The notes: a model not told the origin generated them from the sequence alone. A stretch of 64,000 bases of DNA from Myxococcota bacterium (GCA_036338695.1 JAYZBQ010000048.1:320001-384000), one strand, 5' to 3'; shown: positions 1 through 64,000, counted from the stretch's first letter. Numbers and translations: made by a program.

Positions 1-2
1 TT

Positions 3-326
3 TTCTCGTTTATTCCCTTGTGGGGCTTGCTCGGTATGGCGCGTCATCCCAGCGCCTGGTCAACGGCGCTCAAGGTCATGGCCTTTGGACAGGTTCCCCT
101 GGTCCTGTGCGGCGTCGTCAGCGCCTTAGCGATGACGCTCGGTGGCTCCATCGGTCTATCGATCGGGATGATGGTCCTGATCAGTGGGGTCCTTTGGAGC
201 CTGTCGCTCTGGGTTGGGTTCTTGATCCGCATCGGCAGCCTCCCGGCGCGCCAGTCGGTCGTCATGGTCTTGATGATTCTGCTCTTTAACTTCACTCTGC
301 TCACGACCGTTGCGGGCCTAAACTAA
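3..326 (+). CDS. Partial (5'-truncated) multi-pass membrane protein, possibly Yip1-like
   Basis: Frame is open from the window edge to TAA at 324-326 and has several hydrophobic segments. The family is a guess. Confidence 0.55.
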   Translation, partial: FSFIPLWGLLGMARHPSAWSTALKVMAFGQVPLVLCGVVSALAMTLGGSIGLSIGMMVLISGVLWSLSLWVGFLIRIGSLPARQSVVMVLMILLFNFTLLTTVAGLN

Positions 327-361
327 ACAGCCTCGCACGTCGCCGTACAGGAGGCTTCCCT

Positions 362-1684
362 ATGTTGATGTCCATCGACGCCGCGCAGCGTCATCGAAAC
401 CGTCTCATCGCAGCGCTTCAGCCGGGCGACCTGGTCCTCTTGCCGGCTGCCAAGCACACGACGCGCAACAACGACGTGCATCACCGGTTTCGCCAAGACA
501 GCGACTTTTATTACCTAACCGGCTTCCTCGAAGCCGACGCCGTCGCCGTCATCGGAAAAACCGACGAGGGTAACCAGTTCAGCCTCTTTGTCCTGCCCAA
601 AGACCCTGAGCGTGAGGTCTGGGACGGCTACCGCTGCGGCACCCAAGGCGCCTGCGACCAATACCGAGCCGACGCGTCGTACTCGCTCGACGAGATCGAT
701 GACGTGATGCCCGGGCTCATCGACGGCGCCACCCGGCTGATCTATCCGGTCGAGAACGAAGCGTTTGAGCGGCGCGTTGCGCAGTGGCGCGGTCGGGTCC
801 AGGCGAAAGTTCGACTCGGCGCGCAATGTCCGACGACCTTCGTCAGCCTAAGCTCGATCGTCCATGAGCTCAGGCTGATCAAAGATGACTACGAGCTCGA
901 CCTTATGGAGCGCGCCGGTCAGATCTCAGTGGCGGCGCACCGCGCAGCGATGACGGCAGGAGTGCCCGGAAGCTCCGAGTACGCGCTCGAGGGGCTCATC
1001 GAAGGCTCTTTTCGTCAGGCCGGGGCGCTGCGCTTCGCCTACCCGAGCATCGTCGCCGCCGGCGCCAACGGCTGCGTGCTGCACTACCAAACGAACAACG
1101 ACACGATCAAAGAAGGAGACATGCTGCTGATCGATGCGGGCTGCGAGTACGCCGGCTACGCCTCTGATATCACGGTCACCTGGCCTGCTTCGGGTCGCTT
1201 TACTGAAGCGCAAGCAAAGGTCTACGAGGCGGTCTTGAGGGTGCAACAAGAGGTGGTGGCGGCGGTGCGCCCTGGCGCCACCTTCAAGCAGCTCAACACC
1301 ATCGCCTGCGAGGGGCTCTTGCGCGAGATGCAAGCGCTCGGTCTCGTCGACACCGAGCGATCGATCGACGAGCTCATGGAAGCCCAAGCGTACAAACCCT
1401 ACTATATGCACTCGATCGGGCACTGGATCGGTATGGACGTCCACGACGTCGGCTCGTACGGAAAAGACCGCAGCCGCCCCTTCGAGCCTGGGATGGTGCT
1501 CACTGTCGAGCCGGGTATCTACATCGCACCGGACGCACCGGACGCGCCGGCGGAGCTAAGAGGCATTGCGGTGCGCATCGAGGACGACATTGCGGTCACG
1601 ACCGGTGAGCCGAGAAATCTGACCCACGGTCTCCCCCGCACCGTCCAAGAGATTCACGAGTTCATGGACGCCACACGCGCCTGA
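362..1684 (+). CDS. pepP: Xaa-Pro aminopeptidase (peptidase M24B)
   Basis: Motifs RNNDVHHRFRQDSDFYYLTG, LHY, DAGCEY..YASDIT, HSIGHWIGMDVHD, TVEPGIY, RIEDDI; GGAGG RBS upstream. Confidence 0.95.
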   Translation: MLMSIDAAQRHRNRLIAALQPGDLVLLPAAKHTTRNNDVHHRFRQDSDFYYLTGFLEADAVAVIGKTDEGNQFSLFVLPKDPEREVWDGYRCGTQGACDQYRADASYSLDEIDDVMPGLIDGATRLIYPVENEAFERRVAQWRGRVQAKVRLGAQCPTTFVSLSSIVHELRLIKDDYELDLMERAGQISVAAHRAAMTAGVPGSSEYALEGLIEGSFRQAGALRFAYPSIVAAGANGCVLHYQTNNDTIKEGDMLLIDAGCEYAGYASDITVTWPASGRFTEAQAKVYEAVLRVQQEVVAAVRPGATFKQLNTIACEGLLREMQALGLVDTERSIDELMEAQAYKPYYMHSIGHWIGMDVHDVGSYGKDRSRPFEPGMVLTVEPGIYIAPDAPDAPAELRGIAVRIEDDIAVTTGEPRNLTHGLPRTVQEIHEFMDATRA

Positions 1685-1690
1685 GCGACC

Positions 1691-4600
1691 TTATGGACCC
1701 AGCTTCACGGCCGGGAAGGTCGCTGTTTGCCCTGCGGCGAGGTCCTCGCGCCCGCCGCTGGTCGCCTCGACGACCTCACGAAGTCGACGGGTCAAGACCG
1801 CAAACACTCCATTGAGTACCTCCACGCGATCCGCCACGAGGTCCATGAAGTCTTGTCGATCGATCACCAACAGATCGACACCGTCGCCGCGCCGCGCAGC
1901 CGTCGCCGAGGCTGGGCGCGCCTTGCGATCCAAGAAGCCCACCTGACCAAAGCTCTCAAAGGCACCAAGCCGGAGCAGATAGTTCCCATCCCGGTGAAAA
2001 CTCACGTCACCTGAGACGATCACGAACAGCGCCGTGGACGGGTCATGTTCTCGGTAGATCGCTTGCCCAGGCTCGTAGCGCTCAGGGCGCGCAAGATCGG
2101 CGATGGCCGCCAACTCATCGATGTTGAGCTCACTAAAGAGCTCCACGCGCTGCAGCAAAAAGATCCGATCGATCAGCTCATCGGACATACGGTCCTCCGG
2201 TAGGATGCTCGCGTCCAGCGCCGGTCGAGGCAAGCCCGAACGGCTCAGGCAGCGCCCCGCCACCGCGGCGAGCGTGCGGTCACCCCCCTCGGCGATCTCA
2301 CGCGCCACGTCATGAGAGACGCTCGGCTCGATCGTGGCTTCGGCGCGCTCGAGCTCGGTCAGCAACATGCGTTTCAAGGGGTGGTGTCCGAGGCTCACAT
2401 CAAGGAGCTCAAGCGCGTCGCCGCGCGAGGCGCGGTTGCCGTGCACCAGCACCCGCGTCACCGCTGCGATCAGGCTCCGGTCACCGTGCAGCGCAAACAA
2501 TTTAAGACAGATATCGAGCACCTGAGCATGCCGGCTCTGTACGGCGCGATAGAGCAGGTCAAAGCGCTGCGGATCGGTCGCCAGCGCCGCCCACTGCTGC
2601 CGCAGCGCGAACAAGCGCTTAATCTGTCGCTCGATCGCGGCGTGGGTCCAGGCGACGTCCAGCTGAGAGGCGAGCCAAGGGCGCGCATGCACCAGGCGTG
2701 ACAACGCGCTCGCCACACGAAACTGTAAAAAGGGGTCGTCGTCTGGGTTGGAGCGCAGCATCACGTCCGCCGCGCGCGCCGTCCCGATCATACGCAACAG
2801 CCGTGGCACCTCGTGGCGCAGCCGCAGGCTAATCTCGTGATCGTTCAGCCACGCCTCCGCCTGATCGATCACGCCGTCGCCATAGGCAGCAAGCGCATCA
2901 CGCGCCGTCTGACGCACCGCGTGCTGACGAAGCGCCTGAGCTAACAAGGGGACCGCCTCTTCAAGCTGCAACCGACCACAGCTCTGAGCCGCTAAACGCA
3001 CCACACTCGGCTCATCATCGCCGAGCATCTCGAGCAAAAATTCAGACCACTCGCCCTTAGGAAGGTTACCCAAAAGACGAGCAAACTCTCGCCGATAAGC
3101 TGGCGTTCCTTGGCGGATATAATCAAAAGAGGCCATCACCAGATGGATCCCTCGAGCGCGGCGATCAGGGCAGGCAAAAAGCGCCTCGATGCCTGCGCTC
3201 CTAAGCGCTGGGTCGGTCTGCGCATCGACGACGAGTGGCTCGAGCAGGTCGGCGCTGCGCAGAGCGTCGATGCGCAACAAGCTACGCGCTGCGGCGGCGC
3301 GTGTGCGGCGGTCGCTATGCTCCAAAACCAACCGCTCCAAAATCGGCCAGAGCTGATGCCGCTGATGGTGTGAGGACCACTCGATAGCTCGCAGACGCAC
3401 GCGCTCGTCGCGATGCCCGAGCAGCGTCGAGAGGTGCGCTGTGAGGTCATAGTTGGACTCCGCCAAAAGCTTGAGCGCGCCGAGCACCCTGTTTGCGTCC
3501 GTATCAGACAACATCTGAACCAAAATCCCGAGCGTCGAGGCGTCCTCAAAACCAGCGGGCTGCGGCGCGTTGTCGCGCCGCACGCGCCCGGTGATCTTTC
3601 GGTTCAGACTCTCGGCGTAGTCGGAGCGCAGCAGGCGGATGATCACCACCACCAGACCGACCACGGCGAGCACCGTCGTTGGGTGAATCGCCGCCGGCGC
3701 AAACCAACCGAGCGCAAGGAGCAACAAACCACAGATAGCGCTGCCGATCTTCTTGACCGTGCCATCGAGGAGCGCGCGCAGCGACCCACGCAAGGGCGCC
3801 GGGATCGGGTTGTACAAAAGCGCAACGGCAGCCGACGTCACCGAGAACGAACCGACAGATTGCACGACCTTAAGGGAGTACAGCGGCATGATCGAGCCTG
3901 AGAACCCGATGGCGGCGGCGGCGCTGATCGCCACGGCGATCGGGATCAACATCAAAAAGGGGAACAACCCCATCCTGCTGAGCAGCACGCGCGACAGAAA
4001 CAACTGGAACAAAAGCGCAATGATCCCAGCGTCTACATTGTAGGCGCCAAACAGCGCGTTCATGCCTTCGGCGTCGCGTACGTTCGCAACCGCGCTGCGA
4101 AACAGGTAATCGATCAACGCAGAGAGCAGGGACAGCGAGACGACTAGAGCGCCAAGCAGCTTCGGGTAACGCTCGGCGCGCGTGTACAACACCCCCGCGT
4201 TGATCCGCGCTTGGCCCCCGGTGGTGCGCGGGACCATGGTCCCGCCTGCGCCGCGCCCGATCACCCGAAACAAGGGCTGCGACGCAAACAGCAACAAGCC
4301 GGCGATCACCACCTGAACAGAAGGGTGTACGCCCCCTGAGAAAAGAGAGACCGCCGCGCCGCCCAAGATCGAACCCGCCATACCCGAGGCGCCGATGATC
4401 CCGAGCATGCGCTTGCTCGTTCGCAGGTCAAAGACCTCCGACAGGGTCCCCCAAAACAAGATCGACAGGATCGTCGTATAGGTCTCACCGACGACATAAA
4501 GCAGCGGCTCGATACCCGGCGCCTCAAAATACGCCACGCCCCCTAGAACCGTGAGCACCACGGCGCTGACACGCAGCGCCTGACGACCGACTGAATAGGC

Positions 4601-4822
4601 AGAATAGCGCGCCAGCGGCTGCGCCAAGAGATAGGAGCCAAAGGCGACCGCCCCTGCGCTAAGCACGTAGAGCGCAGGGAGCACGCGCGGGTCATGCTGG
4701 CTCAAAAAGAGTGCGTTCGACGCCGCTTTGGTCCCCACGACGCCGCCGATAAAGAGCGCAAAAAATGCCATCGAGGCCAGCGCGGACCACTCTTGATTTT
4801 TTGGCACGCCTAATCGGCGCAT
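1691..4822 (-). CDS. Npt1/Npt2 (TLC)-like nucleotide transporter fused to HEAT repeats and a C-terminal cNMP-binding domain
   Basis: About 12 TM helices with FWGTLSEVFDLRTSKRMLGIIGA and LYNPIP...R...DG; HEAT-like repeats (LGHRDERVRLRA, LGDDEPSVVRLAA); cNMP domain (LFVIVSGDV, FGQVG, RPASA). Start placed at ATG 4822; the ORF extends to 4915. Confidence 0.85.
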   Translation of the reverse strand: MRRLGVPKNQEWSALASMAFFALFIGGVVGTKAASNALFLSQHDPRVLPALYVLSAGAVAFGSYLLAQPLARYSAYSVGRQALRVSAVVLTVLGGVAYFEAPGIEPLLYVVGETYTTILSILFWGTLSEVFDLRTSKRMLGIIGASGMAGSILGGAAVSLFSGGVHPSVQVVIAGLLLFASQPLFRVIGRGAGGTMVPRTTGGQARINAGVLYTRAERYPKLLGALVVSLSLLSALIDYLFRSAVANVRDAEGMNALFGAYNVDAGIIALLFQLFLSRVLLSRMGLFPFLMLIPIAVAISAAAAIGFSGSIMPLYSLKVVQSVGSFSVTSAAVALLYNPIPAPLRGSLRALLDGTVKKIGSAICGLLLLALGWFAPAAIHPTTVLAVVGLVVVIIRLLRSDYAESLNRKITGRVRRDNAPQPAGFEDASTLGILVQMLSDTDANRVLGALKLLAESNYDLTAHLSTLLGHRDERVRLRAIEWSSHHQRHQLWPILERLVLEHSDRRTRAAAARSLLRIDALRSADLLEPLVVDAQTDPALRSAGIEALFACPDRRARGIHLVMASFDYIRQGTPAYRREFARLLGNLPKGEWSEFLLEMLGDDEPSVVRLAAQSCGRLQLEEAVPLLAQALRQHAVRQTARDALAAYGDGVIDQAEAWLNDHEISLRLRHEVPRLLRMIGTARAADVMLRSNPDDDPFLQFRVASALSRLVHARPWLASQLDVAWTHAAIERQIKRLFALRQQWAALATDPQRFDLLYRAVQSRHAQVLDICLKLFALHGDRSLIAAVTRVLVHGNRASRGDALELLDVSLGHHPLKRMLLTELERAEATIEPSVSHDVAREIAEGGDRTLAAVAGRCLSRSGLPRPALDASILPEDRMSDELIDRIFLLQRVELFSELNIDELAAIADLARPERYEPGQAIYREHDPSTALFVIVSGDVSFHRDGNYLLRLGAFESFGQVGFLDRKARPASATAARRGDGVDLLVIDRQDFMDLVADRVEVLNGVFAVLTRRLREVVEATSGGREDLAAGQTATFPAVKLGP

Positions 4823-4927
4823 GACCACCCGCACACTGCGCACTTCAGGATTTCCCGTCACGGTTCGGCAATCGACCGACGCACAGTGATTGGCTCTCAG
4901 CCCCGCCTTTGGCAAGATGTGCTCGTC

Positions 4928-6043
4928 ATGAGGTCCTTACTCACCGGTCTTGTTGGCTCGATGCTCGCGTGCAGCGGCGAAGGGCAGGTCTACCATGAGA
5001 CGCTGCCACAGCCGGCGGCGGTCGACGACCTGCGCTCCGTCTCGGAGCAGCGCACGCTCGACCTCGAGTCCGGGCTGATCCGCTGGCAATTTGAGGTCGG
5101 CACGCTGACGAAGAGCTTTGCGCTCTACATCGAGGGCGCCACCGGCGCTGAATACCTTATCGATGAGCTTGAAGGGCCGGACGGCGTGCTGGTGCGCTCG
5201 CGCGCCAGCAGCGACGAAGCCGCCTCCGGACTCGGCGCTGCGGCGGCGCCGTTCTTTTCAGCTAACCGAAGCGTTGGAGACCACGGGGGCGCGAGCCTGC
5301 TGGTCCCCAACGACCCGAGGCTCAAGGTCACGCCGGGGACCTGGTCGGCGCGCCTTCGAAGCACACGAACCGAACCCCACAGCGTCCGCCTAACCCGCAT
5401 CGAACAGCATGCCTCGGCACGCCCGGCGGCAGTTCGAATCCCGCTCAACGTCCACCTCTCCGGGGCGGGCGGGATCACGCGAGACAATGCGCAGACGCAC
5501 CCTCGTTTACGCCGTGCGATGCAGCGCATTCAGTCCATCTTCTCGCCGGCGAACATCGAGCTCTCACCGATCAATTATTGGGAGCTCGACGAGGGTTTTC
5601 AGGTCCTCGAAGACGTAACGCTTAGAGACGATCAGAGCCTCGAGATGCTCCAGAGCAGCTCGACATCTGATGGGATCAACCTGTTCTTGATCGAGCGCTT
5701 CGAGCCAGCCGATGACCTGCTCGGGACCGTCGGTGGCGTCAGCGCTGCGATCCCGGGTGACCCGCGCGCAGGAGAGCGCTTCGCAGGGGTGGTCGTGGCG
5801 ACGAGCTTCTCAGACGATACGCCCGAAGACGACCTCCTCGGTCTGACCGCGGCGCATGAGATCGGTCACTTCCTCGGGCTTTTTCACACGAGCGAGGCTG
5901 CAGGCTTTGAAGACCCCCTCGAAGACACCGAGGGCGCGACAGAGGACAACCTCATGCATCACCTGAGCCGCTCCGGCCGAGACCAGCTCACAGAGCATCA
6001 AGGGATGGTCCTGCGAGCGCATCCTGCGGGGGTCCTGCCGTGA
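4928..6043 (+). CDS. Lipoprotein zinc metalloprotease (metzincin, M43/pappalysin-like)
   Basis: Lipobox MLAC; HEIGHFLGLFH zinc motif; NLM Met-turn. Confidence 0.8.
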   Translation: MRSLLTGLVGSMLACSGEGQVYHETLPQPAAVDDLRSVSEQRTLDLESGLIRWQFEVGTLTKSFALYIEGATGAEYLIDELEGPDGVLVRSRASSDEAASGLGAAAAPFFSANRSVGDHGGASLLVPNDPRLKVTPGTWSARLRSTRTEPHSVRLTRIEQHASARPAAVRIPLNVHLSGAGGITRDNAQTHPRLRRAMQRIQSIFSPANIELSPINYWELDEGFQVLEDVTLRDDQSLEMLQSSSTSDGINLFLIERFEPADDLLGTVGGVSAAIPGDPRAGERFAGVVVATSFSDDTPEDDLLGLTAAHEIGHFLGLFHTSEAAGFEDPLEDTEGATEDNLMHHLSRSGRDQLTEHQGMVLRAHPAGVLP

Positions 6044-6405
6044 TTTTCTTATTGAACCTAGCGCTGCTCGTGCACGGACATCACCCTCTACCCCGAGCGA
6101 TCCAGCCAGCAGCCTGCGCAGCCTCCGAGGCGCAGCTGCGCGCCACGCTAGCGAGCGCGCCGAGACCCCAGCGCCAGCGAGCGCTCGCGCTGCTGTGGCG
6201 CTGTCAGGCGAATCTACCGCTGCAGCAGCTTCGAGACGACCTCGACCCGGAGCTCCGCCTGAGTGCGTGGCGCCTCACGCTCAAGCGCCTGCCAACAGAC
6301 GATCCATTGTGGCGAACCGCGACAAGGAGCTTGCCCGCAAAGCACGCGCAGAGCATTCTGCGCCTGCAACGTCGACGAATCGATCTTGAACGCACCGAAC
6401 CATGA
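6040..6405 (+). CDS. Small hypothetical secreted helical (HEAT-like) protein
   Basis: GTGA/ATGA overlaps with both neighbours; hydrophobic N-terminus; LRDDLDPELRLSA resembles a HEAT repeat. Confidence 0.6.
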   Translation: MIFLLNLALLVHGHHPLPRAIQPAACAASEAQLRATLASAPRPQRQRALALLWRCQANLPLQQLRDDLDPELRLSAWRLTLKRLPTDDPLWRTATRSLPAKHAQSILRLQRRRIDLERTEP

Positions 6406-7784
6406 TCCTCAGCTTGCTGCTCGCTACCGCCTCCGCTCAGCCGATCACCTTGGTCTACACCGGGGATCGCCTCGGCAAGGTCGAGCCCTGCGGGTGCCCA
6501 AAGAACCCGATGGGTCACATTGCGCGCCATGTCCGCTACTTGGAGGAGCGACGACAAAAGAACTCGGACCTGATCGCCTTTGACCTCGGCAACTACTTTT
6601 TCGAGTCGCTCGACATCGAGGACAACCTCCGTGAGCAGCAGGCGCGCAGGGCGGCGATTTTAAGCCGCAGCCTGAGCAAGCTCAAGCTCGACTTCATGGT
6701 GCCCGGGCCGACCGATTTTGCCGCTGGTTTTGAGGGCTACAAGAGACTGCTCGAGGGCGTCAAAACGCCCGTTCTTGCCGCAGACCTACTCACCCCATCA
6801 GGCCAGCCAGCCTTCGCAACACACCTGGTCCTCGAGCGCCACGGTAAGCGAGTCCTGATTATTGGTATCGCCGGATTTGTCCCGGCGCAAACGACGCTCA
6901 CGCGCCGCGCGCCACTCGACGCGATCCGCCGCGTCCGGGCGCAGGCCGGCGAGGTCGACGTCACCATCATCGCCTCCCACTTAGACCGCAGCGCAGGGTT
7001 GGGGCTGGCGGAAAAAGAAGAAGGCTTGGCGGCGGTCCTCATCGCCGACAAGCACCTGCACCTGATCCCCAAGCAGGCGGGCGGCGCGGTGGTCGTTGGG
7101 AGCTCGAAAGAGGGTAAGCACGTCGCCGAGCTGCAGCTGACCCACCAAGGCGACGGCGCCTATGCGGGGGGCATGACCCTGCGCCGGCTCAAGTTCAAGC
7201 TGGCGAAAGCGACCGGCGATGAGGCGCAGAAGCTACAGGCTGAGCTGGACCGGTTTGAAGCCGGTAACCTGTTTCGCTACCGGGTCGATGCGCTCGGCGA
7301 AGAGCGCAGCGAAGACCCCGAGGTCGCCGGCTGGGTCAAAGCGTATGTCCACTTCGTCGGCAAGCTCGAGAGCGAGCGGGGTGAGGCGCCTCCGGGATAC
7401 AGCGGCGAGGGAGACTTTGCCGGCTTTGAAGCCTGCGCAACCTGTCACGCCGACATCGTCGCTACCTGGCGCGCCACGCGACACGCCATCGCCTACCAGA
7501 GCCTCTACGATCGGGGGCAACATTTGGACCGGGAGTGCATCGGCTGCCACACCGCTGGTTGGCGGCACCCGGGCGGTTTCTCTGACCCCCGCGCGGTCGG
7601 GATCCTTAAAAATGTGCAGTGCGAGAGCTGCCATGGTCCCGGGAAAGAGCATGCCAAAACAGGCGACAAGCGCCTGATCGAGCGCGGGCAAGGGAACGCC
7701 GCCTTCTGCGAGCGATGCCACCAAAAAGAGCTCGAGACTGGCTTTGATGAAGCCACCCACATCCCCATGGTCAAGCACTGGTAA
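6402..7784 (+). CDS. UshA-like (5'-nucleotidase-fold) domain with CxC motif fused to a tetraheme cytochrome c (c554-like)
   Basis: Signal peptide; YTGD..G.VEPCGC, DLGN; four CxxCH motifs (CATCH, CIGCH, CESCH, CERCH). Confidence 0.85.
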   Translation: MILSLLLATASAQPITLVYTGDRLGKVEPCGCPKNPMGHIARHVRYLEERRQKNSDLIAFDLGNYFFESLDIEDNLREQQARRAAILSRSLSKLKLDFMVPGPTDFAAGFEGYKRLLEGVKTPVLAADLLTPSGQPAFATHLVLERHGKRVLIIGIAGFVPAQTTLTRRAPLDAIRRVRAQAGEVDVTIIASHLDRSAGLGLAEKEEGLAAVLIADKHLHLIPKQAGGAVVVGSSKEGKHVAELQLTHQGDGAYAGGMTLRRLKFKLAKATGDEAQKLQAELDRFEAGNLFRYRVDALGEERSEDPEVAGWVKAYVHFVGKLESERGEAPPGYSGEGDFAGFEACATCHADIVATWRATRHAIAYQSLYDRGQHLDRECIGCHTAGWRHPGGFSDPRAVGILKNVQCESCHGPGKEHAKTGDKRLIERGQGNAAFCERCHQKELETGFDEATHIPMVKHW

Positions 7785-7788
7785 TGCG

Positions 7789-8355
7789 TCAGCGAAGCGC
7801 CGGCGGACGCCCTAAACCGAAGCGTAAGAGCCGCCAGCGCCGACCTTCCGCGTCTTGACCGGTCACCAAACCGTTCACCGGCACGCGCGGATGAAAAATC
7901 GACTCCCCCTGGCGCAACGCCCCGATGAATACACCTGCAGGCACCTGCACGGCAGCGATGGATTGCGCCGATTCATCAAGTCGCAGCCGAAGAAAGGGGT
8001 CGTCGCCCTTGAGCACCGAGGTCACGGTGTGGGTGGCTCTGCGGCGGCTGCGCCTCGTGAGTTCGACCAACCAATCACCCTGCGCAGACTTTGAGGACAA
8101 GACAGCGGTCAACAAGGCGCGCCCGTGCGCGCTGACCTCCTCGTAGAGCGCCCACTGCTCGACGCTGGGTGTCAGCAGCGCCTGCGCGCCGAGCGCGTCG
8201 TAGCGCGGCGGCGGCTCAATCGGCGCCTCCGCCCAACCGTTCAAGGCACGGTACTGCGGGCTCGAGCATGCGCTGAGCCAGCACGCGATGAACCAGACCG
8301 CCCAGCGCCGCTGTCCAAACGAAGCGAGCGAGCGGCCGGGAAAGGAACACGTCAT
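7789..8355 (-). CDS. Hypothetical lipoprotein
   Basis: Lipobox-like WLSAC after a basic/hydrophobic N-terminus; start uncertain. Confidence 0.55.
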   Translation of the reverse strand: MTCSFPGRSLASFGQRRWAVWFIACWLSACSSPQYRALNGWAEAPIEPPPRYDALGAQALLTPSVEQWALYEEVSAHGRALLTAVLSSKSAQGDWLVELTRRSRRRATHTVTSVLKGDDPFLRLRLDESAQSIAAVQVPAGVFIGALRQGESIFHPRVPVNGLVTGQDAEGRRWRLLRFGLGRPPALR

Positions 8356-8380
8356 GTCACACCCGCCCGCTGACGACGCG

Positions 8381-8737
8381 CTATCCTGCGTCACCAACTG
8401 GCGCTTCGCCTGCGTCCCCAGCGGGTGCTCCAGTGTCCGGGGCAGGAGCTGGCGCGCCGCTGTCTTGGGTGGGCGCGTTGCCCCCTTCAGGTAAGCCAGC
8501 GGCGTCCAGATAATCGGCTGATTGAAGCTGGCAGACCCCCTCGATGCATCGGTAACCCGGGCTGCAGCTGTCTCCGATGCTTCCATCGACCACGAACCCA
8601 CACTGCCGCGGCGCGCACACCCGCCCCCGCCCACAGACTTCGCCCACCGGACAGTCCTCAGATACGTTGCAGGTTTGCTGCGTACACGAGGAGCCCAGGG
8701 TCGGGAGGCTCAAGGCGAGCATGAGCGCCAACCTCAA
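8381..8737 (-). CDS. Small Cys-rich lipoprotein
   Basis: Signal peptide; two Cys clusters (C....DC..GEVC....C; C......SCSPGYRCIEGVC); DAG/PAP low-complexity tail; ATGA overlap with upstream gene. Confidence 0.75.
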   Translation of the reverse strand: MRLALMLALSLPTLGSSCTQQTCNVSEDCPVGEVCGRGRVCAPRQCGFVVDGSIGDSCSPGYRCIEGVCQLQSADYLDAAGLPEGGNAPTQDSGAPAPAPDTGAPAGDAGEAPVGDAG

Positions 8738-10290
8738 GGGAGCGCCAGCCGGATCGTGTAGTTGGTCAGCGCCGTGCCGTCGGGCATGCGGACCTGATTG
8801 CTGGTGTTGACCAGTTCGGGATTGTCAAACATCAGCTTGATCCGCACCGAGATCCCCATGTTCGGGTTGAACGAGGCGGCGCCCGGCAGCCGAAGGCGAA
8901 TCTTCGTGGTGTAGCCGCTGAATCCGATCCCCATACCCGGGTTCGGCTCGACAAACGTCGCCGACGGGAACGAAGGCACCTCGTTGACGGTGTAGTCGAG
9001 CTCACCAAAGACCGAGTTCTCGAGGTCGAGCTCAGCGACGAACGCAAACTGCGCCAGCGCGCTGCTTAGCCCCGAGGTGCCGTTGCTGCGCCGCAACCCA
9101 ATCGGCAAGTCAGCGCTCAAGAACAGGTCATCGCCGCCGTTGATCTCACCGTCCTGATTGCGATCATCCCACTCGACGGCGTAGTCCTCATCGCCAAAAG
9201 GCGCCGTGGCGTCCCCTGCGGTCAGGATGTTGGCGGTGCCCGCCCAGGTCTCGGCGCCATTGAGCGCCGTCGCTGAGATGTAGAGATTGTACTCGGTCGA
9301 TGGGGACAAGCTACCCAGCGCCGGCGTCAGCGAGATCATGCGCCCACCCGCTGAGAACTCCGCAGCGAGCTCCACCTCCGCCTCGCCCGTCTCATTGAAG
9401 AGCTTGGTCTGCAGAGTGCCCGGATCGACAGCGCGATCAAACAAAATGCGCATCGGCGTCGCCACGTTCATCGGGGTGACGCTCTGTCGGCGCTGGACTA
9501 AATCGTGGACGTTCGAGTGCACCCGCCGCAGGCTGTTGCCGCTCTCCATCGTATGCAGCAGCTGGTCCGCATGGCGCACGAAGAGCGGGAGACGCCCTTG
9601 GGTTGCGATGTCGGCGAAGCTGCGCGTCAGCGTGACACCCGCGCCCGAGTCGTCGGCGTGCGCGTGAAAGCTCGCGCTCCCGCCACGCGCCGCGATCACC
9701 GCACCGAGCGCTGCCAGATTCGGCGCCCCCTCAAAGCGCAGCGTCCCATCGTCCTCGCTCGTAGCCTGAAGCGCCAACTCGCCGCGGTAGGAACCGTTGA
9801 CGACGAAGCTGTAAGGCGCCGTGAAACTCATCAACACGCCGCCCTTACCCTGCAGATCCGAGCCAAACATCTTGGTCGTCAGCGGCGCCGCGCGCATCAA
9901 CCCGATGCGCCCCATCGTGGCGTGGTTGTTCGCCGAGGGGAAATCACCAGACTGCGACGGGATCCCGACCGTTCCGTTCGCCGACAAGTAGCCCTCTGCG
10001 GCGACCGCAAAGAGCGCGGTGCCGCCGGCGGCGATACGCGAGAAATTGACGTAGCCGTCGACGCCCGTCGTTTCGCTGTGCTCAGACGATGCGAACAGGC
10101 TGACCGACGCGCCCTCGATCGCCTGACCGGTGGCGACATCATACACATACCCGCTGACCGAAGCGACCGGGTGAACCGGCGCGATCTGCGTCACCGAACC
10201 GGGAGCGTCAGCCTGACCATCACCGTTCAGGTCAGGCGGCTCCTCACCGCACGCTGACAACGCAAAAGCTAACCACATCCATCGTTTCAT
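8734..10290 (-). CDS. Lipoprotein with carboxypeptidase-regulatory-like and Ig-like (Big_5-type) domains
   Basis: AGGAG RBS; MKRWMWLAFALSAC lipobox; SVSGYVYDVATGQAIEGASV; RILFDRAVDPGT...LSPSTEY. Confidence 0.75.
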   Translation of the reverse strand: MKRWMWLAFALSACGEEPPDLNGDGQADAPGSVTQIAPVHPVASVSGYVYDVATGQAIEGASVSLFASSEHSETTGVDGYVNFSRIAAGGTALFAVAAEGYLSANGTVGIPSQSGDFPSANNHATMGRIGLMRAAPLTTKMFGSDLQGKGGVLMSFTAPYSFVVNGSYRGELALQATSEDDGTLRFEGAPNLAALGAVIAARGGSASFHAHADDSGAGVTLTRSFADIATQGRLPLFVRHADQLLHTMESGNSLRRVHSNVHDLVQRRQSVTPMNVATPMRILFDRAVDPGTLQTKLFNETGEAEVELAAEFSAGGRMISLTPALGSLSPSTEYNLYISATALNGAETWAGTANILTAGDATAPFGDEDYAVEWDDRNQDGEINGGDDLFLSADLPIGLRRSNGTSGLSSALAQFAFVAELDLENSVFGELDYTVNEVPSFPSATFVEPNPGMGIGFSGYTTKIRLRLPGAASFNPNMGISVRIKLMFDNPELVNTSNQVRMPDGTALTNYTIRLALP

Positions 10291-10461
10291 GATCACTCCT
10301 TGACGGCTCTGCCTAAGCGCCCATGCCAACCGCCGTCAACGCCTCGCGTGCGTGCCCGGCACGTGAGCGCGCATCAGCGTATTGACCGATGGCCGTTGCG
10401 CATCGCCGATCGGGAGAGTAACAGTGGGCGGCAAGTGGCAAAAATTTTACACGGAGTACCC

Positions 10462-13400
10462 ATGAACATCAGCCGTTTTGTTCTCGGTTTTGCGGCGATC
10501 AGCCTGGCGACAGCCTGCGCCCAAGACATTACGGATATCGACCGCACCTACCCCAACAAGGTTCACAAATCGATGTTCAATGGCACGTGGTATTTCCGCG
10601 GCACCGTGACCGAGGTCGCGCCGGACATGGCAGGCTTGTTTGAAGGGATCGCCACTGGGATGTCGAAGATTCGGTGGGAGATCACCGAGTCGGAGCTGCG
10701 CGGCTGGTCGACCAACGAGACCGTGATCGGCATGGACCAAGAGATCGATGACTGCCGTCGCGTCACCACGGTGCAAGCGGACGGTCGTATCAACATCGAA
10801 GAGAGCTTCGATGATGAGTGCATGCGGCGCTCGGCGCTCGAGGGGCCACAGCTCAACAAAGACGGCTACCGTACTCGCTGGGGCCGGTTGCCCGACGAAT
10901 ACAAAGGCTCGATGATCATCAGCTTCCCGATCACCGGCCACTTTGACATCATCCGCAGCTACAACAGCCAAACCGGTGAGCAATCGAACGTGCTGACCGA
11001 GAACATGACCGATCGGGACTGGTGGCAGCGTGACTACATGCGCGTCGCCTGGGGCAGCCCTTCGGTTCAGTTCATCAACGGTGAGCTCGCCAACACCTAC
11101 GGCGACGACTCGGAGTCTGCCAACTCGGACCACAAGATCCGCTTCCTGAGTCAAGCCGGCGAAGCGATCGCCAACGGGCTGGCGGCTGAAGGTCAGGAGG
11201 TTAGCTACTTTGACTTCACGACCCGCCAGGCGGCGACTATGTACGCTCGCACGACCAGCGGCGCGAGCTACCCTTACTGCTACTTCAGCTACACGGCGTC
11301 ATGCGACGCCGCCAAGGTCGCCATGCGCTACTCGTTCCTGAAGACGGAGCCCGTTCGTGACTTTGCTCCGGTCCTTTACGACGACAACAAGATGGGCCGG
11401 TTCGGCTACTTCCGTGTCGAGCGCTACAGCCACCAGCGACGACGCGGGTTGACCGAGACCGGCCGCGTCCGCATGGCGGCGATCCACAACATCTGGAAGC
11501 AGACCTATGAACGTGACGCCAACGGCGGCTTCAAGCTCGAAGCCGTCACCAACGACCAAGATGAGACGATCGCCTACCGGCGCGTTGAGATCCCGGTCGA
11601 AGACCGCGAGCCGAAACCGCTCGCGTATCACCTCTCCCCGTACTTCCCGGAAGCGATCAAAGAGTACGCCTACCGCGTCGGTGATTCCTGGAATGGCGCC
11701 TATCGCCGCACCGTAGCCGCTGCGCTCGGCTACCAATCCGCTCGGGAGGCCGACGACGCAGGCGCTGGCATCCCCGATATGTTCGTCGTCTGTGACAACC
11801 CAGTACCCGCCGAAGTGCCTGATCGCTACCGCGGCGCTGACACCAACTACCACGAGATCTGTGGCGCACCGGGGACCCGGGCGATGCCTGGCGACCTCCG
11901 CTACAACACCATGTACTGGGTGCATGACCGAAACGACGGCCCGCTCGGCTATGGCCCGTCCTACCAAGACCCTGAGACCGGCGAGACCATCAGCGGCACC
12001 GCCTGGGTTTACGGCGCAGCGGTCGACAGCTACGCGCAGTCGGCGCTCGATCTGATCAACGCCATCAACGGCAACCTCACCATCGATGACATCCGCAGCG
12101 GCGCCTATGTTCAAGACATGGTGCGCAACATGCGCCACGTCACCGACCCCCACAACCGCACGCTCGCTGAGTTCGACGAGAGCTTGATCGATCCGGAGGG
12201 TCCGATCGGGCCCAAAGGGCGCGAGATCATGGAGCGGATCGACCGCATCTCAGCCAATCCGGCTGCCGAGCTCAACGACGACATCACGCAGCAGCGGCAC
12301 CGCCGCTTCAAGCGCTTCTTACGTGAGCACCCGATGGCAGATGAGCTGGTCAATGGTGAGATGCTCGCTGCCGCCGCAGGCGCAGACCTGACGCCCGGTG
12401 GCGCCGTGACCGACTCCATGCGCACCAAGGCGATGGATCTGCTGACGGGGAACATGGACGCCGTCAATGAGCGGGCGCACATCAACGCCGTGGCTTCGGA
12501 ATTGACCATCTGGACCCGTGACAACTTCGAAGACGCCTCGTTGATCGGGCTCGCAAAGGAGATGGCGGCGCGCTACGCAGACCGTCCGGACGCCCAAGAC
12601 GAGATGTACCAAGAGCTGCGCGGGCGCATCTTCCAAGGGGTGATGGAGCACGAGGTGGGTCACACCATCGGTCTGCGTCACAACTTCTCAGGCTCCTATG
12701 ACGCCATGAACTTCCACGACGACTTCTGGCGCGTGCGCAAGGAAGGGCTCAAGGATGCGTGGACCAACATCCACAACGCCAACGGGCTAACGCTCAACCA
12801 GCTGCTTCAGGTGCGCAACATCAGCCAGAATGAGGCGGAAGGCGTCGGCGCCGAAGACGGTCAGCGAGGCGGCATCACCGAGTACCAGTACAGCTCGATT
12901 ATGGACTATGGCGCAGCCTTCAACTCGGACGTCCACGGCATCGGTAAGTACGACGAAGCCGCCATCCTCTTTGGCTACGCCGGCAAGGTCGAGGTCTTCA
13001 AGAACCTCAGCCGGAACAACCAGTACTTGCTCAAGGGCTCGGCGGAGACCATCCTCAGCTCGCACCCTTGGTCCCTCGGCCTGACGAGCTACTCCTGTCT
13101 TCCTAGCTTTGAAGACCGCATCAGCCCCGCAGAAGATGCGCTGACTGAAAAGATTCACTACAGCTGGCTCCCGCTGATCTTCTCGGAGTCCCCCGCACCC
13201 TCAGGCGGTAACGCCGCCGCCGCAGTGGACGCAGCGGTCGAGGCAGGCATCGCCAACTTCGGGCCTGCCAACCGTGAGTTGATCGACTTTAGCGACATCG
13301 AAGACGACCTCGCCGAGGAGCGACTGCACCGCTTCAACAACCGCCGCGACTGCGGTCAAGAAGCCGCGACGCTCAACGAAGACCGACGCGTTATGGTGCC

Positions 13401-14895
13401 CTACATGTTCTGCTCAGATGAGTGGGTCGGTAGCGTCGCCAACTGCAACCGCTGGGACGAAGGGGCCGACCCGGCCGCTATCCTCGAGCGGACCATGAAC
13501 CAATGGGAAGACTACTACTGGTTCAACAACTACAAGCGAGACCGCGTGAGCTTCAACACGACCGCATCGGCGAACCGTGCCTTGTCACGGACCTACCCGA
13601 TGATGCTGTTGATGTACCAGCAGTGGCTCTTTAGCCGCTATCAGACCGACCTCTTGATCACCTACCCGTGGCAGGTCGGCGTGCTCAACTCGGTCAACAT
13701 GTTCGGTAACATCCTGACCAAGCCGCGCTACGGCACCTACTACGTCAGCAACAACGGCGAAGACGCCTACCTCTTCGACGTCGACCCGCTCGAGATCGGC
13801 AGCACGCTCGGTCAGGTCAACAACCTGCCCGTCACCGCGGACTTCCAGATCCCACGTGGCGTTGGCCGGCGCGCCTTCTCGAACTACGACTACGACGGCG
13901 GCTACTACTACTACGAGCGCCCGCTCGAAGCCGGTCACTTCTGGGACTTCTACGCGGCGCTTTTGAGCCAAGGAAACGCCACGGCGGCGCTGCTCGGGAC
14001 CGAATCGGCCGCCGATCAACGGCGCTTCTACCTTCCCTTCCACCTCGTCTTCCCCGAGCCGCTCGATAACCTGTACAGCGGCATCATCACCAACCGCCAA
14101 AATGACTACGCGCCGAAGTTGTTCCGGCGCGACCTCGGCGGTGACGCCGCGGCTTGTGCCTCGGCAGCGGCGCGCGTCAACGGCTACGGCTCGAACGGGA
14201 AGGATGACGTGTGCTACCTGGTGGTCAGCAAGCCGATCTATGACTGGCAAGGCATCACGATGGGCGCGCAGATCGACGGGGAGCGAAACCCAGCCGCTCC
14301 GTTTGCTACGGCGAACGAAGACGGTGAAGACTGGGAAGATGGTGTGACCGTTCGGATCCACAACAACTACACCAACAAGCTCTACACGACCATCTTTGGG
14401 GCGCAGTTCTTCACCTCGACTTGGGAGCGTGACTTCATCGAGAGCATGCGCGTCTGGCGCGTCGGCTCGGCTGAAGACCACAGCATCGCAGACGGTCACC
14501 AGCAGGTTCAGTTCGCCGACCCGCGCAGCGGCTTTGTCTACGCCTCGAGCACGGACAAAGAGCGCCCCTGCGCCGTCACCGACGAAGAGCGCGATAACGC
14601 GCTGGCGACGCGCACGATCTGCGACGGCCAGGTCGCCTCGGCGGACTGGATCGAAGCCAACGAAGCCCTCCTCGACGCTGAGGAAGAGATCGAAAGACGA
14701 AATCTTGACTGTTCAGCGGACGATGTTCCCGATAACTGCACCGAGGACCGAGCGGTTGATGGGCTCGACTTGGCAGACCAATGCGTTCGCCAGCTCTGCG
14801 CTCAAGACGCCAAGCGCTCGGCCGACAATCGACTGGATGACACGGTGAGCTGGTCCTTACGCTTCCGCGACATCTATCGGGTACTCGTCGACTAA
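10462..14895 (+). CDS. Very large lipoprotein zinc metalloprotease (EcxA/DUF4953-like metzincin)
   Basis: GGAG RBS before ATG 10462; lipobox ATAC; DLRYN, GPLGYGPSYQDPETGETISG, HEVGHTIGLRHNF, SSIMDY Met-turn, YMFCSDE. Confidence 0.85.
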   Translation: MNISRFVLGFAAISLATACAQDITDIDRTYPNKVHKSMFNGTWYFRGTVTEVAPDMAGLFEGIATGMSKIRWEITESELRGWSTNETVIGMDQEIDDCRRVTTVQADGRINIEESFDDECMRRSALEGPQLNKDGYRTRWGRLPDEYKGSMIISFPITGHFDIIRSYNSQTGEQSNVLTENMTDRDWWQRDYMRVAWGSPSVQFINGELANTYGDDSESANSDHKIRFLSQAGEAIANGLAAEGQEVSYFDFTTRQAATMYARTTSGASYPYCYFSYTASCDAAKVAMRYSFLKTEPVRDFAPVLYDDNKMGRFGYFRVERYSHQRRRGLTETGRVRMAAIHNIWKQTYERDANGGFKLEAVTNDQDETIAYRRVEIPVEDREPKPLAYHLSPYFPEAIKEYAYRVGDSWNGAYRRTVAAALGYQSAREADDAGAGIPDMFVVCDNPVPAEVPDRYRGADTNYHEICGAPGTRAMPGDLRYNTMYWVHDRNDGPLGYGPSYQDPETGETISGTAWVYGAAVDSYAQSALDLINAINGNLTIDDIRSGAYVQDMVRNMRHVTDPHNRTLAEFDESLIDPEGPIGPKGREIMERIDRISANPAAELNDDITQQRHRRFKRFLREHPMADELVNGEMLAAAAGADLTPGGAVTDSMRTKAMDLLTGNMDAVNERAHINAVASELTIWTRDNFEDASLIGLAKEMAARYADRPDAQDEMYQELRGRIFQGVMEHEVGHTIGLRHNFSGSYDAMNFHDDFWRVRKEGLKDAWTNIHNANGLTLNQLLQVRNISQNEAEGVGAEDGQRGGITEYQYSSIMDYGAAFNSDVHGIGKYDEAAILFGYAGKVEVFKNLSRNNQYLLKGSAETILSSHPWSLGLTSYSCLPSFEDRISPAEDALTEKIHYSWLPLIFSESPAPSGGNAAAAVDAAVEAGIANFGPANRELIDFSDIEDDLAEERLHRFNNRRDCGQEAATLNEDRRVMVPYMFCSDEWVGSVANCNRWDEGADPAAILERTMNQWEDYYWFNNYKRDRVSFNTTASANRALSRTYPMMLLMYQQWLFSRYQTDLLITYPWQVGVLNSVNMFGNILTKPRYGTYYVSNNGEDAYLFDVDPLEIGSTLGQVNNLPVTADFQIPRGVGRRAFSNYDYDGGYYYYERPLEAGHFWDFYAALLSQGNATAALLGTESAADQRRFYLPFHLVFPEPLDNLYSGIITNRQNDYAPKLFRRDLGGDAAACASAAARVNGYGSNGKDDVCYLVVSKPIYDWQGITMGAQIDGERNPAAPFATANEDGEDWEDGVTVRIHNNYTNKLYTTIFGAQFFTSTWERDFIESMRVWRVGSAEDHSIADGHQQVQFADPRSGFVYASSTDKERPCAVTDEERDNALATRTICDGQVASADWIEANEALLDAEEEIERRNLDCSADDVPDNCTEDRAVDGLDLADQCVRQLCAQDAKRSADNRLDDTVSWSLRFRDIYRVLVD

Positions 14896-14904
14896 GGGGT
14901 CTGT

Positions 14905-15975
14905 ATGTTGCGGTTGCTTTCAGTATCAGTTCTGCTCGTTGGTGCCGCAGCGCAAGCGTCGGACAACCCGGCGATCACCACGCAGCCCAAGGGGGCCTTC
15001 CCCTTCTCGGGCTCGGTCAGCTGGGGGCACTCACTGGGTCAAGGTAGCTTCGTTCAGAACTACTACGCCCGTGACGCACGCTACGTCCAAAGCCTCGGGC
15101 TGTCGGGTAGCTGGCGGCTCCCCTGGAAGGGCTACAGCGTCTCTGCGAGCCAGAGCTGGAGCATGGAGCTCACGCAAGGCGGCTCGATGCGCAACCATGA
15201 GCTCAACTACGGAGACATCGGCTTGCGCTTCGGCCTGCCCTTCGGCTTCAAGGCGCTGGGTTTCTCCGTCGGCACGAGCCTAAGCGCGGGTATCCCGGTC
15301 TCCAAGGTGAGCCGGTTCTTGGGCAAGGTCACCGGCGTGAGCGCCGGCTTGTCGGCGAGCCGCAAGCTCGGCGAAAAACTCAGCCTCAGCCTGGGTTCGA
15401 GCGTCTCGAGCAGCCTGTACACCGAGCGCGCACGCACGGTATCCGTCTCTGAGGGGCGCAGCTTCGTGGACCGCAACGGGAACACCTTGACCCCGAACAA
15501 CCAGATCTGCCGCGCCGATGAGCTCATCACGAGCGGAGCCGGTGAGGTCACGGGCTGCCGCGTGGCGGGTGTCAACGGCGGGTTTAACCTGACCACCTCA
15601 GCGGCGCTGTCGTACAAGGCTTCGAAGAAGCTCTCAGCCACCGCCTCGCTGGCGCTGATCAACTCCTTCAAGGATTACAGCCTACCGATCGATGAGTTCT
15701 CCTCGACCTATGCCCAAGGCGGCATCGGGCGCTCGGACCTGACCTCGGGAAGCCTCAGCGTCGGCTACAGCTACTCAAAGAAGCTCCGCCTCGGCCTGTC
15801 GATGGCGAGCACCCAGCCGGCGCTGTTTTGGAGCAGCAACGACACGGTCGATGAGAACGGCAACGTCACGCAGTCGGCTGAAGGGTCGTGGATGCCGAAC
15901 TTCCCTTGGTGGGACTTCCGGACGCCAGGCAACAACTACAGCTCCTTCTCAGGGAGCGTCAGCTACTCCTTTTAG
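14905..15975 (+). CDS. Outer-membrane beta-barrel protein of unknown function
   Basis: Signal peptide; alternating S/G-hydrophobic strands; C-terminal SVSYSF beta-signal. Confidence 0.75.
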   Translation: MLRLLSVSVLLVGAAAQASDNPAITTQPKGAFPFSGSVSWGHSLGQGSFVQNYYARDARYVQSLGLSGSWRLPWKGYSVSASQSWSMELTQGGSMRNHELNYGDIGLRFGLPFGFKALGFSVGTSLSAGIPVSKVSRFLGKVTGVSAGLSASRKLGEKLSLSLGSSVSSSLYTERARTVSVSEGRSFVDRNGNTLTPNNQICRADELITSGAGEVTGCRVAGVNGGFNLTTSAALSYKASKKLSATASLALINSFKDYSLPIDEFSSTYAQGGIGRSDLTSGSLSVGYSYSKKLRLGLSMASTQPALFWSSNDTVDENGNVTQSAEGSWMPNFPWWDFRTPGNNYSSFSGSVSYSF

Positions 15976-16023
15976 AGTCTGCGCAGTTGCGCGAGTCTTA
16001 AGGGAAAAAACACGCTACGGTGG

Positions 16024-16056
16024 AAGGGCGAGGGTCTCCTCGCCCTTTCTCTTTCT
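16024..16056 (+). terminator. Intrinsic terminator after the protease-barrel pair
   Basis: AAGGGCGAGG-gtct-CCTCGCCCTT perfect 10-bp stem followed by a T-rich tract. Confidence 0.75.
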
Positions 16057-16073
16057 TGAACGAGGCGCAGCAC

Positions 16074-17864
16074 GTGGACGCACAGATCATCGTCATCGGT
16101 GGAGGTCACGCCGGCTGTGAGGCTGCGCTCGCGGCGGCGCGCTCGGGCGCCCGAACCGTGCTGGTGACCTTGCGGGCCTCGGGGATCGGTGAGTTGAGCT
16201 GCAACCCGGCGATGGGCGGCCTCGCAAAGGGACACCTGATCCGAGAGCTCGACGCCCTCGGCGGCGAGATCGGCCGTATGACGGACCGTACGACCCTCTT
16301 TCGCCACACCCTTAACCGCAGCCGAGGTCCCGCCGTGCGCGGCACGCGCGCCCAGGTGGACCGGCCGCTGTACCGCACCCTGATGCAAGAGGTGGTCCTC
16401 AACCAAGACCGTCTCGAGGTGATCGAGGGGCGCGTCTGCGGCTTTCTGACCGACAACGGTCGCTGCGTCGGCGTCGAACTCGCAGACGGTCAGCGGCTCA
16501 CGAGCGAAGCCGTCATCCTCACCACCGGCACCTTCCTCGGCGCCATCTGTCACCGAGGTGACGTCGAAACACCGGGGGGACGCCACGGCGAGACCGAGGT
16601 GGATGACGGCTCGATCTCCGCGCAGCTCCGGCAGCTCGGACTCCGCTTGCAGCGACTCAAGACGGGGACCTGTCCTCGAATCCATCGCGACAGCATCGAC
16701 TACAGCCAGCTCGACCCGCAATACAGCGAGAGCGACACGCCGCCGTTCTCGGACGCAGGCGTGCAAGGCCCGAGCGAGACCATTAACTGCTGGGGCGTGC
16801 GCACCAACCCCAAGCTGCACGACGTCGTCCGAGACAACCTGCACCGAGCGCCCATGTATTCGGGAAGCATCGAGGCTGAAGGGCCGCGTTACTGCCCAAG
16901 CTTTGAGGACAAAATCGCTCGCTTCGGTCAGCGCGACAGCCACCAGCTGTGGCTCGAGCCAGAGGGTCTCGAGAGCCCTCAGATGTACCTCGGCGGTCTC
17001 AGCACCAGCCTGCCGCAGAATGTTCAAGCCGAGATGCTCAAGCGACTGCCCGGCTTTGAGCGGGCAGAGGTTCTGGTCTGGGGCTACGCCGTCGCCTACG
17101 ACGCAGTCGATCCCATCCAGCTTGATCGTCACCTCATGGTGCGGCAGCTCCCCGGGCTCTACTTGGCGGGACAGATCAACGGCACCTCGGGTTACGAAGA
17201 GGCGGCGGCGCAGGGTTTTTGGGCGGCGCTGAACGCGTGGCGCCGCATGAACGATGAGCCTGAGTTCGTCCTCGCACGCGACCAAGCTTATATGGGAGTC
17301 CTGATCGACGACCTGACCACACGCGGGTGCCGAGAGCCCTATCGCATGCTCACCAGCCGCGCCGAATATCGGCTCGAGCTGCGAGAGAGCAACGCCTGGC
17401 TGCGCTTACTTGAGCCGGCGGCAGAGCTGGGCTTGGTCAGCGACCAGCGCCTCGAGGCGCGCCGCCTGCGAGCCCAGCGCCTTGAGCAGGCGCGCGACCG
17501 CTTAAAAAGCCATCGGCACCAAGGCGTCTCAGCCTGGGACCGTCTCCTGCGCCCTCAAGAAGACGCCGACGCCTTGCTGGATGAGCTCGATATCGGGCTT
17601 GCAGGCAGCGACCGCGGCGAGCTGATCGCGTCCGGTCGCTACGCCGGCTACATCGCCCGTGAGCGCAGGCGGTTGGCGGCGCAGCGCGACCTCGACCGGG
17701 TGCGCATACCTCAAAACTTTGACTACAGCGGCCGGCCGAGCCTCTCCAATGAGGCGATCGAGCGACTCCAAGCCGTGCGCCCCGAGACCCTGGGGCAAGC
17801 GGCGCGTATCTCGGGCGTGACGCCAGCGGCGGTGCAGGTCATCGCGCTCAGTCTGCGGAGCTGA
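16074..17864 (+). CDS. mnmG: tRNA uridine-5-carboxymethylaminomethyl(34) synthesis enzyme MnmG
   Basis: IIVIGGGHAGCEAA, SCNPAMGG, RLKTGTCPR, GPRYCPSFEDK, AGQINGTSGYEEAAAQG, EPYRMLTSRAEYRL; GTG start. Confidence 0.97.
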   Translation: MDAQIIVIGGGHAGCEAALAAARSGARTVLVTLRASGIGELSCNPAMGGLAKGHLIRELDALGGEIGRMTDRTTLFRHTLNRSRGPAVRGTRAQVDRPLYRTLMQEVVLNQDRLEVIEGRVCGFLTDNGRCVGVELADGQRLTSEAVILTTGTFLGAICHRGDVETPGGRHGETEVDDGSISAQLRQLGLRLQRLKTGTCPRIHRDSIDYSQLDPQYSESDTPPFSDAGVQGPSETINCWGVRTNPKLHDVVRDNLHRAPMYSGSIEAEGPRYCPSFEDKIARFGQRDSHQLWLEPEGLESPQMYLGGLSTSLPQNVQAEMLKRLPGFERAEVLVWGYAVAYDAVDPIQLDRHLMVRQLPGLYLAGQINGTSGYEEAAAQGFWAALNAWRRMNDEPEFVLARDQAYMGVLIDDLTTRGCREPYRMLTSRAEYRLELRESNAWLRLLEPAAELGLVSDQRLEARRLRAQRLEQARDRLKSHRHQGVSAWDRLLRPQEDADALLDELDIGLAGSDRGELIASGRYAGYIARERRRLAAQRDLDRVRIPQNFDYSGRPSLSNEAIERLQAVRPETLGQAARISGVTPAAVQVIALSLRS

Positions 17865-17868
17865 GTCG

Positions 17869-20349
17869 TTGCTCCTGACCATCGCCTTGGTCCTGGCTTC
17901 GCCGAGCGTGGATTGGCGTTTGAAGGCGGCGGCGCACGACCCCATCGTCGCTGAGCTGCTCGGGTTAGACCCGCGACGCCTTCCGGTCTGGGTCGAGCTC
18001 GAGCGCGCCGATCGATCACTCTGGCGCGCCTTGCGCAAAAACGGCTTACGCGGCGGGGTTGAGGCGATGCCGCTCGTCGGTCCCTTCGCCAGCGGCTGGG
18101 TCGCCGCAGACGACCTCGACCGGCTAGCAAGCAGCCCGGGTCTGGTCCGGCTCGAGACCTACACGCCGGCTCAAATTCACGCGCCGCTGTACCGAACGAA
18201 CGAACACCTTCGGGCGCGCCGAAGCGCCAACTTGTATGCGCCCGATCGCAACCTCCACGGTCAAGGCGTGCGCGTCGTCAACATCGACGTCGGGCTCGAC
18301 TATCACCACCCTGCGTTTTTCGAGACCGGTGAGCCGATCGGTTTTCTTGACGTCGATCAATCGGGCGACCTGAGCCCGGGCGACGGTGTTGATCTCAATG
18401 ACAATGGCGTGGTCGACGACAACGAGCACCTTCGCGTCCTGCACAGCAAAATCCATGACTGGCGAGCCGGGCTCATCGAGGGCTCCGAGCTCGACCGGCT
18501 CGAGCCCGACCTCGACTGGTTGTTCATCGACGTCAACGGCAACGGACGGCGCGACTTTGACGCAGACGCGCGGCCTGAAGGTGAGGCGACCGATGCGCTC
18601 GGCGAGCCCCTCTTTGCGATGCTCGATCGAGACGGCGACGGTCAATTCTCGGCTCGAGACCGACTGATCCCGCTGCGCCGATCGCGCGTCCATGTCTATC
18701 GCAACGCAGACCGAACCTATCGCCGCGGGGTTGATCTGACGCAAGCACCTCACGACAGCGACCTCCACGGCACCGGCGTCTGGGGGATCCTCGCGGGCGG
18801 ACCCACACATCATCGCTTCGCCGGTATCGCGCCTCGAGCGACGATCCTGCATTTTCACCGAAACCGATACAACTTGGTGGACGCGATCCACTTTGCGGTC
18901 GCCGAGAAGGCGCATCTAGTCCTGCACGAATATGGCGCCTGGGTGCATCAATATGGCGACGGCTCCTCGATCGTTGAGCGCTTGGTCGGTCACAGCCAGA
19001 CCTTGGGTATCCCGCACGTCCTCCCAGCAGGTAACCTCGCAAGCTCACGCCGCTCTGCACGCTTCACCCTCGCCGCCGGCGAGACCAAGACGCTGACTCT
19101 GTTCTTACCGAGGCGCCAGATTCAGGTCCTTTATGGCTCGGTGATCTGGACCGGCTCGGAGTCCGTCCAGGCCTTCGTGACCCCGCGTAACGGGCGTGAA
19201 GAGCGCCTGCCGACTGCTGCGCTGCAGGCTCAAGATTTCGACGACCCAAGCCGGCGCATCAGCGCAGAACAACGCACCAACGAGCGAGGGACGCACAAAC
19301 TCGACTGGGTGCTGTGGGGTTGGCAAGGTCGCCTGGCTCAGCTCCCTGACCGCGCCTGGACGATGCGGCTGGTCAACCCGTCCGACGAACCCGCAGAGCT
19401 CCTCTTGCGCATCGGCGACAACAAAACATCGTGGACCGGTGGCGCGCATTTTCGTGGCGAGGGCTTCTCGACCAAAACCAGCTCTGCGACCTGGCCTTCG
19501 ACCGCAACGGGCGATGCAGGCCACGGCGTCTCGGTCTTCGCCTTCACCGGGCGCGCCGATCGAGCAGGAGGGCTCGAGAGCGAAGCGACCGGCGACTTGC
19601 GCAGTTACTCTGGGCATGGGCCGCGCAGCGACGGACGAGCCCTCAACGGTCTAGCCGCTCCCGATAACCCCTCAACCACCTGGCCCTCATCGGCCAACCA
19701 GGTCGGGCATGCAGGCTACGGCAGCTTCAACGGCACCTCAGGCGCCGGACCGCACGTGGCAGGTGCGATCGCGCTCTTGGTCCAAGCGGGGTTGAGCGCC
19801 AACCAGGCGCTCGCGCAGCTGATCGAACACGCCGCACAGGACGAACAGACCGAAGCCGGGCCTGAGGGCGCCTGGGGGGCGGGCAAGGTCCGACTTGACC
19901 GAGCGATCGGGCGGACGCTTCCGGCGCTCAGCGGCGATTTCAGCGCGCCGGTACCGGGCGAGCCGGCCCCCTCCGCCCTCGTAGAAGCCCCCGCTGACGG
20001 CGTTCAACGTCTGCGGTTGACCTCCAGCCAGCCGTGGATCGATTGGCGGACTCAGCCCTTTCTCGTCGCCGGCGGTGATGAACCCGTTGAGGTCGAATGG
20101 ATTAGCCACGAGGGGCGACGAGGGCGCTACCTCGTCGACCTCACCGCCCCAGCGCAAGCCAGCGAGCCCGGTGCGCTGCCGGGACCACTCGGTCGAGCCG
20201 TCCAGCCCACGACGAGCCAGCCGCCATCCACGCCCCTGACACCACCCACCGAACCGCTCGCCGGCGCACCGCCCCCCTCGGGCTGCTCGGGGGTTCACCC
20301 TAGCCTGTGGCTCCTGCTTGCGCTCGGCGGGGCGAGGCGGCGGCGATGA
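17869..20349 (+). CDS. S8 (subtilase) serine peptidase with MYXO-CTERM-like C-terminal anchor
   Basis: Triad IDVG / HGTGVWG / GTSGAGPHVAG; oxyanion AGN; Pro-rich linker then SGCS-hydrophobic-RRRR tail. Confidence 0.85.
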   Translation: MLLTIALVLASPSVDWRLKAAAHDPIVAELLGLDPRRLPVWVELERADRSLWRALRKNGLRGGVEAMPLVGPFASGWVAADDLDRLASSPGLVRLETYTPAQIHAPLYRTNEHLRARRSANLYAPDRNLHGQGVRVVNIDVGLDYHHPAFFETGEPIGFLDVDQSGDLSPGDGVDLNDNGVVDDNEHLRVLHSKIHDWRAGLIEGSELDRLEPDLDWLFIDVNGNGRRDFDADARPEGEATDALGEPLFAMLDRDGDGQFSARDRLIPLRRSRVHVYRNADRTYRRGVDLTQAPHDSDLHGTGVWGILAGGPTHHRFAGIAPRATILHFHRNRYNLVDAIHFAVAEKAHLVLHEYGAWVHQYGDGSSIVERLVGHSQTLGIPHVLPAGNLASSRRSARFTLAAGETKTLTLFLPRRQIQVLYGSVIWTGSESVQAFVTPRNGREERLPTAALQAQDFDDPSRRISAEQRTNERGTHKLDWVLWGWQGRLAQLPDRAWTMRLVNPSDEPAELLLRIGDNKTSWTGGAHFRGEGFSTKTSSATWPSTATGDAGHGVSVFAFTGRADRAGGLESEATGDLRSYSGHGPRSDGRALNGLAAPDNPSTTWPSSANQVGHAGYGSFNGTSGAGPHVAGAIALLVQAGLSANQALAQLIEHAAQDEQTEAGPEGAWGAGKVRLDRAIGRTLPALSGDFSAPVPGEPAPSALVEAPADGVQRLRLTSSQPWIDWRTQPFLVAGGDEPVEVEWISHEGRRGRYLVDLTAPAQASEPGALPGPLGRAVQPTTSQPPSTPLTPPTEPLAGAPPPSGCSGVHPSLWLLLALGGARRRR

Positions 20350-21632
20350 ACACGATCGTCGCTTGCGCAACGGGCGCCGACCCGGCCGCGCTTGCGGTCC
20401 TTCGGCTCAGTGGTCCGAGCGCGCTGGTGATCGGTCGTGCGCTGTGTGGTGATCGGTCGCTGCGCCGTGATCGTCTGATGGAGCTGGTCCAACTCAAAGA
20501 CGCACGCGGCGTCATCGACCGCTGCCTCGCCGTCGCCTTCTTTGCGCCGCGAAGTTTTACCGGCGAAGACGTCGTCGAGTTCCACCTCCACGGCGGTCCT
20601 GGGCTGATTCAAGCGGCGATTGAAGCCTGCGTACGTCAAGGTGCGCGGCGCGCCGAGCCGGGCGAGTTCACCCGGCGCGCCTACCTCTCCGGTAAGCTCG
20701 ATTTAGTCGAAGCCGAAGCGATCGCTGCGCGGGTCCAAGCCGCAAGCGAGCGAGCAGCCCGCTTATCCGAAGCCGGCGTCGCGGGACGACTCAGTCATTT
20801 TGCCCGAGCCATGGAGCGGACCCTGACCGAGCAGCGGGCTCACGTTGAGGGCTGGCTCGACTTTGACCCCGAAGAGCTTGGCGACAACGACCGAAAACCG
20901 CTCATCCAGGCGATGCGCGCAGCCAGCGACCGGCTCGAGCGAGCCGCTCAGACGGGCGCCCGATCGCTGCCCCTGTTTGAGAACCCCATCGTCTTACTCG
21001 CCGGTCCCGTCAACGCAGGCAAATCAAGCCTGTTTAATGCGCTCGTCGGTGATGAACGGGCGCTGGTTAGCGACCAAGCCGGCACCACCCGAGACTGGAT
21101 CGAGGTGGAGCTCACCTTGCCGGCGGGGCGGATCCGCCTGCGCGACTCGGCGGGTCTGCGAGAGGCCGCGGATCAAGTCGAAGCCGCTGGGATCCGTCGG
21201 GCGCAAGCCTTACAGCAGCAAGCTGACCTGATTTTGTGGTGTGCGCCAGCAGGTCAAGCGGCGAACGCTCCAGCGGGCGCGGTCCTGCTTAACACCAAGT
21301 GCGATGTAGGCCGAGGGCCTGGTTTTGCGGTCTCGGCACACAGCGGCGAGGGGATCGAGGCGCTCCTTGCGACGCTCGACGAGCGGCTGTTCGGTGGGGC
21401 GATCGCCGACTCCGAGACCGGCGTCGCGACCTCACGTAGGCAGGTCGAACACTTAGCCAGCGCAGCGAGCCACGCTGCAGGCGCAGCGCAGCAGCTCACG
21501 GAGGATCAGCCCGAGCTCGCCGCAGCCGACCTGCGCGCCGCCTGCGATGAGCTCACCGCGCTCACGGGGACGCAAGAGCCGGACGAGCTCATGCTCGATG
21601 CGCTCTTTGGTCAGTTTTGCCTGGGTAAGTAG
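20346..21632 (+). CDS. mnmE: tRNA modification GTPase MnmE
   Basis: TIVACAT, RLSGP, PRSFTGEDVVEFHLHGG, GPVNAGKSS, GTTRD, DSAG, C-terminal FCLGK. Confidence 0.97.
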   Translation: MNTIVACATGADPAALAVLRLSGPSALVIGRALCGDRSLRRDRLMELVQLKDARGVIDRCLAVAFFAPRSFTGEDVVEFHLHGGPGLIQAAIEACVRQGARRAEPGEFTRRAYLSGKLDLVEAEAIAARVQAASERAARLSEAGVAGRLSHFARAMERTLTEQRAHVEGWLDFDPEELGDNDRKPLIQAMRAASDRLERAAQTGARSLPLFENPIVLLAGPVNAGKSSLFNALVGDERALVSDQAGTTRDWIEVELTLPAGRIRLRDSAGLREAADQVEAAGIRRAQALQQQADLILWCAPAGQAANAPAGAVLLNTKCDVGRGPGFAVSAHSGEGIEALLATLDERLFGGAIADSETGVATSRRQVEHLASAASHAAGAAQQLTEDQPELAAADLRAACDELTALTGTQEPDELMLDALFGQFCLGK

Positions 21633-21633
21633 G

Positions 21634-22575
21634 CTAGCCGCGCCCGGTGCTTTCGAGCCATCGCTCGGCATCGATCGCCGCCATGCACCCCGTCCCAGCC
21701 GCGGTGATCGCCTGACGGTAGACGTGATCGGTTGCGTCGCCGCATACGAACACGCCCTCGTGGATCGTCTTTGAGCTGTCCGGCTGATGGTCTAGGTAGC
21801 CGGCCTCGTCTTTCGGCAGCGCATCGCCGGTCCACGCGGTGTTCGGCGTGTGCCCAATTGCGATGAATAAGCCCTCACAGGCGAACTCCTCACGATCCCC
21901 GGTCTGCGTATCTTCAACGACGATCCCCTTGAGGCCGCCTTCGGAGACTTCGCCGAGGCAATCGACGACGACCTTGTTCCAGTGCATCGTGATCTTCTCG
22001 TTACTCAGCACCCGCTCCTGCATGGGCTTCGAGGCGCGCAGGCTGTCGCGCCGGTGCATCACGTGCACCTCGCTGGCAAAGCGGGTCAGGAAAGACGCCT
22101 CTTCCATGGCGGTGTCGCCGCCGCCGACGACCACCACCTTGGCGTTGCGAAAGAACGCGCCGTCACAGGTTGCGCAGGCTGAGACGCCATACCCCATCAG
22201 CTTGCTCTCATTCTCGAGGCCGAGCAGGCGTGCGGACGCGCCGGAGGCGATGATCAAGGCGTCGCACGTCGCGCTCGAGCCGTCACTGAAGTGGAGCTTC
22301 TTGGGGTGGCTCTCGAGCTCACACGAGGCGACCTCGGCAAACTCGAAGGTGGTTCCAAAGCGCTCCGCCTGCTTACGGAACCGATCCATCAGCTCAGGCC
22401 CCATGACCCCTTCGGGAAAACCGGGGTAGTTCTCGACATCCGTGGTGATGGTCAGCTGACCACCAGGCTGCATCCCGTCCAAGACATGCGGCGCGAGGTT
22501 GGCGCGAGAAGCGTAAAGTGCGGCTGTCAAACCAGCAGGGCCTGACCCAACGATGATGACCTTGTGATGCGTCAT
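21634..22575 (-). CDS. trxB: Thioredoxin reductase
   Basis: GSGPAG, GGQL..TTDVENYPG, CATCDG, GGGDTA.EEA, YRQAITAAG. Confidence 0.97.
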   Translation of the reverse strand: MTHHKVIIVGSGPAGLTAALYASRANLAPHVLDGMQPGGQLTITTDVENYPGFPEGVMGPELMDRFRKQAERFGTTFEFAEVASCELESHPKKLHFSDGSSATCDALIIASGASARLLGLENESKLMGYGVSACATCDGAFFRNAKVVVVGGGDTAMEEASFLTRFASEVHVMHRRDSLRASKPMQERVLSNEKITMHWNKVVVDCLGEVSEGGLKGIVVEDTQTGDREEFACEGLFIAIGHTPNTAWTGDALPKDEAGYLDHQPDSSKTIHEGVFVCGDATDHVYRQAITAAGTGCMAAIDAERWLESTGRG

Positions 22576-22616
22576 GGAGCTGTCCTCTTTGGAAGGGGGT
22601 TTCTAAACAAATATAA

Positions 22617-23438
22617 TCAGTGAAGCGCGTCGCGGAAGTGATCAATCGCACCCGCGACCATCGCCATCCCAAAAGCTGCCGTCACGAACCCGACCGAGCC
22701 GAGCACGACGTTGCGATGATCGCAGGTGTGGAGGTCACGAAACGCACCGTCCGGTGCCGGGCAGACGCAGACGTCATCAAACGGCGTCTCGGTGCTTTGA
22801 GGTTCGTTCGGGCTCTCCGTCGAGTAGACGCATGAGATGCCCGACTCAATCCCATAAAGCTTACGCAAAATTTTTCGGATCGAGCGCGCCATCGGGTCCG
22901 TGTGGGTCTCAGACAGGTCAGCCTTTCGGACCTGCGTTGGGTCTAGACGAGCCGCCGCGCCCATGCTTGAAATCACTGGTATTTCACGTTGTTTACACTG
23001 CGCAAGAAGGTGGCACTTGGCGGTCAGGTTATCGATCGCATCAAGGATCAAGTCGGGCTTAAGGTCGAGCAGATCAGCGCTTGATTCCTCGTTGTAGAAT
23101 CGTATCTGAGCGTCGATTTGAGCGATCGGGTTGATCGCCAGTAAGCGCTCGGCCATCACCGACGCCTTGTGTTTGCCGATCGTCCCTTTTCGGGCGTGAA
23201 GTTGACGGTTCGTATTGGTCACGCAGACCTTGTCAAAATCGACCAGGCTGACTCGGCCGACCCCCGTGCGAACCAGCATCTCGGCAGCCCAAGAACCGAC
23301 CCCGCCCAAGCCGATGACCATGACATGCTTCGTCTTGAGCTGTTCGACGAGGGGTGAACCGAGCAAGCGCTCGCCCCGATGAAAACGAAGCTGCTCCGTC
23401 GCCTTGCGCTTTACGCTGGTCTCGACCTCGATCATCAC
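22617..23438 (-). CDS. tcdA: tRNA threonylcarbamoyladenosine dehydratase (ThiF family)
   Basis: GLGGVGSWAAE, DFD.VC.TN.NRQ, DAID, SSMGAA.RLDP, DPMAR.IRK. Confidence 0.9.
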   Translation of the reverse strand: MMIEVETSVKRKATEQLRFHRGERLLGSPLVEQLKTKHVMVIGLGGVGSWAAEMLVRTGVGRVSLVDFDKVCVTNTNRQLHARKGTIGKHKASVMAERLLAINPIAQIDAQIRFYNEESSADLLDLKPDLILDAIDNLTAKCHLLAQCKQREIPVISSMGAAARLDPTQVRKADLSETHTDPMARSIRKILRKLYGIESGISCVYSTESPNEPQSTETPFDDVCVCPAPDGAFRDLHTCDHRNVVLGSVGFVTAAFGMAMVAGAIDHFRDALH

Positions 23439-24112
23439 GCCCCCTTTAGAAACCGCCGGTAGTTGTCAGAAATGAGCGCCTTGATCGAGCCCGAAGCGCG
23501 CTTCTTGGCGCGCGCCGCCGCGTCGTAGAGCGCAGGCAGTGTATCCCACGGCCGTTGACCCTCATGCTCCGCATCCGACTCGAGCAACAACAAGTGATCC
23601 GGGACAGCGCTGAGCAATCGCAGGTCCTCACCGACCTTCGGCCCGACCGAGATGTACACGCCGGCCTTCCACCACGCCTCAAAGCGTGACGGTCGACCGC
23701 TGCAGCGGTGCAACATGACGCTGCTGGTGTGCCTACGCAGTGACGCCAGCAACGCGCCCCCGTCGCCGACGAGGTGGACGATCAGCGGGAGCCGCTCGCG
23801 GCGACCGAGCTGCAGCTGTGCGGCGAGGACCTCGAGCTGATCCGGACCAGCCTGACGATCCACACCGAGCTCACCGAGTGCGCTCGGGCGATCGGTCGCG
23901 ATCGCCCGCTCGAGTCGATCGACCCAGCCCGGCGAAGGGTCGTAGAGCGGGTGCTGACCGTAGGCATAGTCGAGTTCCTCGAGCCCTTGAGGCGGAGCAA
24001 AGGGCTCACACACCCCGGGGATCAAGGCGGTCTCGAGGCCGACCTCGCGGAGCCGCGCCAGCGCGGAGATAGGATCATCAAACCGATCCAAGTGAAGATG
24101 CGCGTCGATCAA
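23435..24112 (-). CDS. tatD: TatD family nuclease
   Basis: IDAHLHLD, GQHP, GELG, IVH, LLESD; TTG start; overlaps tcdA start. Confidence 0.8.
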   Translation of the reverse strand: MIDAHLHLDRFDDPISALARLREVGLETALIPGVCEPFAPPQGLEELDYAYGQHPLYDPSPGWVDRLERAIATDRPSALGELGVDRQAGPDQLEVLAAQLQLGRRERLPLIVHLVGDGGALLASLRRHTSSVMLHRCSGRPSRFEAWWKAGVYISVGPKVGEDLRLLSAVPDHLLLLESDAEHEGQRPWDTLPALYDAAARAKKRASGSIKALISDNYRRFLKGA

Positions 24113-24183
24113 TTTGCGCTTTGCGGCTCCCTTGTTCCATTGTGCCCATGCCCGCTTCGTTCGGGTGATTCAAGGAGGGCTCG

Positions 24184-24696
24184 TTGAACAAAGCGTCCAT
24201 CACCGCCGCCTTCGCCCAGCTGTTGCGCGACTTGCCTGGCGAGGCGCCAACCGGCGCCCAGCTCGACCGCTGGGCTGAGCGGCTCACCTCGGCGTGGTGC
24301 GATGAGCTGCTCGGTGGCGAGTTGCTCGACCTCGACGAGGCGCTTGGATCGCCGCTCGAGCTGACCACCAAGCGCCAAGAGATCGCCATGTCAGGGATCC
24401 GCTTCTCCCTCGTGTGTCCCCACCACCTCACGCTCGCTATCGGCGAAGCCAGCGTCTCGTACCAGCCGCGTCATCACGTCGCCGGGCCTTCAGGCTTGGT
24501 TCGGCTCATCGACGCAGCGACGCGCCGTCGCATCCTCCAAGAAGAGGCTGCAGAGATCATCGCAGACACCCTCGAGCGGGTCCTCCAGCCACACGGCCTT
24601 GAGGTCACGCTCAGCAGCGAGCAGACCTGCGTCAGCTGCCGCGGCGTGCGGCGGCAAGGGACCGCCTTCATCACCACCGTCCGGCGTGGGCTCTAG
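24184..24696 (+). CDS. folE: GTP cyclohydrolase I (FolE)-like, divergent
   Basis: SLVCPHHL, G.S.LVRL, RRILQE, TCVSCRGV; Zn ligands present but N-terminal region atypical. Confidence 0.7.
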   Translation: MNKASITAAFAQLLRDLPGEAPTGAQLDRWAERLTSAWCDELLGGELLDLDEALGSPLELTTKRQEIAMSGIRFSLVCPHHLTLAIGEASVSYQPRHHVAGPSGLVRLIDAATRRRILQEEAAEIIADTLERVLQPHGLEVTLSSEQTCVSCRGVRRQGTAFITTVRRGL

Positions 24697-24703
24697 GGCT
24701 CGA

Positions 24704-26449
24704 CTAGTAGCTGCGCTTATAGCCGATCGTGACCCGGTCGTTGTGTCGGTAGCGACCGAACATCGACTGCGCTGACCCGCCAAAGATCTCAGCGCCGAGC
24801 ACCAACTGCTCGCGCTCGGCGTCCAGCAGCCAAGCCAGCGACGGCAGCGCAAGCCAGTCCCCATCAAATGGGTGCAGTGCGCCCGCGAGCGTGACCTCAA
24901 ACCGCTCCGCAAGGGTGCTCTTGACCCCGAGGTTAATCGTCACGAGGTGGGCGTTGTCCACGTCCAAGGGACGCTCGAGCTGCCCGGTTGCGCTCAAAAA
25001 ACCTGTATCGAGAAGCATCAAGGGTTTGTTGGGTACATCGAAGACCGCAAAATCGGAGACCCCGAGCACGGCGACAAGCCCGGGCGGGCTTTGATACTCG
25101 ACCTGAAGGGCTGTGTGCAGCGTCGCTAGCCCGGGGATGGGCTGCATCATCAGATCAAAAAGCGTCCGCCCGCCCATAAAACGTGGCGTCCATGCGCTCT
25201 CAAGGGCGAGGACATAAGGCCCAAAGGATCGACGCGCCTGAACGCCGAGCTGTGCGAGTCGATGGAACGTACTCGTCAAGAGCGAGGAGCCGTCGTTCTG
25301 CGCGCGAGCCTGCATCAGCTTGCCTTGGAATCGCTCCAGCGCCTCGAGCCGCTCCGGGGTCAACTGCTCGATCAACGGCGTCTCGCCCATCATCGTGATC
25401 AAGCTCAACACAGCCGCTAAGTCCGGGTCCATCTTGAACTCAGGGAAGGTGTCAAAGCCATAAAATCCCCACAGCGCCACCTCGGCGCCCTGGACGCGTC
25501 CACGCAGCCGCACCGAGCCAGAGAAGTCCTCGGGCGTGAGCTCGGGTTGAGCAAAGTAAAGCAGGTTGCTCTGCCACTGATCCTCGACGCTCCGGTCAAA
25601 GAGCCAGGCGATATCGCCAATCGGCAAGCTCGCAGGCGCGTCGGGGCTGGCGGTCCCCCAGTCGTTCCCCCACAAGCGCATCTCCAAAGGCCGATGGCGC
25701 GGCACAAAGGCAAAATCGAGATGAAGGTCATGCGTATAGCTCAGCGTGTGCCGAGCAGCGATGGCTTCGACCGGAAGGCTCATATCTTCGGCTTCGCCCG
25801 CCAGCCCAAAGCGCAGGTCACGCGGCGCAAACATCACCGACGGGCCCATCCCATCCGTGAAGCTCCAGTCTACCTTCTGAAGCCCGAACTGCAGGACGGT
25901 GTCGGCGCCGACGCGGCGGTCGTAACGCAGTTCGGTCAGCTCCGTCAGAAGCGCTGTTTTCGCTGCCCCGCCCTCATCCGGGTGATCCCACCCTCCCCAA
26001 AGGCGCAAGCGCGCTCCGACACGCCAGCTCCTACCCGGCGCGCCCCGATGAATAAGCTGCAAACGCAAGGTAGACCACGCCTCGAGCACGTCTTCAGGTG
26101 AGCCGACGCTCGCCTCTTGATGTGTGGTGTCCACAGCCGCCGAGGTCTCCGACCGAGTGCGCACGATGGTCGAGGGTTTGAAGGCGGGCGGCGGGAGCCG
26201 AAACGTCGAGGGTTTGTCTTGGGTTGGCTCTTCCTCAAGGACGATCTCTTCGCTCTCAGCCGATGCCGAGCTGGCTGCCGGCTCCTCATCGAGTACGATC
26301 TCGTCGTCCTCATCGAGCCCGGCCGCTTCCGTCGCCTTTTGGTTGATGGGCTCCCCCTGAGCCGCACCGCTCTGACCGACATCGGCCGCCGGCGAGGCGC
26401 TGCTCGCTGCGCTTGCGACCCACCACATCGCCCACCCGATCCAATTCAT
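24704..26449 (-). CDS. Outer-membrane beta-barrel protein, DUF1302-like
   Basis: Signal peptide; acidic EEIVL repeats; GLQKVDW, PRDLR, C-terminal FGRYRHNDRVTIGYKRSY. Confidence 0.65.
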   Translation of the reverse strand: MNWIGWAMWWVASAASSASPAADVGQSGAAQGEPINQKATEAAGLDEDDEIVLDEEPAASSASAESEEIVLEEEPTQDKPSTFRLPPPAFKPSTIVRTRSETSAAVDTTHQEASVGSPEDVLEAWSTLRLQLIHRGAPGRSWRVGARLRLWGGWDHPDEGGAAKTALLTELTELRYDRRVGADTVLQFGLQKVDWSFTDGMGPSVMFAPRDLRFGLAGEAEDMSLPVEAIAARHTLSYTHDLHLDFAFVPRHRPLEMRLWGNDWGTASPDAPASLPIGDIAWLFDRSVEDQWQSNLLYFAQPELTPEDFSGSVRLRGRVQGAEVALWGFYGFDTFPEFKMDPDLAAVLSLITMMGETPLIEQLTPERLEALERFQGKLMQARAQNDGSSLLTSTFHRLAQLGVQARRSFGPYVLALESAWTPRFMGGRTLFDLMMQPIPGLATLHTALQVEYQSPPGLVAVLGVSDFAVFDVPNKPLMLLDTGFLSATGQLERPLDVDNAHLVTINLGVKSTLAERFEVTLAGALHPFDGDWLALPSLAWLLDAEREQLVLGAEIFGGSAQSMFGRYRHNDRVTIGYKRSY

Positions 26450-26573
26450 CGACCGACTCCTCGTGATGATCTCGTCACCATCTGCCTCTCCTTTAGGTCA
26501 AAACGAGCGACCTCACCAACCCGCACACTGCGTGTCAGACCTCCCCTTTAGACTGAGCGCAGGGAGATGCCTT

Positions 26574-27056
26574 ATGACTCTGATCCTCGACCCAGTCGCC
26601 AGCTTGAAGCGCCAAACGCTCGTGTTCCGAAATGAAGCGCGTCCTGAGCGAGAAATTGCGCCTCACCTTGGCCGCGCGCTGCCAACAGGTGGGTACTTGT
26701 TCAACGCCAAAGTTCAAGAGCGCCTAGCTCAGATTGCCGGGCTCACCTTCGCGCACCTGCTCCCCGCCGGCGGTTCTCCTCCGCATATCGACATGACAAC
26801 AGACCGGCAGATCATCTTGCGCGTCCAACACACTCGACCTGACGAGGCGGCGCGCGCCTGCGCTGCGACCTTGTGGCGCGCAGGGCACGCCAGCTCGACC
26901 GAAAAGAAATCGCTGGGTCAGCTCGAGGTCGTCGTCCAGCGGCTCCCCGTTCGCATCCGCTTTACGCCCAACCGAAAAGCGCTGCTGTCGTATCTTCACG
27001 GACGATTTGAAGACCAGAAGAATCAAATCAATACGCTGACGGAGCCTTGCGGTTGA
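26574..27056 (+). CDS. Hypothetical protein
   Basis: GGGAG RBS before ATG 26574; fills the gap upstream of holB on the same strand. Confidence 0.55.
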   Translation: MTLILDPVASLKRQTLVFRNEARPEREIAPHLGRALPTGGYLFNAKVQERLAQIAGLTFAHLLPAGGSPPHIDMTTDRQIILRVQHTRPDEAARACAATLWRAGHASSTEKKSLGQLEVVVQRLPVRIRFTPNRKALLSYLHGRFEDQKNQINTLTEPCG

Positions 27057-27088
27057 CGGCTCGATGCGCATCGTGAACAACCCTGCTG

Positions 27089-28063
27089 ATGAGCGCACAA
27101 GAGCAGAGACTTCGGCAGGTCGTCGACGGCTGGCACCAGCGGAACCAGTGGCCGCACGCGCTGCTGCTCAGCGGCGCCTCGCCAGCGCATCGGCTCGAGC
27201 TCGCGATCGATCTAGCCAAGCGGCGCCTGTGTGAACACGCAACCGCTTGCGGTCAGTGTCCGTCATGTCGGCTCTTCGCGTCGAGTAACCACCTCGACTA
27301 CCACGTTTTAGCCTCCCCGGTGAGCGCGCAAGAGTTCGACCTAGCGGTCGAACAGGTGGGGACGAGCACCGCACGCCGGGTGATCCGCAAAGAACAGATC
27401 GCAGCGACCCTCCGACAGCTGGCGCTCCACGCTCAGCGCCCCGGCGGCTGGAGGGTCCTGTTGCTCCTCAACCCCGAAGAGCTCCACCGAGCCGCCGCCA
27501 ATGCCCTGCTCAAGTCCTTAGAAGAGCCGAGCGAGCGCGTCTTCTTTATCCTCGTCTCGAACCAACCGCGCGCGGTCCTTGAGACCATCGTGAGCCGATG
27601 TCAGCAGCTGGCGCTCCCGCCCCCCTCTCGCAGCGACATCACCCGTCAGTTGATGGATGAGGGCTGTCCCGGCTCGCTGGCGCCGACGCTCGCCGAGCTG
27701 CAACGGCGCGGCGTCCCCTGTGCGGAGTCCGAGCTGGTCGAGCGGCGAGCGCTGATCATGACCTGGCTCGACGCCGTAGCGAAGAATTCCGAGCATGGTC
27801 GACTGCTGGCGGTGGATCGGCTGAACAAAGACCCGGCGCCCGATCAAGTCCTCGCCCTCGCGTTGTCCTTGACCTTAGACCTCATGCGCTTGCAGAGCGG
27901 GTTGTCGCCTGACGAGATCACCCACCAAGACCTCGCCAGCGAATTGAGCGCCCTCGCTGCAACAGGCTCCTGGCTCGGTCTGTCCCAGAGCCTCCAGCGA
28001 GCACGCGGCGCAGTGCAACGGAACGTACGGCTCTCGAGCCTGTTAATGGGAGCAAGCAGATGA
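27089..28063 (+). CDS. holB: DNA polymerase III subunit delta'
   Basis: HALLLSG, CGQCPSC...HLD, AANALLKSLEEP, TIVSRCQ. Confidence 0.92.
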   Translation: MSAQEQRLRQVVDGWHQRNQWPHALLLSGASPAHRLELAIDLAKRRLCEHATACGQCPSCRLFASSNHLDYHVLASPVSAQEFDLAVEQVGTSTARRVIRKEQIAATLRQLALHAQRPGGWRVLLLLNPEELHRAAANALLKSLEEPSERVFFILVSNQPRAVLETIVSRCQQLALPPPSRSDITRQLMDEGCPGSLAPTLAELQRRGVPCAESELVERRALIMTWLDAVAKNSEHGRLLAVDRLNKDPAPDQVLALALSLTLDLMRLQSGLSPDEITHQDLASELSALAATGSWLGLSQSLQRARGAVQRNVRLSSLLMGASR

Positions 28064-28611
28064 AATGGACTTGGGGACTGGTGGCGCTCACGCTCGCTTG
28101 TCAACCGCGCCCGCTCGACGTGATCGAGGAGCGAGCCGAGTTTCCCCGCAGCGCGCTCCGGAACGACCGGCTGTTGGTCGATAAGCTCCCGGACGACGCC
28201 GAGCGTTTCTCGGTGACCTTTGAAGATCAAATCGAGCTCATTGGGGGCAAGGTCAGCCCACCCAACCCCAAGCCCGGACAAGAGATCGCCATCACGGCCT
28301 ACTATAAAGTCCTCAAGCCCTTACCGGAGAGCTGGAAGCTGTTCGTACATCTCGACGGCGTGGGGATCGCCAACCGCATGCACGGCGACCATTGCCCCTG
28401 CGACGGTCGTTACCCGACGAGCTACTGGCAACCCCAAGAGATCGTAGCGGACACCACCTACATCTCCACCCACGGTCACCCACGCGCCGATTACATCGTC
28501 TGGACGGGCTTCTACATCGATAAGCGGCGCATGAGGATCAGCAAGTCTGATCAGGGGCGACGGGATAAAGACAACCGTGGCCGCATCGCCCGGCTGACGC
28601 TCGGTCAGTAA
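28060..28611 (+). CDS. Lipoprotein with Ig-like domain (FVHL...DH.P....YPT..W type)
   Basis: Lipobox TLAC; motifs FEDQIELIG, WKLFVHL, GRYPTSYWQPQEIV. Confidence 0.7.
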   Translation: MKWTWGLVALTLACQPRPLDVIEERAEFPRSALRNDRLLVDKLPDDAERFSVTFEDQIELIGGKVSPPNPKPGQEIAITAYYKVLKPLPESWKLFVHLDGVGIANRMHGDHCPCDGRYPTSYWQPQEIVADTTYISTHGHPRADYIVWTGFYIDKRRMRISKSDQGRRDKDNRGRIARLTLGQ

Positions 28612-31152
28612 GTGCTCTGCGTCTGGTTAGCCGGGCTGCTGCTGGCAGCCTTGAGCCCCTCACAGATGCAGGAGATCACGACGCTGCTGCAGCGCGGTGA
28701 GTTAACCCAAGCGCTGACGCTGCTCGAGCCCCTCTCCAAGCGCCACCCGGCCGATCCCATCATCGCCGGCTTACTCGGGCGCGCTCGACTCCACGCAGGA
28801 GACGCCAAAGGCGCCATCCAGCCGCTGCAGACCTCGCTAGAGCAGCTCAAGCAAGACGGCGAAGGTTTCAGCAACCTCGGCGTTGCGCTGATGCAGCTCG
28901 AGCGCACAGCCGAGGCGGCGCAAGCCTTTGCGCAGGCGGTCGTGCTGATGCCGCGTCAGGCGCAGGCTTGGCGCAACCTCGCGGGCGCCTACACGCGCCT
29001 GGGGCGCACGGACGACGCCCTCAAGGCCTGGCGGCGGTACATCAGCTTTAAACCGCAAGACGCCGAAGCGCGCTGTGTTTATGGTGGGCTGCTCTTAGCT
29101 GCCGAACGGTTTCGCGACGCCGCCATCCACCTAAAATTCGGCGCTAAAGTCACCCAAGATACCGTCTGTTTGCATGACTACGCTGACACCTTAGGCCGGC
29201 TCAGACAGCCGGCTGAGGCGCTCAAGATTCTTGAGCGGCTGATCCGCATCGACCGGCGCAACGCGCACGCTCACTATCTGCGCGCTTACATCCTGATCGA
29301 TGCACCCAAACAGCGCCCGCAAGCAGCGCTCGACGCCATCGAAGAGAGCCTAAAAATCGACCCAAAGCGTGCCGCGAGCCATCACCTCAAGGGCTATATT
29401 CTTGAACGAGATGCTCAGCATGAAGCGGCGTTGCAAGCGTACGCGCGCGCTGTTGATCTCGACCCCAAAAATCCGCGCTTTGAGCAAGCCTGGGCCATCG
29501 CTCGCGTCCACGTGGGAGAGGGGAAAAAGGCGCGTAAAGTGCTGTTAAAAATTCTCCGCCGAGAACCTGAAAACGTCGACGTACGGCGCGCTCTTGCGCA
29601 CGTCTTCATGGACGCGAAGGACTGGAAAGAAGCGGAGCTCCTTCTGCTCACAGCGCCCCAAAAGAACACGATGATCGAGATCGATCTCGCCGCCGCACGC
29701 CTCTCCGCCGGAAAGATCGATGAAGCGCTCAAAGCGCTCAAAGCCCTCTCCAAGCGTGAACCGAACAACCGCCTCGTCGTCTACAACCTATCGCTTGCGC
29801 TCAGGCGCTCCGGCGCTATGCAGCAGGCTTACCTTCGCGCACGCTCGGCGCGTATGCTGCCGGGTAGCGGTGAAGATGAGCTCCTCCTTGAGGTCCGGCT
29901 CTTGCTCGAGCTCGGTCGCGCCCAAGAGGCGCTGACGCTGCTCAACGCCACCGCGCTCGCCCCGAGCTATGACCTGCAGTTTGTGCGGACGCGCTGCCTG
30001 CGGCTGATGGCGCGCCTACCCGAGGCGCTCAAGGCGAGCGAGCGGACCGAAGCGAGCGCGCAAAGCGAAGATCAGCGGCTCGCCGTTCGCCGCCTCCGAG
30101 GTAAAATTCTGACGGACCTCGGGCGCAGCGCTGAAGCGATCGGACTGTTCCGCGAACGCGGCGCAAGCCCAGCCGAGCTTGGCATCGCGCTGAGCCGCGC
30201 CGGGCGCGCCAAAGAGGCGCTCAAGGTGCTCGGTGGGGCTCGAAAGCGCGGTGATGCGAACGTCGAGGTCGAACTCGCCTACGCCGCCTCACTCGGACAG
30301 CTCGGGCGCCATGACGCAGCGCTCAAAACCCTCACGGCGGCTCGTAAACGCTTCCCTCGCCATGGTGGCTTGACCAACGACACCGCCATGGCTTGGCTCG
30401 CCAAAGGGCAAAAGCGTCGCGCCATTAGGCTCCTCGAGCAGGGGCTCAAAGAGAACCCAGGGCATTCGACGCTTGCGCGTAATTTCGCGCAGCACCTCGT
30501 CGACACCAAGCGCTACAACGACGCCATTCAATTGCTGCGAAAAACCATCCGCCTTCGACCCCATGAGGGGGTGCTCCAGACCACGCTCGGTGAGGTCTTA
30601 ATGACGCTCAAACGCAACGAAGAGGCTCGAGCCGCCTTCAATCAAGCGCTCGAGGCGGGCACACCAGACGTCCTCGCCCAGGCGCGTCTCGGCGACCTCG
30701 AGCGGCGCGCCGGACGCCTTGAGGCAGCGATCAAACGCTACCAAAAAGCGCTCAAGGCGAAGGCGAATATGATCGAGGCTCACAACGGTCTTGGGATGGC
30801 GCTGCACGGTCTCGAGCGCTTTGATCAAGCCGTTCATCAGTACCGTAAGGGGCTCGCCTACAAGCCCAGGGACCCCGAGCTCCACAACAACCTCGGCTCA
30901 AGCTTTTACCTCAAAGGCGAGTTTGCGAGCGCGCTGACCGCCTTTGAGCGCGCCAGCCAAGCAAACCCTCAAGAGCCTCGGTTCTGGCGTAATCAGCTGA
31001 TGATTCTCAAGGAACAAGGGCGGCTCGAAGACGCTGAGGCGAGGCTTGCGCAAGCGCTGCGTGTCCTGCCGAACAACGCCTCGCTCAAGAACGAAGCGCT
31101 CAGCCTTGAGCGCGCAAAAGCCGCCCGCGAGCGCATCCGAGCTACGCCTTAG
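28612..31152 (+). CDS. Secreted tetratricopeptide-repeat protein
   Basis: Signal peptide; many TPRs (NLGVAL, AHNGLG, HNNLGSS). Confidence 0.9.
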   Translation: MLCVWLAGLLLAALSPSQMQEITTLLQRGELTQALTLLEPLSKRHPADPIIAGLLGRARLHAGDAKGAIQPLQTSLEQLKQDGEGFSNLGVALMQLERTAEAAQAFAQAVVLMPRQAQAWRNLAGAYTRLGRTDDALKAWRRYISFKPQDAEARCVYGGLLLAAERFRDAAIHLKFGAKVTQDTVCLHDYADTLGRLRQPAEALKILERLIRIDRRNAHAHYLRAYILIDAPKQRPQAALDAIEESLKIDPKRAASHHLKGYILERDAQHEAALQAYARAVDLDPKNPRFEQAWAIARVHVGEGKKARKVLLKILRREPENVDVRRALAHVFMDAKDWKEAELLLLTAPQKNTMIEIDLAAARLSAGKIDEALKALKALSKREPNNRLVVYNLSLALRRSGAMQQAYLRARSARMLPGSGEDELLLEVRLLLELGRAQEALTLLNATALAPSYDLQFVRTRCLRLMARLPEALKASERTEASAQSEDQRLAVRRLRGKILTDLGRSAEAIGLFRERGASPAELGIALSRAGRAKEALKVLGGARKRGDANVEVELAYAASLGQLGRHDAALKTLTAARKRFPRHGGLTNDTAMAWLAKGQKRRAIRLLEQGLKENPGHSTLARNFAQHLVDTKRYNDAIQLLRKTIRLRPHEGVLQTTLGEVLMTLKRNEEARAAFNQALEAGTPDVLAQARLGDLERRAGRLEAAIKRYQKALKAKANMIEAHNGLGMALHGLERFDQAVHQYRKGLAYKPRDPELHNNLGSSFYLKGEFASALTAFERASQANPQEPRFWRNQLMILKEQGRLEDAEARLAQALRVLPNNASLKNEALSLERAKAARERIRATP

Positions 31153-31846
31153 CGCGCCGTACCGCATCCAGGCAGAGCGCGGCGCTGACGCTGACGTTCA
31201 GGCTCTCAAAGTCGCGCTGCATCGGGAGGCGAAAGGTGCCATCACAGCGCTTTAAGACGCCAGGCCGGATCCCTTTCGCTTCGCTGCCCAAAACGATCAC
31301 GACCGGCTCCGTCAGATCGAAGCCATCGAGCGCGCCGCGCCCGCGCACGTCCGCAGCGAATACCCAGCGCCCCGCCTTTTTAAGCTCGTCCAGCGCCCGC
31401 GCCAGATTGGTGACTTGGGCGATCGGGAGCAGCGAGGCAGCGCCCGCCGCCGCACGCTCTGCGCCGGGCGTAATGGACGCAGCCCCATGCTTTGGGATCA
31501 CCACGCCAGCGCCCCCAAGCGCATAGGTCGAGCGCACGATCGCCCCTAAGTTGCCCGGATCTTCCACGCCATCGAGCGCCACGATCGGGCCGGGGTCAGC
31601 GAGCAGCTGATCGATCGAGGCGTACGCAAACGGTCTGACCTCCAAGGCGACCCCTTGGTGTCGAACGCCGGCGGCGCGCTGATCCAGCTCTTGGCGAGTC
31701 GTCTCGCGCACCTTCATCTTAAGCTTCTTGGCATGCGCGATCAGCCGCTCGATGCGGCGATTATCGGCCTGCACCCACAAAACACTGCCGCGCCCGCTCG
31801 CGAGCCCTTCGCGGACCGCATGAACTCCAAAAACCAAATCGCTCAT
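31142..31846 (-). CDS. rlmB: 23S rRNA (guanosine-2'-O)-methyltransferase RlmB (TrmH family)
   Basis: GVHAVRE, HQGV, LDGVEDPGNLGAIVRS, GSEAKG, SLNVSV. Confidence 0.93.
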   Translation of the reverse strand: MSDLVFGVHAVREGLASGRGSVLWVQADNRRIERLIAHAKKLKMKVRETTRQELDQRAAGVRHQGVALEVRPFAYASIDQLLADPGPIVALDGVEDPGNLGAIVRSTYALGGAGVVIPKHGAASITPGAERAAAGAASLLPIAQVTNLARALDELKKAGRWVFAADVRGRGALDGFDLTEPVVIVLGSEAKGIRPGVLKRCDGTFRLPMQRDFESLNVSVSAALCLDAVRRAKA

Positions 31847-32526
31847 GCCATGCTCTCAAGAAGCCGGCGCGCCGCAAGCCCGGGGTCGGCGGCTTGGCGG
31901 ATCGGTCGCCCGACCACCAACAGATCGGCGCCGTCTCGCAGCGCTTGCGCCGGCGTGGCGACGCGCTTTTGATCACCGACTTCGCCGCCGGCGGGGCGAA
32001 TTCCCGGGCAGACTAAAAAGCTGTCCGAACCCAGAGCCTTTTTGAGCGAACGCGCCTCAAGCGCAGAGCACACGAGACCGTGGATCCCTGCGCTCGCTGC
32101 GGTCTGAGCGAGACGATGGACCTGATCGAGCGGTGGGCTGTCCACGCCGACCGAGCTCAGCTCATCCGCATCCATGCTGGTCAGCACCGTCACCGCCAGC
32201 AAACGCGTCGCTCCGGCGACAGCCTGAGCCGCCTCAAGCATCGCGCGCCCGCCGCCTGCGTGGACCGTCAAGTAGTCGGCCTCGAGCTCGCTCAAGGCGC
32301 CGATGGCGCTTGCGACCGTGTTGGGGATATCGTGGAGTTTGAGGTCCAAGAAGACCGCGCAGCCCCTCGCCTTTATCTGCCGGACGAGGTCCGAGCCTTC
32401 TGCGTAAAACAGCTGCATACCGATCTTATAGACACCCACCGAGTCGGAGGTTGCTTCAACCAGTGTGAGCGCCTCATGAGCGGTCGAGACGTCCAACGCC
32501 AGTGCAAGCCGTGACCGTGGATTCAT
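31843..32526 (-). CDS. pyrF: Orotidine-5'-phosphate decarboxylase
   Basis: ALD, KIG, FLDLKLHDIPNTV, VTVLTS, PGIRP, DQKR, VVGRPI. Confidence 0.97.
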   Translation of the reverse strand: MNPRSRLALALDVSTAHEALTLVEATSDSVGVYKIGMQLFYAEGSDLVRQIKARGCAVFLDLKLHDIPNTVASAIGALSELEADYLTVHAGGGRAMLEAAQAVAGATRLLAVTVLTSMDADELSSVGVDSPPLDQVHRLAQTAASAGIHGLVCSALEARSLKKALGSDSFLVCPGIRPAGGEVGDQKRVATPAQALRDGADLLVVGRPIRQAADPGLAARRLLESMA

Positions 32527-33434
32527 CGGTAATGCTCTCCCAAGCCCACCCAATCGACGTATCCCAACAAAAATCCAAGCCTTAATCCGACAAAGGGTAG
32601 GGGCACCTCACCAAAGACCGCCTCCATCAGATCGGGGAGGCTCGGCGGCGTCTCGAACTGCGCCCAGGCGCGTGTCACGCGCTGCGCCGTGCGTCGATAA
32701 GCGGCGTGTGCGCGCCGGGCTGTGACGCTGACGTCTGCTAGCTCAGGACCATGAGACGGTAACCCGCGACCGCCGAGATCAGCGAGGCGCTCTAACGAAT
32801 CGAGCAAGGTTGGCAGCGTGGCGACCCTGAGCCCATCATCGTCGAATCGAACCTGCGGCGGGGTCAGGTTGGTCTCGAACACATTGTCCCCCGTCACCAC
32901 CGTCGAGAGCTCAGGGAGCTCAAAAACGAGGTGATGATGATGATGACCCGGGTGGTGATGGACGCGCACCACCACCTCACCAAACTCGAGCTCATCGCCG
33001 TCAACGAGACCGCGCTCGAGCTCAGCCGTGCAGCCGCTCTGTGCGATCACCTCATACCCACTCAAGACCTGCTCGAGCAGATCGCCCGTCAAGCCCGCGC
33101 GGTGCGCAAAGCGCTCGAGCCGATCTCGATGCGTCAGCACCGTCCGCTCTTGATCCTCGTAGTAAGGTCGAGCGCACTCAGCGGCGTAGACCAACAGGTT
33201 CGGATAGCGCTCCCTCAGCGCCGGGAGGCCTCCGTAGTGGTCTTGATGAGCGTGGGTCAGCAGCAGAACATCCGGCGGACGAGCGGACAAGGCGCTCAAA
33301 AGCGCCTGACGGCTCGGCGCCGCCGTGTGTCCGCTGTCGATCAAGAGACGCACGCTCGGACTGTCGATCACAGTCGGATAGACCGTCCCCCCCCAAGGAA
33401 GAGGCAGCGGGATGCGCTCGACCCGAAGGCTCAT
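32523..33434 (-). CDS. Metallo-beta-lactamase-fold hydrolase
   Basis: LIDSG, LTHAHQDHYGG, PGH, TGD, PSHG. Confidence 0.9.
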   Translation of the reverse strand: MSLRVERIPLPLPWGGTVYPTVIDSPSVRLLIDSGHTAAPSRQALLSALSARPPDVLLLTHAHQDHYGGLPALRERYPNLLVYAAECARPYYEDQERTVLTHRDRLERFAHRAGLTGDLLEQVLSGYEVIAQSGCTAELERGLVDGDELEFGEVVVRVHHHPGHHHHHLVFELPELSTVVTGDNVFETNLTPPQVRFDDDGLRVATLPTLLDSLERLADLGGRGLPSHGPELADVSVTARRAHAAYRRTAQRVTRAWAQFETPPSLPDLMEAVFGEVPLPFVGLRLGFLLGYVDWVGLGEHYR

Positions 33435-33757
33435 GCCCCCTTGTGCCCGTCGATACAGCGAGCAATCGCCACCTGGTTCTCAAAGCTCAGACCATCGAAC
33501 AAGGCGCTCGCGTGCACCACCCCGTCCATGATGAAGTAGCGCTTGATCCGCACCTGAACGCGACGCTCTTGCAGCTCATCGGGGAGCTGCACGGCGAGGT
33601 TGACGAGCGGCATGAACCAAAAGGGTGAGCAGTTCTCGAGACGGACGCCGTTGATCGATAGATCGCCCGAGTGATCGAGCCACTGGCCGTTCGGGCTGGC
33701 GACGCGAAACCTCATCGGCACGCGCGTGCTCTCGCGACGCTCACTCTTCTCACTCAT
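33431..33757 (-). CDS. PilZ domain protein
   Basis: RRESTR (RxxxR) and DLSING (DxSxxG) c-di-GMP motifs; start at ATG 33757. Confidence 0.85.
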   Translation of the reverse strand: MSEKSERRESTRVPMRFRVASPNGQWLDHSGDLSINGVRLENCSPFWFMPLVNLAVQLPDELQERRVQVRIKRYFIMDGVVHASALFDGLSFENQVAIARCIDGHKGA

Positions 33758-34029
33758 CAGCTCGTTCCGATCGCTTGATCTGCGCGCTCGGTTGGGTCGA
33801 GCACCGATTTCCGCAGGTGGAGACGCCAGCAGCCCTCTGCGCGCTCCACCACCTCGAGACACTCCTGACCAAGGATCATCAAGCTGCGTGGGATGCTCCT
33901 CGTCGCAGGCTGATAATCGACATCGACCGCTAGCTCGGCTCCGAGCGGCGCGCGCTCGAGCCACAGGCGCACATGCACAAAGGTCATCGGGCAGACCTCG
34001 CCGCGTAGATCCAAGTAGTCAACGCTCAT
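33757..34029 (-). CDS. TusA/SirA family sulfur-carrier protein
   Basis: LDLRGEVCPMTF (CPxx motif), L.V..D.....SIP. Confidence 0.88.
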   Translation of the reverse strand: MSVDYLDLRGEVCPMTFVHVRLWLERAPLGAELAVDVDYQPATRSIPRSLMILGQECLEVVERAEGCWRLHLRKSVLDPTERADQAIGTS

Positions 34030-34210
34030 GCTTGATCCAACGCTTCCCCGCCGTGCGGACTTCACCGTTTCGTCTCACCGACAGCAGTATCGGTCGACTT
34101 ACCGAAGGGCCGCAACCCCTTATCACCTGTTCCGATACACGATTCGGACACAGAAACTTGACTAGCGATGCCCGCTCTACGCAGCATACCGGTCCGGAGA
34201 GGTACACACT

Positions 34211-35998
34211 ATGCCGAATAAGATCTCGAACCTTGCGAACACCATGGCAACCGCAGGCGCCTTTAACCGCGCCGACGTCGCCAAGCTCATCGACGCCGCC
34301 AAAGACGGAAGTGGTGTCACAGCGAACGAAAAAGCGGAGCTCAACAGCGTCTTGACCAAGCACGCTGACCTGTTTGAAGCCGGCGCCAAGCTTGATCTGC
34401 AGCGCTTTCTCGACCCGCACTTTGATGCGGGGCTCAAGGCGATGCCAAACGCCGACTTTGACCAAGACGGTCTGAGCAACGCGCACGAGTTCCGCATCGG
34501 CTCGGATCCTCGCCTGAAAGACACCGACGCGGACGGTCTACACGACGGCGTCGAGGTCAACAAATACAAGCTCGACCCGACCGCAACGCAAGACAGCGTC
34601 AAAGCGGAGCGCGCCCCGTGGACCACAACCTACTGGCCGATGGCCGGATACGGAAACGAGGACGGGAACCCCCGGACCCACCTCTGGTCGACGGGTGGAG
34701 CGCTCGACAAGCTCGACAAGCTCAAAACTTCACGCGGCGACGAGAGCGGCGCAAAGGCGCTCGAGTTTGAGCGCAAGCCTGCGCTCAACTGGATCGTCGG
34801 TGACCAAGACAAAGGACACTACATCCCTCACTCCTCACTCAAAGAAAACAACGCCGAGATGACGACGGGCGTCGACTTTGACGGCGACGGCAAGCTCACC
34901 AAAGGTGTCAAAGCCGACTTCATTAACGCACGGGGCGACTTCGCCGCCGTGGTGGACCGAGGCAGCTTCGTGCCCAAATTGGGCGATGAGACCCTGACTC
35001 GAAAGGTCGTCGACGGCGACAATGGCGAGAAGAACGTTCAGTACTTCAAGGCAGACGGCACGCAGCTGACCGCCGACGAAGCCAAAGAGGTCGTCCTGAC
35101 CAACCCGAATTCCGACGGCAAAGCAGACGGCAATATGGGCGTCGGCTGGTGGGGTAGCTGCGATAAAGTGGCGCTCGCCGGGATCCTCTTTGAGGACCCC
35201 AAACGCGACGTGACGGTCGACGGCGTCACCTTCACCAAGCAAGACATCCGTGGGCTGCTGACGGTCGTGGCGGATTCGCAGGCGAAGGGCACGGACTTCG
35301 TCGGGCACCGCTACGATGAGCGCGCCGACATCGTCGTCACCAACGACGGCACCCAGCTCTCGGGTAAAATCCAAGAGATGACGGGCGAAGACTTCCGCGC
35401 CACCAAGGACATGTGGCGATGGAACGGTGACTACATGGTCACCAACGGGTTTGATAAGGACGTCACGATCAAGCTGAGCGACGGCACCGAAAAGACCATC
35501 CCCGCTGCCGAGATCAAGCACCTGGCTCGTGAAGACAAAGCGGATATGGACCCCGGCGTCTTCCACGTCACCATGAAGCAGTGGCTCGCCGAAGGGCGTG
35601 GCGCAGCGATGGACAAAGACGCTGGCTCGCACGTGTGGAACTACAATTTCTCCAAGTTTGAAACCACCGAGCGCAAGGTCGAGAACTTCAACCGCGAAGA
35701 AGCAACGGGTTACCACGGCAAAGCAGGTGACGGTGAGATCCGTCACTACAACGCCTCGGTAACCTTCGACAGCGGCCCGACCAACTACTCGTACTGGCTC
35801 GAGTACAAAGACGGCGACATCGTCAACGGCGGCTGGAAAGGGGACAACCCCGACTTCATGTGGCGCCCTTCAGCGTCCGGGAACTGGAACGAGCACAACG
35901 AGCGAAATCCCTTCGTGAACCCCGAGCTCGTCAAAGAGATCTACGACGCCAGCATCGCCCCAGAAGAAGAGGCGACGCCGGTCGAGAACAACGACTAG
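34211..35998 (+). CDS. Transglutaminase-elicitor (GP42-like) family protein with N-terminal helical domain and DxDxDG Ca-binding repeats
   Basis: GGAGAGG RBS; PWTTTYWP, WWGSC, VTFTKQDIRGLL, DMDPGVFHV, VWN, YSYWLE...GGW...PDFMW follow the GP42 motif order; DFDQDGLSN.HE...DTDADGL.DG.E repeats. Confidence 0.8.
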   Translation: MPNKISNLANTMATAGAFNRADVAKLIDAAKDGSGVTANEKAELNSVLTKHADLFEAGAKLDLQRFLDPHFDAGLKAMPNADFDQDGLSNAHEFRIGSDPRLKDTDADGLHDGVEVNKYKLDPTATQDSVKAERAPWTTTYWPMAGYGNEDGNPRTHLWSTGGALDKLDKLKTSRGDESGAKALEFERKPALNWIVGDQDKGHYIPHSSLKENNAEMTTGVDFDGDGKLTKGVKADFINARGDFAAVVDRGSFVPKLGDETLTRKVVDGDNGEKNVQYFKADGTQLTADEAKEVVLTNPNSDGKADGNMGVGWWGSCDKVALAGILFEDPKRDVTVDGVTFTKQDIRGLLTVVADSQAKGTDFVGHRYDERADIVVTNDGTQLSGKIQEMTGEDFRATKDMWRWNGDYMVTNGFDKDVTIKLSDGTEKTIPAAEIKHLAREDKADMDPGVFHVTMKQWLAEGRGAAMDKDAGSHVWNYNFSKFETTERKVENFNREEATGYHGKAGDGEIRHYNASVTFDSGPTNYSYWLEYKDGDIVNGGWKGDNPDFMWRPSASGNWNEHNERNPFVNPELVKEIYDASIAPEEEATPVENND

Positions 35999-36020
35999 CG
36001 CTCAGCCAATCGCCGAGCGG

Positions 36021-36056
36021 ATCACCGAGCCTCAGCGCTCGGTGATTTCTTTTTTT
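36021..36056 (+). terminator. Intrinsic terminator
   Basis: ATCACCGAGC-ctcagc-GCTCGGTGAT 10-bp stem followed by TTCTTTTTTT. Confidence 0.85.
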
Positions 36057-37143
36057 ACAGGCGGTTAATCGCGCCCTGCTCGACGCGATAACGGGTCATG
36101 GATCGAGAACCTTTGAGCCATGGGCTCGGGTCTCGCGTCGCGGTGATAAAAACCTGACCGGCTCGAGTCAAGAGACGCGCAAACAAAGCCTCTGTGCGCC
36201 GATCGTCGAGCTCTCCAGCGATATCATCAAGCAACAAGATCGGCGGAGAGCGTCGCTGGGCGATCAATTCAACCTGCGCCAAACGACACGCGAGCACGGC
36301 GGAACGCTGCTGCCCTTGGCTTGCGCGCCCGCGCAGGTCACGCCCGTCCAACTTCAAAGCCCAGTCCTCTGCATGGGGTCCGCTCTGCGTATAGCCTTGG
36401 CGCCGATCTCGGTCGAGCTGTTGACGCCAATGATGCAAGAGCGCAGCGCTCAGGTCCTCGCCTGTCACGCTGGGTCGATACTCGGCGCTGAGCCGCTCCT
36501 TGCCCGCACAAATCGCCTCGTAAGCTGGTTGCAAGTCGGCTGCCAAGGTCTCGGCGGCGCGCTGGCGATTGATCATCACTTGCGCCCCATAGCGAGCCGC
36601 CTCATCACTCCACAGATCGAGCAGCTCACCGCCGCGCGCACGCGGCCGTAGCAAGGCGTTGCGCGCAGCGAGCGCCTGGGCGTAGCGACTGGTCACCTCC
36701 CGATGATCAGCGAGCAGGTGCTCAGCTACCTGATCGAGCAACCGCCGGCGCCCGCGCGGACCGCCCTGGACTAGGCTCAGATCCCCCGGGCGGAAGAAGA
36801 CGATCGGATGCGAAGCAGCGAAGCTCGCTAACTGGCGTGGGGTCTGTCCGTCGACCTTGATCCGGCGCTCGCTTCGATCAAAGCCGATGCGTACGTCGCA
36901 CGCGCCCACCTCGTCTGCTACTTCGGCAGCTAAAAACCCGGTCTCACCACCCTGCGGGATGAGCTCACGCCATCGCAGACCCGCCGGAGGGCGCAGCTGC
37001 GTCGTGATGTAGACGGTCTCAAGAAGGCTCGTCTTGCCGACACCGTTTGCGCCGATGAGCAGATTCACCTCAGGCTCGGGAGCCCAGTGAGCGTGCGCCC
37101 ATGAGCGAAAGCCCTTGAGCTCAAGCCGGGTCAGTCGGCTCAT
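36055..37143 (-). CDS. recF: DNA replication and repair protein RecF
   Basis: FRS, GANGVGKTSLLE, GGP.GRR.LLD, RNALL, GPH, SQGQQR, LLLDDIAGELD. Confidence 0.95.
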   Translation of the reverse strand: MSRLTRLELKGFRSWAHAHWAPEPEVNLLIGANGVGKTSLLETVYITTQLRPPAGLRWRELIPQGGETGFLAAEVADEVGACDVRIGFDRSERRIKVDGQTPRQLASFAASHPIVFFRPGDLSLVQGGPRGRRRLLDQVAEHLLADHREVTSRYAQALAARNALLRPRARGGELLDLWSDEAARYGAQVMINRQRAAETLAADLQPAYEAICAGKERLSAEYRPSVTGEDLSAALLHHWRQQLDRDRRQGYTQSGPHAEDWALKLDGRDLRGRASQGQQRSAVLACRLAQVELIAQRRSPPILLLDDIAGELDDRRTEALFARLLTRAGQVFITATRDPSPWLKGSRSMTRYRVEQGAINRL

Positions 37144-37583
37144 TCGCTTGCGAAAAAGTCTTCGAGCGCCGCGAGGGTCTCGCCCCCAGCGATCAGGTCC
37201 GCGGCCGGTGGTCGGTTGGGATCACTTTGGATCTCATCGAGACGTTGCCGGGCAACCTTAGCGACGGTCTCGTCGCCGATCTCAACCAGCGCGATGAGGG
37301 CGATCACAGCTGGGTCATCAGCGGGCTGTCGTCGCGCCACACGCTGATAGGTGAACACGGCGGTTCGGCGCTTCCCGAGGGCTCGATAAGCGTGCCCGAG
37401 CAGCAAGCGAGCGTTGACCCCGAGCGCGCCTGTCGCCTCTTCGGCGACCTCCTTGAGTAACTCCGCGGCTGAGGCGGCGTTTTTGTCATCCAAGAGACGA
37501 TGCAGCGCCTCCTTGAGCGCGAGCTCACTGCGCGCCGCTCCATGGGCAGACTTGAGCGCAGCTTGAATCGCTTCTCGGTCCAT
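37140..37583 (-). CDS. Hypothetical helical (TPR-like) protein, coupled to recF
   Basis: ATGA overlap with recF; ARLLLGHAY resembles a TPR helix. Confidence 0.65.
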   Translation of the reverse strand: MDREAIQAALKSAHGAARSELALKEALHRLLDDKNAASAAELLKEVAEEATGALGVNARLLLGHAYRALGKRRTAVFTYQRVARRQPADDPAVIALIALVEIGDETVAKVARQRLDEIQSDPNRPPAADLIAGGETLAALEDFFASE

Positions 37584-37732
37584 CACCCACCCCAGCACCG
37601 TCAACACCCACGGTATGACGTGAATAGCCGCCCGTGACAACTGCTTCGATGCAGACTTGAAGAGCTTGACACATCCGCGTACCGCAGAGCTTAGGTGGAG
37701 CGTCTAGATGACAATCGAAAGCAGCGACCGCG

Positions 37733-39757
37733 ATGAGTCTTGACCCAGATATTCGGCGTCTAGCGCAGCAAATTGAGCACCATAACCGACTCTATTGGGA
37801 GCTCAACACTCCCGAAATTTCCGATCATGCCTACGATGCGCTGGTCGAAGAGCTTCGGCGACTCGACCCAAAGCACCCCCTCCTTGATCGGTTGGAGCAA
37901 GCGCCTCAGCTCGACCTCTTTAGCACACAGGAGGCATCGCCCCAGGCGCGCTTTGGACAGGCGGTGAGGCATGAGCATCCGATGTTGAGCCTCAACAAAG
38001 CCTACGACTTTGAGGTGGTCGAGAGGTGGTTCTCAAGCTTTGACGGCGGCGTCGTCGTCATGCCCAAAGTCGACGGTATCGCCTGCTCGCTGCGCTACGC
38101 CTCAAGCGGTGACCTCACCTACGCCGCAACCCGTGGCAACGGACGCGTCGGAGAAGATATTACCGCCAATATCCTAGCCGCCGAATGCGTACCGGCTCAT
38201 CTTGATGGGCTCGTCGGCGCCGCTGAAGTGCGCGGCGAGGTCTACATCGCAACCCAAGACTTTCAAGAGCACCTCGCAGAGCGCTTCTCGAACCCACGCA
38301 ACACCGCCTCAGGCGCGATCAAACAAAAGAACCATGAGGGGACGCGCGCCTACCATCTCCGCTTCTTCGCCTATGACCTGATCGTGTCGGATCAGCCTGA
38401 TGAAAAGACCAAATTCGAACGGCTCGAGGCGATGGGTTTTGCGCGCGCAGAGCACACGCTATGCGCCGATTATGAGGCGGTCGAAGATACGGTGAGGCGC
38501 TACACCGACGACCGAGCTACGCTCCCATATGAGACCGACGGCGTCGTCATGAGGACCGCTCGTTCGAGCGAGCAGATTCGGCTGGGACTCACGGCACATC
38601 ATCCACGCTTTGCGCTCGCCTTCAAGTTCAGCGGTGACGTCGCTCAAACCACCCTAGTCGATGTCCACTGGCAGGTGGCTCGGACCGGAACGATCACGCC
38701 GGTTGCACAGCTCGAGCCCGTCGAGCTCTCAGGCGCTATGGTGAGCAAAGCCAGCCTCCACCACGCCGGGCGCGTCGAGGCGCTCGAGCTCGCTGTACCG
38801 GCGCAGGTCGTCGCGGCGCGACGAGGCGGCGTCATCCCCCACGTTGAAGGCGTGCTCAAGCTTGGCGATAAGCCGATTGAGATCCCGACAACGTGCCCTG
38901 GATGCGAGGCGCCCACGACCCGTCGCGAGGACTTCTTGATGTGCTCACGACCCCAAGAGTGTCGCCCCGCCCGGATCGCCTCCCTGGTCCACTGGTGTCA
39001 GGCGCTTGACCTCGACGGGCTGGGTCAAAAACTCGCCGAACAGCTCTACGACCATGGCTTTGCGCAGCGACCGATCGACCTGTACGGGCTCACTCGAGAG
39101 CAGCTGATCACCCTCCCACGCTTTGCCGAGCGCTCAGCTGAGAACCTCCTTGCGCAGATCGAACAAAGCCGCGCCATCGACGGCGCAGCGTTCTTGGTCG
39201 GCTTAGGGATCGATGATCTCGGCGTCACGGTCGCAAGGCGCCTGCTCGACGAGCTCGGCTCGCTCGAGCGTCTGCTCGAGGCGACCGAGGCGCGCTTGCT
39301 CGAGATCGACGGGATCGGCGCCATCACCGGCGCTGGGATCACCAAGGCGCTTCATGAACGCGCCGAGGAGATCGAGCGGCTGTTGGAGGTGCTCGACGTC
39401 AACGAGAGCAAGTCAGCACCCGGCGATACGCAAGCCGCGCTCGACGGGTTTTGGGTTGTCTTTACCGGCACCCTCGCCAGCTCGGATCGAAAGTCAGCGC
39501 AAGCCGTGGCGCGGCAACATGGCGCCAAAACGCCCAGCTCAGTCGCCAGCACGGGTCAAGGCATCTTGGTTATCGGAGACCGAAACTCAGCGCTCACCGG
39601 TGAAGGACGCGTCAGCACCAAACACGCCAAGGCGCGCAGCCAGATCCGTCAAGGCGCTGACCTCGTCATCATCGCCGAGAAGGAGTGGTTGGAATGGATC
39701 GATGGGAACGCATCGATCGAGGAGCTGCGAGCGCAGTGGAGCGGGCAAGCGCGCTAA
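37733..39757 (+). CDS. ligA: NAD-dependent DNA ligase
   Basis: PEISD..YD, PMLSL, KVDG, TRGNG, EVRGE, NPRN, DGVV, RTG.ITP, Zn finger, HhH repeats, BRCT-like tail. Confidence 0.97.
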   Translation: MSLDPDIRRLAQQIEHHNRLYWELNTPEISDHAYDALVEELRRLDPKHPLLDRLEQAPQLDLFSTQEASPQARFGQAVRHEHPMLSLNKAYDFEVVERWFSSFDGGVVVMPKVDGIACSLRYASSGDLTYAATRGNGRVGEDITANILAAECVPAHLDGLVGAAEVRGEVYIATQDFQEHLAERFSNPRNTASGAIKQKNHEGTRAYHLRFFAYDLIVSDQPDEKTKFERLEAMGFARAEHTLCADYEAVEDTVRRYTDDRATLPYETDGVVMRTARSSEQIRLGLTAHHPRFALAFKFSGDVAQTTLVDVHWQVARTGTITPVAQLEPVELSGAMVSKASLHHAGRVEALELAVPAQVVAARRGGVIPHVEGVLKLGDKPIEIPTTCPGCEAPTTRREDFLMCSRPQECRPARIASLVHWCQALDLDGLGQKLAEQLYDHGFAQRPIDLYGLTREQLITLPRFAERSAENLLAQIEQSRAIDGAAFLVGLGIDDLGVTVARRLLDELGSLERLLEATEARLLEIDGIGAITGAGITKALHERAEEIERLLEVLDVNESKSAPGDTQAALDGFWVVFTGTLASSDRKSAQAVARQHGAKTPSSVASTGQGILVIGDRNSALTGEGRVSTKHAKARSQIRQGADLVIIAEKEWLEWIDGNASIEELRAQWSGQAR

Positions 39758-39789
39758 ACAGCTTGGCATCGACGCAAGGCTGACGTAGA

Positions 39790-39945
39790 CCCGTCGTGTC
39801 GCACAGCGGACAGGAAGCTGGTGAGAATCCAGCGCTGCCCCCGCAACTGTGACCGGTGACGACCGCTCGTTGATGCCACTGCGCCGATTTGGCGTGGGAA
39901 GGCGGAGGGGAAGGCTGATCCGGCGAGCCAGGATATTGTGCCTGT
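39790..39945 (+). ncRNA. Cobalamin (B12) riboswitch
   Basis: AGGAAGCTGGTGAGAATCCAGCGCTGCCCCCGCAACTGTGA (39812-39852), GCCACTG...GGGAAGG, B12-box GAGCCAGGA (39925-39933); lies upstream of a TonB-receptor operon. 5' boundary approximate. Confidence 0.93.
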
Positions 39946-40053
39946 GGGACACACTTGAATAGGCTATCGGCGGGATAGACTATCAGCGCGACGTATCGGC
40001 TGCCCCTGATATGGGGTTGAGTTCGCCCCCGCCACACGACCTGGGGTCTCACT

Positions 40054-40788
40054 ATGCGTCATCTCGCCATTTCACTAATCACCTTAACTGCTCTTGCCTG
40101 CGGTCCGCTCCCCGATGAAAATCGATCGATCGAGATCGAAGGCGTCTGGGCGACCCCTTGGGGTGATGAGACCATCACCGACGACGCCTGGCAAAGCGCT
40201 GCGATCATCAGCTTTGACAACGCGTCGAACATGGCGATCACGCAAGCGCCTGCTGACGATGAGTTCAACCCAAGCGCCTACTCGAAAATTCGCTGGACAG
40301 AGCCGGTTGACGGTCGATTCTTCTACTGCACCGTCGCCTTTGGTCAAGCGACCGAACAGGACGCAGTCGATGCGGAAGATACCTCGGATGCCAACGACCT
40401 ATCGGGTGAGGGTTGCGGTGGATTTGCGTGGACGCTGATGCGTGAACCGCTTGCGATCGCAGGAAGCTGGGCATCAGAGTTTAGTGAAGAGACCATCACG
40501 AGCCAGAGTTGGGACAGCGGCTTTGGTGTCTCAGCCGTGCGCGACTGGGACAACGCCGATCAGTGGGTTGTCACTCAAAATGCAGCAGACGCTGAGTTTG
40601 GACCCAACACCTTCAACGCAGTCTTTTGGACGCTTGGGGACGGCGGCGTGATCTACCATTGCACCGGCAGCTTTGGGCACGAAACCTTGGACGCTGCGCT
40701 GACGAGCGTGAGCGAGCGCCCAGACGCCACGCAGCCTGAAGCGTCAGGATGCGGAGACTTTGCGTGGACCAAGCTCGAGCCGCGCTGA
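40054..40788 (+). CDS. B12-riboswitch-regulated lipoprotein with two tandem ~105-aa repeat domains, unknown family
   Basis: Lipobox ALAC; each repeat I.G.W.....ETIT...W...DN......TQ...D.EF.P......W.........CT..FG......A...D......GCG.FAWT. Confidence 0.85.
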   Translation: MRHLAISLITLTALACGPLPDENRSIEIEGVWATPWGDETITDDAWQSAAIISFDNASNMAITQAPADDEFNPSAYSKIRWTEPVDGRFFYCTVAFGQATEQDAVDAEDTSDANDLSGEGCGGFAWTLMREPLAIAGSWASEFSEETITSQSWDSGFGVSAVRDWDNADQWVVTQNAADAEFGPNTFNAVFWTLGDGGVIYHCTGSFGHETLDAALTSVSERPDATQPEASGCGDFAWTKLEPR

Positions 40789-41432
40789 TCCTCGGGCTCC
40801 TCGCCTGCGGTGAAGCGCCGCCTCGTGAGCCGTCTGAAGACGCAGGGCCGCCTGTTGTTGACGCAGGCATCCCCCTCGCAGAGCTTCCATTTGCTACCGA
40901 GGTGGTCGATTTTTCTCCCGGACCAGGAGCCGGATTTGGACAGGTGGATTTTCCCGAGATCGTCTTAGGCCCACCCAAAGGATACGGTCCTCAGCGCGGC
41001 AGCACCGATGTCCTTAGCTTAGGTCACGGCGGCAGCATCACCCTCGGGTTCGCTCCTCGAGTGATCATCGATGGCCCCGGTGAAGACTTTCTTGTCTTTG
41101 AGAACCCGTTCTGGGTTGGGGCATCACCGGATAACGTCTTCTCTGAGCTAGGAAGTGTCGAAGTCAGCTCAGATGGTGATAACTGGTATCAATTTCAGTG
41201 TAATTCGCAACAAATACCACCTGATCAATGTGCTGGATACACACCGACTGAGCGGTTTGACAGCACCCAACCGTTAACACCAGATCGCTGCGGCGGCGAC
41301 GGCTTTGACCTCGCTGCGCTCGGGCTCACCGAGGTCCGTTTTGTCCGCATCACCGACCTGAGTCACTCGGGCGGTGCCCCCAGCGCCGGCTTCGACCTCG
41401 ACGCCGTCGGGCTGATTCATTACCGCAAATGA
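40749..41432 (+). CDS. Cell-surface lipoprotein, BtuH-like putative B12-binding domain
   Basis: Lipobox LLAC; VVDFSPGPG, LSLGHGGSITLGF, GEDFLVFEN, ELGSVEVSSDG, GDGFDL, FVRITD, GFDLDAV; start may be GTG 40764. Confidence 0.7.
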   Translation: MRRLCVDQARAALILGLLACGEAPPREPSEDAGPPVVDAGIPLAELPFATEVVDFSPGPGAGFGQVDFPEIVLGPPKGYGPQRGSTDVLSLGHGGSITLGFAPRVIIDGPGEDFLVFENPFWVGASPDNVFSELGSVEVSSDGDNWYQFQCNSQQIPPDQCAGYTPTERFDSTQPLTPDRCGGDGFDLAALGLTEVRFVRITDLSHSGGAPSAGFDLDAVGLIHYRK

Positions 41433-43327
41433 TCCCTCTGCTCCTGCTGACCTCGCTCACGCAAGGTCCCGTCCAAAAAGGGACGCGCCCGAGCGATCCG
41501 CTGCGCCAAGATCAGGGTGAGCGGATTGGGCTCGAGAGCCCCTTGATCGATGGTTCTGACTGGGAGGCAATTCTCAGCCAAGAGCTTGAGTTGCGCGTGA
41601 CAAAGTCTGCCTCACTGCTGGCGCCGCTGAGCTTATCCTGGCGAGGGAGCCGAACAGCACAAATCCAATGGACCCTCGATGGTCTACCGCTCGGTGATGC
41701 GCTCGGAGGCGCCGCCGGCTTACGCAGTCTGGACCCGCAGCTCTTTGGTCGGCTGACCGCCTTCGCCTCGAGCGGTTCATCAACCGACGCACCCATCGGT
41801 GGAGAGCTGGCGCTCAGCAGCTCACGCTCAACCCAACAAGCCCAACTGACCGTCGATCAGTTAGGACGCACGGCATGGAGCGTCGGCGTCCGTCATAAGC
41901 GCCGCAGCCTGGCGCTCTCAACCGACCAGACGCCGGGACGATTTAATTACTTTGATGACGGCGCCACGCTCTGGACGTCAAGCGATGACCAGATCAGCCA
42001 GCGGCGCAACAACGACGCCGGACGCGCCGGGTTTTTGTGGCGTGAGCAGCACTCGCCACGCTGGATCACTCGAGTCTTAGTGAGCGCGCTCGCGGGCGGC
42101 GTTCCGGGCAGCGCCAACCAGCCGCTCTTGAGCGTGCGCGAAAAAGAGCGCTTGAGGCTGGTTCACAGCAGCTGGCAGAGCCGTCGCGGGGTGTCTCGAG
42201 TCGATCTCAGCGTCGTAGAGCGGTTCCATCAACTCGACGATCCAAGCGCTGAATTGACCGGACTTTTCGGGCTCCAACCCCAAAGCCTCGGGCGCCGCTT
42301 GTTCGCCAATTGGCGCTATCAACAACGTACCCACGCGCAGAGCTTTGAGGTGCACTTACGCGGCGTAGGTGACCACCTCACACGCCAACCCGGACCCACC
42401 TCAGCGTGGGCTTCGGGATACCGTCTCAAGTCGCAGCTTGGCGGGACCTACCGGCGGCGTCTAAGCCCTTCGCTCCAGGCGACCGGATGGATCATGGCGA
42501 GCCTCGTGGATGACCGCAATAAAGCGTTGATCGCTCAGCTACCCGAGTCGCTTCAGGCCACAGAACCGAGCGATCACGGTCTCTTCTGGTCGCCCGGTAT
42601 GAGCCTTTCGATCACACCGAGCGCTCGGCTGCGTCTGATCGCAGGCCATCGTCCGCCTACGCTGCTCGAGCGCGTCGGACAACACGGTGGTCTGCGCGGC
42701 AACCCTGCGCTTCGCCCTGAGCGCTCATGGACGCTCGACGGGCGCATGATCAGGCGCATCGCAACCCTCGAGCTTCGAGGCTCAAGCTACGCGCGCCGGA
42801 GCGTCGACCTGATCGACTGGAACGCCACCAGCTTTGGGCGCGCCATGCCGATTAATCGAGCGCTGGTCACCATCGCTGGTGTTAACGTGAGCGCCCGCTG
42901 GCGCACCCAAAAAATCGACACGCGCCTAGCCTATCGATGGCAAGGTGAGTGGGCTCTTGACAGCCCGCTCGATCAGCAGCCTAAGCGCCTGTCAGGCAGC
43001 TCAGAGCACGTCGGGCGCTGGACCCTGTATTGGACCCCTAAAGCGTGGCGAGTTGGCGTCGGCTTGGACGCAAAAAGCCCTTATTATTTTGACGCCGCTA
43101 ACCTGCGACGCGTCCGATCACAGCCGCTCTTGAGCGCGCTGATCGAGCGAGAGATGATCCGTGGAATGAAGGTTCAGCTTGCGGTGTACAACGCCTCAAA
43201 TGTTACCAAGGATGAGTTAACTTTGCTCCCGACGCAGCATCGCGTAGACGTCGCTCATCAGGACCGATGGGGTCATCCCCTCCCCGGTCGCAGGCTACAA
43301 CTCGGCGTGAGCTACAACGAACGATGA
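41429..43327 (+). CDS. TonB-dependent receptor, probable cobalamin transporter (BtuB-like, divergent)
   Basis: Plug remnants WRGS...TLDGLPL...IGG; RPPTLLE...GNPALRPERS; C-terminal YN...PLPGR; under the B12 riboswitch. Confidence 0.85.
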   Translation: MIPLLLLTSLTQGPVQKGTRPSDPLRQDQGERIGLESPLIDGSDWEAILSQELELRVTKSASLLAPLSLSWRGSRTAQIQWTLDGLPLGDALGGAAGLRSLDPQLFGRLTAFASSGSSTDAPIGGELALSSSRSTQQAQLTVDQLGRTAWSVGVRHKRRSLALSTDQTPGRFNYFDDGATLWTSSDDQISQRRNNDAGRAGFLWREQHSPRWITRVLVSALAGGVPGSANQPLLSVREKERLRLVHSSWQSRRGVSRVDLSVVERFHQLDDPSAELTGLFGLQPQSLGRRLFANWRYQQRTHAQSFEVHLRGVGDHLTRQPGPTSAWASGYRLKSQLGGTYRRRLSPSLQATGWIMASLVDDRNKALIAQLPESLQATEPSDHGLFWSPGMSLSITPSARLRLIAGHRPPTLLERVGQHGGLRGNPALRPERSWTLDGRMIRRIATLELRGSSYARRSVDLIDWNATSFGRAMPINRALVTIAGVNVSARWRTQKIDTRLAYRWQGEWALDSPLDQQPKRLSGSSEHVGRWTLYWTPKAWRVGVGLDAKSPYYFDAANLRRVRSQPLLSALIEREMIRGMKVQLAVYNASNVTKDELTLLPTQHRVDVAHQDRWGHPLPGRRLQLGVSYNER

Positions 43328-44373
43328 ACAGAGCGCTTACCGTCTTTTTGATCAGCGTGGGTTGCGCCCCAGCCGAGGCAGAGCCCGTGATCGAAGGCGC
43401 CGTCGACGTCGTCGTCATCGAGAGCGATTACACGACCGGACTCGTCAGCGGCTGGAGCGTTGAATTGGAGCCCACCTCGAGCGCCGTTCCCAGCGCAGGC
43501 GATGCAAAAATCGTGGCGACGACGTCTGGCTATGCGCTGCTTGAGCGCGGCGACATCCACGCCATCACCTTCCTCGATCATGACCTCAACATCGTCCATC
43601 AACACCCCCTGCCCGAAGGCAGTAATCCGCATGACGTCATCGAGACCGACACCGCTTATTGGATCAGCCTGTATCAAGCCTCCGAGGTGGTTCGCTTATC
43701 CAAAGAGACGCTTGAAGAAATCGAGCCGATCGATGGGCGCGCCTGGACCGACGCAGACGGTCGCCCCGAGGCGAGCGATCTTCACCTCAACAGCGATGGG
43801 ACGGTCTATCTAACCGTTCAAAACCTCGATTTTCGTGGCGTCGAGCCTATCCCACCAGAGCAAAGCCAGCTCGTTCACCTGAGCAGTTCCGGCTCACTCA
43901 TCGCCCAATATCCCATCCCGCCAAACCCCTTCGGCTCAGCTCAGCCGCTCGGTGAACATGAGCTCCTCGTCGCCTGCAACGCCGATTGGTCGGTTCAAGC
44001 CGACGCGGGTCTATGGCATCTCGCTCCGTTACGCGACCACGCCGAGCTCTGGGTCAGCGAGATCGAGCTCGGGGGTAATATCCTCGATTTTGCCGTCGCT
44101 GATGAGACCGTCATCATCGTGGTTTCACGACCCGATTTTACGACTGCGTTGGTCCGCTACAATCGCCTGGATCAAACACTCACGAGCCTTGAGGGGGATA
44201 CGCAATCACTCGGTTGTATCGCCCTCATCCATGACCAATGGGTTGTCTGTGATCGCACCAGCGGACGCCCTGGGCTGCGTTTTGTTGACCTCGCAAGCGA
44301 CCGCCTCGAAGAGACGCTGACGCCAACCACCCTCGCACCCTTACAGCTGATATCAGCTCCCTCGGTCCCGTGA
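43324..44373 (+). CDS. Beta-propeller lipoprotein (BtuG/YncE-like)
   Basis: Lipobox SVGC; SDY..G, GSNPHDV...YWISLY, DADGRPEAS, LTVQNLD, NPFG blade-like motifs. Confidence 0.7.
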   Translation: MNRALTVFLISVGCAPAEAEPVIEGAVDVVVIESDYTTGLVSGWSVELEPTSSAVPSAGDAKIVATTSGYALLERGDIHAITFLDHDLNIVHQHPLPEGSNPHDVIETDTAYWISLYQASEVVRLSKETLEEIEPIDGRAWTDADGRPEASDLHLNSDGTVYLTVQNLDFRGVEPIPPEQSQLVHLSSSGSLIAQYPIPPNPFGSAQPLGEHELLVACNADWSVQADAGLWHLAPLRDHAELWVSEIELGGNILDFAVADETVIIVVSRPDFTTALVRYNRLDQTLTSLEGDTQSLGCIALIHDQWVVCDRTSGRPGLRFVDLASDRLEETLTPTTLAPLQLISAPSVP

Positions 44374-44379
44374 GCGCCG

Positions 44380-44640
44380 CTGAACGCAAAACCCTTCGAG
44401 CGATTGTTGAAAACTCTTGCACATCGAAAGTGATCCGGCCCGCCCCTTCAAACCGATTCGATGAGAACCCCTTTTTCAAAAGCATTTACCTGAGCTTAAT
44501 GAGCTAGATAGATAACTTTTCAAAAGGCCGGATCGCCAACAAAAACAAGGGTTTTTAAAACCCTAATTGATCTTTGCTCCAAGGCACCGGAAAGCGCTTG
44601 TTCGCCTAGGGCCTAAGGGATAGGCTGCGTCCTGCTTAGA
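44380..44640. other. Candidate chromosomal replication origin (oriC) / dnaN promoter region
   Basis: AT-rich intergenic stretch; back-to-back 1-mismatch DnaA boxes TGTTGAAAA (44405-44413) and TCTTGCACA (44415-44423); spot counts suggest C>G to the left and G>C to the right. Confidence 0.55.
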
Positions 44641-44653
44641 GGAGCGATAATCA

Positions 44654-45754
44654 ATGCAATTCTCCATGGAAGCGAAAGCTTTATCGATCGCACTAGGTCG
44701 AGTGATCGGCGTGGTTCAGCACAAATCCAGTCGACCGATCCTGACCTGCGTCTTGATGACCGCTGAGGACGATGGGTCGTTGCATATCGAGAGCACCAAC
44801 ACGGACATCTCGGTCTCTGTTCATCTGGCAGCTAACGTCCAAAAGGCGGGGCGCATCGCTGTGCCAGCGCGCAAATTTGGCGATTATCTCGGCACCCTCC
44901 CGGACGGTGTGATCACCCTAAAAACCAACGACGAGGGTCAGGTGACGGTCACCTCGAGCCGAGGTCAGGGAGAGCTCGCTGGGCAACCAGGTAGCGACTT
45001 TCCGGTGATGCAGAGCTTTGATGATGCGAGCTTCTCGGATGTACCGAGCGTCGAGATGAAACGGGTGCTGACTCAGACGATTCGCTGCGCATCGACCGAT
45101 GACTCGCGCTTTGCGCTGGTTGGGGTGTATGTCCACAGTAAGCCCGACGGCTTACGCTTTGTCGCTACGGACGGACACCGTCTTGCGGTCGCACGCCCTG
45201 GGGCGGGTTTTGCGTGGTCAGTCCCCGCTGACGGCATGATCATGCCGAGCCGAGGCGTTGATGAGCTGCGCAAGTTGATGGATGGACAGGAGAACATCTC
45301 GATTGCGGTCGTGGGGAACCACGCGGTCGCCCGCAGCGAAGACCAGACCCTGTGTATGCGCCTGACCGATGGGACCTTCCCGAACTATGAGCAGGTGATC
45401 CCGAAGGCGAACGACCGACACGCCGTGGTCGATCGAGGGCAGCTGTTGGCTGCTCTGCGTACCGTCTCAGTCTTCTCGTCGCTCAAGACCGGTCAGGTCG
45501 AGATCACGTTCAACTCAGGGGCTTTGGTGATCTCGTCGGTGTCGGATTCGGGCACGGCGCGTGAGGAGTTGCCCTGCGACTACGACGGTCAGGAGCTCCG
45601 GATCGGCTTCAATCATAAGTACTTGCGTGACGCGCTCGAATCGGTGGAGGGCTCGGCCGTGTTGTTCCGCATGGGCGATCACCTCGCACCGGCGGTCGTC
45701 ATGCCGGAGGGCGATGATCACTATCTTTGCGTGATCATGCCGATGCGCCTCTAA
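44654..45754 (+). CDS. dnaN: DNA polymerase III beta sliding clamp
   Basis: AGAGGAG RBS; PILT, STDDSRFAL.G, VATDGHRLA, GTFPNYEQVIP, IGFN..YL, C-terminal IMPMRL. Confidence 0.97.
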   Translation: MQFSMEAKALSIALGRVIGVVQHKSSRPILTCVLMTAEDDGSLHIESTNTDISVSVHLAANVQKAGRIAVPARKFGDYLGTLPDGVITLKTNDEGQVTVTSSRGQGELAGQPGSDFPVMQSFDDASFSDVPSVEMKRVLTQTIRCASTDDSRFALVGVYVHSKPDGLRFVATDGHRLAVARPGAGFAWSVPADGMIMPSRGVDELRKLMDGQENISIAVVGNHAVARSEDQTLCMRLTDGTFPNYEQVIPKANDRHAVVDRGQLLAALRTVSVFSSLKTGQVEITFNSGALVISSVSDSGTAREELPCDYDGQELRIGFNHKYLRDALESVEGSAVLFRMGDHLAPAVVMPEGDDHYLCVIMPMRL

Positions 45755-45773
45755 GCCCAAAAGGAAGACAGGT

Positions 45774-48473
45774 ATGGCTCGTCAAGCGAGTGCCTGGCGC
45801 GAGACGCTGCAGCTGCCGCAAACCGATTTTGCGATGCGCGCGAATCTTGCCAAACGAGAGCCCGAGTTCCTCAAACGTTGGACTGAGCTCGACACCTTTG
45901 GTCAGCGCATGGAGAAGAACGCCGGGAACCCGACGTTCGTGCTTCATGACGGTCCACCTTACGCCAACGGGGACCTGCACCACGGGCATCTGCTCAACAA
46001 GACGCTCAAAGATGTGGTCCTGCGTTATGTCCGGATGAAGGGCTATGACGCAGACTACCGACCGGGATGGGACTGTCACGGGCTCCCGATCGAGCTAGCG
46101 GTCGATAAGCGCCTCGGAAAGAAAAAGCGTGAGATGAGCACGGCCGAGTTTCGGCGTGCCTGTCGTGCCTACGCTCAAGAGTTCATCGACAGCCAGCGTG
46201 AGGGCTTCAAGCGGCTCGGAATTGAGGGGCGCTGGGACGACCCATACGTCACGATGAGCGCGCCTTATGAAGCCTCGATCACTCGTGAATTTGGTGCGTT
46301 GGTTCGAGCGGGGGGGGTCGTGCGCGGGCTGCGTCCTGTTCACTGGTGCCCCCACTGTGTCACCTCGGTTGCAGACGCCGAGGTTGAGTACCAGGACCAC
46401 CAGAGCCCGTCGATCTACGTCGCCTTTGATCAAGTCAGCCAGGGGCTCGGTGAAGGCGCGGCCTTGGTGATCTGGACCACCACTCCTTGGACCTTACCCG
46501 CTAACCGAGCGGTCTGTGTGCACGCTGAGCTTGATTATGTCGGCTTGCGTGTGGGTCGCCGGTTGTTGATCGTTGCGGAAGCGCTCAAAGATGCCTTCTT
46601 GCAAGCAATTCAAGCGGACGGTGTGGTCGAAGCGCGGTGGAAAGGCAGCGAGCTTGAAGGGGTCGAGCTGCAACATCCCTTTATGGATTTCGAGGTCCCC
46701 GTGATCTTAGGTGATCACGTCACGATTGAGGCGGGTACAGGCTGCGTTCACACCGCACCGGGTCATGGTGAAGACGATTTCCATGTCGGGAAAAGCAATG
46801 GGCTGGAGACGGCGGTACCGGTTGATCGATACGGTCGGTTTACAGACCAAGCGGGTCCGTATGCCAAGGGGAAAGCGGTCGCAAGCAACCCTCAGATCGT
46901 CGCTGACCTAGCCGCCTCAGGGCACCTCCTGAACGCCGAAGGTGAACAGATCCATCACAGCTATCCGCACCACAGCCGGTGCGGACGACCGCTTATGTTT
47001 CGTGCGACGCAGCAGTGGTTTTTGAGCATGGAGCATAACGAGCTGAGGCAGCGTTGTCTCGACGCCATTGAGTCGGTCGAGTGGGTCCCGAATTGGGGGC
47101 AGCGGCGGATCTACGCTATGCTCGAGACGCGCCCTGACTGGTGCCTCTCGCGGCAGCGTGTCTGGGGCGTCCCGATCCCCGCTTTTCACTGCCGCTCCTG
47201 CGCCGAGGTGGTGGTTGATGCGGACTGGATCGATCATCTCGCCAACCTCTTCGCTGAGCACACAAGCGACATCTGGTATGATTGGTCCGTTGAACAGCTC
47301 CTCCCGCAGGGTGCGTGTTGTCCATCCTGTGGCTCCGAAGACTTGGATAAGGACTCGGATATTCTGGACGTCTGGTTCGACTCGGGGGTCTCATACGCCG
47401 CAACGGGTCATGATCAAGACCCGGTCGATCTCTACCTTGAGGGCTCAGATCAACACCGTGGGTGGTTTCACACCACCTTGCTCGAGTCAGTTGCGACGCG
47501 CTCAGCGCCGCCTTACAAGCGCGTCTTGACCCATGGTTTTGTGGTCGATGGGCAAGGAAAGAAGCTCAGCAAATCCAAGAAAAACTTTACGCCAGCGGCG
47601 CAAGAGATTCAGCGCTCAGGCGCCGAACTGATCCGTCTGTGGGCAGCCTCTGCGGATTACCGTGAAGACATCCGGGTCTCGGATGAGATCCTCAAGCGGA
47701 CCTCGGATTCGTACCGTAAGCTGCGCAACACCTTGAAGTTTCTGCTCGGTAACCTAGCCGATTTTGAGCCGGCAGAGCACGCCGTCTCGATCGATGGCTT
47801 GAGCTGGCTCGACGCCGCCGTGCTCGGTGAGCTCGATCAGTTGGTCGCGCAGGTCGATTACCACCTCGGTTGCTTTGCGTTCCACAGCGCTATGCAAGCC
47901 ATCAATGAGTACCTCTCCGGGTTCTCGGCTCGCTACCTCGATATCGCCAAGGATCGTCTCTACTGCGACGCACAAGACGGGCTGCGCCGGCGCGGGACCC
48001 AGACGGTCATCTACCATCACGCCCACACCTTGATTCGCCTGATTGCGCCGATGATGCCGTTTACGGCTGAGGACGCATACGATCACCTCCCTGGGCCGCG
48101 CCAGGCCTCGGTCCATTTGGATGACTTCCCGGTCTCAAGCGGGACGGCGGGGGTCGAGTCGGAGGCGCTCGAGCTGCTGTGGAGCTTGCGTGAGCGGATT
48201 GCGCCTGCGCTGGAACAGTTTCGCCGAGAGAAGCATCATACCTATGAGGCGAGGGTGACGTTGCCGACGTCGGCGCATGAGCGAGAGGTCATGACGACGT
48301 ATGGTCAGGAGTTGGCTGAGCTGTTGTTGGTGGGCGTGGTCGAGTTGGCTGAAGCCGACGAGCCGGTGGTGATTCACCCGGTCGATCAGTCCGCTTGTCC
48401 ACGCTGTTGGCGACCCGACCCTCTCGGGGCAAACGGGTTATGTCACCGCTGCAGCGTCGCCGTGGGGGACTGA
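45774..48473 (+). CDS. ileS: Isoleucine--tRNA ligase (type 1)
   Basis: HDGPPYANG.LHHGH, GWDCHGLPIE, WTTTPWTLP, DWCLSRQR.WG, EGSDQHRGWF, KLSKS, C-terminal Zn finger. Confidence 0.97.
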   Translation: MARQASAWRETLQLPQTDFAMRANLAKREPEFLKRWTELDTFGQRMEKNAGNPTFVLHDGPPYANGDLHHGHLLNKTLKDVVLRYVRMKGYDADYRPGWDCHGLPIELAVDKRLGKKKREMSTAEFRRACRAYAQEFIDSQREGFKRLGIEGRWDDPYVTMSAPYEASITREFGALVRAGGVVRGLRPVHWCPHCVTSVADAEVEYQDHQSPSIYVAFDQVSQGLGEGAALVIWTTTPWTLPANRAVCVHAELDYVGLRVGRRLLIVAEALKDAFLQAIQADGVVEARWKGSELEGVELQHPFMDFEVPVILGDHVTIEAGTGCVHTAPGHGEDDFHVGKSNGLETAVPVDRYGRFTDQAGPYAKGKAVASNPQIVADLAASGHLLNAEGEQIHHSYPHHSRCGRPLMFRATQQWFLSMEHNELRQRCLDAIESVEWVPNWGQRRIYAMLETRPDWCLSRQRVWGVPIPAFHCRSCAEVVVDADWIDHLANLFAEHTSDIWYDWSVEQLLPQGACCPSCGSEDLDKDSDILDVWFDSGVSYAATGHDQDPVDLYLEGSDQHRGWFHTTLLESVATRSAPPYKRVLTHGFVVDGQGKKLSKSKKNFTPAAQEIQRSGAELIRLWAASADYREDIRVSDEILKRTSDSYRKLRNTLKFLLGNLADFEPAEHAVSIDGLSWLDAAVLGELDQLVAQVDYHLGCFAFHSAMQAINEYLSGFSARYLDIAKDRLYCDAQDGLRRRGTQTVIYHHAHTLIRLIAPMMPFTAEDAYDHLPGPRQASVHLDDFPVSSGTAGVESEALELLWSLRERIAPALEQFRREKHHTYEARVTLPTSAHEREVMTTYGQELAELLLVGVVELAEADEPVVIHPVDQSACPRCWRPDPLGANGLCHRCSVAVGD

Positions 48474-49363
48474 TGTTACCGGTATTGATTCAGCTCAGCG
48501 AGACGCTCAAGCTACACACCTATGGCTTGATGATCTTCTTAGGCTTCATCATCGGGCTTAATCTGGCGCAGCGTTATGCGCGCCAGATCGGTGAAGACGA
48601 CGAAGTGATCGGCGATATGGGCTTTTGGCTCTTAGCGTGGGGGCTCGTCGGTGCCCGGGTCTTGTTCATCATCGTTAACTGGAGCACCTACGCCGCCGAT
48701 CCGCTCAAGATTTTTAAAATCTGGGAGGGTGGGCTCGTCTTTTACGGCGGCTTTATCGGCGCCTTTTGTTATTTCATCTGGGCGGTCAAACGGTACCAAA
48801 TGAACCCTTGGCTCACCGGTGATATCTTCATCCCAAGCTTAGCGCTGGGGCATGCTTTTGGACGCCTGGGCTGCTTTGCAGCCGGTTGTTGCTGGGGGCT
48901 CCCGGTCGACCATCACCTCGGCGCCAATTTCCCGGCGGGGAGCGAACCGCTCATCGGAAGCGGTCGACCGACCGGGTCGCTCGCCTATCAGGGGATGCAG
49001 GCGAACGGTGAGATCCCGCTCGCTGAAGGCGGCGGCTTACTCGAGCACACGCCCGATCTGCACCCGGTGCAGCTGTACGAAAGCTTCGGTGAGCTCAGCC
49101 TGTTCTTTATTTTGGTGCTTTGGCGCTACCGTAAAGCCTTTCATGGTCAGATCTTTCTCGCCTGGCTGATGCTTTATCCGCTGCTGCGATCGGTCTGCGA
49201 GACCTTTCGCGGGGACAAGGCGCGCGGTGTAGACATCGTGTTTGGTTTGAGCACCTCTCAGGTGATCTCGGTGTTGGTCGCAGGTGCTGCCTTGGTTGCG
49301 ATTATCACGATCTGGCGCCGGCCTGATGAGCTCGATGCGCCGCAACCGGAGAACAGCGCTTGA
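48473..49363 (+). CDS. lgt: Prolipoprotein diacylglyceryl transferase
   Basis: TYG, GARV, IWEGGLVFYGG, GRLGCF.AGCCWG, HPVQLYE, ETFRGD. Confidence 0.95.
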   Translation: MLPVLIQLSETLKLHTYGLMIFLGFIIGLNLAQRYARQIGEDDEVIGDMGFWLLAWGLVGARVLFIIVNWSTYAADPLKIFKIWEGGLVFYGGFIGAFCYFIWAVKRYQMNPWLTGDIFIPSLALGHAFGRLGCFAAGCCWGLPVDHHLGANFPAGSEPLIGSGRPTGSLAYQGMQANGEIPLAEGGGLLEHTPDLHPVQLYESFGELSLFFILVLWRYRKAFHGQIFLAWLMLYPLLRSVCETFRGDKARGVDIVFGLSTSQVISVLVAGAALVAIITIWRRPDELDAPQPENSA

Positions 49364-50520
49364 GGTCGGCTTGGTTGCTCCTCGGCGTCGCCTGCGCCAC
49401 ACCGCCGGTGAGTCCGCTGAGCGAGCCAAAGGCTCAGTCGCCGGTCGCCGAACCGGCGCATTCGGATCGCTTCAAGCAAGGCACGCAGCGGGTCGTCGAC
49501 TCCGCTGAGCCCCCCGATTGGCTGGCTCGCGGTGCGGGCTGCTCACTCGGTCAGATGACCGCTATGGAGCAGGGGCAAGCGACGGTCGTACCCGCCCATC
49601 TGTGCGTCGGCGTCGCAAGCGCGTCCACGCCCGCCGAGGCGCGGTGTGCTTCCGCTGAGGCGCAAGCTTGGGCGGGGATCGCAAAACTCTTTGGCGTCGA
49701 CGCTGGCGTGCGCGTGGAGGGTGCCACCATGCGTTTCGGCGGTCAGACGGCGATGATTCAGGGGGCGCGGGTCGACGCGACCTGGCGCGGGATGTACGCC
49801 AAGTCGTCGGTGTGTGCGGTGCAGGTCGTCTGGCCGGTGCAAGCGTTTGAGCAGCTTCAGGCGAGCTGGTCGGAGCGCAGCGCGCGAGCGCTCAAGCTCT
49901 ACCAAGATGCGGTCAACGGCAGCGGATCGACAGCGACGCGCTGCGAGCAGCTCAAACAGTCGAAAGAGCTGCTCAGCAGCATCCCTGGAAACCGCGTGCT
50001 CGAGGGCGAGGTCCAGAATTCCTCCTTGTTAGCGGATCTCGTGGTCCAGAGCATTGGGCAGCGATGTACCTCGGAGAAGACGATCATCTTGGGGACGCTG
50101 TGTCTGATGGATGATGAAGTCATGAAGTGCCCAAGCACCGTTAAAAGTCGTCTTGCGGGCGTGCTGAGCCGTGCCGGTTGGCAGATCGTAGGGTCCGAGC
50201 TCGCCGCAAACAACCTGGCGCAGCTGTTCGACGGTGGTCAGGATGTTTTGCGGCAAGAGAGCACGCGGCAGGCGGCGCGGTTCATGGCGGCGGTGAAGGT
50301 CGACGTCCGGAAGCTGCTCAAGCGCAACGGCTTGATGCTCTGTCGAGGCGATCTGGATTTTCGCTTGCTCGATAGCCGCTCGGGCGCGGCGATCAAGACC
50401 TTTGAGCACACGCAAAAGGGCGGTGGTTTAGACCCGAAGCAGTGCTTTCAAAAGACCGCTGCTAAGTTGGTCAAGCGAGCGAGTCAGCCCCTTGCAAAGG
50501 CGATGACCGCAGACCCATGA
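49360..50520 (+). CDS. Hypothetical Cys-rich lipoprotein (LPP20-like N-terminal region)
   Basis: Lipobox GVAC, PPDWL; overlaps both neighbours. Confidence 0.65.
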   Translation: MRSAWLLLGVACATPPVSPLSEPKAQSPVAEPAHSDRFKQGTQRVVDSAEPPDWLARGAGCSLGQMTAMEQGQATVVPAHLCVGVASASTPAEARCASAEAQAWAGIAKLFGVDAGVRVEGATMRFGGQTAMIQGARVDATWRGMYAKSSVCAVQVVWPVQAFEQLQASWSERSARALKLYQDAVNGSGSTATRCEQLKQSKELLSSIPGNRVLEGEVQNSSLLADLVVQSIGQRCTSEKTIILGTLCLMDDEVMKCPSTVKSRLAGVLSRAGWQIVGSELAANNLAQLFDGGQDVLRQESTRQAARFMAAVKVDVRKLLKRNGLMLCRGDLDFRLLDSRSGAAIKTFEHTQKGGGLDPKQCFQKTAAKLVKRASQPLAKAMTADP

Positions 50521-51230
50521 TCCGTGCCGAGCGCCTCAGCCGAAGTTTTGCCGCTCGCCGAGCCGTTCACGAGCTTAATTTCGAGCTTGAGGCAGGTGCT
50601 GTTGTTGCTTTTGTTGGTCCAAATGGCGCAGGAAAAACAACGACTCTGAGGATGGTTACCGGTGCTTTAGCGCCGAGTTCAGGGCGTGTTTTAGTCGATG
50701 GGTTCGATACCTTTGAGCAGCCGTTTGAAGCGCGCGCTCGCATCGGCTTTCTCCCAGAGACGCCGCCGCTGTATCCAGAGCTTCGTGTGCACGAAAATCT
50801 GCGGTTCGTTGCGGCGATTAAAGGGGTCGACTCGAGCGCAGTCGCAGCGGTCGTTGAGCGCTGCGAGCTTGGCGACGTCCTCAACCAGCTGCAACATCAG
50901 CTCTCCAAGGGGTATCGACAGCGTGTAGGGCTCGCCCTGGCGCTTCTGGGTGAGCCGCCGCTGTTGATCTTGGATGAGCCGACCTCCGGTTTAGATCCCG
51001 CCCAGATCGAGGGGATGCGCGCGTTGATCCGCTCGCTCAGTCAGGAGCATACGGTCCTGCTCTCAACTCATCTTCTCAGCGAGGTGGAGGCGGTCTGTGA
51101 TCACGTCTTGATGATCGATCAAGGCAAGTTGGTCGCCGACGCACCCGCAGCCGAGCTCATCACCGAGCATGGTGATCTCCAGAAGGCATTTTTGGCGCGC
51201 TGTGCGGTCCATCGGCGGGAGCAGGCATGA
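50517..51230 (+). CDS. ABC transporter ATP-binding protein (GldA-like)
   Basis: GPNGAGKTT, GFLPETPPLY, LSKGYRQR, LDEPTSGLDP, STH. Confidence 0.95.
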   Translation: MIRAERLSRSFAARRAVHELNFELEAGAVVAFVGPNGAGKTTTLRMVTGALAPSSGRVLVDGFDTFEQPFEARARIGFLPETPPLYPELRVHENLRFVAAIKGVDSSAVAAVVERCELGDVLNQLQHQLSKGYRQRVGLALALLGEPPLLILDEPTSGLDPAQIEGMRALIRSLSQEHTVLLSTHLLSEVEAVCDHVLMIDQGKLVADAPAAELITEHGDLQKAFLARCAVHRREQA

Positions 51231-52006
51231 TGCGCCGGATCGTCGCCGTCATGAGGGTGGAGTTGCTTCGGCAGCTGACCACGCCTCTCGTCTACGTCAT
51301 GGGCTTCTTTTTATCGGCGCTGAGCGGCTATTTTCTGATTATTTTGAGCCAGAATTTTATCGAGCTCACCTTACAGTTTGGCGCCAACCCCGAGGCCGCG
51401 AATCTTCATTTTCACGAGCGCATCATCGCCCCGATGGTGCTAAATATCGAGTACCTCTTTGTGGTGATCGTTCCGCTCTTGACGATGCGTACGCTCGCAG
51501 CCGAGCGGGCGCAGGGGAGCTTTGAGTTGCTCGCTGCCTCGTTGGTACGTCCCTGGGAGCTCGTCGCCGGAAAGTTCGCCGCCTTGATGGTGGTGGTCTT
51601 GGGCTTATGCGTCGTGATTGGACTTGAGCCGCTCATTCTTGCCTGGATCGCCGAGCCTGGATCGGCCTTTGACTACGGCGCGCTCACCACGGCCTTGCTG
51701 GGGCTGTTCTTGCTCGGTAGCGCTTTCTCGGCGGTCGGTTTGGCGGCGTCTGCGCTGACTCGAAGCCCGGCGCTCGCCGCGGGCGGGAGCTTCTTATTTT
51801 TACTGTTCGCTTGGGTGCTGCGCTTGGCGGGGCGAGGGGGCGGTTTTTGGGGCGAGCTGTTGCCGTCGCTGAGTCCGCTGTCTCGGCTTGAGAGTTTTGC
51901 GATCGGGCGGCTCGCTGCGGCGGATATCGCCTACTTTGTGGTCCTGATCGCTTGTGGTCTGTTGGTCGCCCAGCGCAGCGTTGATCGCCATCGGTGGCAA
52001 GGATGA
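51227..52006 (+). CDS. ABC-2 permease (GldF-like)
   Basis: Six TM helices; PLLTMR.LA.ER..GSFELL, GKF. Confidence 0.9.
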   Translation: MMRRIVAVMRVELLRQLTTPLVYVMGFFLSALSGYFLIILSQNFIELTLQFGANPEAANLHFHERIIAPMVLNIEYLFVVIVPLLTMRTLAAERAQGSFELLAASLVRPWELVAGKFAALMVVVLGLCVVIGLEPLILAWIAEPGSAFDYGALTTALLGLFLLGSAFSAVGLAASALTRSPALAAGGSFLFLLFAWVLRLAGRGGGFWGELLPSLSPLSRLESFAIGRLAAADIAYFVVLIACGLLVAQRSVDRHRWQG

Positions 52007-53532
52007 AGCCTCGTCACTCGCTCGCAGGCCTGCTCGGGCTGATCCTTTTGCTGTCGGCGCCCGTGACCTGGCTCACGAGCTTGGACGAACCTGGGTTTGT
52101 GATCGCTAAGCTGGTCTTGAGCGTTTTGGCGCTCGGTTACTATGGCCGAGCGGTTTTTGCGCATCATCAAGGTCGACTCAAGGGGCGCGGCGGGCTTCAT
52201 GCCTGGATCAGCGCTCAGTGGTTGGTCGCTTTGGTCGTCGCTGGGAGCGTCTTGGTTGGCTTCTTTGAGCAGCGCGCAATCGTCTGGGACCTCACCTCGG
52301 ATCATGTCTACACCTTGGCGCCTGAGACCCAACAACTTCTGGCTCAAGCTGTCGAGCCGATCCAAGTCCAAGGGTTTTTGGCGCCCGAGCAGCCGCAGGC
52401 GAAGGTGTTGAGTAATTTGGTTAATCAGCTGCGTACATCAGGCGCTGAGGTGACCTTGGAGCTCGTGGATCCGATGCGCGCGCCGAAGCGAGCGCAAGAA
52501 GCCCTGATCACCACCGACTCACCCAAAATTATTGTGCGCTATCAAGGGCGAGAGGCGCGTGTGCGCCTGCCTACGGAGCAGCAGCTCGCTCAAGGGTTGT
52601 CCCGCCTGCTCGGGACGCATCGCCAGGTCTTTGTGTTACGCGGGCACGGTGAGCCCGAGCTCGTCGGTGAAGACGCCTCAGGGTTCGCTCGCTTGGCGCG
52701 AGAGCTCGCAGGAGAAGGGTTTACGCTCGCTTACCTCGATCTCGCAAAGCAAGGGCGGATCCCGCTCGGGACCGACGCAGTGCTATGGTTGCATCCCAAG
52801 ACGGCGCTGCTCGATAAAGAGCGCGACGCGCTCAATCTGTACCTCGACACCGGCGGGAGGCTGTTGATCGCTGCGCAGGCAGGCGCTGAAGGCCCTGTTA
52901 ATGCGCTCTTGGGTGGTCGCGGCCTTCGGCTGCGCTCAGGCGTGGTCGTCGATCCAGACGTCAGCGGCACGGCGGATGTTCAGGGGGACCCTGCGGTGAT
53001 GATCGCTGCGTACACAGATCACCCGATCGTGGCGCGCCTTGCGGCGTCGGGGCTACGGACCCTGCTGCGTCGAGCGGCGCCGATCGAGCTGAGAAACAGC
53101 CCGGTCGGGACCCTCCAGCCTTTAGCCGCCGCATCGCCCGAAAGCTGGGTAGAAGCTGACCCGATGAGTCGGGTCTGGAGACGCCCCGAGGCGGCGTCTC
53201 GTCCCGCTATTTTAGCCGCCGTCTGGAGTCGAGAGACACGCCAACTCGAGGTCCGCCGCAGCGACGAGGCGCGCCTGGCGCTTCTGGGTGATGCGACGAT
53301 GATGAGCAACGGTGGACTCATCCATGCCGGCAATCGAAACCTGGCGCTCAACGTCATGTCGTGGCTGACGAGCGATCAAGAGACGCTCGAGATTACGGCG
53401 TCTGAGCGGCGAGTCTCGCGGCTCTTCCTGACCAAGCGGGAGCGCAGCCGCTTGCGCCTCTTGGTGTTGGACGTCCTCCCCTTGATGATCCTCTTGCCGG
53501 GGCTTGTGATCTGGCGGAGGCGACAAGTTTGA
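52003..53532 (+). CDS. GldG-like ABC-associated periplasmic component
   Basis: WDLT....YTL...T, GHGE, YL..GGRL, GD, N..L.LN...WL, C-terminal TM + RRR. Confidence 0.88.
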   Translation: MKPRHSLAGLLGLILLLSAPVTWLTSLDEPGFVIAKLVLSVLALGYYGRAVFAHHQGRLKGRGGLHAWISAQWLVALVVAGSVLVGFFEQRAIVWDLTSDHVYTLAPETQQLLAQAVEPIQVQGFLAPEQPQAKVLSNLVNQLRTSGAEVTLELVDPMRAPKRAQEALITTDSPKIIVRYQGREARVRLPTEQQLAQGLSRLLGTHRQVFVLRGHGEPELVGEDASGFARLARELAGEGFTLAYLDLAKQGRIPLGTDAVLWLHPKTALLDKERDALNLYLDTGGRLLIAAQAGAEGPVNALLGGRGLRLRSGVVVDPDVSGTADVQGDPAVMIAAYTDHPIVARLAASGLRTLLRRAAPIELRNSPVGTLQPLAAASPESWVEADPMSRVWRRPEAASRPAILAAVWSRETRQLEVRRSDEARLALLGDATMMSNGGLIHAGNRNLALNVMSWLTSDQETLEITASERRVSRLFLTKRERSRLRLLVLDVLPLMILLPGLVIWRRRQV

Positions 53533-54839
53533 GTCGCTCAATCGCACGCGCGCTGCTGTTTTCAGGGGTGGCGGTCTCGTTGGCGGTGGCGCTGTGGCTG
53601 CGTCAGCATGAGGCGGCTGACGAGCAAGGGCTTGAGTCAACGCTGGCTCAAAAGCAGCGTCTGTTCTCGCCGCTATGTTTTGACCCTGCGGTCACCGATC
53701 AGGTGCGCTTTGAGGACCGAGGAGCTGCCGTTGAGCTGCGCCTCAAGGATCGTTGGCGTGACGCCGAGCAGCGCGTCATTGAGGACCGTAAACTTGAGGT
53801 GATTCTAGCGACCTTGCGCACGACGCGCGCCGAGCGGCTGGACGGCTCGGTGGTGCCCAGCGACCTCGGGCTTGAGCCGCCTCGGCACGCGCTCGAGCTC
53901 GAGTCGAGTCAACACAACCGCCGGTGCCGCGTGGAGTTAGGCGCTAAGCACCCCCTTGATGACCGCGTCGTTTTCCGGCGGATTGACGGGGATGAGACGC
54001 TGGTTGGGTGGGCAAAGTACAGCGCAACGAATGAGCGACTCATCGAATTAAAAGGCCTGGCAGCCGAGACGGTGCTTCCCCTTCGAAGTGGTGACATTGA
54101 TCGCTTAGAGGTCGAGCCACAGGTCGGTATGGTGCCGTATGAGGTTCGCCGGATACCGGGCGCATTCATGCTCTCGAACGAGCAGCTTCAGCAACGCGCA
54201 GATCAGGAGCTCATCGCCGAGCTCTTGGATCGACTGGTCAGCCTAAAAGGAGAGCTTGAGGAGACCGATCGTAAGCTGAGCGATCCGGACTGGATCGTCC
54301 GTGTTCACAACGGACCGCTGTCGGTTCGTCTCGCCTTTTTTCGCTCCGCTGACGGGCTGTGGATCGCCAGCGATGAGCTGGTCTTTCGCGCCCGTCAGAG
54401 CGACCTATCGTGGCTTGTGAAGCCGGCGAAAGCCTGGCGAGATCTTCGGCTCACGTACTATGAACGCGGCGAGGTCCGGCGCGTCGAGATCGCCGACGGT
54501 ACCGGGCGAACTTTTGTTTATCGCCGGCAACCGGACGCTCAGGGCGGTTTGGACCGATGGTTTCATCACGACCGAGCGCTCAAAGACACGCATCTACTCT
54601 CTGGCTTGCAGTGGGATCTCCACAGGCTCCGCGGGCGCGCGATCGTTGATGAGCTCACGACCCTTGAGTGCGGCGAGCAATGTGCTCGCATCAAGATGAT
54701 CGATGTGCGCGACAAGGTCCTCGTTGACGTGGCGCTGGATCGGCGCGCCAGCGACGTGTTGATTCAGCGCAGCAAAGGACCTGTGATGGTGATCGATCAG
54801 CAAGCCGTCGAGAACTGGCCGTTCACTGCGTTGAACTAA
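53529..54839 (+). CDS. DUF4340-like membrane-anchored protein
   Basis: N-terminal TM; DLGLEPP, ELG...P, WRD motifs; usual position after GldG-like gene. Confidence 0.7.
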   Translation: MSRSIARALLFSGVAVSLAVALWLRQHEAADEQGLESTLAQKQRLFSPLCFDPAVTDQVRFEDRGAAVELRLKDRWRDAEQRVIEDRKLEVILATLRTTRAERLDGSVVPSDLGLEPPRHALELESSQHNRRCRVELGAKHPLDDRVVFRRIDGDETLVGWAKYSATNERLIELKGLAAETVLPLRSGDIDRLEVEPQVGMVPYEVRRIPGAFMLSNEQLQQRADQELIAELLDRLVSLKGELEETDRKLSDPDWIVRVHNGPLSVRLAFFRSADGLWIASDELVFRARQSDLSWLVKPAKAWRDLRLTYYERGEVRRVEIADGTGRTFVYRRQPDAQGGLDRWFHHDRALKDTHLLSGLQWDLHRLRGRAIVDELTTLECGEQCARIKMIDVRDKVLVDVALDRRASDVLIQRSKGPVMVIDQQAVENWPFTALN

Positions 54840-54897
54840 ATCAGGCGACGTGACGATATGGAGGGGTGATCCTGCTCGCGTAAGGAGGGACCACCTC

Positions 54898-55116
54898 ATG
54901 ACCCAAGTGATCTCAACCCAAGGTGCTCTGTTCGACTGTGTCGTTCGGAACACGGAGCGTTTGGTGTTGGTGGGGGTCGCTGAGCGCTGCAGCGGCAGCG
55001 TGCGCGTCTGTTCGCCGCTGCCAGGGCGCCTCAAAGAGCGCCTGAGCGGGAGGCGTTGGGTGCTCGATTACGTTGATCGAGGGCAAGGCCTCAGCGTGTA
55101 TCGACGAGGGCGTTAG
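54898..55116 (+). CDS. Small hypothetical protein (72 aa)
   Basis: Perfect TAAGGAGG RBS at 54881-54888 before ATG. Confidence 0.55.
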   Translation: MTQVISTQGALFDCVVRNTERLVLVGVAERCSGSVRVCSPLPGRLKERLSGRRWVLDYVDRGQGLSVYRRGR

Positions 55117-55409
55117 CCGTCGCGCTTGGGCAGCACGACACGCCGGTCCGGAAAACTGCGTGCGCCCTGCTGAAGGCTGGGCTCAAAGCCCGCCTCGCGG
55201 ATGGCTCGCTCGGCGTCGAGGAGCGTTGGGAAGATGATGTAGCTGTCACCGCCCGGGTGGATGTGCCGATCCACTTTACCGTGGAAGGCGTGTAAGCTTG
55301 CGGGAACGAGGTAACCGCGCCCTTCGGCACGGTGCGGATGGATCTCCACAATCGAGTGCAAGATAGGCTCCTGTGTTCGTGCTCGAACATTCGAGCGACC
55401 CTGCATCAC
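55113..55409 (-). CDS. Small hypothetical protein
   Basis: Downstream of fmt on the same strand; globular-looking sequence; start uncertain. Confidence 0.5.
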   Translation of the reverse strand: MMQGRSNVRARTQEPILHSIVEIHPHRAEGRGYLVPASLHAFHGKVDRHIHPGGDSYIIFPTLLDAERAIREAGFEPSLQQGARSFPDRRVVLPKRDG

Positions 55410-55455
55410 TTTGAACCCGTGATGTCAACAAACATCTTCATGATAACGTCGATTT

Positions 55456-56403
55456 TTAGGCTTCAAAGCGGTCTTGTGGGGTGATGGAGAGCCCAGCGCG
55501 AACCTGCTGCCAGGTGAGGCGCTTTTTGCCGTCGAGTTGAAGGCGTAGCACATTGAGCGCACCGGTCTCGCAGGCGACCCAGAGTCCTTCGGTATCACAT
55601 CGTAAGATGGTGCCGGGAATTTCGGTATGTTCGAGCGCAAGGGGTTCAGCAGACCAGATCTTGAGACCGATCGCTTGTTGGGCTCGAAGGAGTCTGCACC
55701 GAAGACCCAATCGAGGGTCAAAGGCACGCGCTTTGCGCGCCCACACCTCGGCATGACCTAAGAAATTAATCTGTCCTTCGTGGCGCTGAATGCGGTGCGC
55801 ATAGACGGCCAAGTCGTTATCTTGCGGCGTTTCCGTCAGCTCGCCGCGTAGCGCCCCAGACAGATGGCTCGTCGTCAGCGCGGCTGCTTCGACAGCGAGC
55901 ACTTGCGCCAGGCTCTCAGCGTTGTGCCCAGCGGTCGCAACACGTCGCTCGCCGAGGACCGGTCCAGTATCAAGTCCTGCCTCCATCACCATCAGCTGAA
56001 CGCCGGTCTCGACGTCACCGGCCTCGAGACAGCGCTCGATGGGCGCCGCACCGCGCCAGCGCGGCAGCAACGAGCCGTGCAGATTGAGCCACCGATCCGG
56101 ACAGCGCTCGAGATGCGCCGCGGTGATGATTTGACCGTAGGCCATCACCAAGCAAGCGTCGGGCTCGAACTCGTCGAGCACGGCGTCACCTTGCTCGCCG
56201 CGAAACCTCGTAGGCGTCCGGACCTCAAGCCCGAGCTCGAGAGCAGCCTGGTGAGTAGCGCTCGGTTGCAGGCGCCGCCCGCGACCACGCCGAGAGGGGG
56301 GCTGCGAGACCACCGCGAGCAGCTCCACGCCATCGAGCGCATAACAGGCTCTGAGCGCAGGCACGGCGATCGGTGCGGTCCCAAGGAAGAGGAGGCGAGC
56401 CAT
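55456..56403 (-). CDS. fmt: Methionyl-tRNA formyltransferase
   Basis: FLGT, VVSQP, AYGQI, NLHGSLLPRWRGAAPI, M.AGLDTGP. Confidence 0.97.
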   Translation of the reverse strand: MARLLFLGTAPIAVPALRACYALDGVELLAVVSQPPSRRGRGRRLQPSATHQAALELGLEVRTPTRFRGEQGDAVLDEFEPDACLVMAYGQIITAAHLERCPDRWLNLHGSLLPRWRGAAPIERCLEAGDVETGVQLMVMEAGLDTGPVLGERRVATAGHNAESLAQVLAVEAAALTTSHLSGALRGELTETPQDNDLAVYAHRIQRHEGQINFLGHAEVWARKARAFDPRLGLRCRLLRAQQAIGLKIWSAEPLALEHTEIPGTILRCDTEGLWVACETGALNVLRLQLDGKKRLTWQQVRAGLSITPQDRFEA

Positions 56404-56408
56404 CGTTA

Positions 56409-56945
56409 TTAGGCGCTCTTGAGGGCTTTCATCGCCAGTCGAATGGCGCGTGCGCGCGCTCGGTCATGCATCCGGTCGGGGTAGACGATGCCGTCGAGGT
56501 GATCGATCTCGTGCTGGATGCAGACCGCCATCAGCTCGCTCGCTTCGAGGGTCATACGTTGCCCCTCGAGGTTAGTAAAATCAGCTTGAATAACGGCTGA
56601 GCGCTCGACGCCGCCGACCTCTTCTGGGACGCTCAGGCAGCCTTCTTCCCAGACGATGCTCCCCTCACGCGCAACGATTTCAGGGTTGATCATCACGTGG
56701 GGTCCGAGCGCAGGGTCGCGCATCTCGCCCTCCTCTTCCTCTCCGGGGAAGGGGTTGAGATCGACGACGATGAGGCGCTTGGTGACGCCCACCTGGTTCG
56801 CCGCAAGTCCGATCCCACGCGCAGCGACCATGGTCTCGAGCATGTCGTGCGCGAGCGTCTTGACCTCTTCGGTGATCTCATCGATCGGCTCCGACTGGGT
56901 CGCGAGGATGGGGTCTGGATAGATCAAGATCGTTCGGACAGCCAT
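56409..56945 (-). CDS. def: Peptide deformylase
   Basis: GIGLAANQ, EGCLS, QHEIDHLDG. Confidence 0.97.
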   Translation of the reverse strand: MAVRTILIYPDPILATQSEPIDEITEEVKTLAHDMLETMVAARGIGLAANQVGVTKRLIVVDLNPFPGEEEEGEMRDPALGPHVMINPEIVAREGSIVWEEGCLSVPEEVGGVERSAVIQADFTNLEGQRMTLEASELMAVCIQHEIDHLDGIVYPDRMHDRARARAIRLAMKALKSA

Positions 56946-59317
56946 CAGCGCTCCAATAACTTCGGGTTAGCGCTTCGGTATTGAGCCCGTAAATCTGGGT
57001 CAAGGAGAACATCACGCGCCTCTTCAAGCTCCTCATAGGCTTCGACAAACCGAGGGTGGTTGGCGTGGAGGTAGAGGCGCAACAGGCTCACGCGCGCAGC
57101 AAAGGCTCGGTGCACTTCGACTGCGCTGTGCACCTCGGGGAGCCCAAGGACGGTGAAGTAGTTGCCCGAACGGATCTGTCGCAGCGCTCGCTCAAAGCTT
57201 TGATCGGGACGGTGACTCTTTTGAATGACGGCGACACCGACCTGGCGCAGTTCCATCTGACCGAGAACGAGCGCGGCGAGGCAGCCGGCGCGCAGGTCCG
57301 AGATCGGTGTCCCCTGGCTCATCGCAAGCGTCGTCAGGGAGGAACTGCCATCAGCCAGGTGGAGCGCCGCGCGCCCCGGGATCAGCTCGGGTAGCGGCGT
57401 GGTGTGAAGGGCTGGGACCGCATCATCTCCACCGATGAGAGCGATCCATAAGGGACTCTCGGTCAGCGCCTCTGCTAGGGAGATGATGCGCGTGACGGTG
57501 TCGACTTGGCTCACAGCGACGGCTTGTTCTTGGTCCAACTCGGGGTGATATTCAGCGTATCCACCAGGTATCTGTGCGCAGCGCAGGAGGATCCGCTCAG
57601 CGGTCTCTTGAGCGAGCTTCTGAACAGCTTCGGTGCTCTGTATGCCCTCTCGAGCCAGCACGGACAGCGCGCTGGCATGGCGTCGCTGCATGAGGTGGCG
57701 CACGCCCGCAAGCTCCACCTCATCGAGCCAGCTTTTCGCAAGCGCTGCCTGGAGCACGTCATGATCAAGGTCGGCGCTGTTGATCGCCTTGAGTCGGCCC
57801 TCGTGCAGATGCATGACGATCGAGAGTTGCTCATGACGCCAGGTCACGCGCCCGCCGACGCGTTCGCGTCCGCAACGAGCCAATAAACCCAGCAGCCCGA
57901 GGGCGTCGAGCGCGCCGAGCGCGCTGATCGGGGCGCGTGGCTTGAGGGTTGGTGGCATCAGCTGCTGACCGATCCGGTTGAGGTTCGAGCGCCGAGCGGG
58001 TGACGGCTGGCTGGTGGTCCATGAATCGGCGGCTCCCCAACCGCCCGGATCAGCCGGTTGGTCTGGCTGAGCCGAGGGTTCCGGATGGCTGTCGCCCCAC
58101 CCTCCGTCATCGTCGCGCGCCGGGTTCCAGCCGCTTGCGTCATCCGTTCCCCAGCCGCCGCCATCGTCGGTGGGTCGGTCCCAAGCGTCAGGGCTCGGCG
58201 CGTCCGCTCCCGATCCATCGGTTTGCTCGACCGGCTCACCCCAGCTCACACCATCGGCTTCAGAGCCCCAATCAGCGCCCTCGGAGGGATCGGGTGTGCG
58301 GCTCTCGTCCGGTGTCCCCCAACCTTCATCGGCTCCTGAAGCACCCGAAGACCAGGCGGCTTCCGCTTCGGTTTCCGATAATTTTGGACCCTTTCGTGAC
58401 TCATTTTTGTTGGTCTCTTGAGGTTCTTTATCGGATTTTACGGACAGATCAGATGTTTCTTTCGGTTGTTTGAGTCCGAAAAGTGGCTCAGGCTCTGCGC
58501 CGACGATCGGGGCAACAGCCGTGCGTTCATCGGCGGGTGCGTCGGGCGTACTCGCCTCGATCGCTGAATCAGCTGCCGCTTCGAGAGAAGGATCGACGGG
58601 CGCTGTCTGTGCTGGCTCATCGACGCTCGGTTCGATGTCTTCGCTCGTGGTGCGGTCGTCGGTGTCTTCACCTACGTGCTCATCGGGTGCGCCGACGTCG
58701 TGAGGGGCTCCCTCAAGCACAGGAAAATCAGGCCCTGAGACCACGGGCTCGTCTTGGGGCGCGGCGGCCTCATCGGCTGCGCGTGCATCGCTCAAGGACG
58801 CTGGCTCGTCTTCAGCTGGCTCGATGGGCTCGACCTCGAAGGGCTCGTCGACCTCCGCTGTCTGCTCAAGCGGCTCGTCTTGAGGCTGTGAGGAGACGGT
58901 TTGATCGAGGGAGGGGCGTGCTTCGTGCGCACCGCGACTGAGCGGCAGCAGGCGCTCGGGCTCATCCGGCGCTGCTAGGTTGAGGAAGCGGCGCAGGTGA
59001 TCCCACAGGTCTGCGACGATGAGCGGCGCGTTGAGGTAGTGATCGGCGCCGAGCGCAAGCGCTTGCGCTGAGCTCTCAAGGCCGCCGACTAACGTCACGG
59101 GTAAGAGATCGTTCCCCCCGAGTCGCCTGAGCTCGCCGATCCATTGCACCAGAACCTCTTCAGCGACGACCCCCGCGATGAGCACGGCCTGCGGCGCCGC
59201 TCCTTCGGTAGGGACGGACGCAAAGGTCGCGACGCTCGGACCCAGAAGATCAACGGCGTTGCGGAGCGCTTGAGCGCTGGTTGGGTCGGGATCGATGATC
59301 CACAGCGACTCGCTCAT
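56945..59317 (-). CDS. Pseudo-receiver / disordered linker / DUF4388-like / degenerate DnaJ-domain protein
   Basis: N-terminal receiver-like fold (IIDPD, LGADHYL) lacking the phospho-Asp; acidic Pro-rich linker; YFTVLGL...EARDVLLDP.LR..Y J-like end without HPD. Confidence 0.75.
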   Translation of the reverse strand: MSESLWIIDPDPTSAQALRNAVDLLGPSVATFASVPTEGAAPQAVLIAGVVAEEVLVQWIGELRRLGGNDLLPVTLVGGLESSAQALALGADHYLNAPLIVADLWDHLRRFLNLAAPDEPERLLPLSRGAHEARPSLDQTVSSQPQDEPLEQTAEVDEPFEVEPIEPAEDEPASLSDARAADEAAAPQDEPVVSGPDFPVLEGAPHDVGAPDEHVGEDTDDRTTSEDIEPSVDEPAQTAPVDPSLEAAADSAIEASTPDAPADERTAVAPIVGAEPEPLFGLKQPKETSDLSVKSDKEPQETNKNESRKGPKLSETEAEAAWSSGASGADEGWGTPDESRTPDPSEGADWGSEADGVSWGEPVEQTDGSGADAPSPDAWDRPTDDGGGWGTDDASGWNPARDDDGGWGDSHPEPSAQPDQPADPGGWGAADSWTTSQPSPARRSNLNRIGQQLMPPTLKPRAPISALGALDALGLLGLLARCGRERVGGRVTWRHEQLSIVMHLHEGRLKAINSADLDHDVLQAALAKSWLDEVELAGVRHLMQRRHASALSVLAREGIQSTEAVQKLAQETAERILLRCAQIPGGYAEYHPELDQEQAVAVSQVDTVTRIISLAEALTESPLWIALIGGDDAVPALHTTPLPELIPGRAALHLADGSSSLTTLAMSQGTPISDLRAGCLAALVLGQMELRQVGVAVIQKSHRPDQSFERALRQIRSGNYFTVLGLPEVHSAVEVHRAFAARVSLLRLYLHANHPRFVEAYEELEEARDVLLDPDLRAQYRSANPKLLER

Positions 59318-61663
59318 CTAGATTAGCTCCGAGGGGTCCACGTCAATTGCGATCCGTACGCCCGCACGACGACCTTCATCGTGAGCGGGTGCGATCTCAT
59401 CAAGCCAGGCTTGCAAGGATCCTGCCGTTTTGCTCGTGACCATCACCTGAAACCGGTAGCGACCGCGTAAGCGCTCGATGGCGGCGGGGATCGGTCCAAA
59501 AACCTCGACCGGGTGATCGAAGCTCGAGGCGATCGAGCGTGCGCAGCGCTCGGCCATCTCGGCGTCTTCATGCTCAAAACGGATCATCACGGCGCGCTGA
59601 AACGGAGGCAGCCCAAGGGCGCGCCGGCGCTCCAGCTCTTCGCCCAAGAACCCGGGCGCATCGTGCGTCATGGCGTACTGTATCGCTGGATGGTTTGGGT
59701 CGAAGGTCTGGAAGAAGACTCGCCCCGGTGACTCCGCCCTACCGGCTCGCCCCGCGACTTGAGTCAGCAGCGCAAAACTCCGCTCGGCGCACCGTGGGTC
59801 GGGGATGCGAAGACCTTGATCAGCGCAGATGACGCCGACTAACGTCACCCCAGGGAGATCGTGCCCTTTCGCAAGCATCTGTGTGCCGACGACCACGTCA
59901 ACGTCCCCGTCGGCGACGGCGCCGAGAATGCGCTCAAGACCTTTGGCGCTGCGCGCCGTGTCGCTGTCGAGTCGGGCGATGCGCGCGTCGGGGAAGCGGG
60001 CGCGACAAGCCTCTTCGAGTTGTTGCGTCCCGACGCCTAGGTCATCGAGCGCAGGAGAGCCGCAGTCCGGACAATTTTTAGGCACGGGTTTGATGATCCC
60101 GCACCAGTGACAGATCGCTTGATTTTGGTGGTGAATGACCATCGGAACCGAGCATTCGTCACAGTGATAACGATGACCACAGTCCAGGCAGAGCAGCGTG
60201 GGCGCCCAGCCTCTGCGGTTGAGCAGCAAGATGGCTTGCTCCTTGCGCGCCAGCGTCTCATCGATCGCTTGGCACAGCTCCGCAGACAACGGGTACTCGG
60301 AGCGCCCGCGTAGGTCGATGAGCTGAACCTCGGGTAAGGAGGCGCCCGTGGCGCGTTCATCGAGTCGATGGAGGTGGGTTTGATGGTCCCCTGTCAAGGC
60401 GCGATGATAGGTCTCGAGGCTGGGTGTGGCGGAGCCGAGCATCACCGGCACATCGGCTTGTTTGGCGCGATAGATGACGAGGTCACGGCCGTGATAGCGG
60501 AACCGATCGGACTGTTTGTAGCTGCCATCATGCTCTTCATCGACCACGACGAGCCCGAGCCGCGGCAGGGAGGCGAAGACGGCTGAGCGGGCGCCGATCA
60601 CGACGCCTGCCTGACCCCGCTTGGCGCGATGCCATGCGCTTCGCCGTGCCCGATCACTGAGCGCCGAGTGCAGCACAGCGATCTGGTCACCAAAGCGCGC
60701 CGCAAAACGGCGCACCATCTGCGGCGTCAGCGCAATCTCAGGGACGAGGACGAGGGCTTGTTGTCCGCGCGCAAGCACGCGCGCGATCGCCTGGAGATAG
60801 ACCTCTGTTTTTCCTGAGCCGGTGATGCCGAAGATGAGATGCTGCTCAAAACCTGAGGCCTCACCGATCGCATCGACGGCGCGTCGTTGTTGTGGGTTGA
60901 GCGTTGGCGCCTCGTCGCGCGGCGTCAGGCTCTGATCAACCCACGCACGCCAGCTGATCTCAATCGCCTCCTTATCGACCAGCGCACGCAGCAGTCGCCG
61001 CATCCCCTGCCGCCTCGTCAGCGCGCTTAGGGGCTGCCAGCCGCCCAGCAGATAGAGTTCTTCGAGCAGCTGCCGCTGCGCCTTAGCTCGCTTGGGAAAG
61101 TCGTCCGGGTGACGCTGAGCGCGTACCCACTCAACCTGCGGCTCAGGTTTCGGCGGCGCGAGCTCGGTCTGCGCCGTCACCGCGCCGCTCTTGATGAGCC
61201 GAGCTAAGGCTTGATCATCGAGTGATGAGGCTGCGACCGAGGCTTCATTGTCGAATTCTGGCTCGAGGTAGAAGAACTCGAGCGGTAAGGGGTGGTCGGG
61301 GTTGCGCACCAGGGTCTTGATGGTGCCGACGTTCAAGCCCGCCGGCAGCGCCGCCTTGAGGACGTCTGCAGGTTCGCTGCGATACCAGCGCATCGCGAAG
61401 CGTAAGGTTTTAACGAGTGAGGCGTCGAGTACAGGCTCTTGATCGAGGACCTCAAGGATGGGGCGAAGCGAGTCTGCGTCGCCGCATGACTGGGTCCGCA
61501 TCACCATACCGGTGGTCCGGCTTGAGCCCAAGGGAACGAGCACGCGCATGCCCGCTGCGACGCCCAGATCAGACGGCGCGCTGTACGAGAGCAGCCGACC
61601 GACTGGGCGGGCGACCGCCACGTCGAGTCGGATTCGCTCTAGAGGGGCGGGCGACTTGGTCAG
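59318..61663 (-). CDS. priA: Primosomal protein N'
   Basis: GITGSGKTEVY, LVPEIALTPQ, DEEHD.SYKQ, GSATPSLE, LNRRG, Zn fingers, GTQMLAKG, QVAGRAGR, IDVDP; start CTG 61663 (proposed) or GTG 61621. Confidence 0.95.
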   Translation of the reverse strand: MTKSPAPLERIRLDVAVARPVGRLLSYSAPSDLGVAAGMRVLVPLGSSRTTGMVMRTQSCGDADSLRPILEVLDQEPVLDASLVKTLRFAMRWYRSEPADVLKAALPAGLNVGTIKTLVRNPDHPLPLEFFYLEPEFDNEASVAASSLDDQALARLIKSGAVTAQTELAPPKPEPQVEWVRAQRHPDDFPKRAKAQRQLLEELYLLGGWQPLSALTRRQGMRRLLRALVDKEAIEISWRAWVDQSLTPRDEAPTLNPQQRRAVDAIGEASGFEQHLIFGITGSGKTEVYLQAIARVLARGQQALVLVPEIALTPQMVRRFAARFGDQIAVLHSALSDRARRSAWHRAKRGQAGVVIGARSAVFASLPRLGLVVVDEEHDGSYKQSDRFRYHGRDLVIYRAKQADVPVMLGSATPSLETYHRALTGDHQTHLHRLDERATGASLPEVQLIDLRGRSEYPLSAELCQAIDETLARKEQAILLLNRRGWAPTLLCLDCGHRYHCDECSVPMVIHHQNQAICHWCGIIKPVPKNCPDCGSPALDDLGVGTQQLEEACRARFPDARIARLDSDTARSAKGLERILGAVADGDVDVVVGTQMLAKGHDLPGVTLVGVICADQGLRIPDPRCAERSFALLTQVAGRAGRAESPGRVFFQTFDPNHPAIQYAMTHDAPGFLGEELERRRALGLPPFQRAVMIRFEHEDAEMAERCARSIASSFDHPVEVFGPIPAAIERLRGRYRFQVMVTSKTAGSLQAWLDEIAPAHDEGRRAGVRIAIDVDPSELI

Positions 61664-62526
61664 ACTGATCGCTCCAGCTCAGTGCGCGCGCGTGCCGCAA
61701 ACTGCGCGCTGCCGTGGTCGAGAGCACAGCGGAGGCTAGCGATCAAAAGGCCCTCTGGATCGCCGGCGTCAAAGCGACCGGCTTGAGGGATTAGACCCAT
61801 CATGCCGTGCCGACCGGCGAGCCCTTGGAGCGCATCGGTCAGCTGGATCTCACCGAGCGCGCCGGCACCTTGGTTTCGCAACAGGTCGAACACCTCGATG
61901 GGCAGCACGTAGCGCCCGGTGATCGCAAAAGAACTGGGTGCGTCGGCGGGGTCGGGTTTCTCTACGAGGCGATCGATCATCATGGACCCGTTCGACCAGT
62001 GACCGCCGACCATCCCATACTTTCGGCTCTGCTCGATCGGCACCTCGAGCAGCCCGATGACCCCCTTCTTAGGAGCTTGATCGCTGAGCTGAATCAGCTC
62101 GCCGAGCGCAGGCGTTGAGCCGAGGTAGAGATCGTCCGGCAGGAGCACCGCCACCCGATCACCGCTGACGCCGACGGCGCCACAAAGGACGGCGTGTCCA
62201 AGCCCGCGCGGGTCTCCTTGACGCACCTCGATGAATTCCGCCGCCTGGGCGCGTCGAACGATCGCCTCGGCTTGCTCGGTTTTTCCGCTGGCCTGCAGGA
62301 TCGCCTCGAGCTGCGCATGGCGATCAAAGTGATCCATCAACCCTGACTTTCCACGCCCACTCACCAGCACGATGCGCTCGATCCCTGAGGCGATCGCTTC
62401 CGCAACGACCCACTCGATACTCGGGCGATCGAACACCGGCAGGAGTTCTTTGGGGACCGAGAAGGACGCTGAGAGCATGCGCGTCCCCCACCCTGCGGCA
62501 GGAATAATCGCTGTGGTAACAGTCAT
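61660..62526 (-). CDS. galU: UTP--glucose-1-phosphate uridylyltransferase
   Basis: IIPAAGWGTRML....VPKELLP, RQ..P.GLGHAV, LPDD, EKP, GEIQLTDA. Confidence 0.93.
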   Translation of the reverse strand: MTVTTAIIPAAGWGTRMLSASFSVPKELLPVFDRPSIEWVVAEAIASGIERIVLVSGRGKSGLMDHFDRHAQLEAILQASGKTEQAEAIVRRAQAAEFIEVRQGDPRGLGHAVLCGAVGVSGDRVAVLLPDDLYLGSTPALGELIQLSDQAPKKGVIGLLEVPIEQSRKYGMVGGHWSNGSMMIDRLVEKPDPADAPSSFAITGRYVLPIEVFDLLRNQGAGALGEIQLTDALQGLAGRHGMMGLIPQAGRFDAGDPEGLLIASLRCALDHGSAQFAARARTELERSV

Positions 62527-62576
62527 GGACTTGACGCCTTTGAGTTCGCTGGTGATGGCTAAGGAGGAGACACTAC

Positions 62577-63338
62577 GTGCCCCTTTATGGATTCTTGATC
62601 GCTGCGGCAACGGCTTCCGGGTTTCCCTTTGCGGGCGGCGGGAGTTTGATGGGGGCGCAATACCCTGCCGCACACGCACACCCCGGCGCCGTCGTCTGGG
62701 CGCCTCGCTACGTGCTCGTCTCCAGTTTTAATCGCCGCTGGCCTAGCCCCGAGATTCACATCGAGACCACAGCGCTCGATCCTGGGCGGGGGGCGCTGGC
62801 TGCGAGCGTTGGCGCCCGTTATCACTATGAAGGCACCGAGCAGCACTTGGTCGGCGGTGCGCTCGACCTAGGTCTTCGCCTCGGCGGTGGTCTCAGCCTG
62901 GGCGTCGCTGGAGCCTATGAGCCAGACGTCGACTGGACCGATACCCTCCGGGTGGGTCTGAGCTACGGGACGTGGCTGCGTCGTACGCAGGCTGGGCTCG
63001 AGCCGGCGGTCATCGCTTCGGTCGATTGGGACCCGGCTCAAGGGGGCAATGGGCGCTGGCGAACCGGTCTGCTGGTGACGCCGATCGATGGCCTGAAAGC
63101 AGCATGGGATCACCGCTTCGACGGCAGTAATTTGTATGCGCTCGCCTACCGGATCGGGCGCGTTGAGCTGCAAACCAGCGGCGGTTTTCTCGGCGATTAT
63201 TCCCTTGATCATTATGGCGTCGGTGTTCGTTTTTATGATCGGGAGGGCTGGCTTGGCGCCAGCTGGTCGACGCAGAATTTGGTGCGGCACATCGCCCTTG
63301 AAGTGACGATTCCCATCGGTGCAAATCTTTCCCGCTAG
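62577..63338 (+). CDS. Hypothetical secreted beta-rich (probable barrel) protein
   Basis: TAAGGAGG RBS before GTG; signal-like N-terminus; alternating beta-strand pattern. Confidence 0.6.
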   Translation: MPLYGFLIAAATASGFPFAGGGSLMGAQYPAAHAHPGAVVWAPRYVLVSSFNRRWPSPEIHIETTALDPGRGALAASVGARYHYEGTEQHLVGGALDLGLRLGGGLSLGVAGAYEPDVDWTDTLRVGLSYGTWLRRTQAGLEPAVIASVDWDPAQGGNGRWRTGLLVTPIDGLKAAWDHRFDGSNLYALAYRIGRVELQTSGGFLGDYSLDHYGVGVRFYDREGWLGASWSTQNLVRHIALEVTIPIGANLSR

Positions 63339-64000
63339 GCTTGAAAAGATCCGTCGTCCGGACGAGTCGATCGTGCATCTTGTGTTCCGTGGGGCGCAAG
63401 CTAAGCGGCACCTCACGTTTGTCCTTGCGCCCCCGATGACCGGTGTTTTTATGACGGCCGATGCGCCGCTATCGGGCGCAACGCCCCACCCCTCACAAGC
63501 CATGCTTCGGCGCGTAGACGCCTCGCAGTGTTTGGGCGTGCGGCGCGCGCCTGGTCTGTGGGAGCTGGTCTTTGCGAGCGGTCAGGTCCTCAACATCAGC
63601 TTTCGCCGCAAGGCGCGCGGCGTCTGGTGGGCTGACGCGCCACGGCTCGCCGGTGAGCTTGAGCTCAGCGCAGGGTCCATGGAGCCGGTCACCTGGCGCC
63701 AACTCGAGGCGCAGCGGCTCGCTGCGTGGGCCAGCCAGTGGCGTCACAAGGAGCGGCTTCGGATCGAGCGTCAGCGCGCAAAATTGCTCGCCGCTCAAAG
63801 GGGTGAGAGCCCGGATCGCTTAAGGGATCTCGGGGCGCGTGCGAACGCCTTGCGGCATGCGGTTCGGCGTGACGAGAAGCGTTGGTTGATCCCGAGCTAC
63901 GACGGCAGCTCATCGGATGCGATCGAGGACGCCCAGGCGAGCGGTGTCTCCGAGCTTGTCGATCGTCTGTTTCATCGCGCACAGCGCGCTGAGCGCAGGC
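63319..64000 (+). CDS. Partial (3'-truncated) RqcH/NFACT (FbpA)-family ribosome quality-control protein
   Basis: Not in the ORF track because it is open at the window end. My translation from GTG 63319: MQIFPARLEKIRRPDESIVHLVFR...PHPSQAMLRR...coiled coil...VDRLFHRAQRAERR, resembling the NFACT-N and coiled-coil parts. Confidence 0.65.
   Translation, partial: MQIFPARLEKIRRPDESIVHLVFRGAQAKRHLTFVLAPPMTGVFMTADAPLSGATPHPSQAMLRRVDASQCLGVRRAPGLWELVFASGQVLNISFRRKARGVWWADAPRLAGELELSAGSMEPVTWRQLEAQRLAAWASQWRHKERLRIERQRAKLLAAQRGESPDRLRDLGARANALRHAVRRDEKRWLIPSYDGSSSDAIEDAQASGVSELVDRLFHRAQRAERR

Follow-up and report, generated by a model that had tools for sequence, protein, structure and literature searches.

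A gene of a Myxococcota bacterium encodes a predicted cysteine enzyme of the GP42 fold (PF16683) that lacks a hydrophobic signal, and on balance we favour the reading that it is an acyl-transfer enzyme, transcribed from a sigma-28-like promoter and exported by a secretin-less type III apparatus to act on prey proteins. In the widest form of this reading, for which the chances are about even, the gene would be an entry to a type III effector repertoire, i.e. a sigma-28-type promoter and a four-helix N-terminal module would mark substrates across the phylum, and one class of substrates would be GP42-fold transglutaminases or deamidases with a rebuilt active site that modify prey proteins, with calpain, subtilase, phospholipase D and alpha/beta-hydrolase cargo forming others. 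The promoter motif and the module together yield a short, testable list of candidate effectors per genome, which includes the GP42-fold enzyme. Were the reading correct, bacterial predators would have taken up as an effector a fold known from a cell-wall cross-linker of oomycetes.

The PF16683/GP42 fold is already known; new here are the signal-less Cys-Asp subfamily, the module on unrelated cargo and the motif that links the gene to type III genes. The type III link carries more of the weight of the finding than the change in the active site. No description of the Cys-Asp subfamily or of a type III link was found in the literature searched (mostly titles and the first lines of abstracts).

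The gene and its product

The window, i.e. the whole stretch of DNA that was analysed, comprises 64,000 nucleotides (GCA_036338695.1, JAYZBQ010000048.1:320001-384000), and positions are counted from its first letter. The features of the gene are as follows.

34109..34139, + strand: promoter-like motif GCCGCAACC-N15-CCGATA, probable target of the FliA-like sigma factor encoded in a type III operon; conserved in 5/5 distinct upstream regions
34196..34202, + strand: ribosome-binding site GGAGAGG, read from the sequence
34211..35998, + strand: gene for a 595-aa cysteine enzyme of the GP42 fold (PF16683), Cys-Asp / His-Val-Trp-Asn subfamily; open reading frame, profile and fold
34211..34417, + strand: four-helix module at the N-terminus (residues 1-69), a candidate domain for export or chaperone binding; occurs on unrelated signal-less proteins
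34448..34579, + strand: two TSP3-like DxDxDG repeats, lineage-specific, likely a Ca-binding linker; PF18884 below cut-off
34613..34639, + strand: W-x3-YWP motif, opening the catalytic domain; W137, Y141, W142 and P143 invariant in 31/31
34874..34891, + strand: conserved DFDGDG loop (residues 222-227), likely Ca-binding; G220, D222 and G227 invariant in 31/31
35147..35164, + strand: WWGSCD, with the predicted nucleophile Cys317 (TGC, 35159-35161) and Asp318 at the position of the GP42 His; invariant in 31/31, aligned to 3TW5
35273..35275, + strand: Asp355, which aligns with the triad Asp of GP42 (3tw5) and is variable in the subfamily
35321..35533, + strand: inserted small beta-barrel domain, Sm/SH3-like, about residues 371-441; predicted model
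35612..35647, + strand: hairpin DKDAGSHVWNYN with Asp468, His474 (35630-35632), Trp476 and Asn477, the Pep-13-equivalent strand lacking Pro; alignment and coevolution
35849..35869, + strand: PDFMWRP motif including Asp548; alignment of relatives
36019..36056, + strand: intrinsic terminator hairpin and U tract, facing the convergent recF-like gene; stem stability

The ATG at 34211 is backed by the MPNKI start conserved in relatives, by the GGAGAGG site and by the upstream motif; the database has a longer, 656-aa version (P0002), whose extension the relatives lack. As originally predicted, a helical N-terminal region stands in place of a Sec signal: the best 11-residue hydropathy of the 595-aa protein is 0.95 vs 2.26 in a lipoprotein control, and residues 1-69 form four helices in the predicted model (pLDDT 89.5). 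Throughout the subfamily, the hydropathy of the N-termini stays below 1.2 in 70/71 proteins.

The motifs that had been read from the sequence are all present (PWTTTYWP, WWGSCD, VTFTKQDIRGLL, DMDPGVFH, SHVWNYNFSKF, YSYWLE, GGW and PDFMW), as are the proposed inserted beta domain, DxDxDG repeats and separate terminator. The insert gives weak Foldseek rows to DUF903 and Gemin6 and aligns with 7zs0 at Z 5.8 (rmsd 1.5 over 46 residues). DxDxDG loops occur at three places, i.e. at residues 82, 104 and 222, and the TSP3-like repeat region, with a model pLDDT <50 at residues 78-101, is missing from many members. The terminator stem (36019-36048) has a z-score of -4.0, with equally stable stems in 0/200 shuffles.

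The gene stands alone, with a divergent tusA-like gene on one side and a convergent recF-like gene on the other. Among 68 loci, no neighbour is conserved beyond close kin, which share only housekeeping synteny, and neither a cognate chaperone gene (common, not universal, for effectors) nor an immunity gene is conserved beside the gene. A scan for sigma-70 promoters returned 0 sites. Small shares of the gene occur in 20 RNA runs, and in the four examined, contigs matching at 95-100 % identity map to parts of the gene and to hardly anything else within 15 kb; because the runs were found using the gene itself, they can neither rank its expression nor prove its transcription.

A signal-less subfamily of PF16683

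The proposed homology to GP42 was borne out by profile and structure comparisons. With 57 bits (E 1.9e-15), the match to the PF16683 profile is above the cut-off of 25, and 31/31 aligned members match it as well; the best match among solved chains is GP42 itself (3tw5, E 7e-8, or 7e-13 with a profile). An AlphaFold2 model built from 31 sequences (mean pLDDT 83.6) matches 3TW5 with a Foldseek E of 5e-10 and, in VIA-align, with Z 18.1 and an rmsd of 3.5 over 275 residues, at 23 % identity over the structural alignment. The next row reaches Z 6.8, and papain-like enzymes follow at Z 5-7. The label of an oomycete homologue holds for the fold and overstates the link, since the matches to the profile form 5,655 clusters when grouped at 50 % identity and the loci of the subfamily are titled bacterial; nothing observed requires an oomycete-to-bacterium transfer.

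The protein was also thought to represent a distinct subfamily, and this subfamily proved large, signal-less and mostly from uncultured Myxococcota. WWGSCD is invariant in 31/31 aligned homologues of 36-86 % identity, and His precedes VWN in 72/76 proteins (the query and 75 matches); a one-off degenerate Cys-Asp allele is thereby ruled out. The genome-collection scan gave 68 loci, all titled MAG or uncultured and mostly labelled Myxococcota or Deltaproteobacteria, with few other labels, and some genomes carry two or three paralogues of the subfamily.

PF16683 matches occur in 83/301 genomes of the phylum, many of them Cys-His lipoproteins. These secreted proteins, of Cys-His and His-Cys types, share the catalytic domain and core residues; they differ in having hydrophobic signals and C-terminal accessory domains and in forming a separate clade, and some genomes carry both secreted and signal-less types. 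In a tree of 51 cores, a signal-less clade of 33 rows stands apart from the mostly secreted forms with an SH-aLRT of 99; this is a quick tree with a long-branch warning, in which Cys-Asp rows without His474 were kept on purpose and rows with His474 were thinned.

A promoter-like motif shared with likely type III genes

A sigma-28-like motif, GCAAC-N15-CCGATA, lies 71 nt upstream of the gene, and its CCGATA box resembles the sigma-28 -10 element. The upstream regions of close relatives (eight rows, five distinct) are divergent except for GGCCGCAAC and CGATA at fixed spacing. The genome was scanned with a matrix made from eight sites of other genomes, 14 loci having been offered. Eight sites scored above 20, compared with one when the genome was reversed and 0-2 when the spacers were wrong. 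Above 18 there were 14 sites, for which the same controls gave four and 2-6, respectively, i.e. a chance expectation of 2-6. The score of the gene itself is partly circular because close relatives are in the training set.

Of these 14 sites, ten lie before genes for signal-less proteins and one before that for a GH1 lipoprotein; another falls within a housekeeping gene, and two, on contigs C4 and C85, score highly and have no credible gene downstream. The motif does not mark secretion alone: the second-best site is the one before the GH1 lipoprotein, which has a signal, one site precedes a DksA-like gene, and some of the sites above 18 are expected by chance. The ten signal-less targets are the GP42-fold gene, the head of an operon on contig C42, an inner-rod-like gene, an SseD-like, translocon-like gene, a phospholipase D and five genes of unassigned role. 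The C42 operon encodes a needle-like protein of 169 aa, a CdsG-like TPR protein (E 5e-5), a 128-aa protein and a FliA-like sigma factor (E 2e-36), the second of its kind in the genome. Directly behind it lies the SctI-like, i.e. inner-rod-like, gene, and the SseD-like gene (E 7e-4, weak) is found two genes after sctU. The names needle-like and inner-rod-like were given on C-terminal motifs and gene order, neither protein matching a type III family, and the SseD, CdsG, SctJ and SctQ matches are below their cut-offs.

The motif is absent upstream of sctJ, of sctU and of the gene before sctQ, and also from the seven flagellar upstream regions inspected; flagellar export is therefore disfavoured. 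Given the motif common to the gene and to likely type III genes, the protein is likely one of the proteins exported by the type III apparatus. We consider it probable that the FliA-like sigma factor of the C42 operon reads the motif.

Occurrence of the motif in other genomes

The exact pattern gave 16 matches in three genomes (three each in G001 and G004 and ten in G095) and 0 in controls. It precedes orthologues of three genes in G001 that it also precedes here, and in the distant G095, 8/10 sites lie before signal-less starts, one of them that of a Cys-Asp GP42 relative. In distant families, too, the motif leads the operon with the needle-like gene. Homologues of this gene were found at eight loci in five genomes. 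Five of these are in an operon of the TPR/sigma type, three with the motif (G024, G036 and G141) and two with a variant; the three paralogues beside sctI/sctJ have no motif, and 5/8 needle-like loci are thus outside the pattern.

Subfamily loci with Myxococcaceae titles show GAAAC-N15-CCGACAATGTAGG. An extended pattern based on this variant occurs at six distinct sites in three genomes of family f10 (controls 0). Two of the sites belong to GP42 relatives, and the other four lie before genes for a subtilase, an alpha/beta hydrolase and two calpains that carry the module, all four products having no evident signal. A shorter pattern for the CGACA variant showed no enrichment in the f10 genomes (7 vs 6). 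The motif is also present before a signal-less Cys-His relative from the mostly secreted clade (L113).

Across the family, the motif precedes only 39/75 signal-less members vs 2/28 with a signal, a comparison in which the pattern was written after viewing the sequences, kin are not independent and some starts are miscalled.

Type III genes of the genome

Besides a flagellar cluster, the genome contains a second set of type III genes, i.e. sctQ/R/S on contig C45, sctU on C74 and sctJ/N on C59, with the non-flagellar sctR and sctU over their cut-offs and sctJ, sctN and sctQ as best matches. A second sctV was not found in the genome, which is 93.6 % complete. None of its three secretin domains has SctC as best match, PilQ or GspD being found instead, and one secretin adjoins a TadA-like ATPase. 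All five family relatives have two or more FHIPEP matches; since FHIPEP occurs in 36/41 genomes, co-occurrence cannot discriminate. The type VI protein VipB was not found in this genome (6/41 genomes overall), and a PF13629 search gave no match.

In Myxococcus xanthus, a type III-like system is needed for prey lysis, and its effectors are called unknown or potential in the accessible parts of the reports (PMC10433427, PMC12075869). This needleless T3SS*, which works with a Kil (Tad) system, resembles the present set in sctJ/N/Q/R/U, a TPR chaperone and an SctI-like gene, as well as in the lack of a secretin best matching SctC and in the TadA-like ATPase beside a secretin, as far as those parts of the reports go (PMC10433427, PMC12075869). 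In contrast, the genes here are scattered over several contigs, flagellar genes are present, sctV was not found and a predatory habit of the organism is presumptive. The same partly accessible reports name no T3SS* effector (PMC10433427, PMC12075869), and the protein described here is a candidate for one.

The N-terminal module

It had been suggested that the N-terminal region might be an export domain shared across the proteome. This did not hold within the genome, where two profiles found the module as a single copy, but it did in other Myxococcota: the module is present in 17/41 genomes, with up to 15 matches per genome. Among 40 matches not of the GP42 type and three further loci, it begins within the first 35 residues in nearly all. 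The best hydropathy of 37 module proteins is at most 1.51, and their C-terminal parts fall into 15 unrelated cargo groups. By Pfam, the cargo includes calpain, P-domain, peptidoglycan-binding, chagasin, FAD oxidase and DUF4332 domains, with no match in 28/38 loci scanned, and one module protein shares its C-terminus with the product of the SseD-like gene. A search for longer proteins with the module mostly returned the same family.

No specific match to the module was found in Pfam, in NCBIfam, in the Atlas (best 0.77) or in a fold search (50 rows, best Z 6.5), which is no proof of a new fold. The proposal of non-Sec export thus gains from the missing Sec signal and from an N-terminal domain common to unrelated signal-less proteins, and we regard the protein as a probable type III substrate.

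Role of the protein

Under the favoured reading, the FliA-like sigma factor of the C42 operon would transcribe the gene together with late substrates, and the N-terminus would route the protein through the secretin-less type III apparatus. The patchy and sometimes multi-copy distribution of the subfamily fits an effector.

Alternatively, the protein may be cytoplasmic and merely co-regulated, with the module serving in Ca sensing or docking, which we consider unlikely. The module does have truncated EF-hand-like loops when judged by eye, and one member matches EF-hand_6 at an E of only 0.097, although none of the 50 fold rows is an EF-hand. The motif also precedes EF-hand and caleosin-like proteins, one locus (L292) has the motif and no module, and most module genes outside three lineages have no motif. 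The pattern occurs before 0/37 of the other module genes, or 1/37 with an earlier pattern that did not cover the CGACA variant, and this includes the module genes of G024 and G036, whose needle-like operons carry the motif. Against a cytoplasmic role stand the motif's repeated occurrence before signal-less subtilase, calpain and phospholipase genes and the nature of the module cargo, given that P-domain, peptidoglycan-binding and chagasin domains generally have extracellular functions. It is also conceivable, and in our view quite unlikely, that the enzyme, exported or retained by the type III apparatus, cross-links the predator's own Gln-rich needle-like and rod-like subunits. These co-regulated proteins contain 10.7 % and 14.4 % Gln, respectively, and GP42 is described as a transglutaminase in the accessible part of PMC10318531. 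However, the gene lies apart from the type III clusters and has no conserved neighbours, G141 has the operon yet its sole PF16683 match is of a different type, and two or three paralogues in some genomes, as well as the patchiness, fit an effector better than a structural helper.

Active site and catalytic chemistry

As read from the sequence at the outset, the Cys at 35159-35161 is followed by Asp, a His stands just before VWN and the Pro of Pep-13 is lost. In the numbering of the 3tw5 chain, Cys317 corresponds to residue 128 (Ser in the solved mutant), Asp318 to His129, Asp355 to Asp166, Asp468 to Asp223, His474 to Glu229, Trp476-Asn477 to Trp231-Asn232 and Asn479 to Pro234. The protein thus shares with GP42 of Phytophthora sojae (3TW5) the fold, the Cys at the start of the core helix (as placed in the predicted model), Val-Trp-Asn, with the Trp-Asn on strand beta2, the Asp before the hairpin and PDF-x-W. 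It differs in having Cys-Asp instead of Cys-His and His where GP42 has Glu, in lacking the Pro and Gln of Pep-13 (VWNYNFSKF vs VWNQPVRGF) and the signal peptide, and in its additional N-terminal helical module, Ca-type loops and inserted beta barrel. The protein belongs to PF16683 but, lacking Cys-His, the Pro of Pep-13 and the signal peptide, not to the GP42-type transglutaminases proper.

According to the accessible part of PMC10318531, GP42 is a transglutaminase that lacks the canonical His, its catalytic arrangement being a CH motif complemented by either an Asn of strand beta2 or an Asp of a helix outside the core. Two sets of sequences bear on how general this arrangement is. Among the 196 parsed cores of 215 (19 were dropped as unparsed), a set biased to the Cys-Asp subfamily, His stands solely before VWN in 141 cores, solely after Cys in 31 and solely before Cys in 14; one core has it at two positions and nine have it at none. 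The family-wide sample was drawn from the 5,655 representatives at 50 % identity: of the best 150, 141 were parsed, one of these was mis-parsed and 140 were used. Cys-His is present in 108 of the 140, none of these with His-VWN, and 12 have His-VWN (the residue after Cys being D in nine and G, N and P in one each); in nine, His-Cys is the sole arrangement, and the remaining 11 lack His at all three positions. The aligned sequences indicate that the His positions exclude one another and that none is required; in an independent-pairs test of this exclusivity, the four pairs (median p 1) were too few. The family thus shows several arrangements, with the His following Cys as in GP42, preceding Cys, preceding Val-Trp-Asn or missing, and this puts the accepted catalytic assignment in question.

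Whether His474 replaces the His of GP42, as the original prediction of a relocated His implied, is doubtful. The relocated residue would fold back to Cys317 as general base, with Asp470 or Asp318 as the third member of a triad, and it is present in 142/153 Cys-Asp cores, never occurs alongside Cys-His (0/108) and is kept where Asp318 is replaced by G, N or P (three representatives), and a seven-row clade without it has His directly before Cys. Position 470 is D in 17/17 rows with His474 and in 4/8 His-less rows, the 470-474 coupling ranks 18 of 12,578 among the sequences other than Cys-His, and migration of the His is documented in papain-like folds in the accessible part of PMC10318531. What does not fit is the loss of His474 without replacement: eight Cys-Asp rows at no fewer than four tree positions have Q, E or D with no His nearby, 11/140 representatives (of the best 150 of 5,655) lack all three His positions, and the independent pairs are not significant.

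Coevolution, calculated from 308 cores with about 150 effective sequences and as such a weak proxy for distance, shows no coupling of 318 with 474 (rank about 3,400-3,700), a stable 311-473 pair (rank 2-8 in six subsamples) and an unstable 312-474 pair (rank 21-671). The 311-473 pair would place the tip of the hairpin with His474 near the loop before Cys, which speaks for a relocated His. The strand register, plausible with its pairs 465-480 and 467-478, makes Asp468 the cross-strand neighbour of Asn477 and would put these two residues, not His474, on the face towards the Cys helix, which speaks against it. Asp468, Arg367 and Asp345, for which the filters did not select, are conserved at 0.99, 0.99 and 0.97 across the 308 cores; the invariance of W313, G315, C317, W476, N477, D548, F549 and W551 across the cores is partly built in by the motif filters. 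In our reading, the constant core appears to consist of Cys, Trp-Asn, Asp468 and Asp548, with an accessory role of the nearby His474 more likely than a one-for-one replacement. A relocated His would concern only the chemistry and is thus compatible with type III export.

Two features count against the favoured reading, namely the missing GP42 His and the lack of conservation at the position of the triad Asp (D, N, E, T, S, G, Q or Y at 355 across Cys-Asp rows, coupled with 319 and not with 318). Together with the CH motif as the catalytic arrangement of GP42, in the accessible part of PMC10318531, they might indicate that the protein gave up catalysis when this His was lost and is now a pseudo-enzyme or serves in binding. 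We regard this as very unlikely: the Cys and the Trp/Asn/Asp cage are kept in 31/31 aligned members, D, E, N or P can follow Cys in the secreted branch as well (10 representatives among the best 150 of 5,655), and the same part of PMC10318531 reports acidic residues in place of His in Streptomyces and Bacillus transglutaminases. Like these and Atg4B/UfSP1, papain-like enzymes with a displaced His or an acidic base (PMC10318531, accessible part), the present protein has a papain-like core and a non-canonical base; they belong to other families with other motif positions, and although UfSP1 and IdeS are the next fold matches of the model (Z 6.8 and 6.7), such values are in the range of common arrangements.

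Returning to the signal-less acyl-transfer enzyme that we favour, it is highly probable that Cys317 is active, with a predicted thioester inside a cage of Trp313, Trp476, Asn477, Asp468 and Asp548. Cys317 would be acylated by the substrate, at a side chain or a peptide bond, and the acyl group would then pass to an amine or to water, so that the enzyme is likely a transglutaminase, deamidase or peptidase, as predicted. Glutamine-directed chemistry as in GP42 is slightly favoured, by kinship to GP42 and the kept Trp-rich cage only, and a peptidase would seem somewhat unlikely. In one core (L228), the Asn is missing.

Type III-associated operon and promoter-like motifs

The type III-associated operon of the Myxococcota genome that carries the window lies on contig C42, and its arrangement is kept in five other Myxococcota genomes (G024, G036, G141, G213 and G251):

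C42:30141-32823 (8142-10824 of the corresponding locus L262), minus strand: operon of a needle-like 169-aa gene, a CdsG-like TPR protein, a 128-aa protein and a FliA-like sigma factor, then an SctI-like gene

Although this system has been described as needleless, the TPR neighbour hints that the 169-aa gene may encode a needle or filament subunit of divergent sequence.

Two further motifs were recognized by eye. In the flagellar cluster on contig C76 (L248), CTAAA-N15-GTCGTT lies 5' of flgM and of a flagellin-like gene, i.e. a sigma-28-like motif distinct from that of the type III genes. Many module genes without the sigma-28-like motif of the type III genes are preceded by GCCAAA and, around 14 bases on, a TA-rich box, possibly representing another promoter class:

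Upstream regions of L197, L198, L201, L202, L204, L206, L209 and L213: GCCAAA plus TA-rich box, by eye

Module-bearing proteins and GP42 relatives

A family of 14 module-bearing proteins of 650-900 aa (L199, L194, L200, L203, L206, L208-L211, L213, L216, L217, L219 and L233), with several paralogues per genome, gave no match in a Pfam scan except for P-domains in two members. In the Myxococcota genome G039, a module-bearing chagasin-like gene is found around 1.3 kb from a stand-alone sctV (L249:11713-16428).

Proteins with GP42-like domains include:

L228:390-1931, minus strand: 514-aa protein, N-terminal module plus distant GP42-like domain, no match in a Pfam scan
L113:1288-2958, plus strand: Cys-His relative without signal peptide

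The L228 domain has Cys-Tyr, and Trp-Phe replaces Trp-Asn. The Cys-His relatives L113, P0245 and P0266 all lack a signal peptide and have low-complexity N-termini. The promoter motif of the gene under study is also present at L113, which suggests that this Cys-His relative was recruited independently to the same route.

Among close relatives, locus L031 is titled Hydrogenedens, likely a mislabel, and shows 86 % identity and synteny with the window and Myxococcota loci. In one same-genus genome, the orthologue is divided into a 487-aa frame and shorter ones (L035:5890-7785 and L015), reflecting either an assembly error or a broken copy.

Cobalamin riboswitch

Window 39770-39959, plus strand: cobalamin riboswitch, 89 bits

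Short foreign RNA contigs aligned at 39813-39847 because of this riboswitch. It is preceded by ligA, and the genes on its 3' side include a receptor-like ORF at 41429.
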